The position numbers were made by a program, and so were the translations under genes. Below, piece by piece: positions 1 through 64,000 of a stretch of 64,000 nucleotides of DNA. Within the stretch, counting starts at the first letter, position 1; each line of letters starts with the position of its first letter. Below the pieces are notes generated by a model. It was not told where the DNA came from, searched no databases, and was given only the letters and a program-made list of their open reading frames with translations. The stretch comes from an uncultured Chloroflexia bacterium. GTDB lineage: Bacteria; Chloroflexota; Anaerolineae; B4-G1; SLSP01. The stretch lies in contig CAVVUS010000008.1 in the NCBI GenBank assembly GCA_963751345.1, positions 1 to 64,000 of the forward strand. Direction: 5' to 3'.

Positions 1-1839
1 ACGAAGAAGCAGCGAGGCAAAGGTAGCCAACTGAGGAGCGGTGGAGGGTGGGGAGAGGAAGAAGGCGTGCATCAGGCAAAGGGGCATGGTCCAAGCGCAG
101 GAGGGCGGTTGGGCGTAGGTCTAGGCGGAGTATACTAGGAGGAGGATACGCACAGGAACGGCAGCATGCTCATGGGGGCGTGAAACGAATCTGGATGCGG
201 GCATCCAGCAGCGACTGCACTGCGGAAGAAGGCAGACGCAAGTTGCGCCAAGCTTCAAGCAACCGAAAGGCGATGTTCTTGGCAGAACCGACGCCTTTGG
301 GAAAGGCGCGGCGAAAGAGACTGCCGCGTTGGATGAGTTGGGCGAGCAGATGCGCGATCTGCAGCAGCAGATAGAAGATCTTGCTGGCGACAGGATCTTC
401 ACTGTAGCGGTGTTCGAGTGCGTATCCTCCGTTTTTCTGCACGTTGAAGCCCTCATTTTCGATTTTCCAGCGTAGGCGTCCTCCTTGATTGGCCAGTTCG
501 ACGACGTTGTGGGCCGTCACCGCGAAGTTGGTCACCCATTTGAAGCGGGTGGTCAGGCGTGGTTGCTGCGCTGAGGGTTTGGTTTCCAAGCATTGGATCA
601 CGGACAGCATATGTTCGATGTTCTCAGAGTCGACGTACGCAATGTCCTTCACCCAGCGCAAGTCCTGCTGGATCTCATGCTGCACCCCGGTCTCAAACCG
701 CAGGTGCTGACCGGGTTCCAGCGGGCTGAGTGCCGCGAACTCCGTGTTGATATAGGGGATGTCGGCGTCTTGCAGGACGACGATGTACTTCCAATGATAG
801 GCTTCGCACAGAGAAAAGATGGGGCCTCCGGCATACAAGCCATCCAAGGTCAAGCAGATGGGCAACCGCGGGAAGCGCATCTTCAAGCGGCGCAGCAAAC
901 GATAACCGGCTTTGAGTTCACAATCCTGCTTCGTAGGGTTTTCACCGGGGTTCTCGATGAATTCGGTCATCAAGGAGAAGACCCAGCCCGAGGGAGTGAT
1001 CAACTTGGCCTCCAGCACGGGGTGGTAGTAGGTGGTGTGGCCATGCTGCGTGCGGGTCAGGCAATACGGACAATGACGTTCCGGATAGGTGAGAAAGCCA
1101 GTGCCGTCGATGGCGACCAGATAGTGGTGGCCCAGGAGTCGCTCCGCATCGAGGCACTTGCGGCGGATCAGCGTGGCGACCATGGAGGAGACCACGTCCT
1201 GGACTTCGGCGACCTCACTGCGGGCAAACGCGTAGTTGAGGGTGTCACCGTGGGGACATTGGGGCACCTGTAACCAGGCTTGATACTTGGCCGTGGCCGG
1301 ACCGTTGTCGCGGAGCAACTCCGCGATCTGGCGGCGCGCCCCCAGGCGGAACAGAAACATCAAGACGCCCGTGGCCATCAGCGTGGGCAAAGGATACGTC
1401 AGGCGGGTAGGGTCACGGTGGTCAGTCAGGGAGCGGAACAGCGGCGCCCAGCCGCCAAAGAAGTGCTCTACGGTCAGCACCAAAGCCTTGAAGAGCGCCC
1501 ATTGCGCGGCAACGTCAGGGTCTGCGGTGTCGGTGGCTGGTTGCAGCAGCGCATCAGATTTCGGGACACTACGGGTTGACATCGACGCACCTCCCAGGGA
1601 GTACCTGGATGATGGTAGAACAGGAGGGTCGCGGGGCAAGGAACGCGAAAAACCAAAAAGGAGGCCAATCCTTGGGGAGCTGCACGCCAGCGAGGGTGCC
1701 GGACTTCCGTATGCGTGCGCTTGGCCGTAGTTGGGCGCCCCCCCCTCACTTATGGCGTTCTCTATCCTATTCTACGCCACAAATGGGGAAGACATGTGAG
1801 TAGATCCCCCATTTCTGACTATGAGTGGGGAATCATCCG
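1..1839 (-). mobile_element. Insertion sequence; one end probably lies outside the window
   Basis: Intact transposase. Candidate terminus CGGATGATTCCCC (minus strand, 1839-1827) is only inferred because no partner inverted repeat is visible in the window. Confidence 0.55.
170..1582 (-). CDS. DDE transposase (DDE_Tnp_1-like; ISNCY/ISAs1-related type)
   Basis: Motifs PHGDT, LVAIDGTG, HCPYC, KQDCELKA, LDGLY, RWKIENEGFNVQK; ATG at 1582 preceded by GGGAGGTG RBS; frame intact. Confidence 0.9.
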   Translation of the reverse strand: MSTRSVPKSDALLQPATDTADPDVAAQWALFKALVLTVEHFFGGWAPLFRSLTDHRDPTRLTYPLPTLMATGVLMFLFRLGARRQIAELLRDNGPATAKYQAWLQVPQCPHGDTLNYAFARSEVAEVQDVVSSMVATLIRRKCLDAERLLGHHYLVAIDGTGFLTYPERHCPYCLTRTQHGHTTYYHPVLEAKLITPSGWVFSLMTEFIENPGENPTKQDCELKAGYRLLRRLKMRFPRLPICLTLDGLYAGGPIFSLCEAYHWKYIVVLQDADIPYINTEFAALSPLEPGQHLRFETGVQHEIQQDLRWVKDIAYVDSENIEHMLSVIQCLETKPSAQQPRLTTRFKWVTNFAVTAHNVVELANQGGRLRWKIENEGFNVQKNGGYALEHRYSEDPVASKIFYLLLQIAHLLAQLIQRGSLFRRAFPKGVGSAKNIAFRLLEAWRNLRLPSSAVQSLLDARIQIRFTPP

Positions 1840-1970
1840 TCGGCGTCATCAACACTGACGCGACGTAGTCTCGTCCCTGCGCCAGTGCGAAGATCTCAGA
1901 TTCTTCGTCGCTGGACAATGTATGAGTCTGTTGGCAGACAATACGCGCGTCACCTTGTCGCTGTGCCTGT

Positions 1971-2471
1971 CTACGCTCTTGCCACTCGATCCTGATCATC
2001 TTCGAAGAGCCGCCACTCATCGACCGAGGTGACCAGGTCGGCGTGCACGTTCCGGTCGTAGGTGTACAGGATGACGCGTTTGCCGCACCGCTTTCTGGCA
2101 ACCTCAACCGCGGGGATCAGATCCTGATCCCCCGTCGTAAGCACCAACGTCGCCACGTCGTCGAGACTGGCCTGCCATACCAGGTGCGCGCCAAGGTCGA
2201 CGTCGACCCTTCGCTGGCGGTTCTCGCCGGGAATGGCCGACTGCATCGGCTGCAGCCGGACCTCCATACCGTATTGCTTCATCGCCGCATAGAATCGCTG
2301 CAGCCCCTCTGAGATGCCGTAGGCTGAATCGTATCCGTTGAACAGAAATGCCCGGGTTCGCCCGTACCGCTCCTCCAGCAGCCGGTGGGTCGCCACATAG
2401 TCTAGCCTGAATTTGTCCTCGCTGGCCTTCACTACGTAGCCTACGTCAACCAACCAACTGGCAGTATCCAT
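1971..2471 (-). CDS. NYN domain protein (LabA/DUF88, PIN-like nuclease fold)
   Basis: Acidic motifs LVDVGY, QRRVDVDL, LTTGDQDLIPAV followed by GKRV. Confidence 0.85.
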   Translation of the reverse strand: MDTASWLVDVGYVVKASEDKFRLDYVATHRLLEERYGRTRAFLFNGYDSAYGISEGLQRFYAAMKQYGMEVRLQPMQSAIPGENRQRRVDVDLGAHLVWQASLDDVATLVLTTGDQDLIPAVEVARKRCGKRVILYTYDRNVHADLVTSVDEWRLFEDDQDRVARA

Positions 2472-2705
2472 ACGTTCTTCCTCTTTCCTGAGGCGTTCTC
2501 TTTACGGGTATTGTACACTGGGCAGTCACGATTGCGGAACGTAGATCTCGGGCTACAGCCACCATACCTTCGGCGGACGAGTGCGCGCCGGGTGCGGTAG
2601 TGACCGATGCGGCGGGATGAGTGAGACTCTATTGCCACAGAGGCTGCTGCGCGTCTGCACCAGGGCATCGTCCCCTGCGTAGGCCAAGAGCAGATCCTCA
2701 GGCCT

Positions 2706-2748
2706 GTTCTCCGCCGTGGGCCCGCGGATCACAGATCCGCGGGGAACG
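2706..2748. repeat. Palindromic repeat family B, copy 1
   Basis: CCCGCGGATC-ACA-GATCCGCGGG followed by GAAC; same core as 34071 and 53010. Confidence 0.65.
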
Positions 2749-2790
2749 GACGGATCGCTGCGGTGTGCGGCGCCTGCGCGATGATCTTCC

Positions 2791-4399
2791 TTACCCGCCC
2801 GTGACCCACTTGGTGTAGAGATCCATATGCCGGTCGCCGGTGACCTGCTGGATCGCGTCGAGCAGCCGCTCGGGGGTGGCGATGCCGAAGCGGTTCTCGG
2901 CATAGTAGGTCTTGAGGATCTGGAAGAAGGCGTCGTCACCGACTGCGGTGCGCAGCGCGTCGTAATAGAGGGGGCCCTCCCGGTAGATGACGTCCCAGTA
3001 GGTGCTGCCGGTGTAGTCCTTGGCGGGCAGCCCGATCGGCATCGCACGTCCGCGCAGCCTGAAGCTTCCGGTAGGTGGCGCGGAACTCACCGTTGACGAT
3101 GCCGATGCCGCGCTGTTTGCCGTAGCGGTGTTCGTAGTAGAGCATGGTGCTGTAGGAGGTGAGTGTCTCGTCAAGCCACGGTTGGTTCACCTGGTCGCTG
3201 CCCACGACGCCGTACCACCATTGGTGCCCCACCTCGTGGGCCACGATCCACTCCAGAACCGGGTTGCCGTAGTAGTAGGCGTCCTTGACCACTACGAGGC
3301 CCGGATACTCCATGCCGCCCAGGAGGTTGGGCGTCATCACGACGTCGAGCTCCGTATAGGGGTAGTCGCCGAAGTAGTCGGTGTAGGCTGTGACGGCATC
3401 GACGGCAACGTCGAGCGCCAGTTGGCCGCTCTGCTGGACGCCCTCGTAGTAATAGCTGTTGATCACCACGTCGCCGGCGGTGTGGGCTACCCGTACGAAC
3501 TTATCACTGAGCACCAGCATGAAGTCGCGCATCGGGCTGGCGTCGCACCGCCACATACCCGGTCCGATAGAGGTGCAGGTCCCGGAGGCCACGAGCGCCA
3601 TCGTCGGTGGGGCGGAGATGCGCACCGAATAGGCGGCGATGTCGGTGAAAGGGTCGTCGGAGAAGTTGGGCGCGACCTCGGTGTGCCAGCCGGTCTCGTT
3701 GTAGACCGGGATCACGGGATAGACGTTGGGCAGGGCCATGACCCCGTTGACGTAGGAGAAGAGGCCGAAGCCGGCTGCCCGGGTCGTGGGCACGCTGACG
3801 CCGAAGTCCATGCTCATGATGATCCGTCCACCTGCGGCCAACGGGGTCTCCAGCGGGAGGCGAAGCACGGTGTTCTGCATCTCCAGCGTGGGCGACACCG
3901 GGCGACCATTGACCAGAGTGTTGGTCACGGTGATCGTCCCGCCGAAGTGCCGCGCATTCGGGAAGAGCCGCAGGAGGATGGACTCCAGGGGGACTTGCTC
4001 GGTGTTGGTGTAATCGATGACCTCAGAGCCCTTGACGTGGGCATTGTCAGGGTCGATTTCCAGCACGATGTTGTACGAGGTGCAGCCGGGCAGCTGGTCC
4101 AGGATGCTCGCGAATGACGGAAGGAGACAGAGACGGGGAAGGGGGATCTCGTCCTCCGCCGGGATCAGGGTCGGCAGGCCCAAGGGACCCTGGGGCGTGA
4201 GGCGCGGCGGGGGCGGCTGAAGCGTGGGCGTGGCGCGCGGCGGCATCGTGATCCGCGGCTCAAAGGACAGTTGAGTTGGAAAGGGTGTCGGTTCCGCCGT
4301 CGGTGATGTGCAGCCCCACAGTGCTCCCACTGTTGACAGGATTGCGGCGGCTGCCGCCCACATGCCGATTCGGATGCGAGCACGCTTCTTCCAACGCAT
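2791..4399 (-). CDS. M1 family (gluzincin) aminopeptidase, probable lipoprotein; frameshift ~3045
   Basis: GGMEYPG and HEVGHQWW...WLDE motifs; signal peptide with LWGC lipobox; C-terminus (YREGPLYYDALR) in another frame. Confidence 0.88.
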
Positions 4400-4425
4400 G
4401 GTGACCCTCCCTTTGCAGCTACCTC

Positions 4426-5320
4426 CTATCCCACCACGGGTTTCGCGCCCGCGCCCGCTGTTCCTTGAGCTTGCGCTTCCCCGCCAGCCGCAGGGGCCCG
4501 CCGCCCCCAGCTGACGCCAAGTGCCAGTGCCCACCACAGTGTCACGTAGACCGATTCCGCCCGCAGCGTGAGCGCGTAGAGCTCACCCACGAGGTTGACC
4601 GTGAAGTGGACGATCACGGCGGAGAGGGTGCTGCGGTGCGTGTTGTTGTAGATCCAGGTCATAATGACCGATTGAGGAATCTTGTCCAGCATGAAGAGCC
4701 AGAAGAGCGGCGTGCCTATCCCCAGGCTGTGCTGGTAGGAGCCCTTGATGAAGAAGAGTGGCAGGTGCCAGATGGTCCACACGGCGCCGAGGATCACGCT
4801 GGAGCTGAGCGCGCCCCGTTCCGCCTGCAGCCTATCGAGGGCGAAGCCACGCCAGCCGAGCTCCTCGGGCAGCGGGCCGAAGAGGAAGGTGAAGGCCGCG
4901 AAGGCCAGCCACCCGCCGAGGCCGCCTGTAACGCGCGCTATCTCCTCCGGTACGGCACCCAGCCCGCCCATCATTCTGTCAGTCGTCACGGCCATAAGGG
5001 TGATTGCGGGTACGATCAGGAGCGCCACCAGAGCCCAGACAGGGCCCATCCGGCGGATCTCGACAAGGCGTTGCCAAAAGTTCCGAGCCGCCGATGCGGG
5101 CTCGCGCACGTAGAGCAGCCCGGCGGCGACGATGAAGGGCATCAGTCCGCCGAGGTAGTGCAGGGCGAGCACGGTGGGATCGGGCTCCGCCGCGGGCAGA
5201 AGGGCCGCCGGGATCCAGAAGAGCCAAGTGAGCCCGACGACGAGGCTCAGGTAGAGCCATGCCCGGTGTTTCGGCCCAGCGCGGGCGTGGTCGAGATACG
5301 GCCTTTATGTCACCTGTCAT
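4426..5320 (-). CDS. CPBP/Abi (CAAX) intramembrane protease; N-terminal frameshift
   Basis: PEELGWRGFAL, WTIWHLP, VHFTVN motifs; ATG overlaps the HEPN gene stop (ATGA). Confidence 0.85.
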
Positions 5321-5664
5321 CCACTGCTCCACTCATCGAGGAGGGTCTCTACCCCTGATGCGAGCCCGGGAATCTCATTAGCTACAACATCCAAGACAAT
5401 ATCGTAGTCAACCCCAAAGTATCTGTGTATGAGTCGATCTCGCATGCCAGCCATACTGCGCCAAGGGATCGTGGGGTGTCGTCGCCGGGTGACTTCCGAT
5501 ACCTGCTTTGCAGCCTCTCCAATGATCTCCAGGCTTCTTGCGAAGGCGCGCTTCAGGGTTTCGTCCTGTCGGAACGCTTCAGCACTCAAGTCCTTAGATT
5601 GCGCTTGGAGGTAGCGTGCTTCAGTCAGGATGTGCTGTAGGTATTCACGATCCGAGTGGGGCAT
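5317..5664 (-). CDS. HEPN/DUF86 toxin (HepT-like RNase)
   Basis: LEIIGEA, IPW, RDRLIHRY (RX4HXY); lies downstream of an MNT gene. Confidence 0.9.
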   Translation of the reverse strand: MPHSDREYLQHILTEARYLQAQSKDLSAEAFRQDETLKRAFARSLEIIGEAAKQVSEVTRRRHPTIPWRSMAGMRDRLIHRYFGVDYDIVLDVVANEIPGLASGVETLLDEWSSG

Positions 5665-5956
5665 ACAACACTTCTTGAAGGATATGGGGTCCGATATATG
5701 GGCTGAGCGATTCAGCCGTCACAAGATCAACGGGCCGGCCAAGCAGTTCTTCAAGGTAATCGGCCAGCCCCATGAAGTTACGGAACGTCTTCTTGTTGGG
5801 TTCGAACTCGACCAGGATGTCAACATCGCTAGCGTCGCGGGTTTCGTCGCGCGCAACCGAGCCAAAGATCCCGCATCGCTTCACGCCGTACGCTCTGATC
5901 GCCTCACTATGTTGGCTGATCAGCGCCAAGGCCTCGCGTTTGGTCTCGACCGCCAT
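5645..5956 (-). CDS. Minimal nucleotidyltransferase (MNT) antitoxin
   Basis: FGSVARDETRDASDVD (GSX10DXD); RPVDLV; overlaps the HEPN gene. Confidence 0.9.
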   Translation of the reverse strand: MAVETKREALALISQHSEAIRAYGVKRCGIFGSVARDETRDASDVDILVEFEPNKKTFRNFMGLADYLEELLGRPVDLVTAESLSPYIGPHILQEVLYAPLGS

Positions 5957-6117
5957 CGTGCTCCTTTCGACGCCCGCCGGCGTGGGATCCTGCGAACGCA
6001 ATTCCAGTGTAGCATAGATGTCGCACAAAGCCATACACTCCTGCATCGGCGACGATCTATGCCGATCCGGTGGCTCGCGCGTGCCCCCGCGGCGTTACGG
6101 CGTATACTGAGCTCACG

Positions 6118-7004
6118 ATGACACGCTTTGTTTTTATCACCGACACGCACCTTGGCGCGGCCAACGATGTGGGGTACCGCCAACAGCCGCGGCGCGCCGA
6201 TCAACTGCCCGCGCTGCTCGCGCTTCTCGACGGGTGGATCCGGCGCGAGGCCGAGGGCGGTGCGCCTATCTCGTTTGTCCTCCACGGCGGGGATATGGTT
6301 GACGCCGCCGGCCCCGAGATCCTGCGCGCTGCGACGGAGACCTTCCGCCTCAGCGTGCCGGTCTACCTCTCGCTGGGCAACCACGACGTGACGCGGCGCG
6401 ACGCCGCCGATCTCTGGCTCTCTGAGGCACCGGCGTTCTTCCCAGGGGGCGAGTTCGCCTATGCCCTCCAGTGGCGAAGGATGGATGCTCCACGTCGTGC
6501 CCACGCAGTGGTGCGAGGTACCCTACTACTGGGCAGGAGGTACAGCGCCCACACCTGCTACCCAAGCACATCGACGCGCTGGCGTCGGAGTTGGATGCCC
6601 ATCCTGGCGTGACGCACGTGCTGTGCACGCACGGTGAGGTACTGGGGGTGCCGCCCGAGCAGACGGGCCGGGCCGAGACCTATCATCCACCGGAGGCATC
6701 TTACACGGAGACGATCATGGCGCTCCTGCGGCGGTTTCCGCAGCTCAAGGCGGTATTCGGCGGGCATAACCACATCAACACCCACGCCGTCCGCGAAGAG
6801 GCGCACCTCATGACCGGGAGCGCGTTCCCCGAGACCCCGTTCGAGTTCAAGGTGGTAGATGTCGCGGCGGACCACCTGAGGGTCCGCACGATCCCGCTGC
6901 TAGCCGAGGTCGGCTTCCGTGCCGGCTACGACTGGGACAAGACTTTCGTTCAGGGCAGGCGCTGTGACCGCGAGTTCGCGGTCGATTTCACCGAGGCCGA
7001 ATAA
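6118..7004 (+). CDS. Calcineurin-like metallophosphoesterase; frameshift ~6470
   Basis: DTH, GGDMVD, GNHD, THG, GGHNH motifs across two frames. Confidence 0.85.
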
Positions 7005-8208
7005 GGTCCGACAGAGCGAGCACGTCCGCTTGCCAACCTGCCACGATAGCAAGCTCGGCTTCCCGCTGTGCCGGGTCCTTCACGTAGCCCTTGGCCAGTT
7101 CATAGAGGTGAGCATAGTGGCCCGCCAGGGCATCGAGTGGCGCCTCGACTGCCACGAGGTCGGCGGCGTTTTGTGCTGCAGCTGCCGATCTCATCGCGTC
7201 AAGTGCTCCTAGCCATGCCTCTGCAGACATGCGAGCGTCGGATCTGAAGGTGCGGATGATCCATTGCCTCTCGAAGACGTTCCGCTCGTGCCAGCTCGCT
7301 GACTGATCGGATAGTGTTGCTCTGACACGCTCGGTGAACGCAAGGATCTGCTCAAACCGATCGGCCGGTATCTGCGGCATCGCCGACCCTGTGCCTGCCT
7401 CGGGTACGTCGATCCCGGCGTCGACCAGGGCCTGCACTGAGGAGATCTCCTGCCCTCGATAGCGTTCTGCCATGGCAATTGCTGCGGCAAACCCGGCTCC
7501 TGCCGCTTCGACCGAGATCGTATGGGCGGTCAGAGTGGCCTGAAGCTCTTCCAGGGACGTACCCATCAGGGCGGCAAGCGCCGGAATCGCGTTCTTCGCC
7601 GTCTCGGTCGGTACGAAACCCGGCCCGATTGTAAATGCCGAGACACCAGTGCCCACTAGCTCAGCATCGAGGGTATTCGCCAGATGCACCTGAGCCGCTT
7701 TGATAGCCTCATAGGGGCCCATGAAAGCTTGCCCGACCGACGAGACGCAGGCGAAGACGCCCGAACGCCGCTCAATCATCGCCGGCAAGAATGTCGTAGC
7801 CAAGAGAACGGGTCCGCGAAGATTGACGCGATACGAAGTGTCCCACGCCTTGATCGGTACCTCATGTGCAGCCCCGAGCGAGGCGACGGTGGCATTGTTG
7901 AGCACGATGTCAATCTTGTCGTAGGCGCGAACGGCGCGCCGGGCCAATTGATGGACGCTGTCCTCGTCACCGACATCGGTGTGGACAAAGAGTGCGGCTT
8001 CAGCACCGGACTCGGCGCATATGCGACTGGCGGCCGATTTACCTGCGGCCTTGTCGATCTCAGCGATGACCACCCGTGCACCCAGACCTGTGAGTGCGCG
8101 GGCCGCCTCGAAACCAATGCCGCGGCCCCCACCAGTGACGATCGCGATGCGTCCGGCGAGTGCATCTGAGCGAAGTTCGCCCGTCGTGATCAGTCGACGA
8201 TCCATCAT
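6988..8208 (-). CDS. SDR oxidoreductase with long C-terminal extension
   Basis: TGGGRGIG, NNA, YEAIK (YxxxK). Confidence 0.85.
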   Translation of the reverse strand: MMDRRLITTGELRSDALAGRIAIVTGGGRGIGFEAARALTGLGARVVIAEIDKAAGKSAASRICAESGAEAALFVHTDVGDEDSVHQLARRAVRAYDKIDIVLNNATVASLGAAHEVPIKAWDTSYRVNLRGPVLLATTFLPAMIERRSGVFACVSSVGQAFMGPYEAIKAAQVHLANTLDAELVGTGVSAFTIGPGFVPTETAKNAIPALAALMGTSLEELQATLTAHTISVEAAGAGFAAAIAMAERYRGQEISSVQALVDAGIDVPEAGTGSAMPQIPADRFEQILAFTERVRATLSDQSASWHERNVFERQWIIRTFRSDARMSAEAWLGALDAMRSAAAAQNAADLVAVEAPLDALAGHYAHLYELAKGYVKDPAQREAELAIVAGWQADVLALSDLIRPR

Positions 8209-9077
8209 AGCTCCTCTTCTGAGCAAATCCTGGCCGCCACAATTCCATAGTCCGGCGCTACCTCACCCGAGCCATCAGGGAAGTAGCGCGCCGCGAGACC
8301 GGCAGAGCCTACGTTTACCACGTCGCAGAACCCGCGCTGCTGAAGGAAGGCCTCGATCGCATCGGCAGGGATGCCAAATGTGAGCGCCTCGCCGCTCATC
8401 CACTGGTGGTCGCGCATCCCCTTGACCTCGCCGTGGCCCGCGGTGTCCGCCAGTGCTCGGGGTTCGATGTAGTCGAAGACGATCGAGCTCCCCGGACCCG
8501 AGTGGTGCGCCACGAAGCTGAGGGTTGCGTCGACCGCTTCCGGCGTCAGATAGTGGGTCACGCCCTGCCAGATGAAAAGCGTCCTGAGCGTCGGGTCGTA
8601 TCCCTCTGCCGGGAGCCGCTCCTCCAAAGACTGCGTGTTGAAGTCGATGGCGACAAAGGTGACGTGATCGGGCACGCATCCCAGGATTCGGCGGAGCCTG
8701 CGCAGCTTCACCCCCTGGCTGGCGGGATGATCCACCTCAAAGACATGCACGTCCCGGCTCAGCGCGTCGAACCGGTAGGCTCGCGCGTCGAACCCGGCGC
8801 CCAGGATGACGAGTTGGTCGATGCCCTCGGCCAGCCGGGCCTCGAGCACGTCGTCGATGTAGCGGTCGCGTGTGACCAGGAAGCCCACAACCCCGGGGCC
8901 CTTTCGTTCGCTCCATCCCAGCCTGTCGAAGACCCTGACGACGGCGTAGAGCCAACCCGGCACGAACTGCCGCGCGTAGGGATCGTAGAGCAGGCGCTCG
9001 CCCTCCGGTTTCTCGGACTCCAGCGCCCGGATCGCAGCGATGCCAAGCGCGCTCAGGCTCGATTGACGTTTGCGCAT
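8205..9077 (-). CDS. SAM-dependent methyltransferase (LCM/TIGR00027-like)
   Basis: RALES, DPYA, RDRYIDD, QLVILGAGFDARAYR, FEVDHP, WQGVTHYL. Confidence 0.9.
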   Translation of the reverse strand: MRKRQSSLSALGIAAIRALESEKPEGERLLYDPYARQFVPGWLYAVVRVFDRLGWSERKGPGVVGFLVTRDRYIDDVLEARLAEGIDQLVILGAGFDARAYRFDALSRDVHVFEVDHPASQGVKLRRLRRILGCVPDHVTFVAIDFNTQSLEERLPAEGYDPTLRTLFIWQGVTHYLTPEAVDATLSFVAHHSGPGSSIVFDYIEPRALADTAGHGEVKGMRDHQWMSGEALTFGIPADAIEAFLQQRGFCDVVNVGSAGLAARYFPDGSGEVAPDYGIVAARICSEEEL

Positions 9078-9137
9078 AGGGGATAGCCTTCAGCCAACAG
9101 CTGTCAGTTGACCGGTCCGTATTCCTTGTCCTGGATT

Positions 9138-10070
9138 CTAGCCCCGCGTTGTTGCCTTCTTCCACCGCACGAAGTGCTGCTGCGCCACCGGGTTGAGCGA
9201 GACGTAGAAGCGGTTGGCGGGGGACGGCTCCGGCGCGGAGGCGATGTATGCCCAGCGGGCGCCGCGTTCGTGCAGGCCGTTGAAGCAGGCGGTGACGACG
9301 GCTCTGGCCAGGCCGAGACGACGGTAGGCAGGATGGGTACCCACGGGCTCGACCTCCGCCAGCCCATTCACCCGGTTGATCGAACCGGTGGCAAAGGCCA
9401 CGCGCTGCCCGTCCGGCGCGACCACCACCAGGTCGAGCGCCGGGTCGTATGACCACATCTCCTGCATGACGGGCTCCGGCGTCAGGTCCGGGTCGCGGTC
9501 GGGATGGAAGACGAGCGAGGTCAGCCGCGAGCGCGCCACCCGGTCGGGGTCGGCCACCGCATCGCGGATGGTGTAGTCCTCCGGGAGGGTGACCGTGCCG
9601 GACACCTGCAGGAGATCATAGGCGTGCATGGTCTCGGCCGCGCCTTCCGCGCGGTAGCCCAGATGGGTCAGCGCCGTCTCCCGGCCTGTGTCTCCCATCT
9701 CAGCATACGTGATCCACATGCCGCCGGCAGAGGGCCAGTGTCCCTCGACCCAGGTGAGGATGTCCGGCTCGATCTCGCGGTGGTCGGGGTGGGTGATGAC
9801 ATGGAAGTCACGCCCGGACCCCTCTACAATCGCCAGACCCACAAGGTTGCCCGCGTCGTCTCTCCACAGGTGGAGCTTGCGATTGAGCGCGGCGCGGTTG
9901 AACCAGTCGGGGGCGCTATAGACGACCCAGCCCTCAAAGCGGTTGGCGGACCACGTGTTGACAGCCGGCGGCTCGCCCTCTGTCCGTGGTCGGTGAGTCT
10001 CGGCGAGCATGCGCCAGACCTCGCGGAACTCACGATTCCGGTCGGTGACGAAAGCGTCGGTGATGTGCAC
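9138..10070 (-). CDS. GNAT N-acetyltransferase
   Basis: EVEPVGTHPAYRRLGLARA acetyl-CoA motif; GTG start inferred. Confidence 0.85.
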   Translation of the reverse strand: MHITDAFVTDRNREFREVWRMLAETHRPRTEGEPPAVNTWSANRFEGWVVYSAPDWFNRAALNRKLHLWRDDAGNLVGLAIVEGSGRDFHVITHPDHREIEPDILTWVEGHWPSAGGMWITYAEMGDTGRETALTHLGYRAEGAAETMHAYDLLQVSGTVTLPEDYTIRDAVADPDRVARSRLTSLVFHPDRDPDLTPEPVMQEMWSYDPALDLVVVAPDGQRVAFATGSINRVNGLAEVEPVGTHPAYRRLGLARAVVTACFNGLHERGARWAYIASAPEPSPANRFYVSLNPVAQQHFVRWKKATTRG

Positions 10071-10080
10071 CGGCCTGTCC

Positions 10081-10986
10081 CTACTTTCCACGCCGTACTG
10101 CGTGGTCCGATTTGGCCGCCGACCGTCGTGCGCCGGCAGCCCTTTGCCGGAGCACCACTGCCGCCACAATCACGGTCACCAAAGGTAGCACGGCGCCGAA
10201 CTCTCCCGCGAAGTAGGCCGTCCGCCCCGTGTCTTCGGTCAGGCCGCCGAAGATGGTCTGCACGAAGAGGTTGTGGCTGGCGTGAAGCAGGGCGGCGGGC
10301 CAGAGGCTGTTGGAGTCGAGACGGAGCCAGGCGGCGATGACGCTGATGGCCAGCACAAGGATGAGGAACCATACCAGGCCGTACGCCAGTGGGGTGCCGT
10401 TGTTGTATCCCAGCAGGATGCCCGGTACGTGCCAGACCGCCCAGATGGCGCCGCTGATCAGGGCCGTGTTGAGGAAGGTGGTGTGCTTGGCGAGCTCGGG
10501 CACGAGCAGGCCGCGCCACCCGATCTCCTCACCAAGTGCGGAGACCAGGCTGCCGACGATGCCCACGGTCGCCATCACGATGAGATAGACAATCGCGAAG
10601 GTAGTAGGGTTATCGGGCGTCATGCCGGTCGTGGCTGCTGCCGCCGCGATGGCACCAGTCAACGATGGCTTGCCCCATCCTGCCAGCCAGATGATCGCGT
10701 AGGCGACTGCAGCATAGGCCAACGGGATGACATAGCCCGCCACAATGAAGCGTCCCTTGGGCAGGTGCCAGCCGAGCCCGGAGATGCGCTGCTCGAAGAT
10801 GAGCTGTGTCGCCAGGGCTGCGGCGCCGGGACACCACATCAGCAGCAGCGTGTAGGCGCCGCCCGCGGCGTTGTAAGCCCCGGCGGCTGCCATCATGGCA
10901 TAGACGATGCCGCTGAGCACGGCAGTGATGACCACGAAGACGATGATCTTGGCATAACCTGATGTGTTGCTGGTTTTCATTTCCAT
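10081..10986 (-). CDS. CPBP/Abi intramembrane protease
   Basis: GEEIGWRGLL, WAVWHVP, LHASHN. Confidence 0.9.
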   Translation of the reverse strand: MEMKTSNTSGYAKIIVFVVITAVLSGIVYAMMAAAGAYNAAGGAYTLLLMWCPGAAALATQLIFEQRISGLGWHLPKGRFIVAGYVIPLAYAAVAYAIIWLAGWGKPSLTGAIAAAAATTGMTPDNPTTFAIVYLIVMATVGIVGSLVSALGEEIGWRGLLVPELAKHTTFLNTALISGAIWAVWHVPGILLGYNNGTPLAYGLVWFLILVLAISVIAAWLRLDSNSLWPAALLHASHNLFVQTIFGGLTEDTGRTAYFAGEFGAVLPLVTVIVAAVVLRQRAAGARRSAAKSDHAVRRGK

Positions 10987-10991
10987 ATCCC

Positions 10992-11771
10992 TCAACCGAA
11001 CATCCAGTACCCGGCCACAGCCGAGATATCCATAAGGCCGTGGACGACCATGTAGTAGGGCAGCAGCGTGGGCCGCCACTTCAGCACTAACCCTACGAAA
11101 AGCGCGAAGGGTAGAAACATTCCAAGGCGCCACACAATGAACCGCCAATCGAAGACCAAAGGCAGGGCGATATGCTGGGCGCCCAGGAAGAGGCTTGTCA
11201 GCAGGTAGGCAGCCCACGGTCGCTTCCAGATCACCTGGAGCCTCGGCATAGCGTAGCCGAAATACGTGGGCAGTTCGCTGAGCGCCTGGGCCAGCGGAAA
11301 GGTCAGCAGGAACAGGACCAGTACGGCCGTCGGCTGGGGGCGGTAGAGCAGGGTACCCCCCGCGGCACTGTTGCCAAAGAGCCACCGGCTGAGCAGCAGG
11401 TTAGGGAAGAACCCAATCGGCCCACCGATGAGCATCGTCCCCAGGGCCACCGGCAGGTCGCGCCGCCAGCGGCTCCAGTCCACATTGTAGAAGTCGCTGA
11501 CCCGCAGTCCTTCGCGCCGCGCCAACCGCCGTAGGATGAGCAGGGTCGCCACGCTTCCCAGGAAAGCCGTGCCTGGCCACCAAGCCGCGGACGCCTCCCA
11601 GGGCGCCGCGTGTCCGACAAGGGCGTAGATCGCGGCGATGGCGAGTTGGATTGCCGCAAAGAGCAGCGTGCGTGCAAACACCATCGCAAGCGGCCATCCG
11701 CGCCCAATACGTCCGGCGGCCACGCGTCGTGGGATCGCCTCGAGGCTATTCGCCAACTTCGTCGCTGTCAT
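10992..11771 (-). CDS. Divergent CPBP/Abi-family membrane protein
   Basis: Multi-TM; SELPTYFGYAMPRL, GAQH, VHGLMD are variant CPBP motifs. Confidence 0.7.
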   Translation of the reverse strand: MTATKLANSLEAIPRRVAAGRIGRGWPLAMVFARTLLFAAIQLAIAAIYALVGHAAPWEASAAWWPGTAFLGSVATLLILRRLARREGLRVSDFYNVDWSRWRRDLPVALGTMLIGGPIGFFPNLLLSRWLFGNSAAGGTLLYRPQPTAVLVLFLLTFPLAQALSELPTYFGYAMPRLQVIWKRPWAAYLLTSLFLGAQHIALPLVFDWRFIVWRLGMFLPFALFVGLVLKWRPTLLPYYMVVHGLMDISAVAGYWMFG

Positions 11772-11834
11772 CAGGTTCCTTCCTCAGGTGAGTCGCAAGT
11801 CCGGTCCGAGAGTGCGTGATGGTGGGAGGCTTGG

Positions 11835-12710
11835 CTAAGGGGCTGCAGAGTCTGCCAGGCTCGCGATGCAGGTGGCCATAGCTTGGACACGCTCCTCAGG
11901 ATAGGCGAGTCCGAGTCCCGCGGTGACCTCGGCGGCAAGGCGGCGCGCCAGATTGAGCAGGGCCAACAACCCGCGCCAACCAGCCTCGCGCTCGAGCGGG
12001 ACGTACGTCGCCGCGAGTGCCTCGATCACCCACGGCTCGGCCCACTCGGCGATGAACTTGGCGTTATGCCACGTGTCGTGGCTCCAGCCGTGGAGCGTGC
12101 GGGCGTGCCACTCGATGAGGGGCAGGAGTTGTCCGCGGAGGCTGCACAGCGCGCCCTGCAGCGCGAAGAGATCACCGCGTGCGAGCTGGCGCGCGGCGTG
12201 ATTCGCGCCGAACCAGAACCCGTCAAGCCAGCCGTTGAGCGCGCCCTGGTCCGGAGGCCTCTGGGGGAGGAGAGGCATCGGTCCTGGGGCAGCCGGCAGA
12301 GCATTGTCCTTGTCGAGGAGGATGCGGATGCCGCGGCGCACTGTGTCGGGCACGTTTCCCGACGCCAGCATCTCGCGCGTGGCCGGCAGCATCGCTACGT
12401 CGTGGAGCACAAAGTCGACCTGGAAGCCACCCTGAAACAACACCAGGCGCTCGATGTCGTTTGCCACGGTGCGGCCGGATAGCGCGATCCATACCGGCGC
12501 CATCTGTTCGATCCAGCCGGACGTGGTCTGGTAATGCGTCACGTCGGTGACGAAGACCACGATGTCCAGGTCTGACCACGGATCGGCGGGATGATCGACC
12601 CGCGCCTGCGAGCCCATGACGAAGGCCGCGCGCACGTCGTCCTGGGCGGTCGCCCACGCGACGAAGCGGGCCTCGGCATCCTTCACAGAGTTCAGCGGTT
12701 CAGTCGGCAT
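11835..12710 (-). CDS. Aminoglycoside 6-adenylyltransferase-like (AadK/AadE family)
   Basis: VRAAFVMGSQAR...DPWSDLD, RILLDKD, DTWHNAKFIAEWA. Confidence 0.8.
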   Translation of the reverse strand: MPTEPLNSVKDAEARFVAWATAQDDVRAAFVMGSQARVDHPADPWSDLDIVVFVTDVTHYQTTSGWIEQMAPVWIALSGRTVANDIERLVLFQGGFQVDFVLHDVAMLPATREMLASGNVPDTVRRGIRILLDKDNALPAAPGPMPLLPQRPPDQGALNGWLDGFWFGANHAARQLARGDLFALQGALCSLRGQLLPLIEWHARTLHGWSHDTWHNAKFIAEWAEPWVIEALAATYVPLEREAGWRGLLALLNLARRLAAEVTAGLGLAYPEERVQAMATCIASLADSAAP

Positions 12711-12719
12711 CTCGTCCTC

Positions 12720-13648
12720 CTATCCTCCGGGTGTGATCGAGCCCGCTGCCATGAATGAGAAAATCAGGATATCCTGGATGACGTGGATGAACCACGCCCA
12801 GCCCAGGCCGCGCGTCTCGAGCATCGCCTTGCCGAGGATCCATCCCAGGAAACTCGACATGAGAACGCCGACGATGCCGTAGGGCACGCCGAAATAGTGG
12901 CCGATGCCAAAGAAGAGCGCGGCATTCCACAGCGCCTGCTGCGATCCGACGGCGGGCTCGAGCGTGGCGAGCATTGAGGCCCGGTAGGTCATCTCCTCGC
13001 TGAAGGCATTCATCACCGCGAAGAGCACGACCGCGGGCAGCATCGGCGCTGCGCGCACGAATGAGCCCCACGTCGGGCGCCCACCCACGATCAAGAAGAC
13101 CAAGCAGGCCCAGCCCGATGTAGATGCTGAACTGCCCACCGAACCGCGTCCACGGATCGGGTTTGGGAAAGCCCAGCAGAGGCACCGGTCGAATCGGTGC
13201 GTCCAACTTGCCCTTCGCAAGGAAAAAGCTCCTTCGCCGGTAGCCTAACGCAAGGAGGACGCCGATCATCATCAGCGTCACGATCAGGCGGCCCAGCTGT
13301 TCGCCCAGCATCGAGCGTGTGAAGGGTGCCCCCGCGCCCCCGAACCATCCCACCCACAGCGCAGATGAGGTGAGGCGCGAGACGAGCTGCTCTGCCAAGG
13401 ACATAGCCAGGAGGACCAGGATGTAGGGCCGCAGAGGACGCAGCGCGGCCCAGACAAGCGTCGCTGCACTGAGCGCGATCAGCAGTCCTGCCTTGGCCCA
13501 GATCAGCCACGAGGGCCTCCCGGCGCCCAGTTCGTACAGCAGCGCATTGGGCAGGACGCTGACGCACAGCATCGTAGTCCAGGCCGTCGCGACGACGAAA
13601 CTACGACTGCGATCGAGCTGCTCAGGTATGCGTTGTTGCGCTCAGCAT
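12720..13648 (-). CDS. CPBP/Abi intramembrane protease; frameshift ~13095
   Basis: NAFSEEMTYR, FGIGHY, FIHVIQD; N-terminal TM segments in the adjacent frame. Confidence 0.85.
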
Positions 13649-13753
13649 AGCTTTCCTTTCGATCTCAGGCAACCCATCTTCCGGGATGCTCCGATGTAAG
13701 CTGCAGGAGCAGGTGCGTGCTTTCAGCGTCACGGAAGGTTACAGACGCCGACG

Positions 13754-14576
13754 TCATTGCAGCTTCGCGATGAGGGCCGGTGTCCGGCCGCGCGGCACGA
13801 AGCCCATATGTTCCGCGAGGCTGCGCGAGGCGGCGTTGACGTGCCAGTTCGACCAGGCAGGCTGCAGCCCCAGCGCCAGAGCGTGGTCGACGAAGGCACA
13901 GGTGAGCCAGCGTTGCCAGTCCCCGGCGCCGGTAGGCTTCCTCGGTGTGAATGCTGATCTCGGCCTTGCCCGCGCCTACCAGGACGGTATGGCAGCGACT
14001 CACGGGCTCGCCGTCCTTCATGGCCGCGAATCCGAAGCCACGGGCCAGGAAGGCGTCGAGGCTGCCCCAGAACTCGGGAAAGCCCTGGCCTTCGGCCAGC
14101 GCTCGATCGTAGGCCCGGACCTCGATCCCCGTCGGAATCGTCTCGCGCCAGTTGCCGTGCGCCGCCAGGAACCGGTCGTGGTCAAAGACATACTCGTCGC
14201 GGGCCGCGTTGTGGCGCTCCAGGGCATCGGAAAACATCGTACCGACAGCATCGGCCCAGGCCTCCGACGTCGGAAAGACGAAAACGTAGCCGTGGTGGGG
14301 CACCAACTGCCCGCGGATGAGGTCCTCCATGGCCCGGATGGCGCCCGCATCACCGACAGCTCCCAGCGGGTAGAGGAACTCGCAGGCCAGCGAGACCAGG
14401 GCGGTCGCCGGTGCATCGCGATCGTCGACGAAGACGCGCCCGGCGTGGTTACCCTCCAGCAGGGCCGCGACGAAACTTCCGCCTACACCGCCGGTCTCGA
14501 CCAGCGGGCGGATCCTGGCGACGTCGGACGCGGCAAGCTCGATCATCTGCATCTCCAGCAGAAGGTTCGCAGTCAT
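13754..14576 (-). CDS. GNAT N-acetyltransferase; frameshift ~13900
   Basis: AEISIHTEEAYRRRGLA, then in shifted frame WSNWHVNAASRSLAEHMGF to a stop at 13754. Confidence 0.82.
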
Positions 14577-14656
14577 CGATTCAGCGGCGGCGCCTGAGGA
14601 ATGCGCCGGAACGACTGAAGTCGTTACCACGAACCTGTGTGTGCGCTGCTACGGGA

Positions 14657-15391
14657 CTACTTGGCCTGGACCAAGCCCTCGACGTAGCCGAGGTCGTGAG
14701 CGAGCCCGAGGCGCAGCTCGTCGTCTGTGATTCCGTCATACTCGCGGTGTTCGATCGAGAGCATGCGGTCGAAGCCCTGGCGCTTCAGCTCTTTGTAGAC
14801 ACCGGGCAGGTCGACCGTCCCGCCGCCCAGAGGCAGGCGCTGATCCGAGTCCTTGAAGTGGACGTGGTAGATGCGTCCCTCCAGCTTCTCGACCTGCTCC
14901 AGCGGATCGACGCCCGCCGCCGCAAAGTGCCCCGTATCCGGGTTGGCCCCGATGTACATGGAATGGCCTTTCAGCGCCTCGAGGATCGTGTCCGCGGCCT
15001 CGAAGACGTTGCCCCGGTGGTTCTCGATTGCATAGTAGAGCTTGTACTCCTCGCAGAGCTCGTCCAGATCCGGCAGCAAGGCCGGGTCGAGAACGCCCGT
15101 GATGATGGGCACCCCAAGGCCCTTGGCAAACTCGAAGACGTTGCGGAGATACGCGGCGTCCCGGTCCTTGGACAATCCACCGACGCAGTAGGCCGTCGGC
15201 GTGATGCCGTGGGCCAGGCAGAGCTTGCGGGCCTCGGCGGCGCCCTTCGCATCCACGGTGTGGAAGTCGCTCAGGCCGTCGGCGTGGCGGTAATCCAGCT
15301 CGGTGTTCTCAAAGCCGATGCCACTCAGGAAGTCCATGGCGTCGGCGACGCCGTGGTGTCGCAGCAGGTATGAAATGACCCCGATTTCCAT
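14657..15391 (-). CDS. Sugar phosphate isomerase/epimerase (AP endonuclease 2 TIM barrel)
   Basis: AIENH, DTGH, HVHFKD, LSIEH metal motifs; AAGGAG RBS. Confidence 0.9.
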   Translation of the reverse strand: MEIGVISYLLRHHGVADAMDFLSGIGFENTELDYRHADGLSDFHTVDAKGAAEARKLCLAHGITPTAYCVGGLSKDRDAAYLRNVFEFAKGLGVPIITGVLDPALLPDLDELCEEYKLYYAIENHRGNVFEAADTILEALKGHSMYIGANPDTGHFAAAGVDPLEQVEKLEGRIYHVHFKDSDQRLPLGGGTVDLPGVYKELKRQGFDRMLSIEHREYDGITDDELRLGLAHDLGYVEGLVQAK

Positions 15392-15467
15392 CTGGTTGAC
15401 TCCTTTTCGTTAGTGAGAGCGATGAACCTGACGAACGCTACCTATGAGCCGTCATCGTAGTCGACGA

Positions 15468-16920
15468 TCACGCCGTCGATGAGCAGCCTACCATACTCGC
15501 GAATCCGGGCGCCGCCAGCCGGCACAATGGCGATGACCCGAGCGCTGTCCGCGTCCAGATCGATGGGTACGCGGCCCCGGACCTCCTCGGCGACCATACT
15601 GGTGAAGCGTCAGATCGTAGAGGTCGACGGGCCGGTTCCCGACGTCGAGATGCACCGTGCGCGACGTTTCCCACGGGTTGCCGTAGAGGAAGGTCGGGTA
15701 CGTCTTCTCCGCCAGGAAATCGGAGCCGGCTACGTCGAGCTGCAGAATGAACGGATCGCCGGTGGGCTTTGACCAGAGCACCCCACAGGAGGACGTACCC
15801 GCCCCCGTAGATCGACTTGTGGCCCATGGCGTCGCCCGCGGCATAGGGGGCGTGTCCCTCGTACTCGGCGTAGAGCCGCTCGTACGCGACGGTGGAGACT
15901 CAGGTCGCCACGGCTTTCCGCAGCCGCGCAGAAGTCGGAGTAGAAGAGCCGCGCGTTCGCGGCTACGTGGAGAGCGTACTTGGCGATCTGCCGCGCGAAC
16001 CGCACGTCATAGCGCGCAATCGGGAGGATGTAGGGCAGCGGCATCAGGGACTCCATGCTGTAGGCCGACTCAGGTTCACTGTAGCGCCACCCGCGGAAGA
16101 GCCCGTTCACTTCCCGGTCGCCCCAGGTCCCCACGACCATGCCGGCTGCGGGGTCGAAGACGTAGGCCAGGGCGCGGCGAACGTCGACGTCGTATCCCCG
16201 GGCGTGCAGGCGCGCGGCGGCGACGGCTGCCATCGCCCCGGAGGGTACCTCATACCACGGGTTCCGCTCGAAGGCCAGGTAGTGCTGCAGCGCCCGCAGC
16301 GCTTCCTCCAGATAGCCGGGGTCCGCCCACGTCTCATACGCCAACAGCATCAGATAGCCGTAACCGCCCACCGCGTCTGGCTGTCGATAGATGTCCTTTC
16401 GGGTCCATGAGCGGCGGGCCGTGAAATCGTACCCCTGGGCGTCAAAGTCGTAGTCGATGCTTTGAGCCATCGTCCTTAGCGCGTCGACGCTCCGCCGCCA
16501 CCGCTGCATCGCAGCCGCGTCGTGGCTCAGGGCACATCGCGTGATGTGCGCAGCCAGGGAGTTGGCGTACATCAGGTACCACATCTCGGTGCGGTCTTGT
16601 CCGGCGCCGTTCATATAGACGCCGGTGGTTTCGTTGAAGTACCCGGAAAGTGACGGAAGCAGCGCGGTCACGTCGTCGCCAAGGATCTGCTTTCCCAGGG
16701 TGATGGGTCCATAGGAGACCAGTTCGTGCTTGGCTTCCGGTCCCGTCTGACCCTCCAGGAAGGCAGTGAAAGCCTGGCGCCCGTGTTCGTCCGCGAAGGT
16801 GACGCCGTTGGCAGGGTCCATCACGAAGCGGTCAAAGTCCCGAGCCATCCGGCCCCAATCGAGCGGTTGCTCTTGGGGGCGCGCGGGCACGTCCATAAGT
16901 CCGGCCAGATCAGTTTCCAT
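15468..16920 (-). CDS. Hypothetical protein, possibly (alpha/alpha) barrel carbohydrate enzyme; frameshift ~15895
   Basis: Long aromatic-rich ORF (EMWYL, RQPDAVGG, NPWYEV, YSMES); continues in frame 15468..15827. Confidence 0.55.
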
Positions 16921-16926
16921 GGTACC

Positions 16927-17772
16927 TCACTCGGCAGGGATCCGCCGCGCCGTCACGAACCAGTTGTGGGGAATGTTGGGCATGGTCGGCGGGATGACGG
17001 GCAGCGTCCATCGCCCGTGATTGGCTTCCGGTGCGCCCGCCTGGCTCAGCGACGCGGCCCACCCGCGGTCCGCGAGGAAGGTCACCGGGTCGTCCATCGT
17101 TCCGAGCCACGGCGCGCCGGCCTTGGCCTGCATCTCGACCCATGGGCGCGTCAGCGGATGGGTCAGGGTGATGCCGTTCATGATATCGAACCCGAGCCAG
17201 CTTCCCGGTGCCGCAAGGCCACCGACCGTGTCGAGGATTTGCGTGACGGCGTTGTTGGGAAGGTAGAAGAGGAATCCCTCCAGCAACCAGCCCGAGGGCT
17301 CTGCAGGGTTGAAGCCCGCGCCAACGAGAGCGTCACCCCACGGCTCCGTAAGGTCGGCGGCGATGGCGTGCCGGGTACACGCAGGTGAGGCGCCCGCGGC
17401 CTCGAGTACGGCGGCCTTATGCGCCAGGACGTCCGGCTGATCCAGCTCGAAGACCTCGGTGCCCTCCGGCCACGTGAGCCGGAATGCGCGGGTGTCCAAG
17501 CCGGCGGCCATGAGCACGATCTGTTTGAGGGCGTACTCGCCAACGATGCGCATGAGAAAGTCATCAAAATACCGAGTCCTGAGCAGGATGGGCACGGAGC
17601 TTCCTTCGGGCCGTCCCGCTATCCAGGCTGCTCCCTCCTGCCCGGCGAGTGCCGCCGCCCACGGATCCGCAAAAAGCCGGTCCTCGCGCTCGTTCTCTCT
17701 CGCGCGCACCGCAGCAGTCCATCGTGCGGTGGATGCCAGCAAGCTCTCGGATGTAGTCAAATCCGCCATCAC
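16927..17772 (-). CDS. SAM-dependent methyltransferase (TIGR00027-like), second copy
   Basis: TARWTAAVRARE, DPWA, RTRYFDD, AAGLDTRAFRL, LEGFLFYL. Confidence 0.92.
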   Translation of the reverse strand: MMADLTTSESLLASTARWTAAVRARENEREDRLFADPWAAALAGQEGAAWIAGRPEGSSVPILLRTRYFDDFLMRIVGEYALKQIVLMAAGLDTRAFRLTWPEGTEVFELDQPDVLAHKAAVLEAAGASPACTRHAIAADLTEPWGDALVGAGFNPAEPSGWLLEGFLFYLPNNAVTQILDTVGGLAAPGSWLGFDIMNGITLTHPLTRPWVEMQAKAGAPWLGTMDDPVTFLADRGWAASLSQAGAPEANHGRWTLPVIPPTMPNIPHNWFVTARRIPAE

Positions 17773-17922
17773 CAGCCTCCCTGTCGTGGAGCATTCATCA
17801 GAGCTGATCGCCTCCTCCTGTCGCCGGGGGTACTGACGACCCGCCCCAAGCGAAGGGCGAAAGAAAGGGCGCCTTGTGTGGATATGCTAGTCCAGACCCC
17901 GGTCCCGTCAATTCGATTCGAC

Positions 17923-19093
17923 TCACAGGGGCTGCGTCCGGACGGCTACTTCGTGCGGCTGCGTCCTCGCTCCTTTGGCCCGCCCTTTCATCCCGAGCAG
18001 GAACCGGAACAGAGCGATGCGGCTCAAGGCCTCGTACACTGCAAACGTGGTCAACGTCGAGAGTGAGATGATGAGAAGGTACCTTCGCGGCGACGCCGAC
18101 CGGGAGTCGGGTGATACCCCAGGTCACCAAGGTGACGACCGGCAGGTGCAGGATGTAGAAGGGGTAGGAGGCGGTGCCCAGGTAGCGGAGCGCGGCGTTC
18201 GAACGCGACAGGAGGCGCTGTCCCCAGCCGAGGATCGCGAGCGTCCAGACCCAGCGGTCGAGGTTGTAGACAGCGCCATAGCCGACGTCGTTGGGCGGCT
18301 GTCCGCTTCGCCACCGCAGAATCAGGAGCCAACGCACGGCTTCAACACAGAGCGCCAGCACCAGCATCGCCGGCGCATCGCGACGGATCGCGGCCTGGAT
18401 GCGGGCATCGCTCATCAGGAGATAGCCGGTGGCAAAGACCAGAAGGTAGTAGATGGGATTCTGCGCGCCGAGGATGCCAAGCCAGTCGGCCAATGCCAGC
18501 GGAACGTAGAAGAGAAGCACGGCGAACGGCAGGCTCAGGAAGTCGCCTGTCCGGGTCGCGACAGCCGCGCCTTTCGAGCTACGAAGCCACCTGAGCAGCG
18601 GCAGCGTCAGCACCGAGTAGACGAAGAGGAAGAGCACAAACCAGAGATGGGCGGGGGTGAACCCGCCGTGGACGCCGGAAAGGTCGCGGAAGTCCGTGAA
18701 GAAGCGCGCGTAGTGGTGCCAGAAGGTTGGGGGATTGGGCGTGCCCAGGTACCGGACGTAGGTCATTGCCGGAATCAGGACCGCGACGCCGAACAGGAAC
18801 GGGACCAGGAGCCTCAGAAAGCGCTCCCGGACGTACTTGCCCGCAGTCCTGCGCTCGAGGGCGAGCCACGTTGACCCTCCGGCGATGGCAAAGAGCACCG
18901 GCATGTGCCACAGGTGGACAAAGCCGGCAGCGTCATCCAGGAACGGGCTGTTGACGGTGTCTTTGTAGTAGACAACCGAGTTAGGATCCAGCACGAAGAC
19001 CAGCGCCGCGTGAAAGGGCACGAGCAACAGCACTGCCAGCACGCGGAGCCAGTCGAGATCATTGCGTCGTTCGGTTCGGGCGGGTGTCTGCAC
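17923..19093 (-). CDS. Acyltransferase-3 family membrane protein (OpgC/MdoC-like); frameshift ~18080
   Basis: RRNDLDWLRV, HMPVLF, RFLRLLVP, HLWF, SYPFYILH. Confidence 0.88.
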
Positions 19094-19100
19094 GGTACGC

Positions 19101-19490
19101 CTACATCCCGCGCATCGGCAGGTTGGCGCCGCAGTAGACGCAATCGGCCGACTGCGGGCCCGTCCACTTGACCTCGTCTCCGCGGATCGGGGCGCCGCAC
19201 TTGGGGCACGAGGAGGGCAGGAGTTCCAGCCGGTGTTCGGGAGGCGGTGTGACCTGTGGCATCGCAGCGGCGACCACGGCTGCGGGCGATGCCGGCTCAG
19301 TCGATTCGAAGGCCTGGGGGGCTACCTGCATCAGGATGGCTTCGAGGATCAGGCTGGTCACGACCAGGATCAGTATCCCGGGCCATACCCAGTTGAGCCA
19401 GACCAAGATCAAGATACCCGCCAGCCAGATCGCAGCATGAAGCTTGCGCCACGGACCCACCAACTGCGGATCGCGCCTACGACTTCTCAT
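19101..19490 (-). CDS. Small membrane protein with C-terminal zinc ribbon
   Basis: Two TM segments (WPGILILV), CPKCG...CVYCG. Confidence 0.75.
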   Translation of the reverse strand: MRSRRRDPQLVGPWRKLHAAIWLAGILILVWLNWVWPGILILVVTSLILEAILMQVAPQAFESTEPASPAAVVAAAMPQVTPPPEHRLELLPSSCPKCGAPIRGDEVKWTGPQSADCVYCGANLPMRGM

Positions 19491-19589
19491 ATCAGGTCTC
19501 CTGTCATCACATGGTGAAAGCCAGATGGCCCCTTGGCCACGGCGTGCGTGAGCACCACGACCGATCCAGCGGTCAATAACCTGAAGGGA

Positions 19590-20441
19590 TCACAGCGACG
19601 GCCCAGTGGCTGCCCTCTGATCCATATCGGAAGCAGCGGTCTGCGCTGCTCCGAGCCTCGGAAGGACGAACAGCGCCACGGCCCACTCGACGCCGACAAA
19701 GAGCGCAAAGGCGCCGACATTGAGCGTTACCGGCAGCCACACGACGTTCACGATGTTGAACGTGACGTGAAACGCGACCGGCAGCAGCAGGCTTGCCCGG
19801 CTATGGTTGAAGAACCACGTGATGAAGACCGTCATGGGCAGCACCAGCAGGTAGTTCAGCACGAGATAACCGATGCCATACTGTGTGTAGGTGTCGAGCA
19901 ACAGCCAGAACGGCAGATGCCAGGTAGCCCAGAGGATGCCCAGGATCGCGCTGGCCACGAGGGGATTGTGTCGCACCTGTAGGGCGGGGAGAGCCACACC
20001 CCGCCAACCGATTTCCTCTCCCAACGTCGCAAGCCCCAGGAAGATGACGTTGATCGCGAGCGCAACCGCATTCAGCGGCGCCGCAGGTTCGATCCGCGGC
20101 GTGCCACCCAGCAGGTTGTAGACGAGACCACTCAGGATGAGGAGACCGGGCTGGAGCAGCACGGCAGCAGCCCACCATCGCCACCCTACCCGCCAGATGC
20201 CCAGACGCCCGAGCAGATGTCGCACGCTCGCTCTTCCTCCCGAGAGCGCCGTCAGGACCAAGGCAGCGGTTGCGGGCATCAGCACGCCAAGGAGCCGGAT
20301 ACTGCCGCTTGCACCCTCGGAGACGCGGACCGGCCCGATGCCAAAGTGCGAGAGGTCGAGCGGGATCCATACCAGCCACGAGAGCACGTACGTGAGGATG
20401 AAAAACGTCGCGGCACGGACGCCGGATCTAGTTTCGGCCAT
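19590..20441 (-). CDS. CPBP/Abi intramembrane protease
   Basis: GEEIGWRGVALP, WATWHLP, FHVTFN. Confidence 0.92.
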   Translation of the reverse strand: MAETRSGVRAATFFILTYVLSWLVWIPLDLSHFGIGPVRVSEGASGSIRLLGVLMPATAALVLTALSGGRASVRHLLGRLGIWRVGWRWWAAAVLLQPGLLILSGLVYNLLGGTPRIEPAAPLNAVALAINVIFLGLATLGEEIGWRGVALPALQVRHNPLVASAILGILWATWHLPFWLLLDTYTQYGIGYLVLNYLLVLPMTVFITWFFNHSRASLLLPVAFHVTFNIVNVVWLPVTLNVGAFALFVGVEWAVALFVLPRLGAAQTAASDMDQRAATGPSL

Positions 20442-20531
20442 GGGCGGTTCCTCTAGGATGCACCGACACTACGAATAGGCGGCCCAGGATGTGTCCGTGC
20501 GGGCGCATATGCCGTCTGCAGGATCGTGAGG

Positions 20532-21255
20532 TCACGACTTCGATCCGGCTGTTTCGCATGGGATAGCCTCCGATGAAGAGGGCACTGCGGATGGACCCGT
20601 AGTGCCGTTGGCACGAAGTGCACCGCGATTTCGTCCCACCCAACGCTGCACACCGGTCGCGATGAGTGGTGACGCCCACCAAACACCCAGCCCGGCCCAG
20701 GCGTTGAGCGCGCTGACGGGCATGGAGATGAGAAACAGGCAAGGCACGACGAGGGCCACGGCGGTTCGCGTTCTGATCCAGCCACTGTCGAGGTCAGCAT
20801 CCACCAATCGGTGGCCTCGTGAGGCGTACCACCACATGGCGCTGATGGCGAAGCCTGTCGCCGCGACCGCGCCTCCATAGATCATCACGACCAGTGGCTG
20901 TATGCCGTACTGGCCGAGCAGGCCTGCGACAAAGGGCATCAGGGCGATGCAGAGCAGGAAGACCAGGTTGAGCGCAATCAGCGGGGCATCGCACCGCCGG
21001 ATGACACTGAAATACCAGTGGTGCGACCGCCAGTAGATGCTCACGACGGCGAAGCTGATGAAGAAGCTCACCAGTCGCGGCGTGAGCTTCGCAAGCGCAT
21101 TCGGGAGTTCGTCCGATGGAAACGTCGGGTATCTTGATGTCGATGACCAACAGCGTGATGGCGATGGCCATGACCGCATCGCTGAAGAAGACCAGGCGCT
21201 CCAGACTCAGCTCCTGATGCCCTTCCACCGCAGTGGGCCTCGCCTGCTGCCCCAT
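20532..21255 (-). CDS. TMEM175-family (DUF1211) potassium channel; frameshift ~21125
   Basis: ERLVFFSDAVMAIAITLLV signature; YWRSHH, LMPF. Confidence 0.88.
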
Positions 21256-21938
21256 CAGTTCCTGGAACCCAGACTGCTGATGTTGCCGCTGCCGGGCTGA
21301 CTGACATTGACCTGGCCCGGGTCGCCGTAGTAGCGTATGTTGCCGCTGCCGGCAAGGGACGCGTTGATGCTGCTCGTGGCCCACACGGTGATCTCACCTG
21401 ATCCCGGCAGCCGCACTGTAGCAGCCGTGGCCTGGAGGTCGCCGCACAGGATATTGCCGCTGCCGTTCATTCGGACATCCAGGCTGTCCACGGCACCCGT
21501 AACGGTGATGTTGCCCGATCCCGGCATCCTGATGGTGAGGGATGGGCCTTGCACGCCGGCGGCGGTGATGTTACCCGAGCCATCCATCGTGATGCCGTCG
21601 AGCGTCCTCAGGGTGACCGTGTACCGGATACGATCGGTTGGCACGACGTCGGTCCCGAGCTTCGTCCGCAGCGTGAGCGTCCCACCCCGCACACTGGTGA
21701 TCAGATAGGGGAGCAAGTTGTCGTCAGTTTCAATGACGACCGAGGGCTGATCGCCAATGACGACGGTGACGTCCCCCGATCCCTGCAGATTCACGCGCGC
21801 CGCGTTTCCGATGGATCGCGTCGTGCTGGAGATCTGGCCCGATCCCTCGATGCGCCCGCCCGGCAACAGCGCCGTGGGCATGCAGGCCAGCATCACGACC
21901 AGACACACCGCGCAGAGAAGCGTTCGCATGGGTTTCAT
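21255..21938 (-). CDS. Head GIN domain (DUF2807) beta-helix lipoprotein
   Basis: Lipobox MLAC; DDNLL; repeated GSGNI/GSGDV; YYGDP. Confidence 0.88.
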   Translation of the reverse strand: MKPMRTLLCAVCLVVMLACMPTALLPGGRIEGSGQISSTTRSIGNAARVNLQGSGDVTVVIGDQPSVVIETDDNLLPYLITSVRGGTLTLRTKLGTDVVPTDRIRYTVTLRTLDGITMDGSGNITAAGVQGPSLTIRMPGSGNITVTGAVDSLDVRMNGSGNILCGDLQATAATVRLPGSGEITVWATSSINASLAGSGNIRYYGDPGQVNVSQPGSGNISSLGSRN

Positions 21939-21951
21939 GGGTCCTCCTTAC

Positions 21952-22362
21952 CTATGGCTTGCCGAGGATAGACTGAACCGCCGTCAGAAGCTCCTGCGTG
22001 GTGAACGGCTTGGTCAGATAAGCATCTGCCTGTTCACAGGCCTGCAGCTCGACCTGGGGTGAGCCGAAGCCTGTGATGACGATGACGTGGGGTGGGTCGA
22101 GCTCCTCGCGCAAGAGCGTGAGCAGGGCCAGGCCGCTGATGCCGGGAAGCTGGACGTCGGTGATCACCAACGCAAACCGGCTGCCGGCGTGTAGCCGCAG
22201 GGCTTCCTCGCCTGACCGGCAGCTATCGACGTCATAACCGCAGAGCGACAGAGGCCAGACGAGGCCCTGGACCACGTGCTCGTCATCGTCGACAACCAGC
22301 ACCCGAGGGGGTCGCTGCGTTCGCCCGACTCCCGTGTGCTCCATCGGCCTGGATACTCGCAT
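21952..22362 (-). CDS. Single-domain response regulator (receiver)
   Basis: VLVVDDD, VITDVQLPGISG, ITG, YLTKPF. Confidence 0.88.
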   Translation of the reverse strand: MRVSRPMEHTGVGRTQRPPRVLVVDDDEHVVQGLVWPLSLCGYDVDSCRSGEEALRLHAGSRFALVITDVQLPGISGLALLTLLREELDPPHVIVITGFGSPQVELQACEQADAYLTKPFTTQELLTAVQSILGKP

Positions 22363-22407
22363 CTCGCATCGCCAAGCTTCCTCCCATCGTGGAGCCGTAC
22401 CATGCTC

Positions 22408-22452
22408 ACTATAGAGCAGGAAGCGCCGGCGAAGATCGCAGCTATATCGCAG
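22408..22452 (-). promoter_or_regulatory. Putative promoter with OmpR/PhoB-type direct-repeat box
   Basis: Minus strand CTGCGAT-N4-CTGCGAT (22452-22435) at the -35 position; TATAGT -10 at 22413-22408. Confidence 0.45.
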
Positions 22453-22649
22453 GACAATTCGGGGCGGTGACCGGCGAACGGACGGGGCTTCGTGCAAGAT
22501 CAAGAGACATCTCCGGGAGAGCTAGTCTCTTCCTGAGCATCTCTTCTGACCCTGCATTGGTGGGGCACGGAGACCCGGTTCTCCGCGTGTAGGTGCGGCT
22601 CGCCTCCGGGCCTGGGAGGCTCTGCCGGAGGTCGTGCCCCAGCGCCGTC

Positions 22650-23445
22650 CTACAAAGCGAGGTAGTAGCCACCGCCGCGGACGGTGCGGATCAGGGTGGG
22701 GGCGTCGGGGTCGAGCTCGATCTTCCGGCGGAGGCGGTAAATGCAGGAGCGCACGGCGCTGACGGCAGCGGCTTCCTCGAGGTCGTAGTCCCAGGCTGAC
22801 CGTGCAAGTGCGCGGCACGCCAGCACTTCTCCCCCGCGCTCGATCAGGGCGCGCAGCAGAGCCGTCTCGCCGTCGGTCAGCTCCGCGCTGCGCGGCTCCG
22901 GGCCGGCCACCGTCACGGTCCGCCGTTCGGAGTCGAGCGTCAGGCGCCCATAGCGGAGGGGAACACGGGCGTCGGTGGATCGTGCCGGCGCGGCGGGCGG
23001 CCCCGGGCGGGGCGCCCCGCAGCTCGTCGAAGGCGGCGCCGATTGCCGTCAAGGCACGCTGCCGGCGCTCCTCGGCGGCGTGCGCCTCGATGGCACGATC
23101 GACGACCGCACGCACGTCGTGGACGCTGGCCGGCTTGAGGAGATAGTCAACGGCCCCTGACTTGACGGCGGCGATGGCGCTCTCCAACGTGGCGTGTCCC
23201 GTCAGGATGACGATCGGGAGGTCCGGGTGCGACGCCCGTACGTGCCGCATCGTGGTCACGCCGTCCATCTCTGGCATCAGCATATCCAGGATGACCAGGT
23301 CGTACGGTCCGGCGGCGAGGCGCTCGAGCGCCTCGCGTCCTGAAGCCGCGCCATCGACGGCATAGCCGCTGAGCTGGAGGCTCAGCACCAGACCGTTGCG
23401 AACGTGTGCTTCGTCGTCGACGACCAAGATCCGCGGGGCCTGCAT
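22650..23445 (-). CDS. OmpR-family response regulator (REC + wHTH); frameshift ~22960
   Basis: ILVVDDE, LDMLMPEMDG, YLLKP; IYRLRRKIE...IRTVRGGGY. Confidence 0.9.
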
Positions 23446-23452
23446 CGTCACG

Positions 23453-25072
23453 TCACGACCGATCCTTCGCCGCATCGAGGGCCGGGAGGCTGATCGTAAA
23501 GACCGCGCCCGGACCGCCGGTGCGATTCGCCGCCGTCAGCGTGCCGCCCTGCTGATCGACCAGACTCCGGCTGACCGCCAGCCCCAGCCCCGTCCCCTGG
23601 GGCTTGGTCGTAAAGAAGGGCTCGAAGAGCCGGCCGAGGATCTCGGTCGGGATCCCCGGCCCGCTGTCGGTGACGGTGATCTGCACGCGCTCGCCGGCCT
23701 GCTCGCCGGCGAGCTGCACGCTGCCGCCCGGCCCGGCGGCCTCAATGGCGTTGAGCAGGAGGTTCAGGATGACCTGCATCACCTGGTCCGGCGCCACCGC
23801 GATCTCGAGGCCGGGAGGCACGTTCACGCCGACCGTGACGCCGGCGCGCTGTAGTTGCTTGCGCACGAGGTCCAGCGTCTGTTCCACCAACTCGGCCACA
23901 GAAACCCGCCGGCGGGGCACGGCGTTGGGCCGTGCGTAGTCGAGCACGCGCCGGACAATCCCCTTTAGCCGCCCCACCTCGTGGCGCACCACGCCGAGGA
24001 ACTCCGTCTGTCGCTCCGGCGGGAGCGCGAAGTCCATCACCAATTCCAGGTGGCTCTGAATGGCCTGGAGCGGGTTGTTGATCTCGTGGGCGAGCGCGGC
24101 GGCCAGGCTCCCCAGGGCTGCGATCTTCTCGACCTCCGCCATACGCCGGCGTGTCTCCTGCATCCGCTGGTAGTGCGCCTGCTCAGCCTGGCGCAGGCGG
24201 GCGTTCTCCAGGGCAAGCGTCGCGTGGGCGGCGAAGAGCTCGGCGAGCCATACATCGTGTTCGGTGAACGGATTGTTGGTCACCCCGGCGATGCTCAGCA
24301 CGCCCAGGATCTCGTCCTGGCGCTTGAGGGGCACACCGAGCATCGGGCGCAACGCCGCGGTCTCCGCAAATCGTGCCAGACGCCCCGGCCATTCGCTGTA
24401 GTTGTCGACGACGAGCGTCCGGCGCTCCCGGTAGACATGCCCGCCGACACCCTCGTCCAGTGCCACGTGTTGGCCCCGCAGGTGATCGAGGCCTTCCGTC
24501 GCCACCCGGATGACGAAGTCGTTGGTCGCCTCCTCGTAGAGAAAGACCACGCCCATCTCGGCATTCAGCAGCGTGCGCGCCTGATCGACGATCACGAAGA
24601 GCAGCGTCTCCAGATCCATCGCCGTGTTGAGACGCAGCGAGATATCGTGCAGCGCCTCCAGCGCGACGGACCGCTGCCGCAGCGCGGTCTCAGCCTGAAC
24701 TCGGGGCGTGATGTCGCGATTGCTGACACGCCGTCCCAGCGCCGTGCCGCGCGCGTCCAAGATTGAGCGACAGACGTGGCTCATCCAGCGCACCTCACCC
24801 CCCCGGGTGACGATGCGGAAATCCATCCGACCCGGGCCCCTGCCGTTCCTCTCGGTGACGCAGTGGGCTGCGAACGCGGGCCGGTCATCGGGGTGGACGA
24901 TCGCCCGAACAAGCGCCGGATCGTCCTGAAATGCTGACGGTGGAAAGCCGGTGATCTCCTCGCACGATGGGGAGACATCCCGGAGCGTCCCATCAGGCGC
25001 GATCCAATACTCCCAGTCAAAGCTGGGAGTGGTTGCGTGCCGCAGACCCGAATCATCGAGCGCGTCGACCAT
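23453..25072 (-). CDS. Cytoplasmic PAS-GAF sensor histidine kinase
   Basis: PAS (VHPDDR), GAF, AHEINNPL, QVILNLLLNA, DSGPGI, FEPFFTTK, GTGLGL. Confidence 0.92.
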   Translation of the reverse strand: MVDALDDSGLRHATTPSFDWEYWIAPDGTLRDVSPSCEEITGFPPSAFQDDPALVRAIVHPDDRPAFAAHCVTERNGRGPGRMDFRIVTRGGEVRWMSHVCRSILDARGTALGRRVSNRDITPRVQAETALRQRSVALEALHDISLRLNTAMDLETLLFVIVDQARTLLNAEMGVVFLYEEATNDFVIRVATEGLDHLRGQHVALDEGVGGHVYRERRTLVVDNYSEWPGRLARFAETAALRPMLGVPLKRQDEILGVLSIAGVTNNPFTEHDVWLAELFAAHATLALENARLRQAEQAHYQRMQETRRRMAEVEKIAALGSLAAALAHEINNPLQAIQSHLELVMDFALPPERQTEFLGVVRHEVGRLKGIVRRVLDYARPNAVPRRRVSVAELVEQTLDLVRKQLQRAGVTVGVNVPPGLEIAVAPDQVMQVILNLLLNAIEAAGPGGSVQLAGEQAGERVQITVTDSGPGIPTEILGRLFEPFFTTKPQGTGLGLAVSRSLVDQQGGTLTAANRTGGPGAVFTISLPALDAAKDRS

Positions 25073-25352
25073 AGTGGTAGCCCCCGGATTCTCAGCGCCG
25101 TGGCATCCCAGGCGCGCGCATAGTGCGGCGGCTGCGGATCCGGCTCAAAGGATGTGTTAGGGGAAGAGGATCCTTTCGGAATGTGCTGCGCACATATTAT
25201 CCAGAATCCCGTGTCCGTCAATGGATTCATAGCGAGGGGTGATGCAGCAAGGTGGGCCTTCCGTGCAGGTGCGCTGCCGCTCGGGTGCGTCGCAACGTCG
25301 TTATGCAAGGCGTAGCAACGTGACTATACTTTCGGCATGAGGCGATAACCCT

Positions 25353-26456
25353 ATGACAAGTTCCTTGCCATCTCAACGATCCCTCGACCGCTACAATACC
25401 TACATGGGCCATGGCCCTCGTAAGGTCGTGCACTGGGAGCATTGGTCGAATCCCGACGCCGCCACGGCGATCACGGGCATCGACTTCTACGCCCATCCGC
25501 GTACGTGCATGCGGCGGCTCAACGCGATGTATCCGGCGCTGGGCCTGCCCGAGCCCGCCTCCGACGAACCACTGCCGCGTATCGCCGAGCAGGTGGGGCG
25601 TGACCGTTGGGGCCACGAGCTTCGCGAGGCCTGGCAGCAGGACCGCGCCCGCGAGCGTTTCCCATCGCGCGAGGCGATGCTGGCGTTCAGCCCGCTGGCG
25701 CAGGGCGACTTCACCGGTTGGGACGTGGTGGTGGACAGCGACGGCGGCGATTTCCGCAGTGTCGAGGTCATCTACGAGCGCTACCGGCAGCATTTCCCGA
25801 CGTCGTGGGGCGACCGGGCGCCGGTGGGCAGCGACGCCAACGTCGGCTTCTACAACACGCTCTTCATGTGGCCGCTACTCGTCTTCGGCTACCAGAACTT
25901 CCTGGAGGCCTGCCTGGAGCCCGAGTTCGACCGCATCATGGACGAGTTCGCCGAGATCAACCGCCGCGTCTTCACGGCCTTCGCGCGGCTCCCGGTCAAC
26001 TTCGTCATCTGCCACGACGACATCGTCACCACGAAGGGCCCGATCTGTTCGCCGCGGTGGATGCGAACCCACATTTTCCCGAGGTACGAGGAGTTCTGGT
26101 CGATTCTGCGGGCTGCAGGCAAGCAGGTCATCTTCATGGTCGACGGCTGTGTCGACGCTTTCGTCGACGACGTGATGGCCTGCGGGGCGCGGGGCATCAT
26201 CAGCGAGCCGTTTACCGATTACAAGGCGATTGCACGACGCTATGACAATCCCTTCCTGGCGGGCGAGGGCGACTGCCGTGTCCTCATGCGCAACAACCCG
26301 GACGAGATCTCGGCGATGGTCGACCGGATGGTCGAGACGGCGCAGATGTCGGGCGGGTATATGATGTGTATCGGCAACCACATCCCGTTCAACGTGCCGC
26401 CCGAAGCGATCAAGTTGTACTTGGATTTGGCGCACGAGCGCGCCCGGCGGCTGTAG
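25353..26456 (+). CDS. Uroporphyrinogen decarboxylase (URO-D)/MtaA-like family protein
   Basis: HDDIVTTKGPICSP, IFPRY, GEGD, CIGNHIPFNVP. Confidence 0.8.
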   Translation: MTSSLPSQRSLDRYNTYMGHGPRKVVHWEHWSNPDAATAITGIDFYAHPRTCMRRLNAMYPALGLPEPASDEPLPRIAEQVGRDRWGHELREAWQQDRARERFPSREAMLAFSPLAQGDFTGWDVVVDSDGGDFRSVEVIYERYRQHFPTSWGDRAPVGSDANVGFYNTLFMWPLLVFGYQNFLEACLEPEFDRIMDEFAEINRRVFTAFARLPVNFVICHDDIVTTKGPICSPRWMRTHIFPRYEEFWSILRAAGKQVIFMVDGCVDAFVDDVMACGARGIISEPFTDYKAIARRYDNPFLAGEGDCRVLMRNNPDEISAMVDRMVETAQMSGGYMMCIGNHIPFNVPPEAIKLYLDLAHERARRL

Positions 26457-26626
26457 AGACGGGGCGGCGCCCCGTCTTCCGGGGGTGATGCGACACGCGG
26501 AAGACGACCCCCGGGTCGTCTCTACGACGGGGGAGATACGGCGGCGCCCCGTCTTCCGGGGGTGACGCGACACGCAGAAGACGACCCACCGGGTCGTCTC
26601 TACGACGGGGAAGTACGGCGGCGGCC
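26453..26626. repeat. GTAG-type REP doublets (REPIN/BIME-like), ~77-bp tandem unit; family A
   Basis: GTAGAGACGGGG..CCCCGTCT and AGACGACCC..GGGTCGTCTCTAC hairpins; GCGGCG recurs at 26464, 26541 and 26618. Confidence 0.8.
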
Positions 26627-26671
26627 CGCCTTGCGAAAGGGTACACTAAGCCAAGCTGAAAGGAGTGATCC

Positions 26672-27736
26672 ATGACTGCCTATCGCTATCCCGGCAACCC
26701 GATCATCACGCCCGAGGACGTCCCGCCCTCGCGCCCTGACTTTCGCGTGCGCTGTGCCTTCAACGCCGGGGTCACCCGGCACGGGGGCGACGTGCTCTTG
26801 CTGCTGCGCGTGGCAGAGCAGGCGGCCTCGGACGATCCGGACATCGTGCGGGTGCCCTACATCGACGAAAACACGAACGCGCTCGTCATCCGCGACTTCC
26901 GGCGCGACGACCCCGACGCCGACTTCTCCGATTCGCGTTTTGTGCGGACGCCGGATCGGATCTACCTCTCGTCGATCTCACACCTGCGTGTGGCGACCAG
27001 CCACGATGGCCTGCACTTCGCGGTCGAGGAGACGCCGGCCCTTTTTCCGAGCAACGTCTACGAGATGTATGGTGTGGAGGATCCCCGAATCACGACGATC
27101 GGCGATACCTACTACGTCAACTACAGCGCCATCTCCCCCCTGACGGGAGTGACGACGTGCCTGGCCACCACCCAGGATTTCAAGGGCTTCCGGCGCCACG
27201 GGGTGATCTTCACGCCTGACAACAAGGACGTGGCGATCTTTCCCGAGCGTATCGGGGGCAAGTACTACGCGCTACACCGTCCCGCCGCGGCCGAGTACGA
27301 CCTCAAAGACGTTTGGCTGGCTGAGTCGCCCGACCTCGTATGCTGGGGAAACCACCGCTCCCTGATGCAGACGCGCAGGGGCATGTGGGATGATGGGCGG
27401 ATCGGGTGCAGCGCCGTGCCCTTCCTGATCGACGAGGGATGGCTGGAGATCTACCACGGCGCCAGCAAGGATGATCGGTACTGTCTCGGCGCCGCGCTGC
27501 TCGACCGTGACGAGCCGTGGAAAGTCCTGGCTCGCACGACGCAGCCCATCCTCCAGCCGGAGGCCGACTACGAGCTTCACGGCTTCTTCGGCAACGTCGT
27601 CTTCAACTGCGGCGTCCTCTGTGAGGAGGGCGTGCTGCGGCCCGGACGGATGGTCAAGATCTACTACGGTGCCGCCGATACCGTCATGGCTTATGCCGAG
27701 GTCCCGCTGGCGGATATCCTGAATGACCTCAGATAG
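26672..27736 (+). CDS. Glycoside hydrolase family 130 (beta-mannoside phosphorylase-like)
   Basis: NPIITP, AFNAG, SSISHLR, GVEDPRIT, NKDV, LHRP, IYHG, KIYYGAADT. Confidence 0.92.
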   Translation: MTAYRYPGNPIITPEDVPPSRPDFRVRCAFNAGVTRHGGDVLLLLRVAEQAASDDPDIVRVPYIDENTNALVIRDFRRDDPDADFSDSRFVRTPDRIYLSSISHLRVATSHDGLHFAVEETPALFPSNVYEMYGVEDPRITTIGDTYYVNYSAISPLTGVTTCLATTQDFKGFRRHGVIFTPDNKDVAIFPERIGGKYYALHRPAAAEYDLKDVWLAESPDLVCWGNHRSLMQTRRGMWDDGRIGCSAVPFLIDEGWLEIYHGASKDDRYCLGAALLDRDEPWKVLARTTQPILQPEADYELHGFFGNVVFNCGVLCEEGVLRPGRMVKIYYGAADTVMAYAEVPLADILNDLR

Positions 27737-27771
27737 GGTGGGGCGTGGGAAAAGGACAGGAGGTGGCACGG

Positions 27772-29198
27772 ATGGCAGGCAATCAGTACGGAACGGACGA
27801 CGCTGGTCACCTATCCCGCGCCCGAGGGTACCCCGGCCTCGCGCGGACTTCAGGGTGCGCGTCAACGGCGAGCCCGTCTTCGTGCACACCGCGCGCGTCT
27901 CGGCGGTGCCGGCCAACCAGGTCTGGCCCGGCTACCAGCGCCCGCTGGACCAGACGGAGTTGGCGTCCTTCGCCTATTTCGACTTCGAGGGCACGGTCAC
28001 CGTCGAGGTGACCGCCACCGCGGCGATCGACGACGTCGTGATCCGCCCGCTCTCCTACGGCCTCACGGCGCAGAGCGACGATCACACCCTCACCTTCGAT
28101 CTGACCCGGCCCTGCCAGGTCGTCATCGAGGTGAACGGCCGGCATCACGCGCTCCACCTCTTCGCCAACCCGCCGGAGATCGGCATGCCCGATCCCGAGG
28201 ATCCGAAGGTGCACTACTTCGGGCCGGGCGAGCATTTCCCCGGGAAGATCGTGCTGGGCGACAGCGAGACGGTCTACATCGACGGCGGCGCCATCGTCCA
28301 CGGGGTGATCGTCGCGCAGGATGCGATCGACATCCGCATCCTGGGGCGGGGGATCCTCGACGCGAGCACCTTCGCGCGCGACGAGATGCCGCAGATGATC
28401 TCGCTGCTGGGCTGTCACCGCGTGCAGATCGAGGGCATCATCCTGCGCGATCCGCACGTCTGGACCGTCGTCCCGGCGCTCTGCAGCGGGGTGCACATCA
28501 GCAACATCAAGCTGATCGGGCTCTGGCGGTACAACTCGGACGGCATTGACCTGGTCAACAGCGAGAACGTGGTGATCGAGGACTGCTTCGTCCGCGCCTT
28601 TGACGACGCCATCGTCCTCAAGGGCTTCGAGACGTGGGGTGGGCGGCCCACGGAGGGCGCGCCACTGCAACACATCACCGTGCGCCGCTGCGTGCTCTGG
28701 AACGACTGGGGGCGCGCGCTGGAGTTGGGCGCCGAGACCCGGACCGAGGCGATCCGCGACGTCCTCTTCCAGGACTGTGACGTGATCCACTGGGTGCACC
28801 GGGCGATGGACATCCAGAACGGCGACCGTGCCGACGTCTACGACGTGCGGTTCGAGGACATCCGCGTGGAGGAGGCGATCGTCGAGGGAGAGTTCCGCGA
28901 CGACATCGAGGGCTACGTCTCCGATCCTGACCAGGTGGGGCTGCTCATCGAGCTGATCATCGCGCCCAACGACTATAGCAAGGACGCGGCCCGGGGTCGC
29001 ATCCACGACATCACGTTCAGGAACGTCACCGCCGTGGGCGAGCGCTTCCCCCACTCGCATTTCATCGGTTACGACGCCGACCACGCCGTCGAGCGGATCG
29101 CGTTCGAGGGCCTGACGATCCAGGGCGAGGCGATCTCCAACGCGGAGGAAGGGCGCATCGCGATGAACGATCACGTCAAGGATGTGACATTCGAGTAG
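27772..29198 (+). CDS. Right-handed beta-helix glycosidase (GH28/pectin-lyase fold); N-terminal frameshifts
   Basis: YFGPGEH, GRGILD, NSDGID, DDAIVLK. Confidence 0.8.
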
Positions 29199-29202
29199 CG
29201 GG

Positions 29203-29973
29203 ATGCACTTCCTGAATTGCATGACCTGCAACGCGCGCGTTCCGAGAAGCCTGCGCACGGGCGCCCTTTGTCTGCTGGTCGAGAGCGAGCAAGGTCTCGT
29301 GCTGGTGGACACCGGGCTGGGTCAGGACGACTACGTCCACCGGACGGCGATCCTGCGGGCGTTCCGCGTGGCCACGATCGTGCCGCTCGATCCCGACGAG
29401 GCTGCGGTTCGCCAGATCACGCGGCTCGGCTACAGGTCTGAGGACGTCCGCCACATCGTCCTGACCCATATGCACTTCGATCACTGCGGTGGCCTGCCTG
29501 ACTTCCCGCACGCCACCGTGCACGTGCACCGGCGCGAACTCGAGGCCTTTCTCGGGCGTCCGCGCACGTGGCTCGAACTCGCCTACGTGCGGCGCAAGCT
29601 CGCACACCGGCCCGAGGTCGTGACCTACGCGGCGCGCGGCGATCGGTGGTACGACTTCGACGCGATCCGCTTGCCTTTCGACCCCGAGATGTGGCTCGTG
29701 CCCCTCTTCGGCCACACGCGAGGTCACTGTGGCGTCGCCATCCGGACGGCGGAGGGGTGGCACTTCCACGCAGGGGACGCGGCCCCGCCGGGTCTCGATA
29801 CGGGTGTGCCGGCCTGGGCGACCCGCCTCGTCCTTGGCCCGCACGTGGAGCGTCTTTGGGCCTTCGCCGCCGCTCACCCCGAGGTCACGCTCACCGCAGG
29901 GCATATGCGGCTGTCATTCTTCCGGGAGGGCGAGGCGGATTCGATGTATAATGATGGTGAGGTGCGGAAATGA
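29203..29973 (+). CDS. MBL-fold metallo-hydrolase (AiiA/lactonase-like)
   Basis: LVDTG, THMHFDHCGG, GHTRGH, AGDA, GH. Confidence 0.88.
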   Translation: MHFLNCMTCNARVPRSLRTGALCLLVESEQGLVLVDTGLGQDDYVHRTAILRAFRVATIVPLDPDEAAVRQITRLGYRSEDVRHIVLTHMHFDHCGGLPDFPHATVHVHRRELEAFLGRPRTWLELAYVRRKLAHRPEVVTYAARGDRWYDFDAIRLPFDPEMWLVPLFGHTRGHCGVAIRTAEGWHFHAGDAAPPGLDTGVPAWATRLVLGPHVERLWAFAAAHPEVTLTAGHMRLSFFREGEADSMYNDGEVRK

Positions 29974-30016
29974 GGCCGAGGCACTTGCGCTAGTGCTGTT
30001 TCACCGGGAGGTCCTG

Positions 30017-30304
30017 ATGGCGGAGAAGACAATCGAGATACGATTATCCGAGCCACTGTCGCGGTATGGCCTGGATCAGGACGAGATCCAGCGTCGTGTT
30101 GCGGAATGGATCGTGCTTTCGCTGTTCACCGAGGATCGGATCTCTTCGGGTAAGGCCGCTCAGCTTCTCGGTATCTCTCGTGTGGAGTTCCTTGCCCTTC
30201 TGCGGGCACAGAGAATCGCCTACATTGACTACACGAGGGCGGAGCTCGAGGAAGAACTCGCCGCCGCAGAATCGCTGCAGCCAGCCGAACCCCATCCGCA
30301 ATGA
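30017..30304 (+). CDS. UPF0175-family HTH antitoxin
   Basis: ISSGKAAQLLGISRVEF...ELEEEL; ATGA overlap with the PIN gene. Confidence 0.88.
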   Translation: MAEKTIEIRLSEPLSRYGLDQDEIQRRVAEWIVLSLFTEDRISSGKAAQLLGISRVEFLALLRAQRIAYIDYTRAELEEELAAAESLQPAEPHPQ

Positions 30305-30786
30305 TTGTGGTCTCCAACACGACGCCGCTGATCGGCCTGGCTGTGTTGGGGCGCTTTGACTACCTAAGGCGTCTCTTCGGCGAGATATACATTGCTCATG
30401 CTGTGTACGCCGAGGCCGTTATGGCGGGTCGCGAGGCTGGTGGCGCCAGACGCGAGGTCTCCGAGGCTGACTGGATTCATCGTGTGAGGGTCACGGATCG
30501 TCTGGCGGTAGAGGTCTTGCTGGACGAACTAGATCTAGGTGAGGCGGAGACCATCGTACTGGCCCGGGAACTCGACGTTGACTGGGTGCTGATGGATGAG
30601 AAGAAAGGACGCCGCAAGGTGTCTGAGATGGGGCTCAACAGAGTTGGCACGGTTGGACTGCTCTTGAGGGCGAAGCAGCTGGGATGGTTGCCGGCACTTC
30701 GCCCTGAACTGGAACGTCTTCGCACTGAAGGGTTCAGCCTGAGTCAGCGCGTGATGAACGCGGTCTTGGAGCAGGCCGGCGAGTAG
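30301..30786 (+). CDS. DUF3368 PIN-domain toxin
   Basis: VSNTTPLI, LDLGEAETI, LMDEKKGR, GTVGLL. Confidence 0.9.
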   Translation: MIVVSNTTPLIGLAVLGRFDYLRRLFGEIYIAHAVYAEAVMAGREAGGARREVSEADWIHRVRVTDRLAVEVLLDELDLGEAETIVLARELDVDWVLMDEKKGRRKVSEMGLNRVGTVGLLLRAKQLGWLPALRPELERLRTEGFSLSQRVMNAVLEQAGE

Positions 30787-30870
30787 GGTCGCGGACCGGA
30801 AGACATTATGGCAGGCTGGAGCCATACTAGCAGTTCTCCTGTCGACCGCTCTTCGAGGAAAGGATCCTCA

Positions 30871-32402
30871 ATGCCCCAACCTAATATCGTCTTCATCATG
30901 GCCGACCAACTCGCAGCAGCCATGCTCCACTGTTACGGCGGCACGGTCGACTCGACGCCGACTCTCGATCGCCTGGCTGCTGACGGCGTGCGTTTCGATC
31001 GTTGCTACGCAACGCACCCGGTCTGTGCGCCCAACCGCGCCACGATCCTGACCGGGCGCTCTTCGTGCATCCACGGCATCATCACCAACAACTATACGCT
31101 CTTGCCGGACAACACGACCTACGCCCAGGTGCTGCAGGCGCTTGGGTACCGGACCGGTGGCTTCGGCAAGTTTCACCAGACACCGATGCATACCCCTGTG
31201 CCCGAGAGCCTGACTTACCTGGGATTCGGTGAGTCTACCGTGACCGAGGACCCCAAGTGGCCGTGGCTCGACTGGGTCGCTCGCGAGCATCCCGAGCACT
31301 ACGAAGCGGCGCTGGCGATGTGCTGGGACTGGCCCAACCATCCCTCTGACCCTCGCATCGGTGACCGGGCCGAGGCGCGCCGCAAGCACCTTCAGAGCCT
31401 CGTTGACGCCGAGCCCTGGCCCCTGATGCACGCCTCGCCACTCCCGCCCGAGGTTCACGACACGACCTACATCACCGAGCTCGGGCTCGATTTCATGCAG
31501 CGCCACCTGGCTGAGCACGGCGACCAGCCCTTTTTCTGCCACATCTCGTACGTGGACCCGCACGACCCCTACGACCCGCCGGAGCCCTATGCGAGCATGT
31601 TCGACCCCGACGCTATGCCTGAGCCCCTACCCGCGGAGTGGCTGGACGGAGACTATCCCGACCTTGGCCCGGGGTCACCGCGAGTTTCCGGGCTTCCACG
31701 ACGTCTACGACAAGCCCGAGGTGATGCGGCGCTTGCGCGCGCTCTACCACGGCTCGCTGCGCTATATGGACGATCAGATCGCGCGGGTCATCGCGTTCCT
31801 GCGGGAAAATGGCCTGTGGGAGAACACCATCCTGGTCTTCACCACCGACCACGGCGACATGCTGGGCGATCACGCGCTGATCACCAAGGGGGTCAAGCCC
31901 TACGACACCGGCATCCGCGTGCCGCTCATCGTGGCGGGTGCGGGAATCGCCACGGGCCGTGCCAACCGGCTGACGTGTACGCTTGACTTCTACCCGACCT
32001 TCTGCGACTGGGCCGACGTGCCCGACGCTGCGCGTCCACCGCTGGAGGGCCGCTCCTTCGCCCCGGTCGCCGCGGGGCAACCCGATCCCGCGCCGTGGCC
32101 CGAGGTGCTCGGTGAGCTACGGTGGCGTTCAGACGGTTATCAGCGAGGACGGCTGGCGGCTCACACGTTTCCCCGAGGACGAGAAGGGCCAGCTCTTCAA
32201 CCTGGTCGAGGATCCTGAGGAGCAGCACAATCGCTATGACGACCCGACCTACACGACGGTGCGGCAGCGGCTGCTCGAGCAGCTCGTAAGGGCGATGGGC
32301 CGTCCCGGCACGGTCCCTCACTACCGAAACATGCCCGTGGTCGGCGGGGCCAAGCGCTTTCCGGTGGGTGGTCAGTTTCAGGGAGAGGTGCCGGTTTACT
32401 GA
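30871..32402 (+). CDS. Cys-type sulfatase; frameshifts ~31670 and ~32110
   Basis: PNIVFIMADQ, CAPNRATILTGR, GKFH, PHDPY, TTDHGDMLGDH. Confidence 0.9.
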
Positions 32403-32630
32403 TGAGTCCCATGGGGCATCCCATCCCCGGCGGCATCCTGATTAGGCGAACTGGTACGGGCGAGCTCCGGGCGTCGCGATAGTGATTCATTTGAAGTATG
32501 ACAACGGGAGTGCCTCGCCCTCACGATACGTCGTTATCCACGGGTGCGGAAGTCGTGCGCAACTTGCAGCCCTGCCCACCCACGGTACCCTATTCCTCAT
32601 CACCTATCCCTAGTCCCGGAGGACACATCA

Positions 32631-33966
32631 ATGGTCAAGATCACCTTTATGGGCGCGGGCAGCACCGTCTTCGCCAAGAACGTGCTCGGCGACAGCATGC
32701 TGAGCGAGCCGCTGCGCGACGCACAGATCGCGCTCTACGACATCGACGGCGACCGCCTGCGCGAGTCCAAGCTGATGCTGGACGCGATCAACCGCAACGT
32801 CAACGAAGGCCGCGCGGCGATTACGACCTACCTCGGCATCCCGGAGCGCAAGGCGGCGCTCGACGGTGCGAACTACGTCGTCAACGCGATCCAGGTCGGC
32901 GGCTACGAGCCGTCTACCGTCATCGACTTCGAGGTGCCCAAGCGCTTCGGGCTGCGCCAGACCATCGGCGACACGCTGGGCATCGGCGGCATCTTCCGCG
33001 CGCTGCGCACGATCCCGGTCTGTCTGGACTTCGCGCACGATATGGAGGAGGTCTGCCCCGACGCCTGGTTCCTCAACTACGTCAACCCGATGGCGATGAT
33101 CACCGGCGCGATGCTGCGCGGGTCGAGCATCAAGACGGTGGGCTTGTGTCACTCGGTCCAGGCCTGCGCTCAGCACCTACTCGGGCATCTCGATATGCTC
33201 GACGACGTCAAGGCACTGCAGTGGAGCATCGCCGGGATCAACCACCAGGGGTGGCTGCTGGAGATCACCGATGGCGGCAAGGATCTCTACCCGGAGATCA
33301 AACGTCGTGCGAAGATGCTCAACGACGCCGCGCTGAACGGCACGGGCGAGAAGCACTGGGACATGGTCCGTTTCGCGCTGATGGAGACCTTTGGCTACTA
33401 CGTGACCGAGTCGTCGGAGCACAGCGCCGAGTACATGCCCTACTGGATCAAGAGCCAGTACCCGGAGCTGATCGAGCGGTACAATATCCCGCTCGACGAA
33501 TACCCGCGGCGCTGCATCCGCCAGATCGCGGACTGGAAGGAGCGGAGCAAGGAGTTGGTCGAGAACCCCAGCCTGACCCACAGTCGCACGCACGAGTACG
33601 GGTCGTACATCATGGAGGCCATGGAGACCGATGTGCCCTTCCGGATCGGCGGCAACGTGATGAACACGGGGCTGATCCCCAACCTGCCGCAGAAGGCCGT
33701 GGTCGAGGTGCCGTGTATGGTGGACCGCAACGGCGTCCAGGGCTGCTACGTCGGCGACCTGCCCGAGCAGCTCGCGGCGCTCAACCGGACCAACATCAAC
33801 GTGCAGCTCCTCACGATCGAGGCGGCTCTCACGCACAAGCGCGACACCGTCTACCACGCTGCGATGCTCGACCCGCACACCGAGCTCGGAGCTGACGCTC
33901 GACCAGATCCGCGCGCTCTGCGACGCGCTGATCGAGGCGCACGGGATGGAGGATCAGTTCACCTAG
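32631..33966 (+). CDS. melA: Alpha-galactosidase, GH4; frameshift ~33890
   Basis: KITFMGAGSTVF, QTIGDTLGIGG, LNYVNPM, GLCHSVQ, AGINH, TESSEH. Confidence 0.92.
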
Positions 33967-34011
33967 TTCCAGATCACGGCAACTCCCCGGGAAAGCTCCT
34001 CAGTGTTCACC

Positions 34012-34095
34012 GTTCCAGGGGGATCTTGCCCCGAGGTGCTGAGCGTGGTCCGCCGGCTGCACGTGGAGCCGGCGGATCACAGATCCGCCTGGAAC
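34012..34095. repeat. Palindromic repeat family B, copy 2 (nested)
   Basis: GGCGGATC-ACA-GATCCGCC-TGGAAC at 34071-34095; outer arm GTTCCAGGGGGATCT at 34012 matches 14/15. Confidence 0.7.
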
Positions 34096-34240
34096 AGAGA
34101 TGAGCGAGGATCTCTCCTGAGAGGCTGCCCTGATCCGGCACGAGTCCTCGATCGGCACCCTCTCATTGTCCTTTCCCTCCCTCTATTTTCCGCTATAATG
34201 ATGTTATTAACCACCGTACAACATCCGAAGGGAGTGGACG

Positions 34241-35181
34241 ATGGCGGACAATGCGGTCAGTGTGAGCGGCCTGCACAAGGACTACGGCGAGGTCCAGGCT
34301 GTGCAAGGCATCGATTTCACCATCGAGCAGGGCGAGATCTTCTCGCTGCTTGGACCCAATGGGGCAGGGAAGACCACCACGATTCTGATGATCGCCGGGC
34401 TCCTATCGCCCACGGCGGGCGAGATCATGGTCGTGGGCCACTCGGTGCGCACCGCTCCGATGGAGGTCAAGGCTGCGCTTGGCGTGGTACCACAAGAGGT
34501 CGCCATCTACGACGATCTGACGGCCCGCGAGAACCTGATGTTCTGGGGCAGGATGTATGGGATCCGCGGCGAAGAACTCCATCGCCGTGTGGAGAGCGTC
34601 CTCGATCTGGTCCAGCTCGCCGACCGGCAGAATCAGCGCACCGGCAAGTACTCCGGCGGGATGCGCAGACGCCTGAATATCGGGGTGGCGCTGCTGCACC
34701 GCCCCGCGTCATGATCCTGGATGAGCCTACCGTGGGCATCGACCCCCAAAGCCGACGGAATATCCTCGATGGGATCAAGGCCTTCAACGAAGACGGTATG
34801 ACCGTCCTCTATACGACGCACTATATGGAGGAGGCGCAGGAGCTTTCCGACCACATCGCTATCATGGACCACGGGCAGATCATCGCGCGGGGCACGCACC
34901 AGGAGCTGGTCGAGATGGTTGGTGAGCACGATCGCCTGACCCTGCGGGTTACCGAGGCGCAGCCGTCGCTGCTCGACGGCTGGCGCGAGGTCGAAGGGGT
35001 GAAGGGGCTCTCGATCGAGGACGGGACGGTGACGGCTCTGGTGGATGACAGCAACCTTGTTCTCCCCAGGCTCTTCGATCTGGCGCGGGATGCCGGGATT
35101 CGCATTCTATCCGTGGAGATCGACGAGCCGAATCTGGAGACGGTCTTCCTGCACTTGACCGGTCGCGCGCTGCGGGATTAG
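34241..35181 (+). CDS. ABC-2 exporter ATP-binding subunit; frameshift ~34705
   Basis: GPNGAGKTT, YSGGMRRR, ILDEPTVGIDP, YTTHYMEEA, LTGRALRD. Confidence 0.93.
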
Positions 35182-35190
35182 GGGGCGGTT

Positions 35191-36471
35191 ATGAAGAGCG
35201 ACCTTCGTACCGCCGTCGATATCGCCCTGCGCGATATGCTCCGCTCGGCGCGCAGCCTCTTCGCGGTGGTGTTCGCGTTCGTCGTCCCGCTGACCCTCGT
35301 CGGTATCATGTATCTCGTCCTCGGCGGTCTGTCCAGCGGGGACTCGACGCTTCCGCGCGTCAGGGTCGATGTGGTGAATCTCGATACCCAGACGGTGGGA
35401 AGCCTTCTCGTCGATCTACTCCAGAGCCAAGACCTCGCCGACATCCTCGACACGACAGTGGTCGCCGACGAGGCCACTGCGCGGGCCGCGGTCGACGCGG
35501 GGCAGGCTGCGGTCGCCGTCATCTTGCCCGCGGATCTGTCGGTGGTGATGTCGGCAGCCGGCGGAGGCCACGCCGTTGTGCGCATCATCCAGGATCCGAC
35601 GTTGACCATCGGTCCGGGCATTGTACGGTCCATCGTCGGTCAGTTCCTCGATGGCTTCAGTGGAGCCCAGATCGCGGTGGAGATCCTGACCTCCAGCCTC
35701 CAGCGCGCCGGTGTCGCTCCCGGCCCGACTGTCATTCCGGCAGCCGTGAACGACTATGCGGCGTGGGCACAGGCCACCGGCACGGGTCTGCGCGACGGGC
35801 AGACTGCATTCGCGGCTGTTGAGCAGGTGATCGCGGCCGAGACGTCCGGTCCCCTCGGCGGGGCGCTCTCCGGTATGATGGCCGCGATGCTGGTGGTCTA
35901 CGTCTTCTACACCGGGTCTGCCGCGGCGCAGTCGATTCTTAGAGAGGAAGGGGAGGGGACCCTGCAGCGCCTCTTCATGGCGCCGGTCACCGTCTCAACG
36001 GTGCTCGTGGGCAAAGTGCTCGGTTCTGTGTTGACCCTCGTCGCCCAGATCGTCGTGCTGCTGATCGTGTCTGGCCTGGTGTTCGGCATCGCGTGGGGTG
36101 CGCCACTGCCTATGTTGCTCGCGGCGCTGGGGCTGGTCGCGGTAGCTTCGACCTTTGGCATCTTCGTGATGTCGTTCGTGACCCATGAGAGTCAGGTGGG
36201 CGTGGTCTACGGCGCCGTGATGACGATTACCGGACTCTTCGGCACCTATGCCTACTTCCTGCCGCTGCCGGATGCGTTCCGCCGCTATGCCTTGCTCGTG
36301 CCGCAGGGGTGGGCGATGCGTGCGTGGGCGCTCGTCGTCAACGGCGGTGGCGTCAACGGCGATCTGCTGCTCTCCGTGGGGGTATGTGTGGGATTGGCGG
36401 CGCTCTTTCTCGTGGTGGGGGCGGCGCGTTTTCGGCGCCGTTTCGCGCGCTTTGCCGGCGCGGCTGTGTAA
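35191..36471 (+). CDS. ABC-2 exporter permease
   Basis: N-terminal TM, extracellular loop, EEGEGTLQRL, PQGWA. Confidence 0.9.
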   Translation: MKSDLRTAVDIALRDMLRSARSLFAVVFAFVVPLTLVGIMYLVLGGLSSGDSTLPRVRVDVVNLDTQTVGSLLVDLLQSQDLADILDTTVVADEATARAAVDAGQAAVAVILPADLSVVMSAAGGGHAVVRIIQDPTLTIGPGIVRSIVGQFLDGFSGAQIAVEILTSSLQRAGVAPGPTVIPAAVNDYAAWAQATGTGLRDGQTAFAAVEQVIAAETSGPLGGALSGMMAAMLVVYVFYTGSAAAQSILREEGEGTLQRLFMAPVTVSTVLVGKVLGSVLTLVAQIVVLLIVSGLVFGIAWGAPLPMLLAALGLVAVASTFGIFVMSFVTHESQVGVVYGAVMTITGLFGTYAYFLPLPDAFRRYALLVPQGWAMRAWALVVNGGGVNGDLLLSVGVCVGLAALFLVVGAARFRRRFARFAGAAV

Positions 36472-36480
36472 GGGGGGGCG

Positions 36481-37704
36481 ATGAAGATTCTCGATATCGT
36501 GATCAAGGATCTCCGACAGACGGTGACGACCTGGCAGACGCCCATCTTCCTGGTGATCATGCCCATTCTCTTCACAGTCTTCTTTGGTATCGCCTTCTCG
36601 GGTGCGGCGAACACCGATCCTAGAGCGGCTGTGGCTGTGGTGAATGCGGACACGGGACGTCTCAGCGACGCGCTGGTGGCGATGGTAGCGAACTCCACGA
36701 TCGTGCGGCCCGTCGAAGTGGCGGACACCAGCATCACAGGCCTCAGGTCCGCTATCCTCAACGGTGACTTGGCGGGGGCGCTGGTGATTCCGGTGGGCTA
36801 CACGGACGCGGTGTTGGCCAACAACGCAGAGGCGGATCTGCGAACTCGGATTCTGTATGATCCCGGCGAACAGGCCGGGCAGGCGGCCGGAAATGACATG
36901 CAGAAGGCGCTTCTACGTGTGCTCGGCGCTGCGGAGGCCGCCAGGATCGCGGCAGATGCGCCGGGTATGAGTTTCGCCGATAGCGCGAGCCGTACGGCCT
37001 TCCTGGAGGATGCCGCCTCGGCGGCCCTGAATGCGTGGAACGACCCGCCGGTCACCATCGCCGTGGAGCTCGGTGGACAGCCATCGCAGGAGGGCGGGCT
37101 CAGCAACGCTTACGCGCAGTCGTCCCCGGGGATGATGCTGCAGTTCGGCATCAGCGGCGTGATGAGCTCGGCCATCCTGTTGGTCTCCGAGCGCAAGAAG
37201 CGGACGCTTCAGCGGCTGCTCTCGACGGCGACACACCGCTCTGAGATCGTCGCGGGCAAGCTGCTCGCGGCCTTTGTCCTCATCTTCGGCCAGATGCTGC
37301 TTCTGACAGGTTTCGGCCAACTCGTCTACGGCCTGCCCTACTACAGTCACCCGGTAGCCCTGCTGCTGCTCAACGGCGTCTTTGCCGCCACGGTTGCCTG
37401 CATGGGGCTGCTCGTTGGGGCCATTGCCAGGAACGAAGAGGTCGTCATCATCCTGACGCTGATCCCGACCTTTATTCTGGCGGCATTGGGCGGGGCCTGG
37501 GTTCCGCTTGAGATCATGCCGCAGGGCGTGCGCGCCTTCGCGAAGATCGTGACGCCGACGGCCTGGGCGATGGAGGCATACCAGGATCTGATCGTCCGGG
37601 GTCTGGGTCTGCATGCTGTGTCACCGGCGCTGGGCGTGATGGCCCTCTGGGCCGCGGGGTTCTTTGCCGTGGCCCTCTGGCGGCTCCGGTTTGTCGAAGG
37701 CTGA
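36481..37704 (+). CDS. ABC-2 exporter permease (second)
   Basis: PGMMLQF, ERKKRTLQRL, LGGAWVPLE, PTAWAM. Confidence 0.9.
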   Translation: MKILDIVIKDLRQTVTTWQTPIFLVIMPILFTVFFGIAFSGAANTDPRAAVAVVNADTGRLSDALVAMVANSTIVRPVEVADTSITGLRSAILNGDLAGALVIPVGYTDAVLANNAEADLRTRILYDPGEQAGQAAGNDMQKALLRVLGAAEAARIAADAPGMSFADSASRTAFLEDAASAALNAWNDPPVTIAVELGGQPSQEGGLSNAYAQSSPGMMLQFGISGVMSSAILLVSERKKRTLQRLLSTATHRSEIVAGKLLAAFVLIFGQMLLLTGFGQLVYGLPYYSHPVALLLLNGVFAATVACMGLLVGAIARNEEVVIILTLIPTFILAALGGAWVPLEIMPQGVRAFAKIVTPTAWAMEAYQDLIVRGLGLHAVSPALGVMALWAAGFFAVALWRLRFVEG

Positions 37705-37713
37705 GCCGGCAGC

Positions 37714-38409
37714 TCAGCCCTTTGGCGGGTCCGGCGAGCCATTGGAAGTGGCGAGGTGATATAGCGCTGCCGCTGTTTCCTCCGGCGTCTCGAACGAGTT
37801 ATCGTAGAAGCAGGCCTTGACGGCATCCGGCGCGCAGAGATAGTCTTGGTAGAACCGCAGCACCCAGTATTCGGGCGTCGTCTTGGGCCAGCAGTCGCGT
37901 GTCGCGTTGCGCTCCAGCAGGATGGACTCATCGGGCATCAGGACGACGACCTTGTGTGGGATTCCCCGTTCGCCCAGCCACGTCTCGTAGCGCCGGACAA
38001 CCTCGGGCACGACCACGTGCGCAATCGCCACAGGCTTGCCGAGGCGCGCGATCCCTTCCGCCATCGTGAGGAGGTAGGAGTGGATCTCGTTGAAGTCGAC
38101 GTGTCGGCCCTCCTCCGCTTTCCGGCTCTCCAGGACCCAGTCGCCGTCGATCTGGACGAACCCATATCGTTCTGCAAGCAGGTACGAGAGTGTCGTCTTG
38201 CCGCTGGCACAGGACCCGCTGATGACGAGCACCGGCGCGGGCGGTCGATCGGCTGTGCACGTCGCCGGGTCGAAGTGTGCCGTGGCGCCGCAGTCTGCAC
38301 ACCGGGGATCAAAGCGCTTCGAGCGAGCGTTGAAGAGCCCCTCGCGGTACCAGGTGATGCCGCGCGCGTCGAGGTCGCCGCATTGGGGACAGGTCCAGCC
38401 CGTTCGCAT
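37714..38409 (-). CDS. Zinc-ribbon + P-loop kinase (AAA_33-like)
   Basis: CPQC...CADC, then ISGSCASGKTT, IDGD, ERNATR, YDNS. Confidence 0.75.
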   Translation of the reverse strand: MRTGWTCPQCGDLDARGITWYREGLFNARSKRFDPRCADCGATAHFDPATCTADRPPAPVLVISGSCASGKTTLSYLLAERYGFVQIDGDWVLESRKAEEGRHVDFNEIHSYLLTMAEGIARLGKPVAIAHVVVPEVVRRYETWLGERGIPHKVVVLMPDESILLERNATRDCWPKTTPEYWVLRFYQDYLCAPDAVKACFYDNSFETPEETAAALYHLATSNGSPDPPKG

Positions 38410-38671
38410 CAAATCCGCCTCCGTCGTGGTTGGGATGCGGTGCGAGCATAGCCCGTCGTGACTGCGCGTCAAGTTCCGGGGACGCATCTCGGTGGCCTGT
38501 AGCGGCGGAAGCGCGTTGTCCGGCATGCCCTCGATTGGAGCCTGATCAGACAAGCCGTTAGCACTCGTATAGTGTCCACCAATTCGGGGGAACCTCTGTT
38601 TGCGCGTCCCGCCGATGCTGCGTATAGTTAGCCCGGCAACCAAGCGACGATTCACCCACGGAGGCGACCCG

Positions 38672-41209
38672 ATGAACATGCAACAGCTCCCCGGCACCTG
38701 ATCCCCTTCGACGCCGGCTCGGCATTCCTGACGACGCGAAGCACGTTCTGGTCTTCACCGAGTCGAGCCATTGGGATCCCAACTGGTTGCAGACGTCGAA
38801 GGCCTACTTCGATCGCTTTGTGCGCACCAACCTCGACCAGGCGATCGCAGCGCTGCAGGCGGAGCCACGGCGTGTCTACGGCGTGGAGTGCATGTTCTTC
38901 CTGCGGATGTACTGGGAGCGCTTCCCGGAACGGCGCGACGCCGTCCGGGCGCTGGTCAACGCCGGGCGGCTGCGACTCACCGGAAGTGGGGTGACGACCG
39001 CCGACACGCTATTGCCCAGCGCAGAGGCGCTTCTGCGCGACTTTCTGATCGGGCAGGAGTGGCTCCGCGCGAACGGGATGGACCAGACCCCGACGCTGGC
39101 CTACTTCACCGACAGCTTTGGTGCCTCGCCTATGTTGCCGTCGCTGCTGCGAGCGTCAGGCTTCGACCGCACGACGATCACGCGCGTCGATGGGATGGCC
39201 TTCATCGGCAGTGACCTGGAATCGTCGAAGCGCTTCCCGCGGCCCGGGTCGAGTGCCGAGCGTCTGCTGGAGAAGGAGCGTTCCCTCGACTTCGTCTGGC
39301 GCGACGGCAATGGTGCCGAGGTGCTCTGTCACTGGAATGCCTTCACTTACGGACAGGGCGATATGCTCGCGTATCGTGGCCTGAGCCGCGTCTACCTCGT
39401 CCGGTTCGCCTTCCCGGCACGATCCGACCGGCACGTTGCACGGCGTATCCGGCAGTATGTCGACGACCTTGCACCTCATAGCCGGACCCCGTATATGCTC
39501 TGCCCTATCGGCTTCGACTTTGTTGAGCCGATCCCTGATCTCGTCGAGCTTCTCGACCGGTACAACCGCAATCACTACGCAGACACCGGTGTGTGGGCGG
39601 TCAACGCCGGGCTGGACGATTATATGGCGCTCATCGAGCCCTTCCGGGATGCGCTGCCCGTGGTGGCGCTCGACCCGAACCCGTACTGGACGGGGTTCTA
39701 CGCCGCCAGGCCCGTCCTGAAGGCGCGATGCAGGAAGCTCGTGGATGACCTGGTGCTGGCGGAGCAGCTTTCGCTGGCGTCGGGTGACGTCATGGAGGCG
39801 CGCGGTGTATCGGAAGCGCTTGCGAGTGCGTGGTGGGCCGCGGTGACCTCCAACCACCACGACTTCATTACCGGCACCTCGCCCGACGAGGTCGTCGAGG
39901 AGGAGCAGCTCCCCTGGCTCGGCGAGGCGCAAGTCGAGGTGGATGCCGTGCTAGCGCGGCTTGGGGGCAGCGAGACGGCGCGGGCCGCCACTCGCGATGG
40001 CGATGCCATACGGGATGCCGGCGGGCCAGGTGCCGGGCACTCCGCCTCGGAAGGCGGAAAGTGCCAGGCACCGATGCTATCTGCGCGGAGCGGCACTCGT
40101 GGAGCCGGTGATCTGTCCTGGCGGATCGCGACCGGACGGCTCACCGTTGAGACCGCACACTACGTTGCCGAGCTGGACGAGACCGCCGGTGGGACCATCG
40201 TCAGCCTGCGCCTGCCCGGCATGGAGGCGTCACTCCTGGGTCCGGGCTCCAACGACCTCGTGACCTACCGTGATTCGGGTGGATTGTGGCGGATGGGGTA
40301 TGAGTTCCGGGGTGGGACCTGGCGGGTGGCGTCGCGGGCCAGCGACACGCGGACCGAGTTGCAGGTGCGCGAGGATGCGTGGCGTCCTGGAGGTGACGTC
40401 GCTTGTGTCGCTCCGGCGGCGAGATGCTGATGCGCCGCGTGTGGTTCGACCCTGCTTCGCCCGTGATCCGCTGCCGAGCGGAGGGCATCGCCCCCGAGGG
40501 GCATACCGTGACCGTCCGATTCGCCACCGGGTTGCCGGCCCAGGAGTTGGCGATGGATGCGCCGGGTGGTGTGGTCACGCGGCCTCTGACCAGGTATTAC
40601 GAGCCGACCTTCTGGCCTCTGCAGCACTTCGTCCATCTCCGAGACCCTCAGTCCGGGCGCGGGCTGGCCCTGATGCAGCGACTGCCGGGCGCCGTCAGCG
40701 TCCAACCTGATGGCAGCGTCGAGTTGGTGGCATTCCGCAACGCACAACACGAGGTCGCCTACGGCCTGATTGGCCTGCCTGCCTGCCCGGCGCACGGCCA
40801 CGAGCGGGAGCCGTATGGCTTTGACTATGCGCTCATCTTCACGGAGGCGGGCGACTGGCAGGCCAATGGCGTCGCCGAAGCGGTGCACGCTATGGTGAGC
40901 GGCGGGCCCTGGGACAGCGCCGATCGTCCGGTGCTGCGGCGCCTGGCCAGCAGTGTCGTCACGACCGACGCCGCGGGCGTGTGGGTGACGGCGGTGAAAC
41001 CGGCGTCACGGGGTGAGGGTGTCATCGTTCGGCTCGCCAGCTCTGCGGTGCCCACTACGCCGGTGACCATCACAGCGCACACGCTGCCGGTCGTGCGGGC
41101 CTTCCTCTGCGACGCTCGCGAGCGCGACCTTGCGCCCCTCGAGGTCGTGGACGGCACGATCCGCGTGGAGATGCACGGCACCATCGCCACGCTGCGGCTA
41201 CTGCCGTAG
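38672..41209 (+). CDS. GH38 alpha-mannosidase-like glycosidase; frameshifts ~38690 and ~40380-40425
   Basis: SSHWDPNW, TDSFG, YWTGFYAARP, NHHDFITGT, VKPA..GVIVRL. Confidence 0.82.
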
Positions 41210-41462
41210 CTTGCCCGGCACCGGGGGCAATGCGGATAGCTGACGCGCACGCTCCACGCGTCATGGCTATCGTATTGGGACGTGCGAAAACCCTCCGGGA
41301 AGCCGCGAAGCGCGTTGCGATGTAGGACCGCTTGCGACCCCGGGAAGGACTGCCGCTGAAGGGCCCTATGCAGCTTCGCGGAAGGTCAAGTGCGATCGCT
41401 CTGCTTTGCGCGTGCTTGCATTGCCCGCCGAACCGGGTAAAGTCGAACGTAGGGAGGCGTCC

Positions 41463-41997
41463 ATGCAGATCCACGAGCCGGCGATTGAGATGCACCCTCT
41501 CGGTAGAGATGCCTGACGAGCTGAGGTTTCTGGTAGACGCGGCGCCCGAGGCCGAGTGGGAGGTCTGGTGCGAGGATACCTTCGACCTCACAGAGCCCCG
41601 TCGCGTGGAGACTGCCGGGCAAGGACTGGCCGCAGGGCTCGCCGAACTCTGGGAGCGTCATCTCTTCGAGACCGTGCAGCCCGAGGGCGCCAAAGGCTTC
41701 TCGCGCTTCAACCTCTGGTGGAAGCAGGCTGCTAGGTCCATCGAGGTTGTGGGCGATTGGGGCGGGATGATCAAGCTCCGCTGGTGGGTCTTCGGAGCGC
41801 GGCGATGGGCCGTCAAGGGAGGGCTCCTGGGCGCCGAAAGCCGCGCTCTGCTGATGAACCTCGGTGCGGTGCATAGCTGTCTGTCCGTGGTCGATCAGAC
41901 GAGCGAGGCGATCCTCGACGAGGTCGTCGCATCGGCCAGCCTGGTCGAGCTCGAGGACCGTCTGTCGGAGCTCGCGAGCCGCGCCCTCGACGCGTAG
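41463..41997 (+). CDS. Hypothetical protein; probable frameshift near the start
   Basis: GGGAGG RBS before ATG 41463; main frame 41509..41997; no motif recognised. Confidence 0.55.
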
Positions 41998-42006
41998 CGC
42001 TCTCTC

Positions 42007-42047
42007 CGGTGCCCGGCAGTTGGCCGCCGGCCAACTGCCGGGCACCG
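42007..42047. terminator. Perfect 19-bp hairpin between convergent genes
   Basis: CGGTGCCCGGCAGTTGGCC-GCC-GGCCAACTGCCGGGCACCG; no U-tract. Confidence 0.65.
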
Positions 42048-42061
42048 ACCGTGATGGGCAG

Positions 42062-45000
42062 CTAGGGTTCGATCGTGAACAGCGCCCCGTCGCTGCGTCC
42101 CCAGACCTCCGGGAAGTACATCTCGCTCGCCACGGCCGGGATGACCTGATAGGAGCCCGGAACTGCAGCCCGCAGGTAGTAGCGGATCTCGTAGGTGCCT
42201 GCCGCCAGGCGGGTGGCATAGAAGACCGCGCGCTCGTCACGTAACTCCTGGTGGTCGAAGGTCGGCCACCACCAGCCCTCACGATCCGATGTGAAGCTCG
42301 GCGCGGCTTCGCCGGGCGACGTGTTGAGCGTCGGGTCGACAGGTTCCATCCCCGCGGGGTAGAAGTCCTCCACCATAAGGTAGTAGCGCATCCGCGGGAT
42401 CACCAGCGTCAGGCGTACCTCGACGAGGTCGCCCGGGCGGACATGGGTCACCGGCGTGCACGCGTCAGGCGCGTCGCCACTCGCAGCGAAGGTCGGCACA
42501 CAGTAGGCGCGCTCCACGGTCACGCCGCGGGCCTCTGCCTGCAGCGACGCCGCCGGGCGGTAGATCGAGAGATCGGCCGTGTAGTAGAGAGTCCCGCTTC
42601 CCTCGCTGCGTGAGATCTCCAGCGCATTGGGCCACGCCGAGGAGAGTTCCGTCAGTGGAATCACGTGCTCGACCGTCTGCGTGAGGTTATCCGCCGAGAC
42701 GGTGCCCTGGTCGAGGGGTTCGGTGTTGAGGGCCACGCCCCAGTCGTAGCTCCCCTGGAGCTCGCCGGTGGCGCGCGCGGTGTCCATCAGCGCCATCACG
42801 GCCCACGCCGTCTCCTGCGTGGTCTCCCAGTGATCGTCCTTGCGGGCGACCATGAGCCAGCGCGCGGCCTGGGGCACGAGAGGATCGTCAGGGGCGAGGC
42901 GCGCGAGCGCGTCCAGCACCACCGAGGTCGCGCGGGTCCACGTGACCCACAGATCCGCCGCCGCACTCTCCCAGTGTGCACCCGAAGCCGTAATGCCGGC
43001 ATCGGTGCGCAGGCTGTCGAGGAGCGTCGTGAGCCGCGGGTCCTCGGGGTTGTTCAGCCCGATCGCCAGCGCCAGGTAGGCGCGTCCGGTGACCTCAAGG
43101 GTCTCGCGGGCATCGTAGAGGGCCGCATCGGCGCCATTGGGCCACACACGCCCGGACTCAGCCAGGACGTAGAGCGCGAATGCCTGTGGCAGCTGCGCCT
43201 CGGACGGCGTACGCGCCTCGGACGGCGTAGCGCCTCAGACTGCAGTCCGCGCGAGAGGCTGCCCGAGAGGTAGTCGAGGGCGGCGTTGAGGGGCTGCTGG
43301 TCGACCGCGAAGCCGGCCCGCTGGGCCTGCAGCAGACCCAGGGCAGCATAGGCGCTGGTCTGGAACTCGCTCGATGTATTACCCCACCATCCCCAGCCGC
43401 CATCGGCGTTCTGGCGATCGTAGAGCTCGGTCAGGGTCTCGGTCACAAGCGTGCGAAGCTGGGCTTCGAGCCCGGCGTCGTGCCGGCCCAGCTCCTGGAG
43501 CGCCCGGTAGGTCACGACGTTGGGCAGGAAGCGGCTGACGAGCTGCTCCGTACACTGATAGGGAAAGCTCTCCAGGTAATCGAGGCTATCCACCACGCCC
43601 GCAGCCAGTGTCGGCGCCAGGCGCACCGTCAAGGTGCTGGCGGGGCCTGCATCCGCCGGGACGGTGATGACCTCCACACGCGACCCGCCTTCGGTCAGTG
43701 TGCCAGACGTCGCGACCCTATCGGGCGTCTCGTAGCGGTAGATGGGCAGGGCCCGGTCACCTTCGCGCCCCACGCTCGGGCGGGCGGCGTCGCGGTAGCC
43801 GCTGCCTGCTGCGGAGAAGGTCAGGAGCGCAGCATCCAGGCCGGTCTCGGGCACACTGACACGCCAACTGACCCGCGCGCGGCCTTGCGCGGGGATGGAG
43901 ACCTGCTGCACGGCATCGCCGGCAAGGTCCAGATCGGTCTCCAGCGCCACCTGTACGTCCAGCGCCGCGGACGTGTTATTGTTGACCACGGCGGCAACGT
44001 CGGCGCTGTCTCCGGCGATGAAGAAGCGCGGGGTCACAGGGCGCACCAGCAGCGGCTTGGTCACGACGAGCTCCGCCGTGGTCGCACCGACCTGCGTCGC
44101 CTCGGTCACGGCGCGGGCGTCCACGACCCAGGTGGTGAGCGAGTCGGGCAGATCCACCGTCACGGTCGTCTCACCGTTCGGCCCCGTCTTGAGATGGGCT
44201 TTCCAGAGCGCCGTGTCGGGGAAGTCCTGCCGGACATCGGGCGCGAAGATGGCGCCATCACCGCCGCCACCTCCGATGCCGCCGATCATCCGCTCCATTG
44301 CCTCCTGTTCGGCGCGCTTCTGGAGCGCCTCCAGATCTGATGTGAGGCGGTTCTGCAGGACCAGCAGGCCATCACCGGTCGCGATACCCAGCGGTCGCCG
44401 GGCGTAGAAGGCCTCGAGGAGCGTCGGAGCGTTGTCGTCAGCCAGAGCCAACACGGCCTTGTCCACGACGGCCAGTGCCACCTCGGCGTCGACGGGTTGG
44501 CCAGCGGCGTCGAGCGCGCGGACGGTGACCTGCGCCGGATCGCCCGGAGCATAGGTGCAGCGCCCGCCGGCGTCACGCTCCTCCGCGGCGCACACCGGCG
44601 TCACGGTGACGTCCAGGGTCTGCCGCACGGGCTCGACCGTCAGCTCGACCATGCCCAGCCGCACGTCAGGTGTAGCCTGGTCCGCGTCCACGCCTTTGAC
44701 GACGGCAAAGTTGACCACGATGTTAGGAACATGGGCCTCTGTGATGGGTACGTCGATGACGGGATTCGCCTCGCGCACCGTGAGATGCTTGACCTCCAGG
44801 ATGGTGCCCCGCTCGATGGTCATCAGGACCTCGAATGGCCCACTGAAGGGTGTCGATAGCAGGATATGGGCGACGTCGCCAGGGCGGTAGCTCTCTGCAT
44901 CGGCGACGGGCTCGACCTTACCCTCGCCCAACTGCCAGGCTGCGGTCTGCGGGCCGCCGACCCACAGATAGGTCTCGCTGCGCGCCGTGTTCCCGTTGGC

Positions 45001-48000
45001 ATCGGTCGACTCGACCTGCACCACGTACGAACCACTGGTCGGTGGCGTGAACGTGAGGGTGGCTGTGCCCGTACCGTCAGTCGTGACGTTGAGCGTGTCG
45101 ACGACGGTATCCTTGTGGGTCCACGTCCCCGATGCGAAGGGCTTGGTGGGCGAGACATAGGTCCACGTCCGCCGCGCCAGGGTGGCGCGCACGTGCTGGT
45201 CAGCCACCGGCTGCTCGTCCCAGTCCAGGGCCAGCAGGTCGACGAGGGCGGGCTTGCCCGCGGTAGAGACCCACGATTGGGGCTTGAGCCCGAGATAGAA
45301 ACGGCTCGTGTGCACGGTGAGGCTGCCGCTCTGGGTCACAGGGAAGCCCGTGTCGTCGGTGACCGTGGCCTCCACCTCCCAGCGCTGGGGGCCGACCGTA
45401 TCCTGGTCTGACAGCGGCGCGAGATCGAGCGGCAACGTCATGACGAGGCGGCCCTCTGCGTCCGTAACGCCGTCTCCCTCTGCAACGACCTCCGGCTCGC
45501 GCCAGGGCTCCCAGGACATCGTGTTGGCACCCCACTGCCACCAGCCGGAGACGTCGGGACTGAAGCTGTAGGGGCCGGCGCGAACCGTCCAGTGCACCGG
45601 TGCCTTGCTCACGCCGCCACCGCTGTAATAGCTCGCCTGGATGGCCACATGGGCCATCTCGCCATCGAGTTGGTCCGCCTGCTCGGGTACCACGGTGACC
45701 TCGAACTCGGGCTTACGGTAGGCGGCGACCGCGATCTGGATGCCGGCGATCTCCGGCGTTCCCTCACCGGTGCGCAGCGAAAGGCTGTAGGAGCCCAACT
45801 GCGCATCGGCCGGCAGGTCGAAGGCCCCATCGAAGGTGCCTGCGTCAGAGACGACGGCCTCGACGGTGTCGGTCCCATTGTCGCTCCACGACGTCAGCGC
45901 GACCTGGACCCCCATGCCCGGTTCGGGAAGGCTGTACCGGCCGTCATCGTCGTTGCGCAGGATGCCCCGGAAGTAGACGGTCTGTCCGGGCCGGTAGATG
46001 GGCCGGTCGGTCTGCAGATAGCCGCGATAGGCCGGAGGCTGGCTGTAGTCGTAGGTCACGCCAAAAGCCCAGGGGGCGACGTCGTAGTTCCAGTCGCTGC
46101 GGGCGATCCCGAAACCCGCCTGCCCCGGCTCGCCGGCGACGGCGGTGTAGGCCTCCCAGCGATCGCTCTGTGTGGGGATGGCGAGCCGGGCGATGCCGTC
46201 CGCATCACTGAGGCCGCGGCCAAGGAGGGTGCCGCTCGTTGAGAGTACCCGCACGGAGGCACCGGCGACCGGCTCTGCCGTGCGCAAGTCGGTCACCCAG
46301 ACCAGGGCCTCGTCGGGCCCAACCTTGAGCAGAACGTGCAGGTCGACCACGGCGACGCGCAGTCGCTCGGCCTGGCTGTTGGTCGAACCCGGCGTGCGCC
46401 ACATCACGCCGTAGAAGCCGGTGGGCAGCGCCTCGCCGTTCGCCAGTTGGACCGGGACGGCGGCTGTCCTGTTGAGCTGCCCGTCCGGGCTCACGGCGAC
46501 CTGCCGGCTCGATTGGAGCGACCAGTTGCCCTGGTATCCAAGGAAGTCACGCTCCTGCAGCGTGCCCACGTCCAGCGTAAGCTGCTGCACGTTGACCGCG
46601 GTGAAGTAGACCTCGGCGGGCGAGGCGCCGTCGAGCGTGAGCGTGTCATAGCGAGCCACCGGGGCGAAGATCGGCGGCGCGTTGTCGACGGTGAAGCAGG
46701 CCTGCGCCTCGCCGGTAAGCGTGTTGCCGTAGCGATCCGCCAGGCCCGGCAGCACGGTGACACAGTAGCGTACGCCGGCCTTCTTATCCCAGCTGACCCA
46801 AGCGCCCGGCTGGTCGCTGTAGGCGTCCCAGTAGACGTTGGCGTCAACGGTTCCCGCCCCTTCCTCGGTGACCCTCACCTTGTCCGTCGTCGTCGCAGGA
46901 TCGAGGAGACCCTCCAACTTGATCTGGACGCTCTCGTAGTAGGCAAGGCGCCCTGTCTTGGCGTCTGAGCCGGGGGAGATCTGCGCCACCCGCAGTGCCG
47001 GCACCGTGGTGAAGTCGGACTGCCGGCCTGCGGCGAGAACGCCGCCGTCAAGAGAGCGTGCTGTGGTGTCGATCTCGACTTCATAGGTCGTCTCCGGCGT
47101 CAGGAGCGTCGTGGGCGTGAAGACGAGCGTGGCCCCGGCGTCCTCCCAGCCGAAGCCGCCCGTGATCGGGCCATCGGGTACGCTCGACATCGAGAACGCG
47201 GCTTCGGTGGCTTCGGGGGCCATCGGCGTGTTGAAGGTCACCCGGACGGCGCCCTCCAGCGGGCACATTCTCGCGTGCCGTTGAAGGGCGAGACGTGCTG
47301 GACGCGCGGCTCGCTCGTGGAGAAGCTGATGCTGACCGGCGCCTCCAGTGCCGCCCCGCCGGCGGCCGAGACAGTCGTCGACAGGGCGACGGTATAGTGC
47401 GTGCCGGCACTCCAGGCAGGCGTCGGGTCAAAGCGATAGACGCTGCTGTTGACCCACATTCCCTGTCCCGAGACCGGTGGTGTGATCTCCAGAGGCAGCG
47501 GCGCGCACGAACCGCCGGACGTGGCGGCCTGTCCCGTGCAGTTCACGGGCACGACGGGGTAGTTGAAGGCCAGCAGCAAGGGGGTGTCACCGCGGAGGTC
47601 AACGGCGCCGGCGGAGGGGGTCGTGTGAGTCACCTCCAGCGGACCGACGGTGCTGAACGCGAAGGCCATCTCGCCGGTTAGCGACGTGCCGCCGGTGCTC
47701 TGCGCGTCCTGGCCGAGTGCCACCCGGTAACGCGTCGCCGAGGCCAGGACCTTGGGCTGGAAGGTGACCGTCTCGTCATCGTGCCAGGTGAAAGTTCCGG
47801 TCACAGCAGGCGTAACGGTGAGCGCCCGCTCCACACTCGCGCGATCCATCGGCTGGGTGAAGCGCAGCAGAATGCCCGCCTGCAGCGTCACCTCCTCGCC
47901 GTTACCGGGCATCGCGGTGACGACGGCAGGCGGAAGCCCGGCGACGTACGGCGGCTCGGTGGGCACCGGCGTGGGTACGGGCGGTGTCACCGTATCTGGT

Positions 48001-48433
48001 ACTTGCGTCTCCAATACGGCCGTGCCGCCAACCTGGGTCGTGGGCGTTCCAGCCGCCGGCACGCCTCCGGACGTCGGCTCCGCCGGCAGCGGATGGGCCG
48101 GCATGCCTGTGGGGAGCGACCGGACGATAAGTGCAACGGCCAGCAGGAGAGCCACAGCGCCCCCGGCCCACGCGAACCATAGCCTGCGGGGTGGGGCGGC
48201 TCGTTGAGGGATGCCGGCTCATGCGTGCGTGCCGCAACCGGACGGCGAGACGCTCGACAAAGGAAGGGGATGGATGGATGCGCCCTGCACTGCGCCGTAA
48301 CGCCTCCTCGACCTCCGCTGTGGGGTCTGACCCTGCCTGCAGGCCGTCGCCGATTTCTGCGTCTTCGCCCCTCTTGGGGCTCTTGTCCTTTTCCGAACCC
48401 CGGCTCTTCTCCGGGCTAGTCAGCTGTCTTCAT
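42062..48433 (-). CDS. Membrane-anchored alpha-2-macroglobulin with N-terminal cytoplasmic domain and Ig-like repeats; frameshifts ~48430, ~48200, ~47265, ~43230
   Basis: TDRPIYRPGQTV (MG2), VDKAVLAL, DVRQDFPDTALW, LPDSLTTW, FPYQCTEQ thioester, QNADGGWGWW, WETTQETAWA, EMYFPEVWGRS; TM WAGGAVALLLAVALIV. Confidence 0.88.
43195..43240. repeat. 18-bp tandem repeat inside the A2M gene
   Basis: GCGCCTCGGACGGCGTA(C) x2 plus a partial third copy. Confidence 0.8.
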
Positions 48434-49001
48434 CGACACACCTCTTCCTCAAGTCGGCTATTGCGCGTGAGACCAACATCTTCACTGCGGCGACGCTGCG
48501 CCCCATAGCGCGCGCCACGTCGTTCAGGGCCAGATCTCCCCAGTACCGAAGCTGCACCGCTTCACGCCGGTCGTCGCTCAGTTGTTGGAGCATCCGCTCT
48601 ACACAGCTCAGCACATCTCTGTGCCCGGCCAGGGCCTCCGGCCCGGGTCCGGTGCCTGCCTGTGTGGGCGCTACATCGTCCCAGGAGACCGTCGGACGGG
48701 CATATGCCGCGCGGTGGAAGTCCATACACTTGTGCCGCGCGATGCCGAACAGCCATCCCAGAAACGCGCTCCTCCGCCGGTACCGGGGCAGGGCCTCAAG
48801 CGCAGCCAAGAATGTCTGCGTTGTGAGGTCCTCTGCATCGTCCGCCGTGTTCGTGCGGGCGTAGCAGTACCGGTAGACCGCCGTGACGTGGCGCCGGTAG
48901 AGCGTCTCGAAAGCCACGTGGTCGTTGACAGCCAGCTCGGCCAGCCGGTCGTCGTCGAGCTCAGCATACGTGCTCGCCGATCCCGTGGACGGCTCGTCCA
49001 T
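48420..49001 (-). CDS. ECF sigma-70 factor
   Basis: AFETLYRRH...VYRY, DAEDLTTQTF, WLFGIARH; region 4 LSDDRREAVQLRY...VKMLVSRA; start uncertain. Confidence 0.93.
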   Translation of the reverse strand: MDEPSTGSASTYAELDDDRLAELAVNDHVAFETLYRRHVTAVYRYCYARTNTADDAEDLTTQTFLAALEALPRYRRRSAFLGWLFGIARHKCMDFHRAAYARPTVSWDDVAPTQAGTGPGPEALAGHRDVLSCVERMLQQLSDDRREAVQLRYWGDLALNDVARAMGRSVAAVKMLVSRAIADLRKRCVDEDS

Positions 49002-49250
49002 AGGCCATGATGCAGACTCGGGTGCAGAAGCAGATTCCGGCACAGGTATCCTCTCAGCGCTGAGGGCCCTTCGTGAATGACGTTCACCCTGAATGTCGTG
49101 GTTTGGGGAAGAAGGTAACAGGCAATCTACCAGGGACCGCGGGATTCGCAAGGCCAACGCCTTGCCCTGAGGCGAGCAAGATCCGCCGCATGCAGCAGGT
49201 TTGGTGTACAATGACGCCGGGTCAACGAACATATATCATCTGGAGTCTGA

Positions 49251-50468
49251 ATGGACAAAACGAAGCGCTCGCTCGGCCTGATCTTTTCGATCATGCTGTT
49301 GGACGTGATCGGGATGACGATCATGTCGCCTGTCGCCCCTTACATCGTGAAGGAGTACAGCGACAAGGCGCTGATGGTCACGATGATCACCGTGGTCTAC
49401 GCGGGCGCCCAGTTTGTGGGCGCACCCATCCTGGGCAAGCTTGGCGACCGGTACGGGCGTCGTCCTGTGCTGCTGATCAGCGTCTTCGGTGCCGCCGTTG
49501 GCTACATGATCTTCGGCCTGGGGCAGGCGCTCTGGGTGTTGCTCCTGGCGCGGATGGTCAGCGGCATCACCGGCGGCAACATGGCGACGGCCTCTGCCTA
49601 CATCGCCGACGTGTCGAAGCCGAACGAGCGCGTCAAGAACTTCACCCTGATCGGGCTGGCGTGGTCAATCGGCCTCATCCTTGGCCCCGCTTTGGGCGCG
49701 TTCTCCGGCGAGATGAGCCTCCGCGCACCAGCCTTCATCGCGGCGGTCCTTTCCCTCACGAACGTGGCGCTGGGCTTCTTCCTGCTGCCTGAGTCGCTGC
49801 CGAAGGAACGCCGCCGGGCAGCGCCCATCCGCTTGGGCGATCTCAACCCGATCGGGGCCATCAGTGGGATGGCGCGCAAGCCGGGGCTCGGATGGCTGCT
49901 GTTGGTGCAGGGCCTCTTCAACCTCGCGTGGAACGGCTCCACGAACACGGAGTCACTCTTCCTGATCGACAAGTTTGGCGCGCAGCCCTGGCAGATCGGG
50001 TTGCTGATGGCGCTCTATGGTGGCGCGATCGGTGCATCCCAGGCGACGCTGGTGTCCCGCTGGACGCCGCGCTTTGGCGAGCGACGGGTGGCCTCTATCT
50101 CTCTTCTGTTGGTTGCATTCAGCGGCTTGGCGGTCTTTGCCGCGCCCGTACTATGGCTTGTCTTCGTGGTGGCGGTGCTGAGCCGCGGCGCTGTGGCTTT
50201 CGTTTTCCCGGCACTCACGACACTCGCCGTGGGCCGCGTCTCCCGTGGCGAGCAGGGCGAGCTCATGGGCGTGACCACGGCCATCGGGAGCTTGACCGGC
50301 GTCCTGGGGCCGCTGCTGGCAGGCGTGTCCTACGATCGGATCATGCCCGGCTCGCCCTATTGGCTTGCCGCGGTCGTCCTGGTGGCGGCGGCTTTGCTGC
50401 TCAGCCGGTATCCCTATTCCTCCGTTGCCGTGGAGACGTTGCCTGTGAGCGCCTCGAGTGCGGACTGA
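49251..50468 (+). CDS. MFS drug/H+ antiporter (TetA-like)
   Basis: GKLGDRYGRRPVLL, SGITGG, AYIAD, GLILGPALG, LPESLP. Confidence 0.92.
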   Translation: MDKTKRSLGLIFSIMLLDVIGMTIMSPVAPYIVKEYSDKALMVTMITVVYAGAQFVGAPILGKLGDRYGRRPVLLISVFGAAVGYMIFGLGQALWVLLLARMVSGITGGNMATASAYIADVSKPNERVKNFTLIGLAWSIGLILGPALGAFSGEMSLRAPAFIAAVLSLTNVALGFFLLPESLPKERRRAAPIRLGDLNPIGAISGMARKPGLGWLLLVQGLFNLAWNGSTNTESLFLIDKFGAQPWQIGLLMALYGGAIGASQATLVSRWTPRFGERRVASISLLLVAFSGLAVFAAPVLWLVFVVAVLSRGAVAFVFPALTTLAVGRVSRGEQGELMGVTTAIGSLTGVLGPLLAGVSYDRIMPGSPYWLAAVVLVAAALLLSRYPYSSVAVETLPVSASSAD

Positions 50469-50488
50469 TCGCGGACGAGGGTGCGCCG

Positions 50489-51037
50489 ATGACGTTCGAG
50501 ACCGAGCGGCTGATCCTTCGTAGGTTTGCGCTCAAAGACTGGCGGGACCTGAAGGCCTACGTGCTCCTGGAGGAGGTCACCCGGTATGACTACGAGTATC
50601 CCAGCTCTGATGAGGAGCTCCGGTCCGTGGTCGAGACGTTCGCGACCGAAAGGGGGTACTGGGCGGTCTGCCTGAAGGAGAGCGGCAAGCTGATCGGGCA
50701 CGTTGTCTGTATGCGGAAACACCCAGCCGACCTGCGCACGTGGGAGCTGGGCTACATGTTCAACCCGGCGTTTCACGGTATGGGATACGCGACGGAGGCG
50801 TGTCGCCGTGTGCTGGACCACGTCTTCACCGACCTTGGCGCGCATCGGGTAGAGGCAGGTTGCGATCCGCGCAACATCCCTTCGTGGCGGCTGCTGGAGC
50901 GGTTGGGCATGCGGCGTGAGGCGCATCGTCTGAAGGCGGTGTTCCTGCGTCGGACGCCGAAGGGCGATCCGATCTGGTGGGACAGCTATGAGTATGCAAT
51001 CCTGGAAGAGGAGTGGACGGCGCAACATCGCGGCTGA
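50489..51037 (+). CDS. GNAT acetyltransferase (RimJ/RimL family)
   Basis: FETERLILRRF, ELGY, GMGYATEA, NIPSWRLLERLGMRRE. Confidence 0.92.
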   Translation: MTFETERLILRRFALKDWRDLKAYVLLEEVTRYDYEYPSSDEELRSVVETFATERGYWAVCLKESGKLIGHVVCMRKHPADLRTWELGYMFNPAFHGMGYATEACRRVLDHVFTDLGAHRVEAGCDPRNIPSWRLLERLGMRREAHRLKAVFLRRTPKGDPIWWDSYEYAILEEEWTAQHRG

Positions 51038-51053
51038 GTCACAGGGAGGCGAG

Positions 51054-51788
51054 ATGCCGGATCTCTTGGGAAAGGTCGCCATCGTCACCGGAGCAGGACG
51101 TGGTATTGGCCGGGCCATCGCGCTCGGATTCGCAGGGGCGGGGGCTGCCGTCTGCTGCGCGGCCCGGACGGAGGCGGAGGTCGAGGCGACCGCATCATCC
51201 ATCGTCCAGGCGGGAGGCCGGGCACTGGCCTGCGTGACCGACGTCACGTCGGAGGCCGACGTCGAGGCGATGGTCGGCCTGACCGTCGAAGCGTTCGGCG
51301 GTCTCGACGTCCTCGTCATCAACGCCGGGATCTCCCCCGATCCGGCCACCGTCGAGGGGAGCGACGTCGACGTCTGGCGCGCGACCCTCGATACCAACCT
51401 CACCGGCGCCTATCTCTGTGCGCGAGCAGCCATCCCGTATCTGCGAGCCCGCGGTGCGGGCAAGATCATCACGATCGGATCGGGGCTAGGACATCATGGC
51501 CAGCCTGCCGCCTCCGCGTATGCTTGCTCGAAGGCAGGGCTGTGGATGCTCACGCGGGTCTTGGCGCAGGAACTGGCGGGCGACAACATCAGCGTCAACG
51601 AACTCATTCCCGGCCCTGTGGAAACCTCACTGTCGACGCTCGATCCGCAGCACAGCGTCGCCGCGCTTCATGCCAGCGAGTGGCGAAAGCTGCCGGAGGA
51701 CGTCGTGCCGCTCGCGCTTTTCTTGGCCACCCAGCCTGATCGCGGCCCGACTGCGCAGAGCTTCAGCCTGATGCGGCGGGATACGTGA
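51054..51788 (+). CDS. SDR oxidoreductase
   Basis: TGAGRGIG, NAG, YACSK, PGPVET. Confidence 0.92.
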   Translation: MPDLLGKVAIVTGAGRGIGRAIALGFAGAGAAVCCAARTEAEVEATASSIVQAGGRALACVTDVTSEADVEAMVGLTVEAFGGLDVLVINAGISPDPATVEGSDVDVWRATLDTNLTGAYLCARAAIPYLRARGAGKIITIGSGLGHHGQPAASAYACSKAGLWMLTRVLAQELAGDNISVNELIPGPVETSLSTLDPQHSVAALHASEWRKLPEDVVPLALFLATQPDRGPTAQSFSLMRRDT

Positions 51789-51809
51789 CGTGGCTCCGGA
51801 GATAGGTCG

Positions 51810-52836
51810 ATGATTCCTGTGCCGGCGCCGGTGTTATCGGAGCTTGCGGCTGCGTTTGGCACGCAGGCCGAGCTTCTCTCACTTCGGGGGTGGGCAGCCA
51901 GAGGGTGACGGCGTCATCTATGCCTACCCTTATGAGGATGGGCGCCGCCTGCTCAAGATCATGGCCATGCCTGACGGCGATCAACGCATCGGTCGCCTCT
52001 GCCTGGACGAACGCTTACGCTTCGTGCGTTTCCTGGGTGAGAACGGCGCCCGCATCGTGCACCCACACTTTACGCCCCGCGGGAGCCTCTACGAGACGGT
52101 CGAAGCCGAGGATCACCTCTGGGTCGCCTATACGATGGACATCGTCGCCGGCAAGGGTCCGGCGCAGGACGCCTGGGACCCGGCGTTCTTCCGCGCCTGG
52201 GGACGGACTATCGGCCAACTGCACCGCCTCGCCCAGCAGTACCCGTCCTGGCAGAGCGCGACCGATCCCGAGACCAGTGCTCCTTTCCTCACGTGGAAGG
52301 AGGAATGGGCGAGCTTTCGCGACTGGTGCCGGGACGACGACGTAAGGGACGCGTGGGTCGGGCTCAAAACGCAACTTGACGCGCTGCCCGTCACCCGAGA
52401 CGCCTTTGGCTTCATTCACAACGATCCCCACATCTGGAACCTGCGGGCTGATGGCGACCGCATCACGCTGCTGGACTTCGACGTGGCGAACCACCACTGG
52501 TTCATGACCGACATCGGCATCGTGCTTCAGAGCGTGCTGATCTTCATTACCGGCGGCTTCCACGGTCCGCTGCACGATCGGGATCGGCTGCTGGCGTTCC
52601 TCGCGTACTTTGTCGAGGGCTACGAGCGCGAGAACGAGCTTGCTGCTGAGTGGTGGAACCGGCTGGACCTCTTCATCGCTTACCGGCGGATCCTGCTCTA
52701 CATCGTCACGGAGGGCGAATCGCCTACTCGCTCAGGGCTCCGTGCTTCTTGGAAGCGGATGATTCTCGCCAACGCTGATGTCGCCGGTCCTGCCTGGTAT
52801 CAGGAGATGCAGGGCACGCTATCTGAGGAACGCTGA
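51810..52836 (+). CDS. APH/choline kinase-like phosphotransferase; frameshift ~51880
   Basis: GQLH, IHNDPHIWN, LLDFD, DIG. Confidence 0.85.
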
Positions 52837-52974
52837 TCTCCGCGAGAGTCCCCGGAACTCCGGTATCGTGGGGCCCAGCACCTGAGCACGTATCGTCAGC
52901 GTCCGCACAATGTGAAACCCATCGCAGACGCATCTGTGCGGTTTGTCTACGGTGTGGCCTAGCGCGAAGTCAGT

Positions 52975-53070
52975 AGAGCCGTTCGGGAAAGGATTCCAAC
53001 TTCGTTCCCGGCGGATCGCAGATCCGCCCGGAACGTATGCCTTGGGAACCGGTTACCGAAAAGCCGCTCT
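52975..53070. repeat. Long imperfect hairpin containing repeat family B copy 3
   Basis: CGTTCCCGGCGGATC-GCA-GATCCGCCCGGAACG (53003-53035, 14/15 paired) with looser outer arms. Confidence 0.7.
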
Positions 53071-53079
53071 GCAACTGCA

Positions 53080-53484
53080 CTAGTCTGCAGCGGCTATAGA
53101 GATGTGTGCTTGGGCAATGAGCCAGGCGTCCCCACGCTTCTGCAACACGAAGGTAGCCCTCGCCAGCACGTCCCTCCTGTGACCTTCTCTCCTCAGATGG
53201 AATGCGGCATTCGCCGCGCCCCAGGCGACAGACCCTGCGGCAGAGATGGACATCCAGTCGTAGGAAATGCTCATAGCATCGGTATGTGACCAGTCTTTTC
53301 TGGCCTGTGCCTCGATCTCCGCCGGCCCGACGCGCTCCTCTTCGGCATCGGTACCGATGAGCACAACATCCGCGTCAGGCGAGAATATGGACTTCAAAGC
53401 TGACATGTCTTGTGCAGCGTAGGCGTCGCTCATCTTCTTCGCCATCTCTTTGACGGCGACCACGGTTGCAGCGTCCGCTTTCAT
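53080..53484 (-). CDS. SnoaL/NTF2-like protein
   Basis: DADVVLIGTD, GSVAW, RATFVLQKRGDAWLIAQAHIS. Confidence 0.85.
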   Translation of the reverse strand: MKADAATVVAVKEMAKKMSDAYAAQDMSALKSIFSPDADVVLIGTDAEEERVGPAEIEAQARKDWSHTDAMSISYDWMSISAAGSVAWGAANAAFHLRREGHRRDVLARATFVLQKRGDAWLIAQAHISIAAAD

Positions 53485-53726
53485 TGTCGGATCCCCTCTC
53501 TTATCCTGCATCGTACCGTTATCGGTGCGATAGACATCGATATGCGCACTGCGGCGAGCCACCGCACACCTGCGCCAGGAGATGGGGGCAGACTTGATCC
53601 CGGCGCGGCCTGCGAGACGTAGAGGAAGGTTTGAGGGGTTATGAAGAGGCGCGTCTTCGAGACGCCCGTCCCGCAGGGCGCCCGCCTCGAAGACGGAGGT
53701 GCCATGTGCTCGGTGGTTTTCGCAAC

Positions 53727-54158
53727 TCAGCTCGGGAAGGATTCACCCTCGACCTGGTTGGGAGCAGCGAACGAGAAGTGAGACTGGACGATAAGCCACT
53801 TGTCCCCGCGCTTCTCCAACACGGCTGTCCCTCTCCCCGGCAGTGCCATCTCCTGTCCTCCGGCCTTCATGTGGAAGGTCGCGTCTGCCGCTACCCAGGC
53901 GACCGGCCCGGCGGAGGAGATGGACATCCATTCGTAAGAAAGGCCCGTCTCGTCTGCCTGTGACCAGTCCCGCTTGGCCTGCTCCTCAATCTGCGCCAGC
54001 CCAATGCGCTTTTCGTCCGCGCCCGTTCCGAACATAACCACATCGGCGTCAGGCGCTATTCGCGACCGCAGGAGTGCCAAGTCCTGCTTAGCGTAGGCCT
54101 CCGTGAAGTCATTCATGGCCGCCATCACACCTTCTCGTGTTGCCGCATCTGCCTTCAT
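53727..54158 (-). CDS. SnoaL/NTF2-like protein (paralog)
   Basis: DADVVMFGTG, GPVAW, RGTAVLEKRGDKWLIVQSHFS. Confidence 0.88.
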   Translation of the reverse strand: MKADAATREGVMAAMNDFTEAYAKQDLALLRSRIAPDADVVMFGTGADEKRIGLAQIEEQAKRDWSQADETGLSYEWMSISSAGPVAWVAADATFHMKAGGQEMALPGRGTAVLEKRGDKWLIVQSHFSFAAPNQVEGESFPS

Positions 54159-54227
54159 GGTTGCTTCTCCTTTCATCATGGCGATGGGTTGTACTTGGTC
54201 ATCAACCAATTTGAACCATACTTATAT

Positions 54228-54270
54228 ATTATAATACGCACATCTTCCAAAAGTCAATGGGAAGATTGCG
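54228..54270 (-). promoter_or_regulatory. Sigma70-type promoter with inverted repeat around the -35
   Basis: TTGACT (54257-54252), 18 nt, TATAAT (54233-54228); ATCTTCC/GGAAGAT inverted repeat. Confidence 0.6.
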
Positions 54271-54360
54271 GGTAGTCTCTGTCGCCTGTATGATAGAGTG
54301 AGTCCAGTCACGGCAAGTGTCTGCGTCGCTGGCACGGCCACTGCCGAAGGGAGGTGTTCT

Positions 54361-55058
54361 ATGAGTATCCATATCGGTGCTGAGTCGGGCAGATTGCCCC
54401 GACGATCTTCTGCCCGGTGATCCATCTGCGGGCCAAGTTCTTTGCGGAGACCTTCCTCGAGGATGTGGTGTGCTTCAACCGGGTCCGCAATATGCTTGGG
54501 TTCACGGGGCGCTACGGCGACAAACACGTCTCGGTGATGGGGACGGGCATGGGCATTCCGACGCTCTCGATCTACGTTAACGAGCTCATCCGCGACTATG
54601 GCGTCACCACGCTCATCCGCGTCGGCACCTGCGGCGCGGTGCAGCCGGAGCTGGCACTGGGCGACATCGTCCTGGCGATGTCCGCCTCGACCGATTCGGC
54701 CGTCAATAAGCTGAGGTTTGGCGGCAGTGACTACGCGCCGACCGCCAGTTTTGACCTCCTTCTCAAGGCCTACGAGGTCGCGAGGGACCGCGGGATCGAC
54801 GCGAGAGTTGGACCGATCTTCTCCAGTGACTCGTTCTATGGCGATGATCCCGATTGGTGGAAGGTCTGGGCCGGGTACGGGATTCTGGCGGTGGAGATGG
54901 AGAGCGCGGGCCTTTACACGCTTGCGGCCAAGTTTGGTGCCCGGGCGCTGTCCGTGCTCACGGTCAGCGACAACATCGTGACCGGTGAGGCGGCGAGTTC
55001 GGAGGATCGTGAGCGTGCCTACCCGCGGATGGCGGAGATCGCGTTGGCGATCTCGTAG
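54361..55058 (+). CDS. deoD: Purine nucleoside phosphorylase; frameshifts ~54400-54430
   Basis: [48 protein letters not shown]. Confidence 0.93.
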
Positions 55059-55228
55059 AGAACGGCCGGTGGCCCGTCTTCGGACGCAACGCCGTCGTCG
55101 ACCGCCGCACACCCGTATCGGAGAAGACGCCGCCTCCGCGGGTACATTGCCGCGCAGAAGACGACCCGCCGGGTCGTCTCTACAACACCGCACATCTGCC
55201 GTCGTAGAGACGGGGTGGCCAGCCCTAC
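55055..55228. repeat. GTAG-type REP cluster; family A, second locus
   Basis: GCAGAAGACGACCCGCCGGGTCGTCTCTAC differs by one base from 26574-26603; GTAGAGA at 55055 and GTAGAGACGGGG at 55204. Confidence 0.8.
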
Positions 55229-55311
55229 GAAGGTCATCCATGCCTGTTCGCTTGCCCGGACGCAGCGGGTGCCTATCATGCCTGTCAAACATCTCACAGG
55301 CGGGAGGCGGC

Positions 55312-56439
55312 GTGGCACCAACGAACGACGAAACCAGGCAGGACAATCAACTCTTCGAGTGGCAGCTCTCCGACGAGGATAATGCCGCTCGCCATGCGGA
55401 CTATCATTTCGACGAGGCGCGTTACTGGGGCGGGTTTTCCCGCGATCCTGTCAGCGTCGCGGCTGACAGGCTGCCCTCCTGGGCGATCGGGCCGTTCACC
55501 CGGCATTCCGGCAACCCGGTGTTGGCGCCGTCGCCGGACGGCTGGGACGTCGGGCGGTTTGGGGGTGGGGTGCACAACGGGGCGATCATCCGCCGGGACG
55601 GGGTCTTCCACTACGTCTATCGCGGCGAGATGCCTTGGCCGCCCACCGGCAGCGGGAGGATCGACTACATCTGTGACATCGGCCTCGCCGTCAGCGACGA
55701 TGGCGTGCACTTCACGAAGGACGCGGAGCACAGCCCGCTCTTCCGCACGGGCGACGACGTTCGCTACAGCTTCGAGGACGTCTCCATCGCCGAGTGGGAG
55801 GGTACCTATTATCTCTTCTGCAACCGCTGGGATTGGACGGACCACGACAATCCCGGCCACAATGGCACCTATTTGGCGGTGTCGACCGATCTGCAGCATT
55901 GGGAGAAAGTCGGTCTCGTCTTCCCACGTGCGGAAGCTATCCACCGCAACGGCGTGATCCTCCAGACGCCGGAGAACCGTGCCGTGCAGGTCGACGGGCA
56001 GTTCGTTATGTATCTCAACGAGCACCTGATCGCGATTTCGGACGACATGGTTCACTGGACGTCCCACCGGATCGCGCCGGAGCACGCCTGGCCGGGCGGC
56101 GAGGGCTGTTTCGCGCTCGCCGATCACGATCCGGCGCGTCCCGACGACCTGGTGCTCTTCACCGGCGGGCACCACACGGGGCATTTCTACGCGATCGGCG
56201 AGGTGTTGCTCTCCAAGGCAGATCCCGAACGCCCGCTGGCCTGGCTGCCGCGCCCGGTGCTGGCGGCGGATCCGACCGTCCCCTGGGAGGACGGGCGATC
56301 GGCCGAGCCGCCGCACACACCGGTCTCCGGCTTCCGCGACACCATCTTCTTCAACGGGCTGACGCGGCACGATGGGCGATGGTGGCTCTATTACGGCGGC
56401 AGCGAGGTCTATACCTGTCTGGCGCAGGCGCCGGCGTAG
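55312..56439 (+). CDS. Five-bladed beta-propeller glycosidase (GH130/GH43-related)
   Basis: GNPVLAP, HNGAI, YRGE, IGLAVSDDG, SFED, WWLYYGGSE; GGAGG RBS and GTG start. Confidence 0.75.
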   Translation: MAPTNDETRQDNQLFEWQLSDEDNAARHADYHFDEARYWGGFSRDPVSVAADRLPSWAIGPFTRHSGNPVLAPSPDGWDVGRFGGGVHNGAIIRRDGVFHYVYRGEMPWPPTGSGRIDYICDIGLAVSDDGVHFTKDAEHSPLFRTGDDVRYSFEDVSIAEWEGTYYLFCNRWDWTDHDNPGHNGTYLAVSTDLQHWEKVGLVFPRAEAIHRNGVILQTPENRAVQVDGQFVMYLNEHLIAISDDMVHWTSHRIAPEHAWPGGEGCFALADHDPARPDDLVLFTGGHHTGHFYAIGEVLLSKADPERPLAWLPRPVLAADPTVPWEDGRSAEPPHTPVSGFRDTIFFNGLTRHDGRWWLYYGGSEVYTCLAQAPA

Positions 56440-56571
56440 CCGGGCTAGTCGCCGGCTCCTTGGTCTGTCCCGCGGCGCCGCAGCGGTCCGCCGGGAGGAT
56501 GGCACGCCGCGGGCAGTCGAAGGAATCGAGCACAGCTTCGAGGCAACAGATCGAGGCGAGCCGCCGCCACA

Positions 56572-56600
56572 TTGCCCTCCCGTTGCCGCTCGCGTATACT
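56572..56600 (+). promoter_or_regulatory. Sigma70-type promoter of the DapA-like operon
   Basis: TTGCCC, 17 nt, TATACT; AGGAGG RBS downstream. Confidence 0.55.
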
Positions 56601-56626
56601 CACGTCACGAAACGCAGGAGGTGCTC

Positions 56627-57565
56627 TTGGCCGCATCCATTTCTGACGGCGTCTGGCCCACGATGGTCACGCCGTTCACGGCTGACGACAAGATCGACTT
56701 CGACGCCCTGGCAGCCCAGGTCGAGTGGTATCTTGCCCGCGGCGTCGACGGGCTCTTTGCCGTCTGCCAGTCAAGCGAGATGTTCTACCTGTCGCTCGAC
56801 GAGCGCGTCGCGCTGGCGCGGGCGGTCGTCGAGCGGGTGGCGGGCAGGGTCGAGGTGATCGCCTCGGGCCACATCTCGGACGACTCTGGCCGACCAGGCC
56901 GACGAGGTTCGGCGCATCGCGGATACCGGCGTGAGCGCCGTGGTGCTGGTCACCAACCGCTTCGCCGCCCAGGATGAGCCGGATGACGTCTGGCGGCGCA
57001 ACCTCGAAGCAGTTCCTGGGGATGATCCCCGACTCGATTCCCCTGGGCTTCTACGAGTGTCCGCATCCCTACAAGCGGGTGCTTGACCCGGAGACGATGG
57101 CCTGGTGCGCGTCGACCGGGCGCTTTATCTTTCTGAAGGACACCTGCTGTGACCTGGCCCAGATCCGGGCCAAGCTGGCGGTCGGCGGGCGAGTATCAAG
57201 CTCTACAACGCCAACGCCGCGACGCTGCTCGGATCGCTGCGGTCTGGCCGCGGGTGCGGCGGGGCCGCTGGGTATAGCGGCGTGATGGGCAACTTCCATC
57301 CCGCAGCTCTACGCCTGGCTCTGCCGCAACTGGCAGGCCGACCCGGCGGGGGCCGAGCGGCTGCAGGCCTTTCTCGGCGTCAGCTCGGCGCTGGAAGCGC
57401 GGGCGTATCCCGTCTGCGCCAAGTATTACCTGCAGCTAGAAGGGCGTGCCGATCGCGCTGCACACGCGTGCGCGTCCGGCATCCGACCTGATCGACGCCT
57501 TCCGCCGCGAGATGGCGCAGCTTCGCGCGATGACGGCGGAGTACGAGGCGGCGTATCCGTTGTAG
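56627..57565 (+). CDS. DHDPS/NAL-family aldolase; multiple frameshifts
   Basis: GVWPTMVTPF, FAVCQSSEM, FYECPHPY, FLKDT. Confidence 0.82.
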
Positions 57566-57622
57566 TCGACGTGGCATCGCTGCGCCCTGTGGATGGGCCA
57601 GCAACGCGAACAGGAGACCGCA

Positions 57623-58527
57623 ATGAGACCTTATACCGAAGCTGATTTTCTCAGGATCCGCGATTTCCTCGTGGCGACGTATGGCCACTTCCAGCGCTCC
57701 TACAACTGGACGATCGAGCGTTGGAACTTCTCCGTCTCGGTGGCGCGGACGATGCACGCGATCTCGATGGATACCTGGGCGTCGCAGATCGGGATCTGGG
57801 AGGAGGACGGCGAGATCGTGGGCGTGGTCAATGCCGAGGGCGAGGACGCCGGCGAGGCGTTCCTCCAGTTGGCCCACGAGCACCTGCCCGAGGCCCTGCT
57901 GCAGGAGATGCTCACGTTCTGCGAGGCGCGAATGGGCAAGGTGGAGGTGACAAGCGCACGATCACAGCTTTTCGTGCCGAGTGGAGACGTAGCGGCTGGA
58001 GACGATGGCGGAGGGCCGGGGCTTCGCCAGGCAGGCGTGGGTCGACCACGATGGCGTGCTGGAGGTGACCGGCGAGTTCCCCGTCGAGCTGCCGGAAGGC
58101 TATACGCTCGCCGACGGCACGAGCGTGACGCCTGAGGAGAAAGGCGCTGCCCACGCCAAGGCGTTTGGCTACGCCGGTGACCCCGTCTATCCGCCGCGGG
58201 CGGTGGAGGGATTCCGCCGGATGACAGAGACGCCCGACTACCGCGCGGATCTGGATATGCACGTCCGCGCGCCCGACGGCGAGATCGCGGCCTTTGCGAC
58301 GATGTGGTACGACGCGCGGAACCGGATCGGGATCCTGGAGCCGGTGGGGACGGTGCCTGCCCATCGCAAGTTGGGGTTGGGCCGCGCGGCCATCTATCAC
58401 CTCGTCAATCTTGTGCGCGAGCGAGGGCGCCAGGCGGATCCACGTCGGGTCGGACCAGGCGTTCTACCAGCGGCTGGGATTCGTCGTCACGGACAAGTAC
58501 TCCGTCTGGCACAAGGAGATCACATGA
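57623..58527 (+). CDS. GNAT acetyltransferase; frameshifts
   Basis: NWTIERW, ILEPVGTVPAHRKLGLGRA, FYQRLGF; same type as 9138-10070. Confidence 0.82.
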
Positions 58528-59813
58528 CGATCCGGCCTCTGGCCGACGACTATGTGACGGTCTGTGAGTCGCCTGATCCGGAGCGGGTCTTCTGCTACAG
58601 CCCCGGCCTGGCCCGTCTGCCGGGCGGGCGTCTGGTGGCGACGACCGACTGGGGCGGCCCGGGCGTCGCCGATCTGCCCGGGCCCAAGGGCGCGGTCCCC
58701 GAGGGGAGTGGTGCCTGGCAGGGGCGCATCTACACGTCGGACAACCACGGACAGACCTGGACCTTTCGCGCCTATTACCCCTTCATGCACGCACGGCCCT
58801 TCGTCGCGGGCGAAGCCCTCTATATCTTGGGCCACGCGCGCGATCTCACGATCGTCCGCTCTGACGATGGGGGCGAGACGTGGTCCGAGCCCTCCCGGCT
58901 GACCGAAGGCCAATACTGGCACCAGGCGCCGTGCAACGTCCACACTACCAACGGCTGTGTCTATCTCGTGATGGAGCGCCGGGTCACCCGGGACATCACC
59001 ACGTGGTACGTAGGAGAGATGGCGCCGGTGCTGATGCGTGGGCCGCTGGATGCCGATCTCACCAAGCGGGAGGCGTGGACCTTCGCCTCTGAACTCTCGT
59101 TCCGCGATGCGATGCCCGACGCGGAGACCGAACCGGCCATCGACTATTTTGGCGTGCCCTTCTGGGACTGCCCCTATCCCGCGGGCAGCAACGTGGCGCC
59201 GGGGCGTAACTGCGCCCCCATCGGCTGGCTGGAGACGAACGTCGTCCGGTTCGTCGACCCCGACCATCTGTGGACCGACCCCACGGGCAGGACGTTCCAC
59301 CTCTGGATGCGCGCGCACACGGGCGGCACGGGCTATGCCTGCGTCGCCAAGGTGGTCGAGCAGGGCGAGGTGCCCGGGACCGGCCCGATGACGACGATGC
59401 TGGAGACGGTGCCGTCGGGCAAGAGGGCACTCTACGTCCCGTGCCCCGGCGGGCAGATGAAGTTCCACGTGCTATACGACGAGCCCACGCGGCTCTATTG
59501 GCTGCTCAGCACCCAAGCCACCGACAGCATGACGCGGCCCGAGCGGCTGCCCGAGGACCGATTCGGCCTGCCCAACAACGAGCGGCGCCGGCTGCAGCTT
59601 CACTTCTCAAGGAACATGATCGACTGGTGTTTCGCCGGGCTGGTTGCCGTGGGCCCGGTGGAACGAGCCTCACGCCACTACGCGAGCATGGTCATCGACG
59701 GTGATGACCTGCACGTGCTGAGCCGCTCCGGCGACGAGCGTGCTCACAGCGCCCACGACGGCAACCTGATCACGTTCCATACCATGCAGGGGTTCAGGGA
59801 CCTGGTGTACTGA
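58524..59813 (+). CDS. BNR/Asp-box beta-propeller (sialidase-like) protein
   Basis: YTSDNHGQTW and RSDDGGETWS Asp-boxes. Confidence 0.8.
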   Translation: MTIRPLADDYVTVCESPDPERVFCYSPGLARLPGGRLVATTDWGGPGVADLPGPKGAVPEGSGAWQGRIYTSDNHGQTWTFRAYYPFMHARPFVAGEALYILGHARDLTIVRSDDGGETWSEPSRLTEGQYWHQAPCNVHTTNGCVYLVMERRVTRDITTWYVGEMAPVLMRGPLDADLTKREAWTFASELSFRDAMPDAETEPAIDYFGVPFWDCPYPAGSNVAPGRNCAPIGWLETNVVRFVDPDHLWTDPTGRTFHLWMRAHTGGTGYACVAKVVEQGEVPGTGPMTTMLETVPSGKRALYVPCPGGQMKFHVLYDEPTRLYWLLSTQATDSMTRPERLPEDRFGLPNNERRRLQLHFSRNMIDWCFAGLVAVGPVERASRHYASMVIDGDDLHVLSRSGDERAHSAHDGNLITFHTMQGFRDLVY

Positions 59814-59875
59814 GAGAAGTGAGCGAGGGAAGGAATGCGCCGGTGGCTATCCCGTACTACCTACAGGAGACAATA

Positions 59876-61363
59876 ATGCCAGGAGACCCAACATCATCCT
59901 CGTGCTGTCGGACGAGCATCGTGGTCAGGCAATGGCGCATGCCGGCGATCCCAACGTTCGGACGCCGGCGATGGATCGCCTTGCGGAGGAGGGGGTGAGC
60001 TTCAACCGGGCGTACGCGAACTGCCCGATCTGCACGCCCTCGCGGGGCACCATCTTCTCCGGGCGCCACGCGCACGCAGGCCCCGTGTCCGGGTTCTTCG
60101 ATGTCTACACGGCGACGGCACCCAGCCTCGCCACCGAGCTGCGTGCGGCCGGGTATCACACGGCCTATTTCGGCAAGTGGCACTGCGGCATCGTGCGCGA
60201 CCAGTTGCCGCCGAGCATCCGCAACTGGGAGGGCGAGCCGCTGCGCGGTTCCCGCCATCGGACGCCCGAACAGCACCGCGCCGGCTTTGAGGACTGGCTT
60301 GGCTTCGAGAGCCTCAACACGCATTTCCAGGTCTCCGCCTACCGCAACGACGCCCTGGAGCCGGAGTGGTTTGATGGCTACGAGACGGACGTGCTCACCG
60401 ATGAGGCGCTACGCTATCTTGAGACCTACGATCTTGAGCAGCCGCTTTTCCTCGTTCTGAGCGTGACGCCGCCCCACTTTCCGCTCATTGTCCCGGAGCG
60501 CTGGCGGCGACACGATCCCGGGGAGCTTGTCGTAAGGCCCAACTTCGTGGATCCTCTGGATCCCGACGGTGGGTGGGATCGCAAGCCGCCGGTCCACTCG
60601 CCGCCCTCGATGCGAGAGGCATTGGCTACCTACTATGCGATGGTCGAGAACCTCGACTGGAACCTCGGCCGGCTGGTCGATCAGCTGCAGGCCGACCCGC
60701 GTCTCGCCGGCGAGAAGACGGTGCTCGTCTACACGGCCGATCACGGCGAGTTCATGGGCAGCCACGGCCTCTTCCAGCGCAAGGAGCTGCCGCACGAGGA
60801 GTCGGTGCGGGTGCCGCTCATCTTCCACGCGCCGGGACGGATCGTTCCCCAGGGGCTGCGGCACGATGGCCTGCCGGGCCTGGTCGATCTGGCTCCGACC
60901 CTGCTCGGTCTGGCAGGACGCCCGACGCCTGTGTGGATGCAGGGGCAGGACTGTTCGAAGGCGGTGGCAACCGGAGACGGGGCCCTACCCGAGGTCCAAC
61001 TACTGGAGATGCACAACAACCCACGCTGGAATCTGGACTTCCTCGATTGGCGCGGCTTCGTCACCGAGCGCTACAAGTACGCCTTCTACGAGACCGGTCG
61101 CGAGATGGTCTTCGACCTGGTCGAGGATCCGTACGAAATGCGCGACCTATCCGGAGAGCGCCCCGACCTGTGCTCGGAGCTGCGAACGCGGTCTACTGGA
61201 TCTGCTGCGTGACACTCGCGAGCCCTTCTTCGATGTCGTCATCGAGCACGGCGTGCCCTGTGTACCCTCGCGCAACGTAGCAGCGGTCGACTACGATGTC
61301 GTAGGGGCGGTAGAGAGAATGATACTCGATGCTGGGTCGCGTGGATGGGGATGCACTTCATGA
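59876..61363 (+). CDS. Cys-type sulfatase; frameshifts near both ends
   Basis: PNIILVLSDEH, CTPSRGTIFSGR, GKWH, PPHFP, TADHGEFMGSH. Confidence 0.9.
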
Positions 61364-62235
61364 TGCTGAACTACGTGCCCGTGACCGATCTGATTGACAA
61401 GCGCTATTCCTGCCGCTCTTACGACGCCACGCCGATCGCCGCGGAGACACGACAGCGGCTGATCGACTGCTCGACCAACGGAATGCCGGTCCCTTCGGAA
61501 CGGAAGTGAGGGCCGGTCTGCTGGCGGCGACCGGTGAGGATCAGCAAGCCCTGAAGGGACTGGGCACGTATGGGTTCATTGCCGGTGCGACGGGTTACCT
61601 CGTGGGAGCAGTGCCGGTCGTCGCACCCGATGGCCTGGAGGACTTCGGCTATCGTGATGGAGCGCGCAGTTCTCTTCGCCACGTCGCTGGGCCTCGGCAC
61701 CGTGTGGCTCGGCGGGCACCTTCACCAAGAGCAGATTCGCGGCAGCGATTCGACCTGCGCGACGATGAGATCCTTCCCGCGGCGATCGCCACCGGCTACA
61801 TCGCGGCCCGACCCCGCGGGCTGGACGCCCTGATCCGGCGCAGCGCGAAGGCCAACCAACGGCTGCCGTGGGAGAAGCTCTTCTTCGACGGCGCCCTTGG
61901 CGCCCCCCTGTCGCGGGATGCCGTGAGCGACGACGACGCGATCGTACTGGAGATGGTGCGAAAGGGGCCATCAGCCTCGAATAAGCAGCCCTGGCGCATC
62001 CTGTGGGACGGCGAGCGTTGGCACCTCTACCTGCAGCGCACGCGCGGCTACGGCGCGCGCAACGGGCTGGTGAGTGTCGCCGACATGCAGCGGATCGACA
62101 TGGGCATCGCGATGTGCCACTTCGCGCTGACGTCTGAGGACGTTGGCGCTGCCCGGCCGCTGGGTGCGAGACGATCCCGCAATCGCCGTCCCTGACAGCC
62201 TCACGTCCTACGTGGCGAGCTGGGTGCCGGTGTAG
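61360..62235 (+). CDS. Nitroreductase family protein; multiple frameshifts
   Basis: KRYSCRSY, GLGTVWLGG, PSASNKQPW, IDMGIAMCHF. Confidence 0.8.
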
Positions 62236-62270
62236 GCCGGGTCGCCAGGCACGGCAGTGGCCGTTTGGTT

Positions 62271-62714
62271 CTAGTCCGCTGTCGACCCCAGTAGCGCCAA
62301 CACGCCATCCGTGAAGGCGATCAGGTCGTCAAGGCCGGACGCAATGACAGCCTCGACAATCGCGAGGTCGAGTTCCTCATATTGGTGGACAGCCACGTTG
62401 CGGAAGCCGACCATGCTGATCAGACGCTTTGCCGGAGGCCGCGGTCGATGACGCCGCGGTCGCCAAGCAGGCGAAGCTTTCTGCACTCGATGTCGGGATA
62501 CCCAAGCGCCGGGCCTTGATCACGTAGTTTGCCAGATCGATGGTCTGTTCGCAGTCCGCGAGTCACGTTGAGGATCGCCGCATCTTGTCGTGTGTAGTCC
62601 GTCGCAAAGCCGCCCCGGACTTCCGGTGTTCCTCACGCGCGCGCTGAACACAGCGCTGGATGCTCTGAATCTTCTCGACGACGACATCGGGTACCGGCAT
62701 CTGGTCGTCTTCAT
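62271..62714 (-). CDS. hepT: HepT-type HEPN toxin; several frameshifts, possibly a pseudogene
   Basis: Fragments KIQSIQRCVQR, QDAAILN, CEQTIDLA, MVGFRNVAVHQY (RX4HXY). Confidence 0.75.
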
Positions 62715-63133
62715 ACGGGATACGCCCTCCCCGTCTCGTGGAACTGCTCTAGAATCTCGCGCCGCTCTTCGTTGAGCTTTATGTAGAAGGACAACGTCAG
62801 CATCTCGAACTCGTCCGCGGCGTGGAGGTCCGCGCAGTAGATACGCCGGTCGGCAGCGACCACCTCTTTCTGCAGCACCGTCGAGACCCGCCGCACGTTG
62901 ACCAGGTCGACGTCGCGCCGGAGCAACGACTGCAGATCGAATCGCAGGGCACTCATTGCGAGACTACCCGTGGCCTTGGCGACCGCAGGGGGCAGCAGCA
63001 CGGCAATGTCGACATCGCTCGTAGGCCACTCGTCCTCGGTGCCGTAGGAGCCAAAGAGGTAGATCGCCTGCACCTCAGGATAGGCAGCGGTGATTGCCTC
63101 AATCAGTGCATCGGCTGGGATTTCGTCTGTCAT
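62711..63133 (-). CDS. mntA: MntA adenylyltransferase antitoxin (type VII TA)
   Basis: IYLFGSYGTEDEWPTSDVD (GSX10DXD), VDLVN, LNEERREI. Confidence 0.88.
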   Translation of the reverse strand: MTDEIPADALIEAITAAYPEVQAIYLFGSYGTEDEWPTSDVDIAVLLPPAVAKATGSLAMSALRFDLQSLLRRDVDLVNVRRVSTVLQKEVVAADRRIYCADLHAADEFEMLTLSFYIKLNEERREILEQFHETGRAYPV

Positions 63134-63220
63134 GTCTGCATTATACGCCGGTCACCGAACTCGACCAAGGAGGTCGCGAGAGCCGCCCGAGGCATACAGC
63201 GGTTGGCGCACGTCGGTCGT

Positions 63221-63260
63221 GCACCCCTCACTTGCCACGTCGCAGGGGTGCCTCGATAAT
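63221..63260 (+). promoter_or_regulatory. Sigma70-type promoter with inverted repeat around the -35
   Basis: TTGCCA (63232), 17 nt, GATAAT (63255); GCACCCCT/AGGGGTGC inverted repeat. Confidence 0.5.
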
Positions 63261-63317
63261 GGTGCTTGTGTGCTCGCACGTCGGCCTATTGGGCCGGCGC
63301 CCACAGAGGAGTTGCCT

Positions 63318-64000
63318 ATGCCCGACACGATGACACCTCGCCAGCGGATGCTCGCAGCGATTCGCAACGAGATACCCGACCGGGTGCCGGTGGCGCCCGA
63401 TATCTCCAACATGGTGCCCACGCGGCTCACGGGCCGGGGGTACTTCGCCGTCTATATCCACGAGGATCCGCCACTCTGGCAGGCCTACATCGACGCCGTC
63501 AAGTACTACGGCATCGACGGGTGGTTCACCTACGGCGGCGTGGATCTGACCACGGAAGGCGTGTCCTCGACCGAGCGCTGGATCTCCGACACCGACGAGA
63601 TGAAGGTGAAGGAGGTCACCATTCGCACGCCCGCCGGGGATCTGGTCCAGCAGATCGCCTACTCCTCACGCCAGCCCCCCTTCCTGCTTCAGAAGCCCAT
63701 CCGAGATATCGACCGGGACTGGCCCCGGTTCAAGTACCTGCTCGGGCCGATCGTCGCCGCCAACTACAGCTTGATTGAGGCACAGCGGGCAGCGCTGGGC
63801 GACCTTGGCGTGTTGGGTGGGTCGGTGCCCACACCGGGCTTCCACATCTGGAGCGAGTGGTTTGAGGGCGGGGTGCAGACACTGAGCTATCTGATGGTGG
63901 ACCGACCGGCGTTGCTCGACGAAATTGCCGAGCTGCACCACGACCGGTTGATGCGCGAGCTCGACTATGCGCTGGAGGCAGGGTACGACTACCTGCTCAC
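63318..64000 (+). CDS. URO-D/MtaA-like family protein (partial, runs off the window)
   Basis: AGAGGAG RBS; MPDTMTPRQRMLAAIRNEIPDRVPVAP, the typical N-terminus of this family; RTPAGDL. Confidence 0.75.
   Translation, partial: MPDTMTPRQRMLAAIRNEIPDRVPVAPDISNMVPTRLTGRGYFAVYIHEDPPLWQAYIDAVKYYGIDGWFTYGGVDLTTEGVSSTERWISDTDEMKVKEVTIRTPAGDLVQQIAYSSRQPPFLLQKPIRDIDRDWPRFKYLLGPIVAANYSLIEAQRAALGDLGVLGGSVPTPGFHIWSEWFEGGVQTLSYLMVDRPALLDEIAELHHDRLMRELDYALEAGYDYLL

What the first reader, a model, noticed from the sequence alone, without database searches (positions are those of the whole stretch)
42062..49001. ECF sigma factor coupled to a putative anti-sigma/alpha-2-macroglobulin fusion: a possible protease-trap sensor
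Seen: the 3' end of the ECF sigma gene overlaps an ATG at 48433. One base out of register, a frame reads RQLTSPEK...EVEEALRRSAGRIHPSPSFVERLAVRLR. After a further indel come a basic patch and one TM helix (RRLWFAWAGGAVALLLAVALIV), a Pro/Thr linker, about four Ig-like repeats and a complete bacterial A2M (MG2, Gly-rich bait region GGIGGGGGDG, intact CTEQ thioester, C-terminal domain), ~2,100 aa in total. There is no lipobox and no pbpC gene nearby. Known: characterised bacterial A2Ms such as E. coli YfhM are lipoproteins, often encoded with PBP1C, that trap proteases after bait cleavage and change conformation. ECF anti-sigmas are typically encoded just downstream of the sigma, with a small cytoplasmic N-terminal domain, one TM and an extracytoplasmic sensor. 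Inference: this A2M occupies the anti-sigma position and topology, so bait cleavage by a foreign protease could release the sigma factor. I know of no description of such a system but could not search for one.
Basis: partly seen in the sequence, partly recalled or inferred. Interest (0 to 1): 0.85.

Follow-up and report, generated by a model that had tools for sequence, protein, structure and literature searches.

The report
Protease-trap protein fused to anti-sigma module
A stress-response sigma factor gene is coupled to a giant membrane-anchored protease-trap protein whose short inner tail looks built to hold that sigma factor, which suggests these bacteria switch on genes when a foreign protease attacks the trap.

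Summary
On the minus strand an ECF sigma gene (48420-49001) overlaps the ATG (48433) of a ~2,120-aa gene. That gene encodes a two-helix cytoplasmic module, one TM helix, a Pro/Thr linker, Big_5 Ig-like repeats and a complete thioester (CTEQ) alpha-2-macroglobulin. In the window it is broken at four sites by five single-base indels. These are most likely assembly errors: the genome's own rpoB is also split, a 98%-identical protein reads through three of the sites, and contigs from other samples lack the extra bases. Intact 2,060-2,150-aa orthologs occur in at least seven genera of one Anaerolineae family. All 32 sigma-ortholog loci examined carry the module directly downstream, fused either to an A2M or, in other lineages, to unrelated ectodomains. 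That pattern is typical of anti-sigma factors. A complex prediction scored 0.86 against 0.00 for the best control, with the invariant residues at the interface. All ten sigma genes checked have a TGTTAC-N16/17-CGAC promoter upstream. The anti-sigma role is well supported (~0.8). That protease attack on the A2M is the trigger remains inference. Three full-text searches found no description of such a system. I rate it a new variant of a known kind.

The parts
49095..49121 (-). ECF-type promoter-like site CTGTTAC-N16-CGAC, 93 nt upstream of the proposed sigma start
   Evidence: TGTTAC-N16-CGAC (N17 in one locus) lies upstream of the sigma gene in 10 of 10 orthologous loci. The own genome has only 3 strict sites, against about 7 expected from base composition.
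48420..49001 (-). ECF sigma factor gene (193 aa from MDEPSTG; the start codon was not verified)
   Evidence: Pfam Sigma70_r2 at 3e-15 and Sigma70_r4_2 at 2e-11. The ortholog passes NCBIfam TIGR02937 sigma70-ECF (85.9 bits, cut-off 42.9). Orthologs were found in 33 of 145 genomes of the order.
42062..48433 (-). One gene of about 2,120 aa (module, TM helix, linker, Big_5 repeats, A2M), broken here by five single-base indels at four sites
   Evidence: Intact orthologs: 2,080 aa in G010 and ten open frames of 2,063-2,154 aa in other genera.
48226..48315 (-). Conserved core of the cytoplasmic two-helix module (EVEEALRRSAGRIHPSPSFVERLAVRLRHA), the proposed anti-sigma domain
   Evidence: Invariant L, I, P, F, R, L, R, L positions in alignment A1. 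AlphaFold2 predicts helices 13-27 and 34-50 in the G010 ortholog. In the predicted complex the interface is residues 16-50. No Pfam family matches.
48123..48182 (-). Single transmembrane helix LWFAWAGGAVALLLAVALIV, preceded by the basic patch RAAPPRR
   Evidence: Read directly from the sequence. Conserved in orthologs. The N-in topology is inferred from the basic patch.
47934..48122 (-). Pro/Thr/Ala-rich linker between the TM helix and the first Ig-like domain
   Evidence: composition judged by eye.
47005..47933 (-). Three detectable Big_5 Ig-like domains (3-4 in orthologs)
   Evidence: Pfam PF13205 hits in two frames and in orthologs.
43942..46344 (-). Macroglobulin body: bMG3, MG2, bMG6, A2M_BRD and A2M domains
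   Evidence: Pfam.
44254..44283 (-).
   Evidence: Position. Conserved in G010 and P0007. The bait role was not tested.
43543..43554 (-). Thioester motif CTEQ in the TED domain
   Evidence: CTEQ is present in 13 of 14 sigma-linked members where the site is visible.
42107..42526 (-). bMG10 C-terminal domain
   Evidence: Pfam PF17973 at 2e-28.
48421..48421 (-). Break 1: one extra base compared with the continuous reading MKTATSPEK of P0005
48211..48213 (-). Break 2: one extra base (plus a substitution) compared with P0005, which reads RHARMSRTPQRAAPPRR
47260..47273 (-). Break 3: two extra single bases within 13 nt
   Evidence: Contigs from 3 runs of 3 studies each lack two single bases in this stretch. 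P0005 reads through it.
43229..43230 (-). Break 4: one base missing in the first copy of an 18-nt tandem repeat (GAGGCGCGTACGCCGTCC)
   Evidence: A contig from run X2 replaces 40 nt here with 8 nt, which restores the frame.

Best explanation
This is a two-gene operon encoding an ECF sigma factor and its membrane anti-sigma factor. The extracytoplasmic sensor domain of the anti-sigma is a complete thioester-type bacterial alpha-2-macroglobulin.

Shown by the sequence and searches:
- The two genes overlap.
- The pair is conserved.
- The A2M is complete.
- The frameshifts in the window are absent from relatives.

Predicted or inferred from conservation:
- The ~50-residue cytoplasmic module forms two helices. 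Helix 2 lies on sigma region 2 and helix 1 on region 4, which would keep the sigma off RNA polymerase.
- The sigma drives its own operon from the TGTTAC-N16-CGAC promoter.

Inferred only:
- A foreign protease that attacks the exposed ectodomain starts stepwise destruction of the anti-sigma. The attack could be on the A2M bait, followed by trapping and conformational change, or on the Pro/Thr linker.
- A site-2 protease (M50 homologs are present in the genome) then finishes the job and releases the sigma.
- Sigma release re-induces the operon, which replenishes the trap, and possibly induces envelope genes.

The breaks in this window are assembly errors, not gene decay.
For: 1. Gene structure. 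The A2M start ATG overlaps the end of the sigma gene in the window. In the intact G010 ortholog the overlap is 8 nt.
2. Co-occurrence. 30 of the 30 best sigma-ortholog loci in the order, plus 2 further loci, have the module directly downstream on the same strand. That is 32 of 32 examined; 9 weaker matches were not examined. Of 70 A2M-paralog N-terminal loci from 40 relatives, only 5 have a sigma upstream. Four of those five show the module; the fifth, G003:C76, is N-masked there and shows it.
3. One module, different ectodomains. Among the 32 loci, 23 have an A2M/Big_5 ectodomain, 6 have an unrelated ~800-940-aa ectodomain with no Pfam family, 1 has a small ectodomain (352-aa protein) and 2 are cut by contig ends. 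A more distant pair in G121 has a 262-aa partner.
4. Complex prediction. G010 sigma plus residues 1-60 of its partner scored ipSAE 0.86, 0.86 and 0.85, against 0.00 for the best of 3 controls. Partner pLDDT was 73-74 and the runs agreed in at least 73% of contacts. The tool's pass mark was reached by 58 of 80 solved complexes and 2 of 110 mismatched pairs. The interface covers partner residues 16-50, which include all invariant positions, and sigma residues 18-61, 124-153 and 178-186.
5. Module fold. Two helices are predicted, at 13-27 and 34-50.
6. Promoter. A conserved promoter-like site lies upstream of 10 of 10 sigma genes.
7. A2M completeness. All A2M domains are present, and CTEQ is kept in 13 of 14 members where the site is visible.
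8. The breaks are artefacts. The genome's own rpoB is split into two frames, and the GH38 gene in the window is split. P0005 is 98% identical and reads through breaks 1-3. Contigs of 3 studies lack the two extra bases at break 3, and one contig restores the frame at break 4.
9. Site-2 protease. M50 protease homologs are present in the genome.
Against: - No experiment was done. Binding is a model score obtained with my own shallow alignments (10 and 13 rows), so the tool's calibration holds only roughly.
- The module has no detectable sequence similarity to any known anti-sigma domain. There is no Pfam hit above cut-off, and a PDB profile search returned only acyl carrier protein and CheW noise.
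- Nothing links bait cleavage to signalling. The module also works with non-A2M ectodomains, and one intact member (P0007) has STEQ in place of CTEQ.
- Indel density in this gene is higher than in rpoB plus rpoC: 5 in 6.4 kb against 1 in about 8 kb. No contig bridged breaks 1 and 2. Decay in this particular strain is therefore not excluded.
- The promoter pattern is not enriched genome-wide over a reversed control in 41 genomes, so no regulon is established.
Confidence: 0.55

Rival explanations
1. The pair is a sigma/anti-sigma pair, but the A2M is only the effector. It would be a membrane-tethered protease trap whose amount is tied to sigma activity, and the signal that releases the sigma would be something else: general envelope stress, linker or TM proteolysis by a host site-1 protease, or a cytoplasmic cue. 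Trapping by the A2M would play no part in signalling.
For: The same module regulates through unrelated ectodomains. P0007 lacks the thioester cysteine. Two cysteines of the sigma itself are nearly invariant (C84 and C185), so a cytoplasmic redox or metal input is conceivable.
Against: The ectodomain of an anti-sigma factor is normally its sensor. CTEQ and the full domain set are kept in 13 of 14 members where the site is visible, across at least seven genera. Each genome also has lipoprotein A2M paralogs that could serve as plain effectors, so an extra sigma-tethered copy suggests a distinct role.
Confidence: 0.25
2. There is no anti-sigma function. The N-terminal segment would be only a signal anchor with a conserved cytoplasmic tail, and the A2M would be a co-transcribed target gene of the sigma.
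For: No known anti-sigma family matches the module. The domain is very short, at about 35 conserved residues.
Against: The module is found only next to this sigma clade (32 of 32 loci) and on three unrelated ectodomain types. Its invariant residues all lie in a confidently predicted interface with sigma regions 2 and 4 (0.86 against 0.00). The 55 other paralog N-termini examined use ordinary signal or lipoprotein-like leaders and have no such tail.
Confidence: 0.1
3. In this particular genome the gene is a true pseudogene that is decaying through frameshifts, even though the family is functional elsewhere.
For: There are five indels in 6.4 kb, a higher density than in rpoB plus rpoC. Breaks 1 and 2 were not bridged by any independent contig.
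Against: Essential rpoB is also frameshifted. The GH38 gene and three other A2M paralogs are broken too. The window is 98% identical in protein to P0005 over 910 residues, with no stops inside the frames. Relatives in 3 studies lack the break-3 insertions.
Confidence: 0.12

Closest known systems
Type I bacterial alpha-2-macroglobulins (E. coli ECAM/YfhM, Salmonella Sa-A2M)
   Same: The MG-domain array, bait-region domain, CXEQ thioester in a TED domain and MG10 domain are all present. The features of Type I are taken from passages of PMC5764988.
   Different: It is anchored by an N-terminal TM helix carrying a cytoplasmic module, not by a lipobox. It is encoded with an ECF sigma, not with PBP1c. 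It has 3-4 extra N-terminal Big_5 domains, although the lipoprotein paralogs of these genomes share those.
[quoted passage not shown]
   Same: It is a short two-helix cytoplasmic domain. In the prediction the first helix contacts sigma region 4 and the second contacts regions 2.1/2.2. This is the binding mode described for CnrY in passages of PMC7406223.
   Different: No sequence similarity was detected. CnrY is a small protein, whereas this module carries about 2,000 extracytoplasmic residues. The closest solved relative of the sigma is 6dxo, not CnrH.
RsiV / sigma-V (lysozyme receptor anti-sigma factor)
   Same: The logic is the same: the anti-sigma ectodomain would directly bind the hostile enzyme, and that would start regulated proteolysis and release of the sigma. 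My source is search listings and the starts of abstracts only (PMC5014341, PMC4183432).
   Different: The ligand here would be a protease, not lysozyme. The sensor is a 13-domain covalent trap, not a small binding domain. Nothing about it has been tested experimentally.
Class I anti-sigma factors (RseA, RsiW, RskA, ChrR; zf-HC2)
   Same: The gene sits just downstream of its ECF sigma. The protein is single-pass, with an N-in cytoplasmic sigma-binding part and a variable ectodomain.
   Different: Class I domains have four helices, often with an Hx3Cx2C motif (PMC7406223). Here only two helices are predicted, there is no Cys or His motif, and there is no zf-HC2 hit.

Membership tests
ECF (group 4) sigma-70 factors | Only regions sigma-2 and sigma-4 are present, and the protein matches the ECF profile | tested here: met
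   Pfam Sigma70_r2 and Sigma70_r4_2 are the only domains. The ortholog scores 85.9 bits on TIGR02937, cut-off 42.9. The best PDB relatives are all ECF sigmas.
ECF (group 4) sigma-70 factors | Assignment to a named ECF group (ECF Hub classification) | not testable with these tools
   No ECF-group library was available. The nearest NCBIfam model is the BldN family, at 94.8 bits against a cut-off of 206. The supplements of PMC7826278 are closed.
Type I bacterial alpha-2-macroglobulin | MG domains, bait-region domain, TED and MG10 | tested here: met
   Pfam bMG3, MG2, bMG6, A2M_BRD, A2M, TED_complement and bMG10 are found in the window pieces and in three intact orthologs.
Type I bacterial alpha-2-macroglobulin | CXEQ thioester motif | tested here: met
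   CTEQ lies at 43543-43554. It is present in 13 of 14 sigma-linked members where the site is visible.
Type I bacterial alpha-2-macroglobulin | Lipoprotein signal peptide (lipobox) as anchor | tested here: not met
   The N-terminus is a ~70-residue cytoplasmic segment followed by a TM helix, and no Cys follows the helix. Most paralogs do have lipobox-like leaders; this was judged by eye.
Type I bacterial alpha-2-macroglobulin | Operon with the peptidoglycan synthase PBP1c | tested here: not met
   No Transgly-domain match lies on the window's contig, and none was found among the 8 neighbouring ORFs. A lipoprotein paralog on contig C30 does lie about 3.4 kb from a Transgly gene.
Type I bacterial alpha-2-macroglobulin | Protease trapping after bait cleavage | not testable with these tools
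   This needs biochemistry.
Class I anti-sigma domain (ASDI / zf-HC2) | Four-helix N-terminal domain, often with Hx3Cx2C | tested here: not met
   Only two helices are predicted. There is no zf-HC2 or other Pfam hit, and the module has no Cys or His motif.
Class II anti-sigma domain (CnrY-like) | Two helices, helix 1 on sigma-4 and helix 2 on sigma-2 | tested here: inconclusive
   The predicted fold and contacts fit this mode. They are model output only, and no sequence similarity to any solved anti-sigma was found.
ECF anti-sigma factors in general | Encoded next to and co-transcribed with the cognate sigma, with the pairing conserved | tested here: met
   The genes overlap. The pairing holds in 32 of 32 loci examined.
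ECF anti-sigma factors in general | Physically binds and inhibits the sigma | tested here: inconclusive
   The complex prediction scored 0.86 against 0.00 for the best control. No experiment was done.

The most novel reading that the evidence does not exclude
Covalent capture of a foreign protease by a thioester alpha-2-macroglobulin is itself the signal. Bait cleavage and the resulting collapse of the A2M cage expose the membrane-proximal part of the same polypeptide to regulated proteolysis. This frees an ECF sigma that rebuilds the trap and hardens the envelope. It would be a bacterial 'sense by being attacked' receptor, and a single-molecule link between complement-like thioester chemistry and transcription.
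Probability: 0.35. Interest if true: 0.85.

Novelty: new variant of a known kind. Interest (0 to 1): 0.72.

Why it matters
Bacterial alpha-2-macroglobulins have been treated as passive shields, and what they do in non-pathogens is largely unknown. A conserved fusion of a complete thioester A2M to a sigma-binding module would give them a signalling role. It would add "hostile protease" to the short list of enemy enzymes that anti-sigma factors sense directly; lysozyme via RsiV is the known case. It also defines a minimal two-helix anti-sigma module with no sequence relatives among known classes. Because the module, the sigma and the promoter are small and well defined, the idea can be tested directly in a heterologous host. 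The sigma, anti-sigma and promoter set could also be useful as an orthogonal genetic switch.

Tried and rejected
- Pfam and NCBIfam on the N-terminal 100 aa found only a sub-threshold DUF3040 hit (17.6 bits, cut-off 24.7). I rejected it.
- Word-index protein search with the 83-aa N-terminus against longer proteins (147-2000 aa) found none. With P0001 region 1-90 it found only P0001 itself. Both searches are limited by length windows and by the need for shared words.
- A profile search of 1.84 billion representative proteins gave 12 hits at E<=0.001. Nine (P0003-P0011) are real module bearers, mostly fragments. P0012-P0014 look like repeat or low-complexity chance hits.
- A class-wide genome search with the module profile gave 8 weak hits (E 8e-4 to 8e-3). 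Of the three I opened, only G121 had an adjacent sigma; L094 and L099 did not and I treat them as chance.
- Regulon hunt. The strict motif occurs 3 times in the own genome, and the pattern is not above a reversed control in 41 genomes. Candidate targets are single observations, not a regulon: an L,D-transpeptidase on C18, a secreted protein in G003/G020, and other small sigma genes.
- Programmed frameshifting was rejected, because relatives have single open frames.
- The careful phylogeny did not finish within the time limit. Only the quick tree (SH-aLRT support) is reported.
- The look-up of sequencing runs listed no RNA holder. All 12 runs hold small shares (<=0.18) of the stretch, so I draw no conclusion about habitat or expression.
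- Read laying found no contig bridging breaks 1 and 2.
- Literature. There were 0 papers with anti-sigma + alpha-2-macroglobulin + ECF. There were 2 irrelevant papers with macroglobulin + anti-sigma factor + extracytoplasmic function. There were 0 with macroglobulin + sigma factor + regulated intramembrane proteolysis. The main text of PMC7826278 contains neither 'macroglobulin' nor 'Chloroflexi'. Its supplementary tables were closed and could list such a gene context.
Full report
**What is in the window**

On the minus strand, five open pieces lie head to tail.
- 48420-49235: an ECF sigma, with Pfam Sigma70_r2 and r4_2.
- 47902-48429: RQLTSPEK...EVEEALRRSAGRIHPSPSFVERLAVRLRHA, with no Pfam family.
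- 47238-48218: RRLWFAWAGGAVALLLAVALIV, a Pro/Thr linker and two Big_5 domains.
- 43054-47427: Big_5, bMG3, MG2, bMG6, A2M_BRD, A2M and TED. The thioester site reads FPYQCTEQ.
- 42062-43234: bMG10.

An ATG at 48431-48433 overlaps the last codons of the sigma gene. Read through, the gene is about 2,120 aa. The only correction is that there are four break sites with five single-base indels, not two indels.

**The breaks are most likely assembly errors**

- The window belongs to a 49-contig, 5.4-Mb genome (93% complete). Its other A2M paralogs are also fragmented.
- The essential rpoB gene of this genome is split between two frames; rpoC is whole.
- The GH38 mannosidase gene at 38787-41209 is split into two ORFs.
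- P0005, from the 1.84-billion-protein library, is 98% identical over 910 residues. It reads continuously through breaks 1-3 (MKTATSPEK......RHARMSRTPQRAAPPRRLWF......VSPFNGTENVPLEGAVRV...) but has a break of its own further on.
- Contigs from three runs of three studies each lack two single bases within 47260-47272. One contig replaces 40 nt at break 4 with 8 nt, which restores the frame.
- No contig bridged breaks 1 and 2, and indel density here is higher than in rpoBC. I therefore leave about 0.12 for real decay in this strain.

**Relatives show the intact gene and a conserved pairing**

The best ortholog (G010) is a single 2,080-aa ORF. It starts MRKRNEDLNKTEPNDEVEEALKRSATKINPDPDFIERLSVRLRHAH...RRIPWLAWAGAAVAIILVVAG, and its ATG overlaps the upstream ECF sigma gene by 8 nt.

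I fetched the N-terminal regions of 70 A2M paralogs from 40 relatives.
- Nine loci were cut by contig ends before the N-terminus.
- Five have an ECF sigma upstream (phmmer E 1e-55 to 6e-76). Four of the five show the cytoplasmic extension. The fifth, G003:C76, is N-masked there and shows it.
- A sixth ortholog, in G007, ends at a contig edge.
- The other 55 start with an ordinary signal or lipoprotein-like leader (judged by eye) and gave no sigma hit within about 3 kb.

A quick tree of the first Ig region places the 8 sigma-linked rows in one group (SH-aLRT 98) nested among the lipoprotein forms. Rows with masked residues or shorter than 190 aa, and three rows without an anchor motif, were dropped. 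The careful tree search did not finish.

**Order-wide search starting from the sigma**

- 33 of 145 genomes have an ortholog at E<=1e-35, giving 41 matches.
- In all 30 best loci, the module is encoded immediately downstream on the same strand. Two more loci that I fetched also have it. Nine weaker matches were not examined.
- Ectodomains among the 32 loci: 23 A2M/Big_5 type (family f1, at least seven genera); 6 of an unrelated ~800-940-aa type with no Pfam family (family f2); 1 small (352-aa protein); 2 cut by contig ends.
- A more distant pair in another family (G121) has a 262-aa partner.
- Ten further A2M-type genes are intact frames of 2,063-2,154 aa, all with CTEQ. Three that I scanned have the full Pfam domain set.
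- CTEQ is present in 13 of 14 sigma-linked members where the site is visible. P0007 (2,099 aa) has STEQ.

A conserved N-terminal module on interchangeable ectodomains, always beside one sigma clade, is the classic signature of an anti-sigma factor.

**The module**

- Conserved core: [VI]-E-x-A-L-x-x-x-A-x-x-[IV]-x-P-x-x-x-F-[VI]-x-R-L-x-x-x-L-R. Positions L21, I28, P30, F34, R37, L38, R41 and L42 are invariant in the five closest sequences.
- AlphaFold2 predicts two helices, at 13-27 and 34-50 (mean pLDDT 74).
- It matches no Pfam family and no solved anti-sigma sequence.
- It is rare in public data: 12 hits at E<=0.001 in 1.84 billion representatives, 9 of them genuine.

**Predicted binding**

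I folded the G010 sigma (188 aa, 10-row alignment) with residues 1-60 of its partner (13-row alignment).
- ipSAE was 0.86, 0.86 and 0.85; the best of three controls scored 0.00.
- Partner pLDDT was 73-74, and the runs agreed in at least 73% of contacts.
- The tool's pass mark was reached by 58 of 80 solved complexes and 2 of 110 mismatched pairs. That calibration holds only roughly with my own alignments.
- Partner residues 16-50 touch sigma residues 18-61 (region 2) and 124-153 and 178-186 (region 4). Helix 2 lies on region 2 and helix 1 on region 4.

This is the dual-interface mode described for anti-sigma factors, and in two-helix form for the class II factor CnrY (passages of PMC7406223). 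It supports binding but does not show it.

**Promoter**

Upstream of all 10 sigma genes I aligned lies TGTTAC-N16-CGAC (N17 in G121). In the window it is at 49095-49121. This fits an autoregulated ECF operon. No regulon could be established.
- The own genome has 3 strict sites, and the pattern is not above a reversed control across 41 genomes.
- One extended match lies upstream of a TM + SH3b + YkuD L,D-transpeptidase on contig C18.
- Similar sites precede other small sigma genes and a secreted protein in relatives.

**Mechanism**

- Shown: gene overlap, conserved pairing, a complete thioester A2M, and frames that are intact in relatives.
- Predicted: two-helix module binding to sigma regions 2 and 4, and autoregulation.
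- Inferred: the ectodomain faces outward, because of the basic patch before the TM helix. A foreign protease that cuts the A2M bait or the Pro/Thr linker starts stepwise proteolysis. A site-2 protease (M50 homologs are present) completes it. The sigma is released and the operon is re-induced.

The nearest precedent in logic is RsiV, the anti-sigma factor that is a lysozyme receptor (titles and starts of abstracts of PMC5014341 and PMC4183432). Type I bacterial A2Ms carry a CXEQ thioester, are encoded with PBP1c, and in E. coli (ECAM) are anchored to the inner membrane (passages of PMC5764988). Here the anchor is a TM helix, the partner gene is a sigma, and no PBP gene lies on the contig.

**Novelty**

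Three full-text searches found no paper linking macroglobulins with anti-sigma factors. The ECF reclassification paper does not mention macroglobulin or Chloroflexi in its main text; its supplements were closed. I file this as a new variant of a known kind: an ECF sigma/anti-sigma pair with a new minimal anti-sigma module and an unprecedented sensor domain.

Confidence:
- about 0.8 that the module is an anti-sigma domain;
- about 0.55 for the whole model, including protease attack as the trigger;
- about 0.35 for the stricter reading that thioester trapping itself is the signal.

Noticed in passing
window 38787-41209 (+): A GH38 alpha-mannosidase is split into two overlapping ORFs (547 aa and 268 aa, both with GH38 domains). 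This is another probable assembly frameshift in the window.
   Followed up: partly
G000 contig C10:143888-147659: The genome's own rpoB is split between two reading frames near 145965, while rpoC is intact. The assembly therefore carries indel errors in essential genes.
   Followed up: yes
window 43195-43240 (-): An 18-nt tandem repeat (about 2.7 copies, encoding EARTPS) is inserted in the TED domain relative to G010. Several unrelated metagenome contigs match only this ~35-45-nt stretch and diverge on both sides, so it may be a short dispersed repeat.
   Followed up: no
sigma alignment A3 (window 48420-49001 and orthologs): The sigma clade carries conserved cysteines in the motifs YRYC, HKC, DCV and a C-terminal RKRC. 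C84 and C185 are nearly invariant, and residues 185-186 lie in the predicted interface. A metal or redox site in the sigma itself is possible.
   Followed up: no
G000 contig C18:73404-73430 (-): This is the only other strong match to the sigma promoter in the own genome (CCTGTTACCTTC...GCGAC). It lies 37 nt upstream of a 316-aa protein with a TM helix, an SH3b-like domain and a YkuD L,D-transpeptidase domain. The domains were judged by eye, not by Pfam.
   Followed up: partly
G000 contig C30:4586-9308 and 12713-13231 (-): A lipoprotein-type A2M paralog lies about 3.4 kb from a Transgly-domain (class A PBP) gene. The classical A2M-PBP linkage seems to be kept by a paralog, while the sigma-linked copy lacks it.
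   Followed up: no
P0007 (2,099 aa, from the representative library): This is an intact sigma-module A2M in which the thioester cysteine is replaced (HESTEQ). It may be a Type II-like derivative within the sigma-linked clade.
   Followed up: partly
L102:756-3143, L103:744-3275, L180, L181: In a sister family, the same module and sigma are joined to a conserved ~800-940-aa ectodomain (LPPLPRLV..., C-terminal ...VWVFYGH...FTAYVQAV). It matches no Pfam family; only one member (L103) gave a sub-threshold DUF5818 hit. It is an uncharacterised sensor domain.
   Followed up: partly
L136 (G010:C22) and L133 (G019:C43): Small sigma-like genes (152-168 aa) are preceded by the same CTGTTAC-N16-CGACAT motif. 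This suggests either cross-regulation or a shared promoter type among several ECF-like sigmas in these genomes.
   Followed up: no
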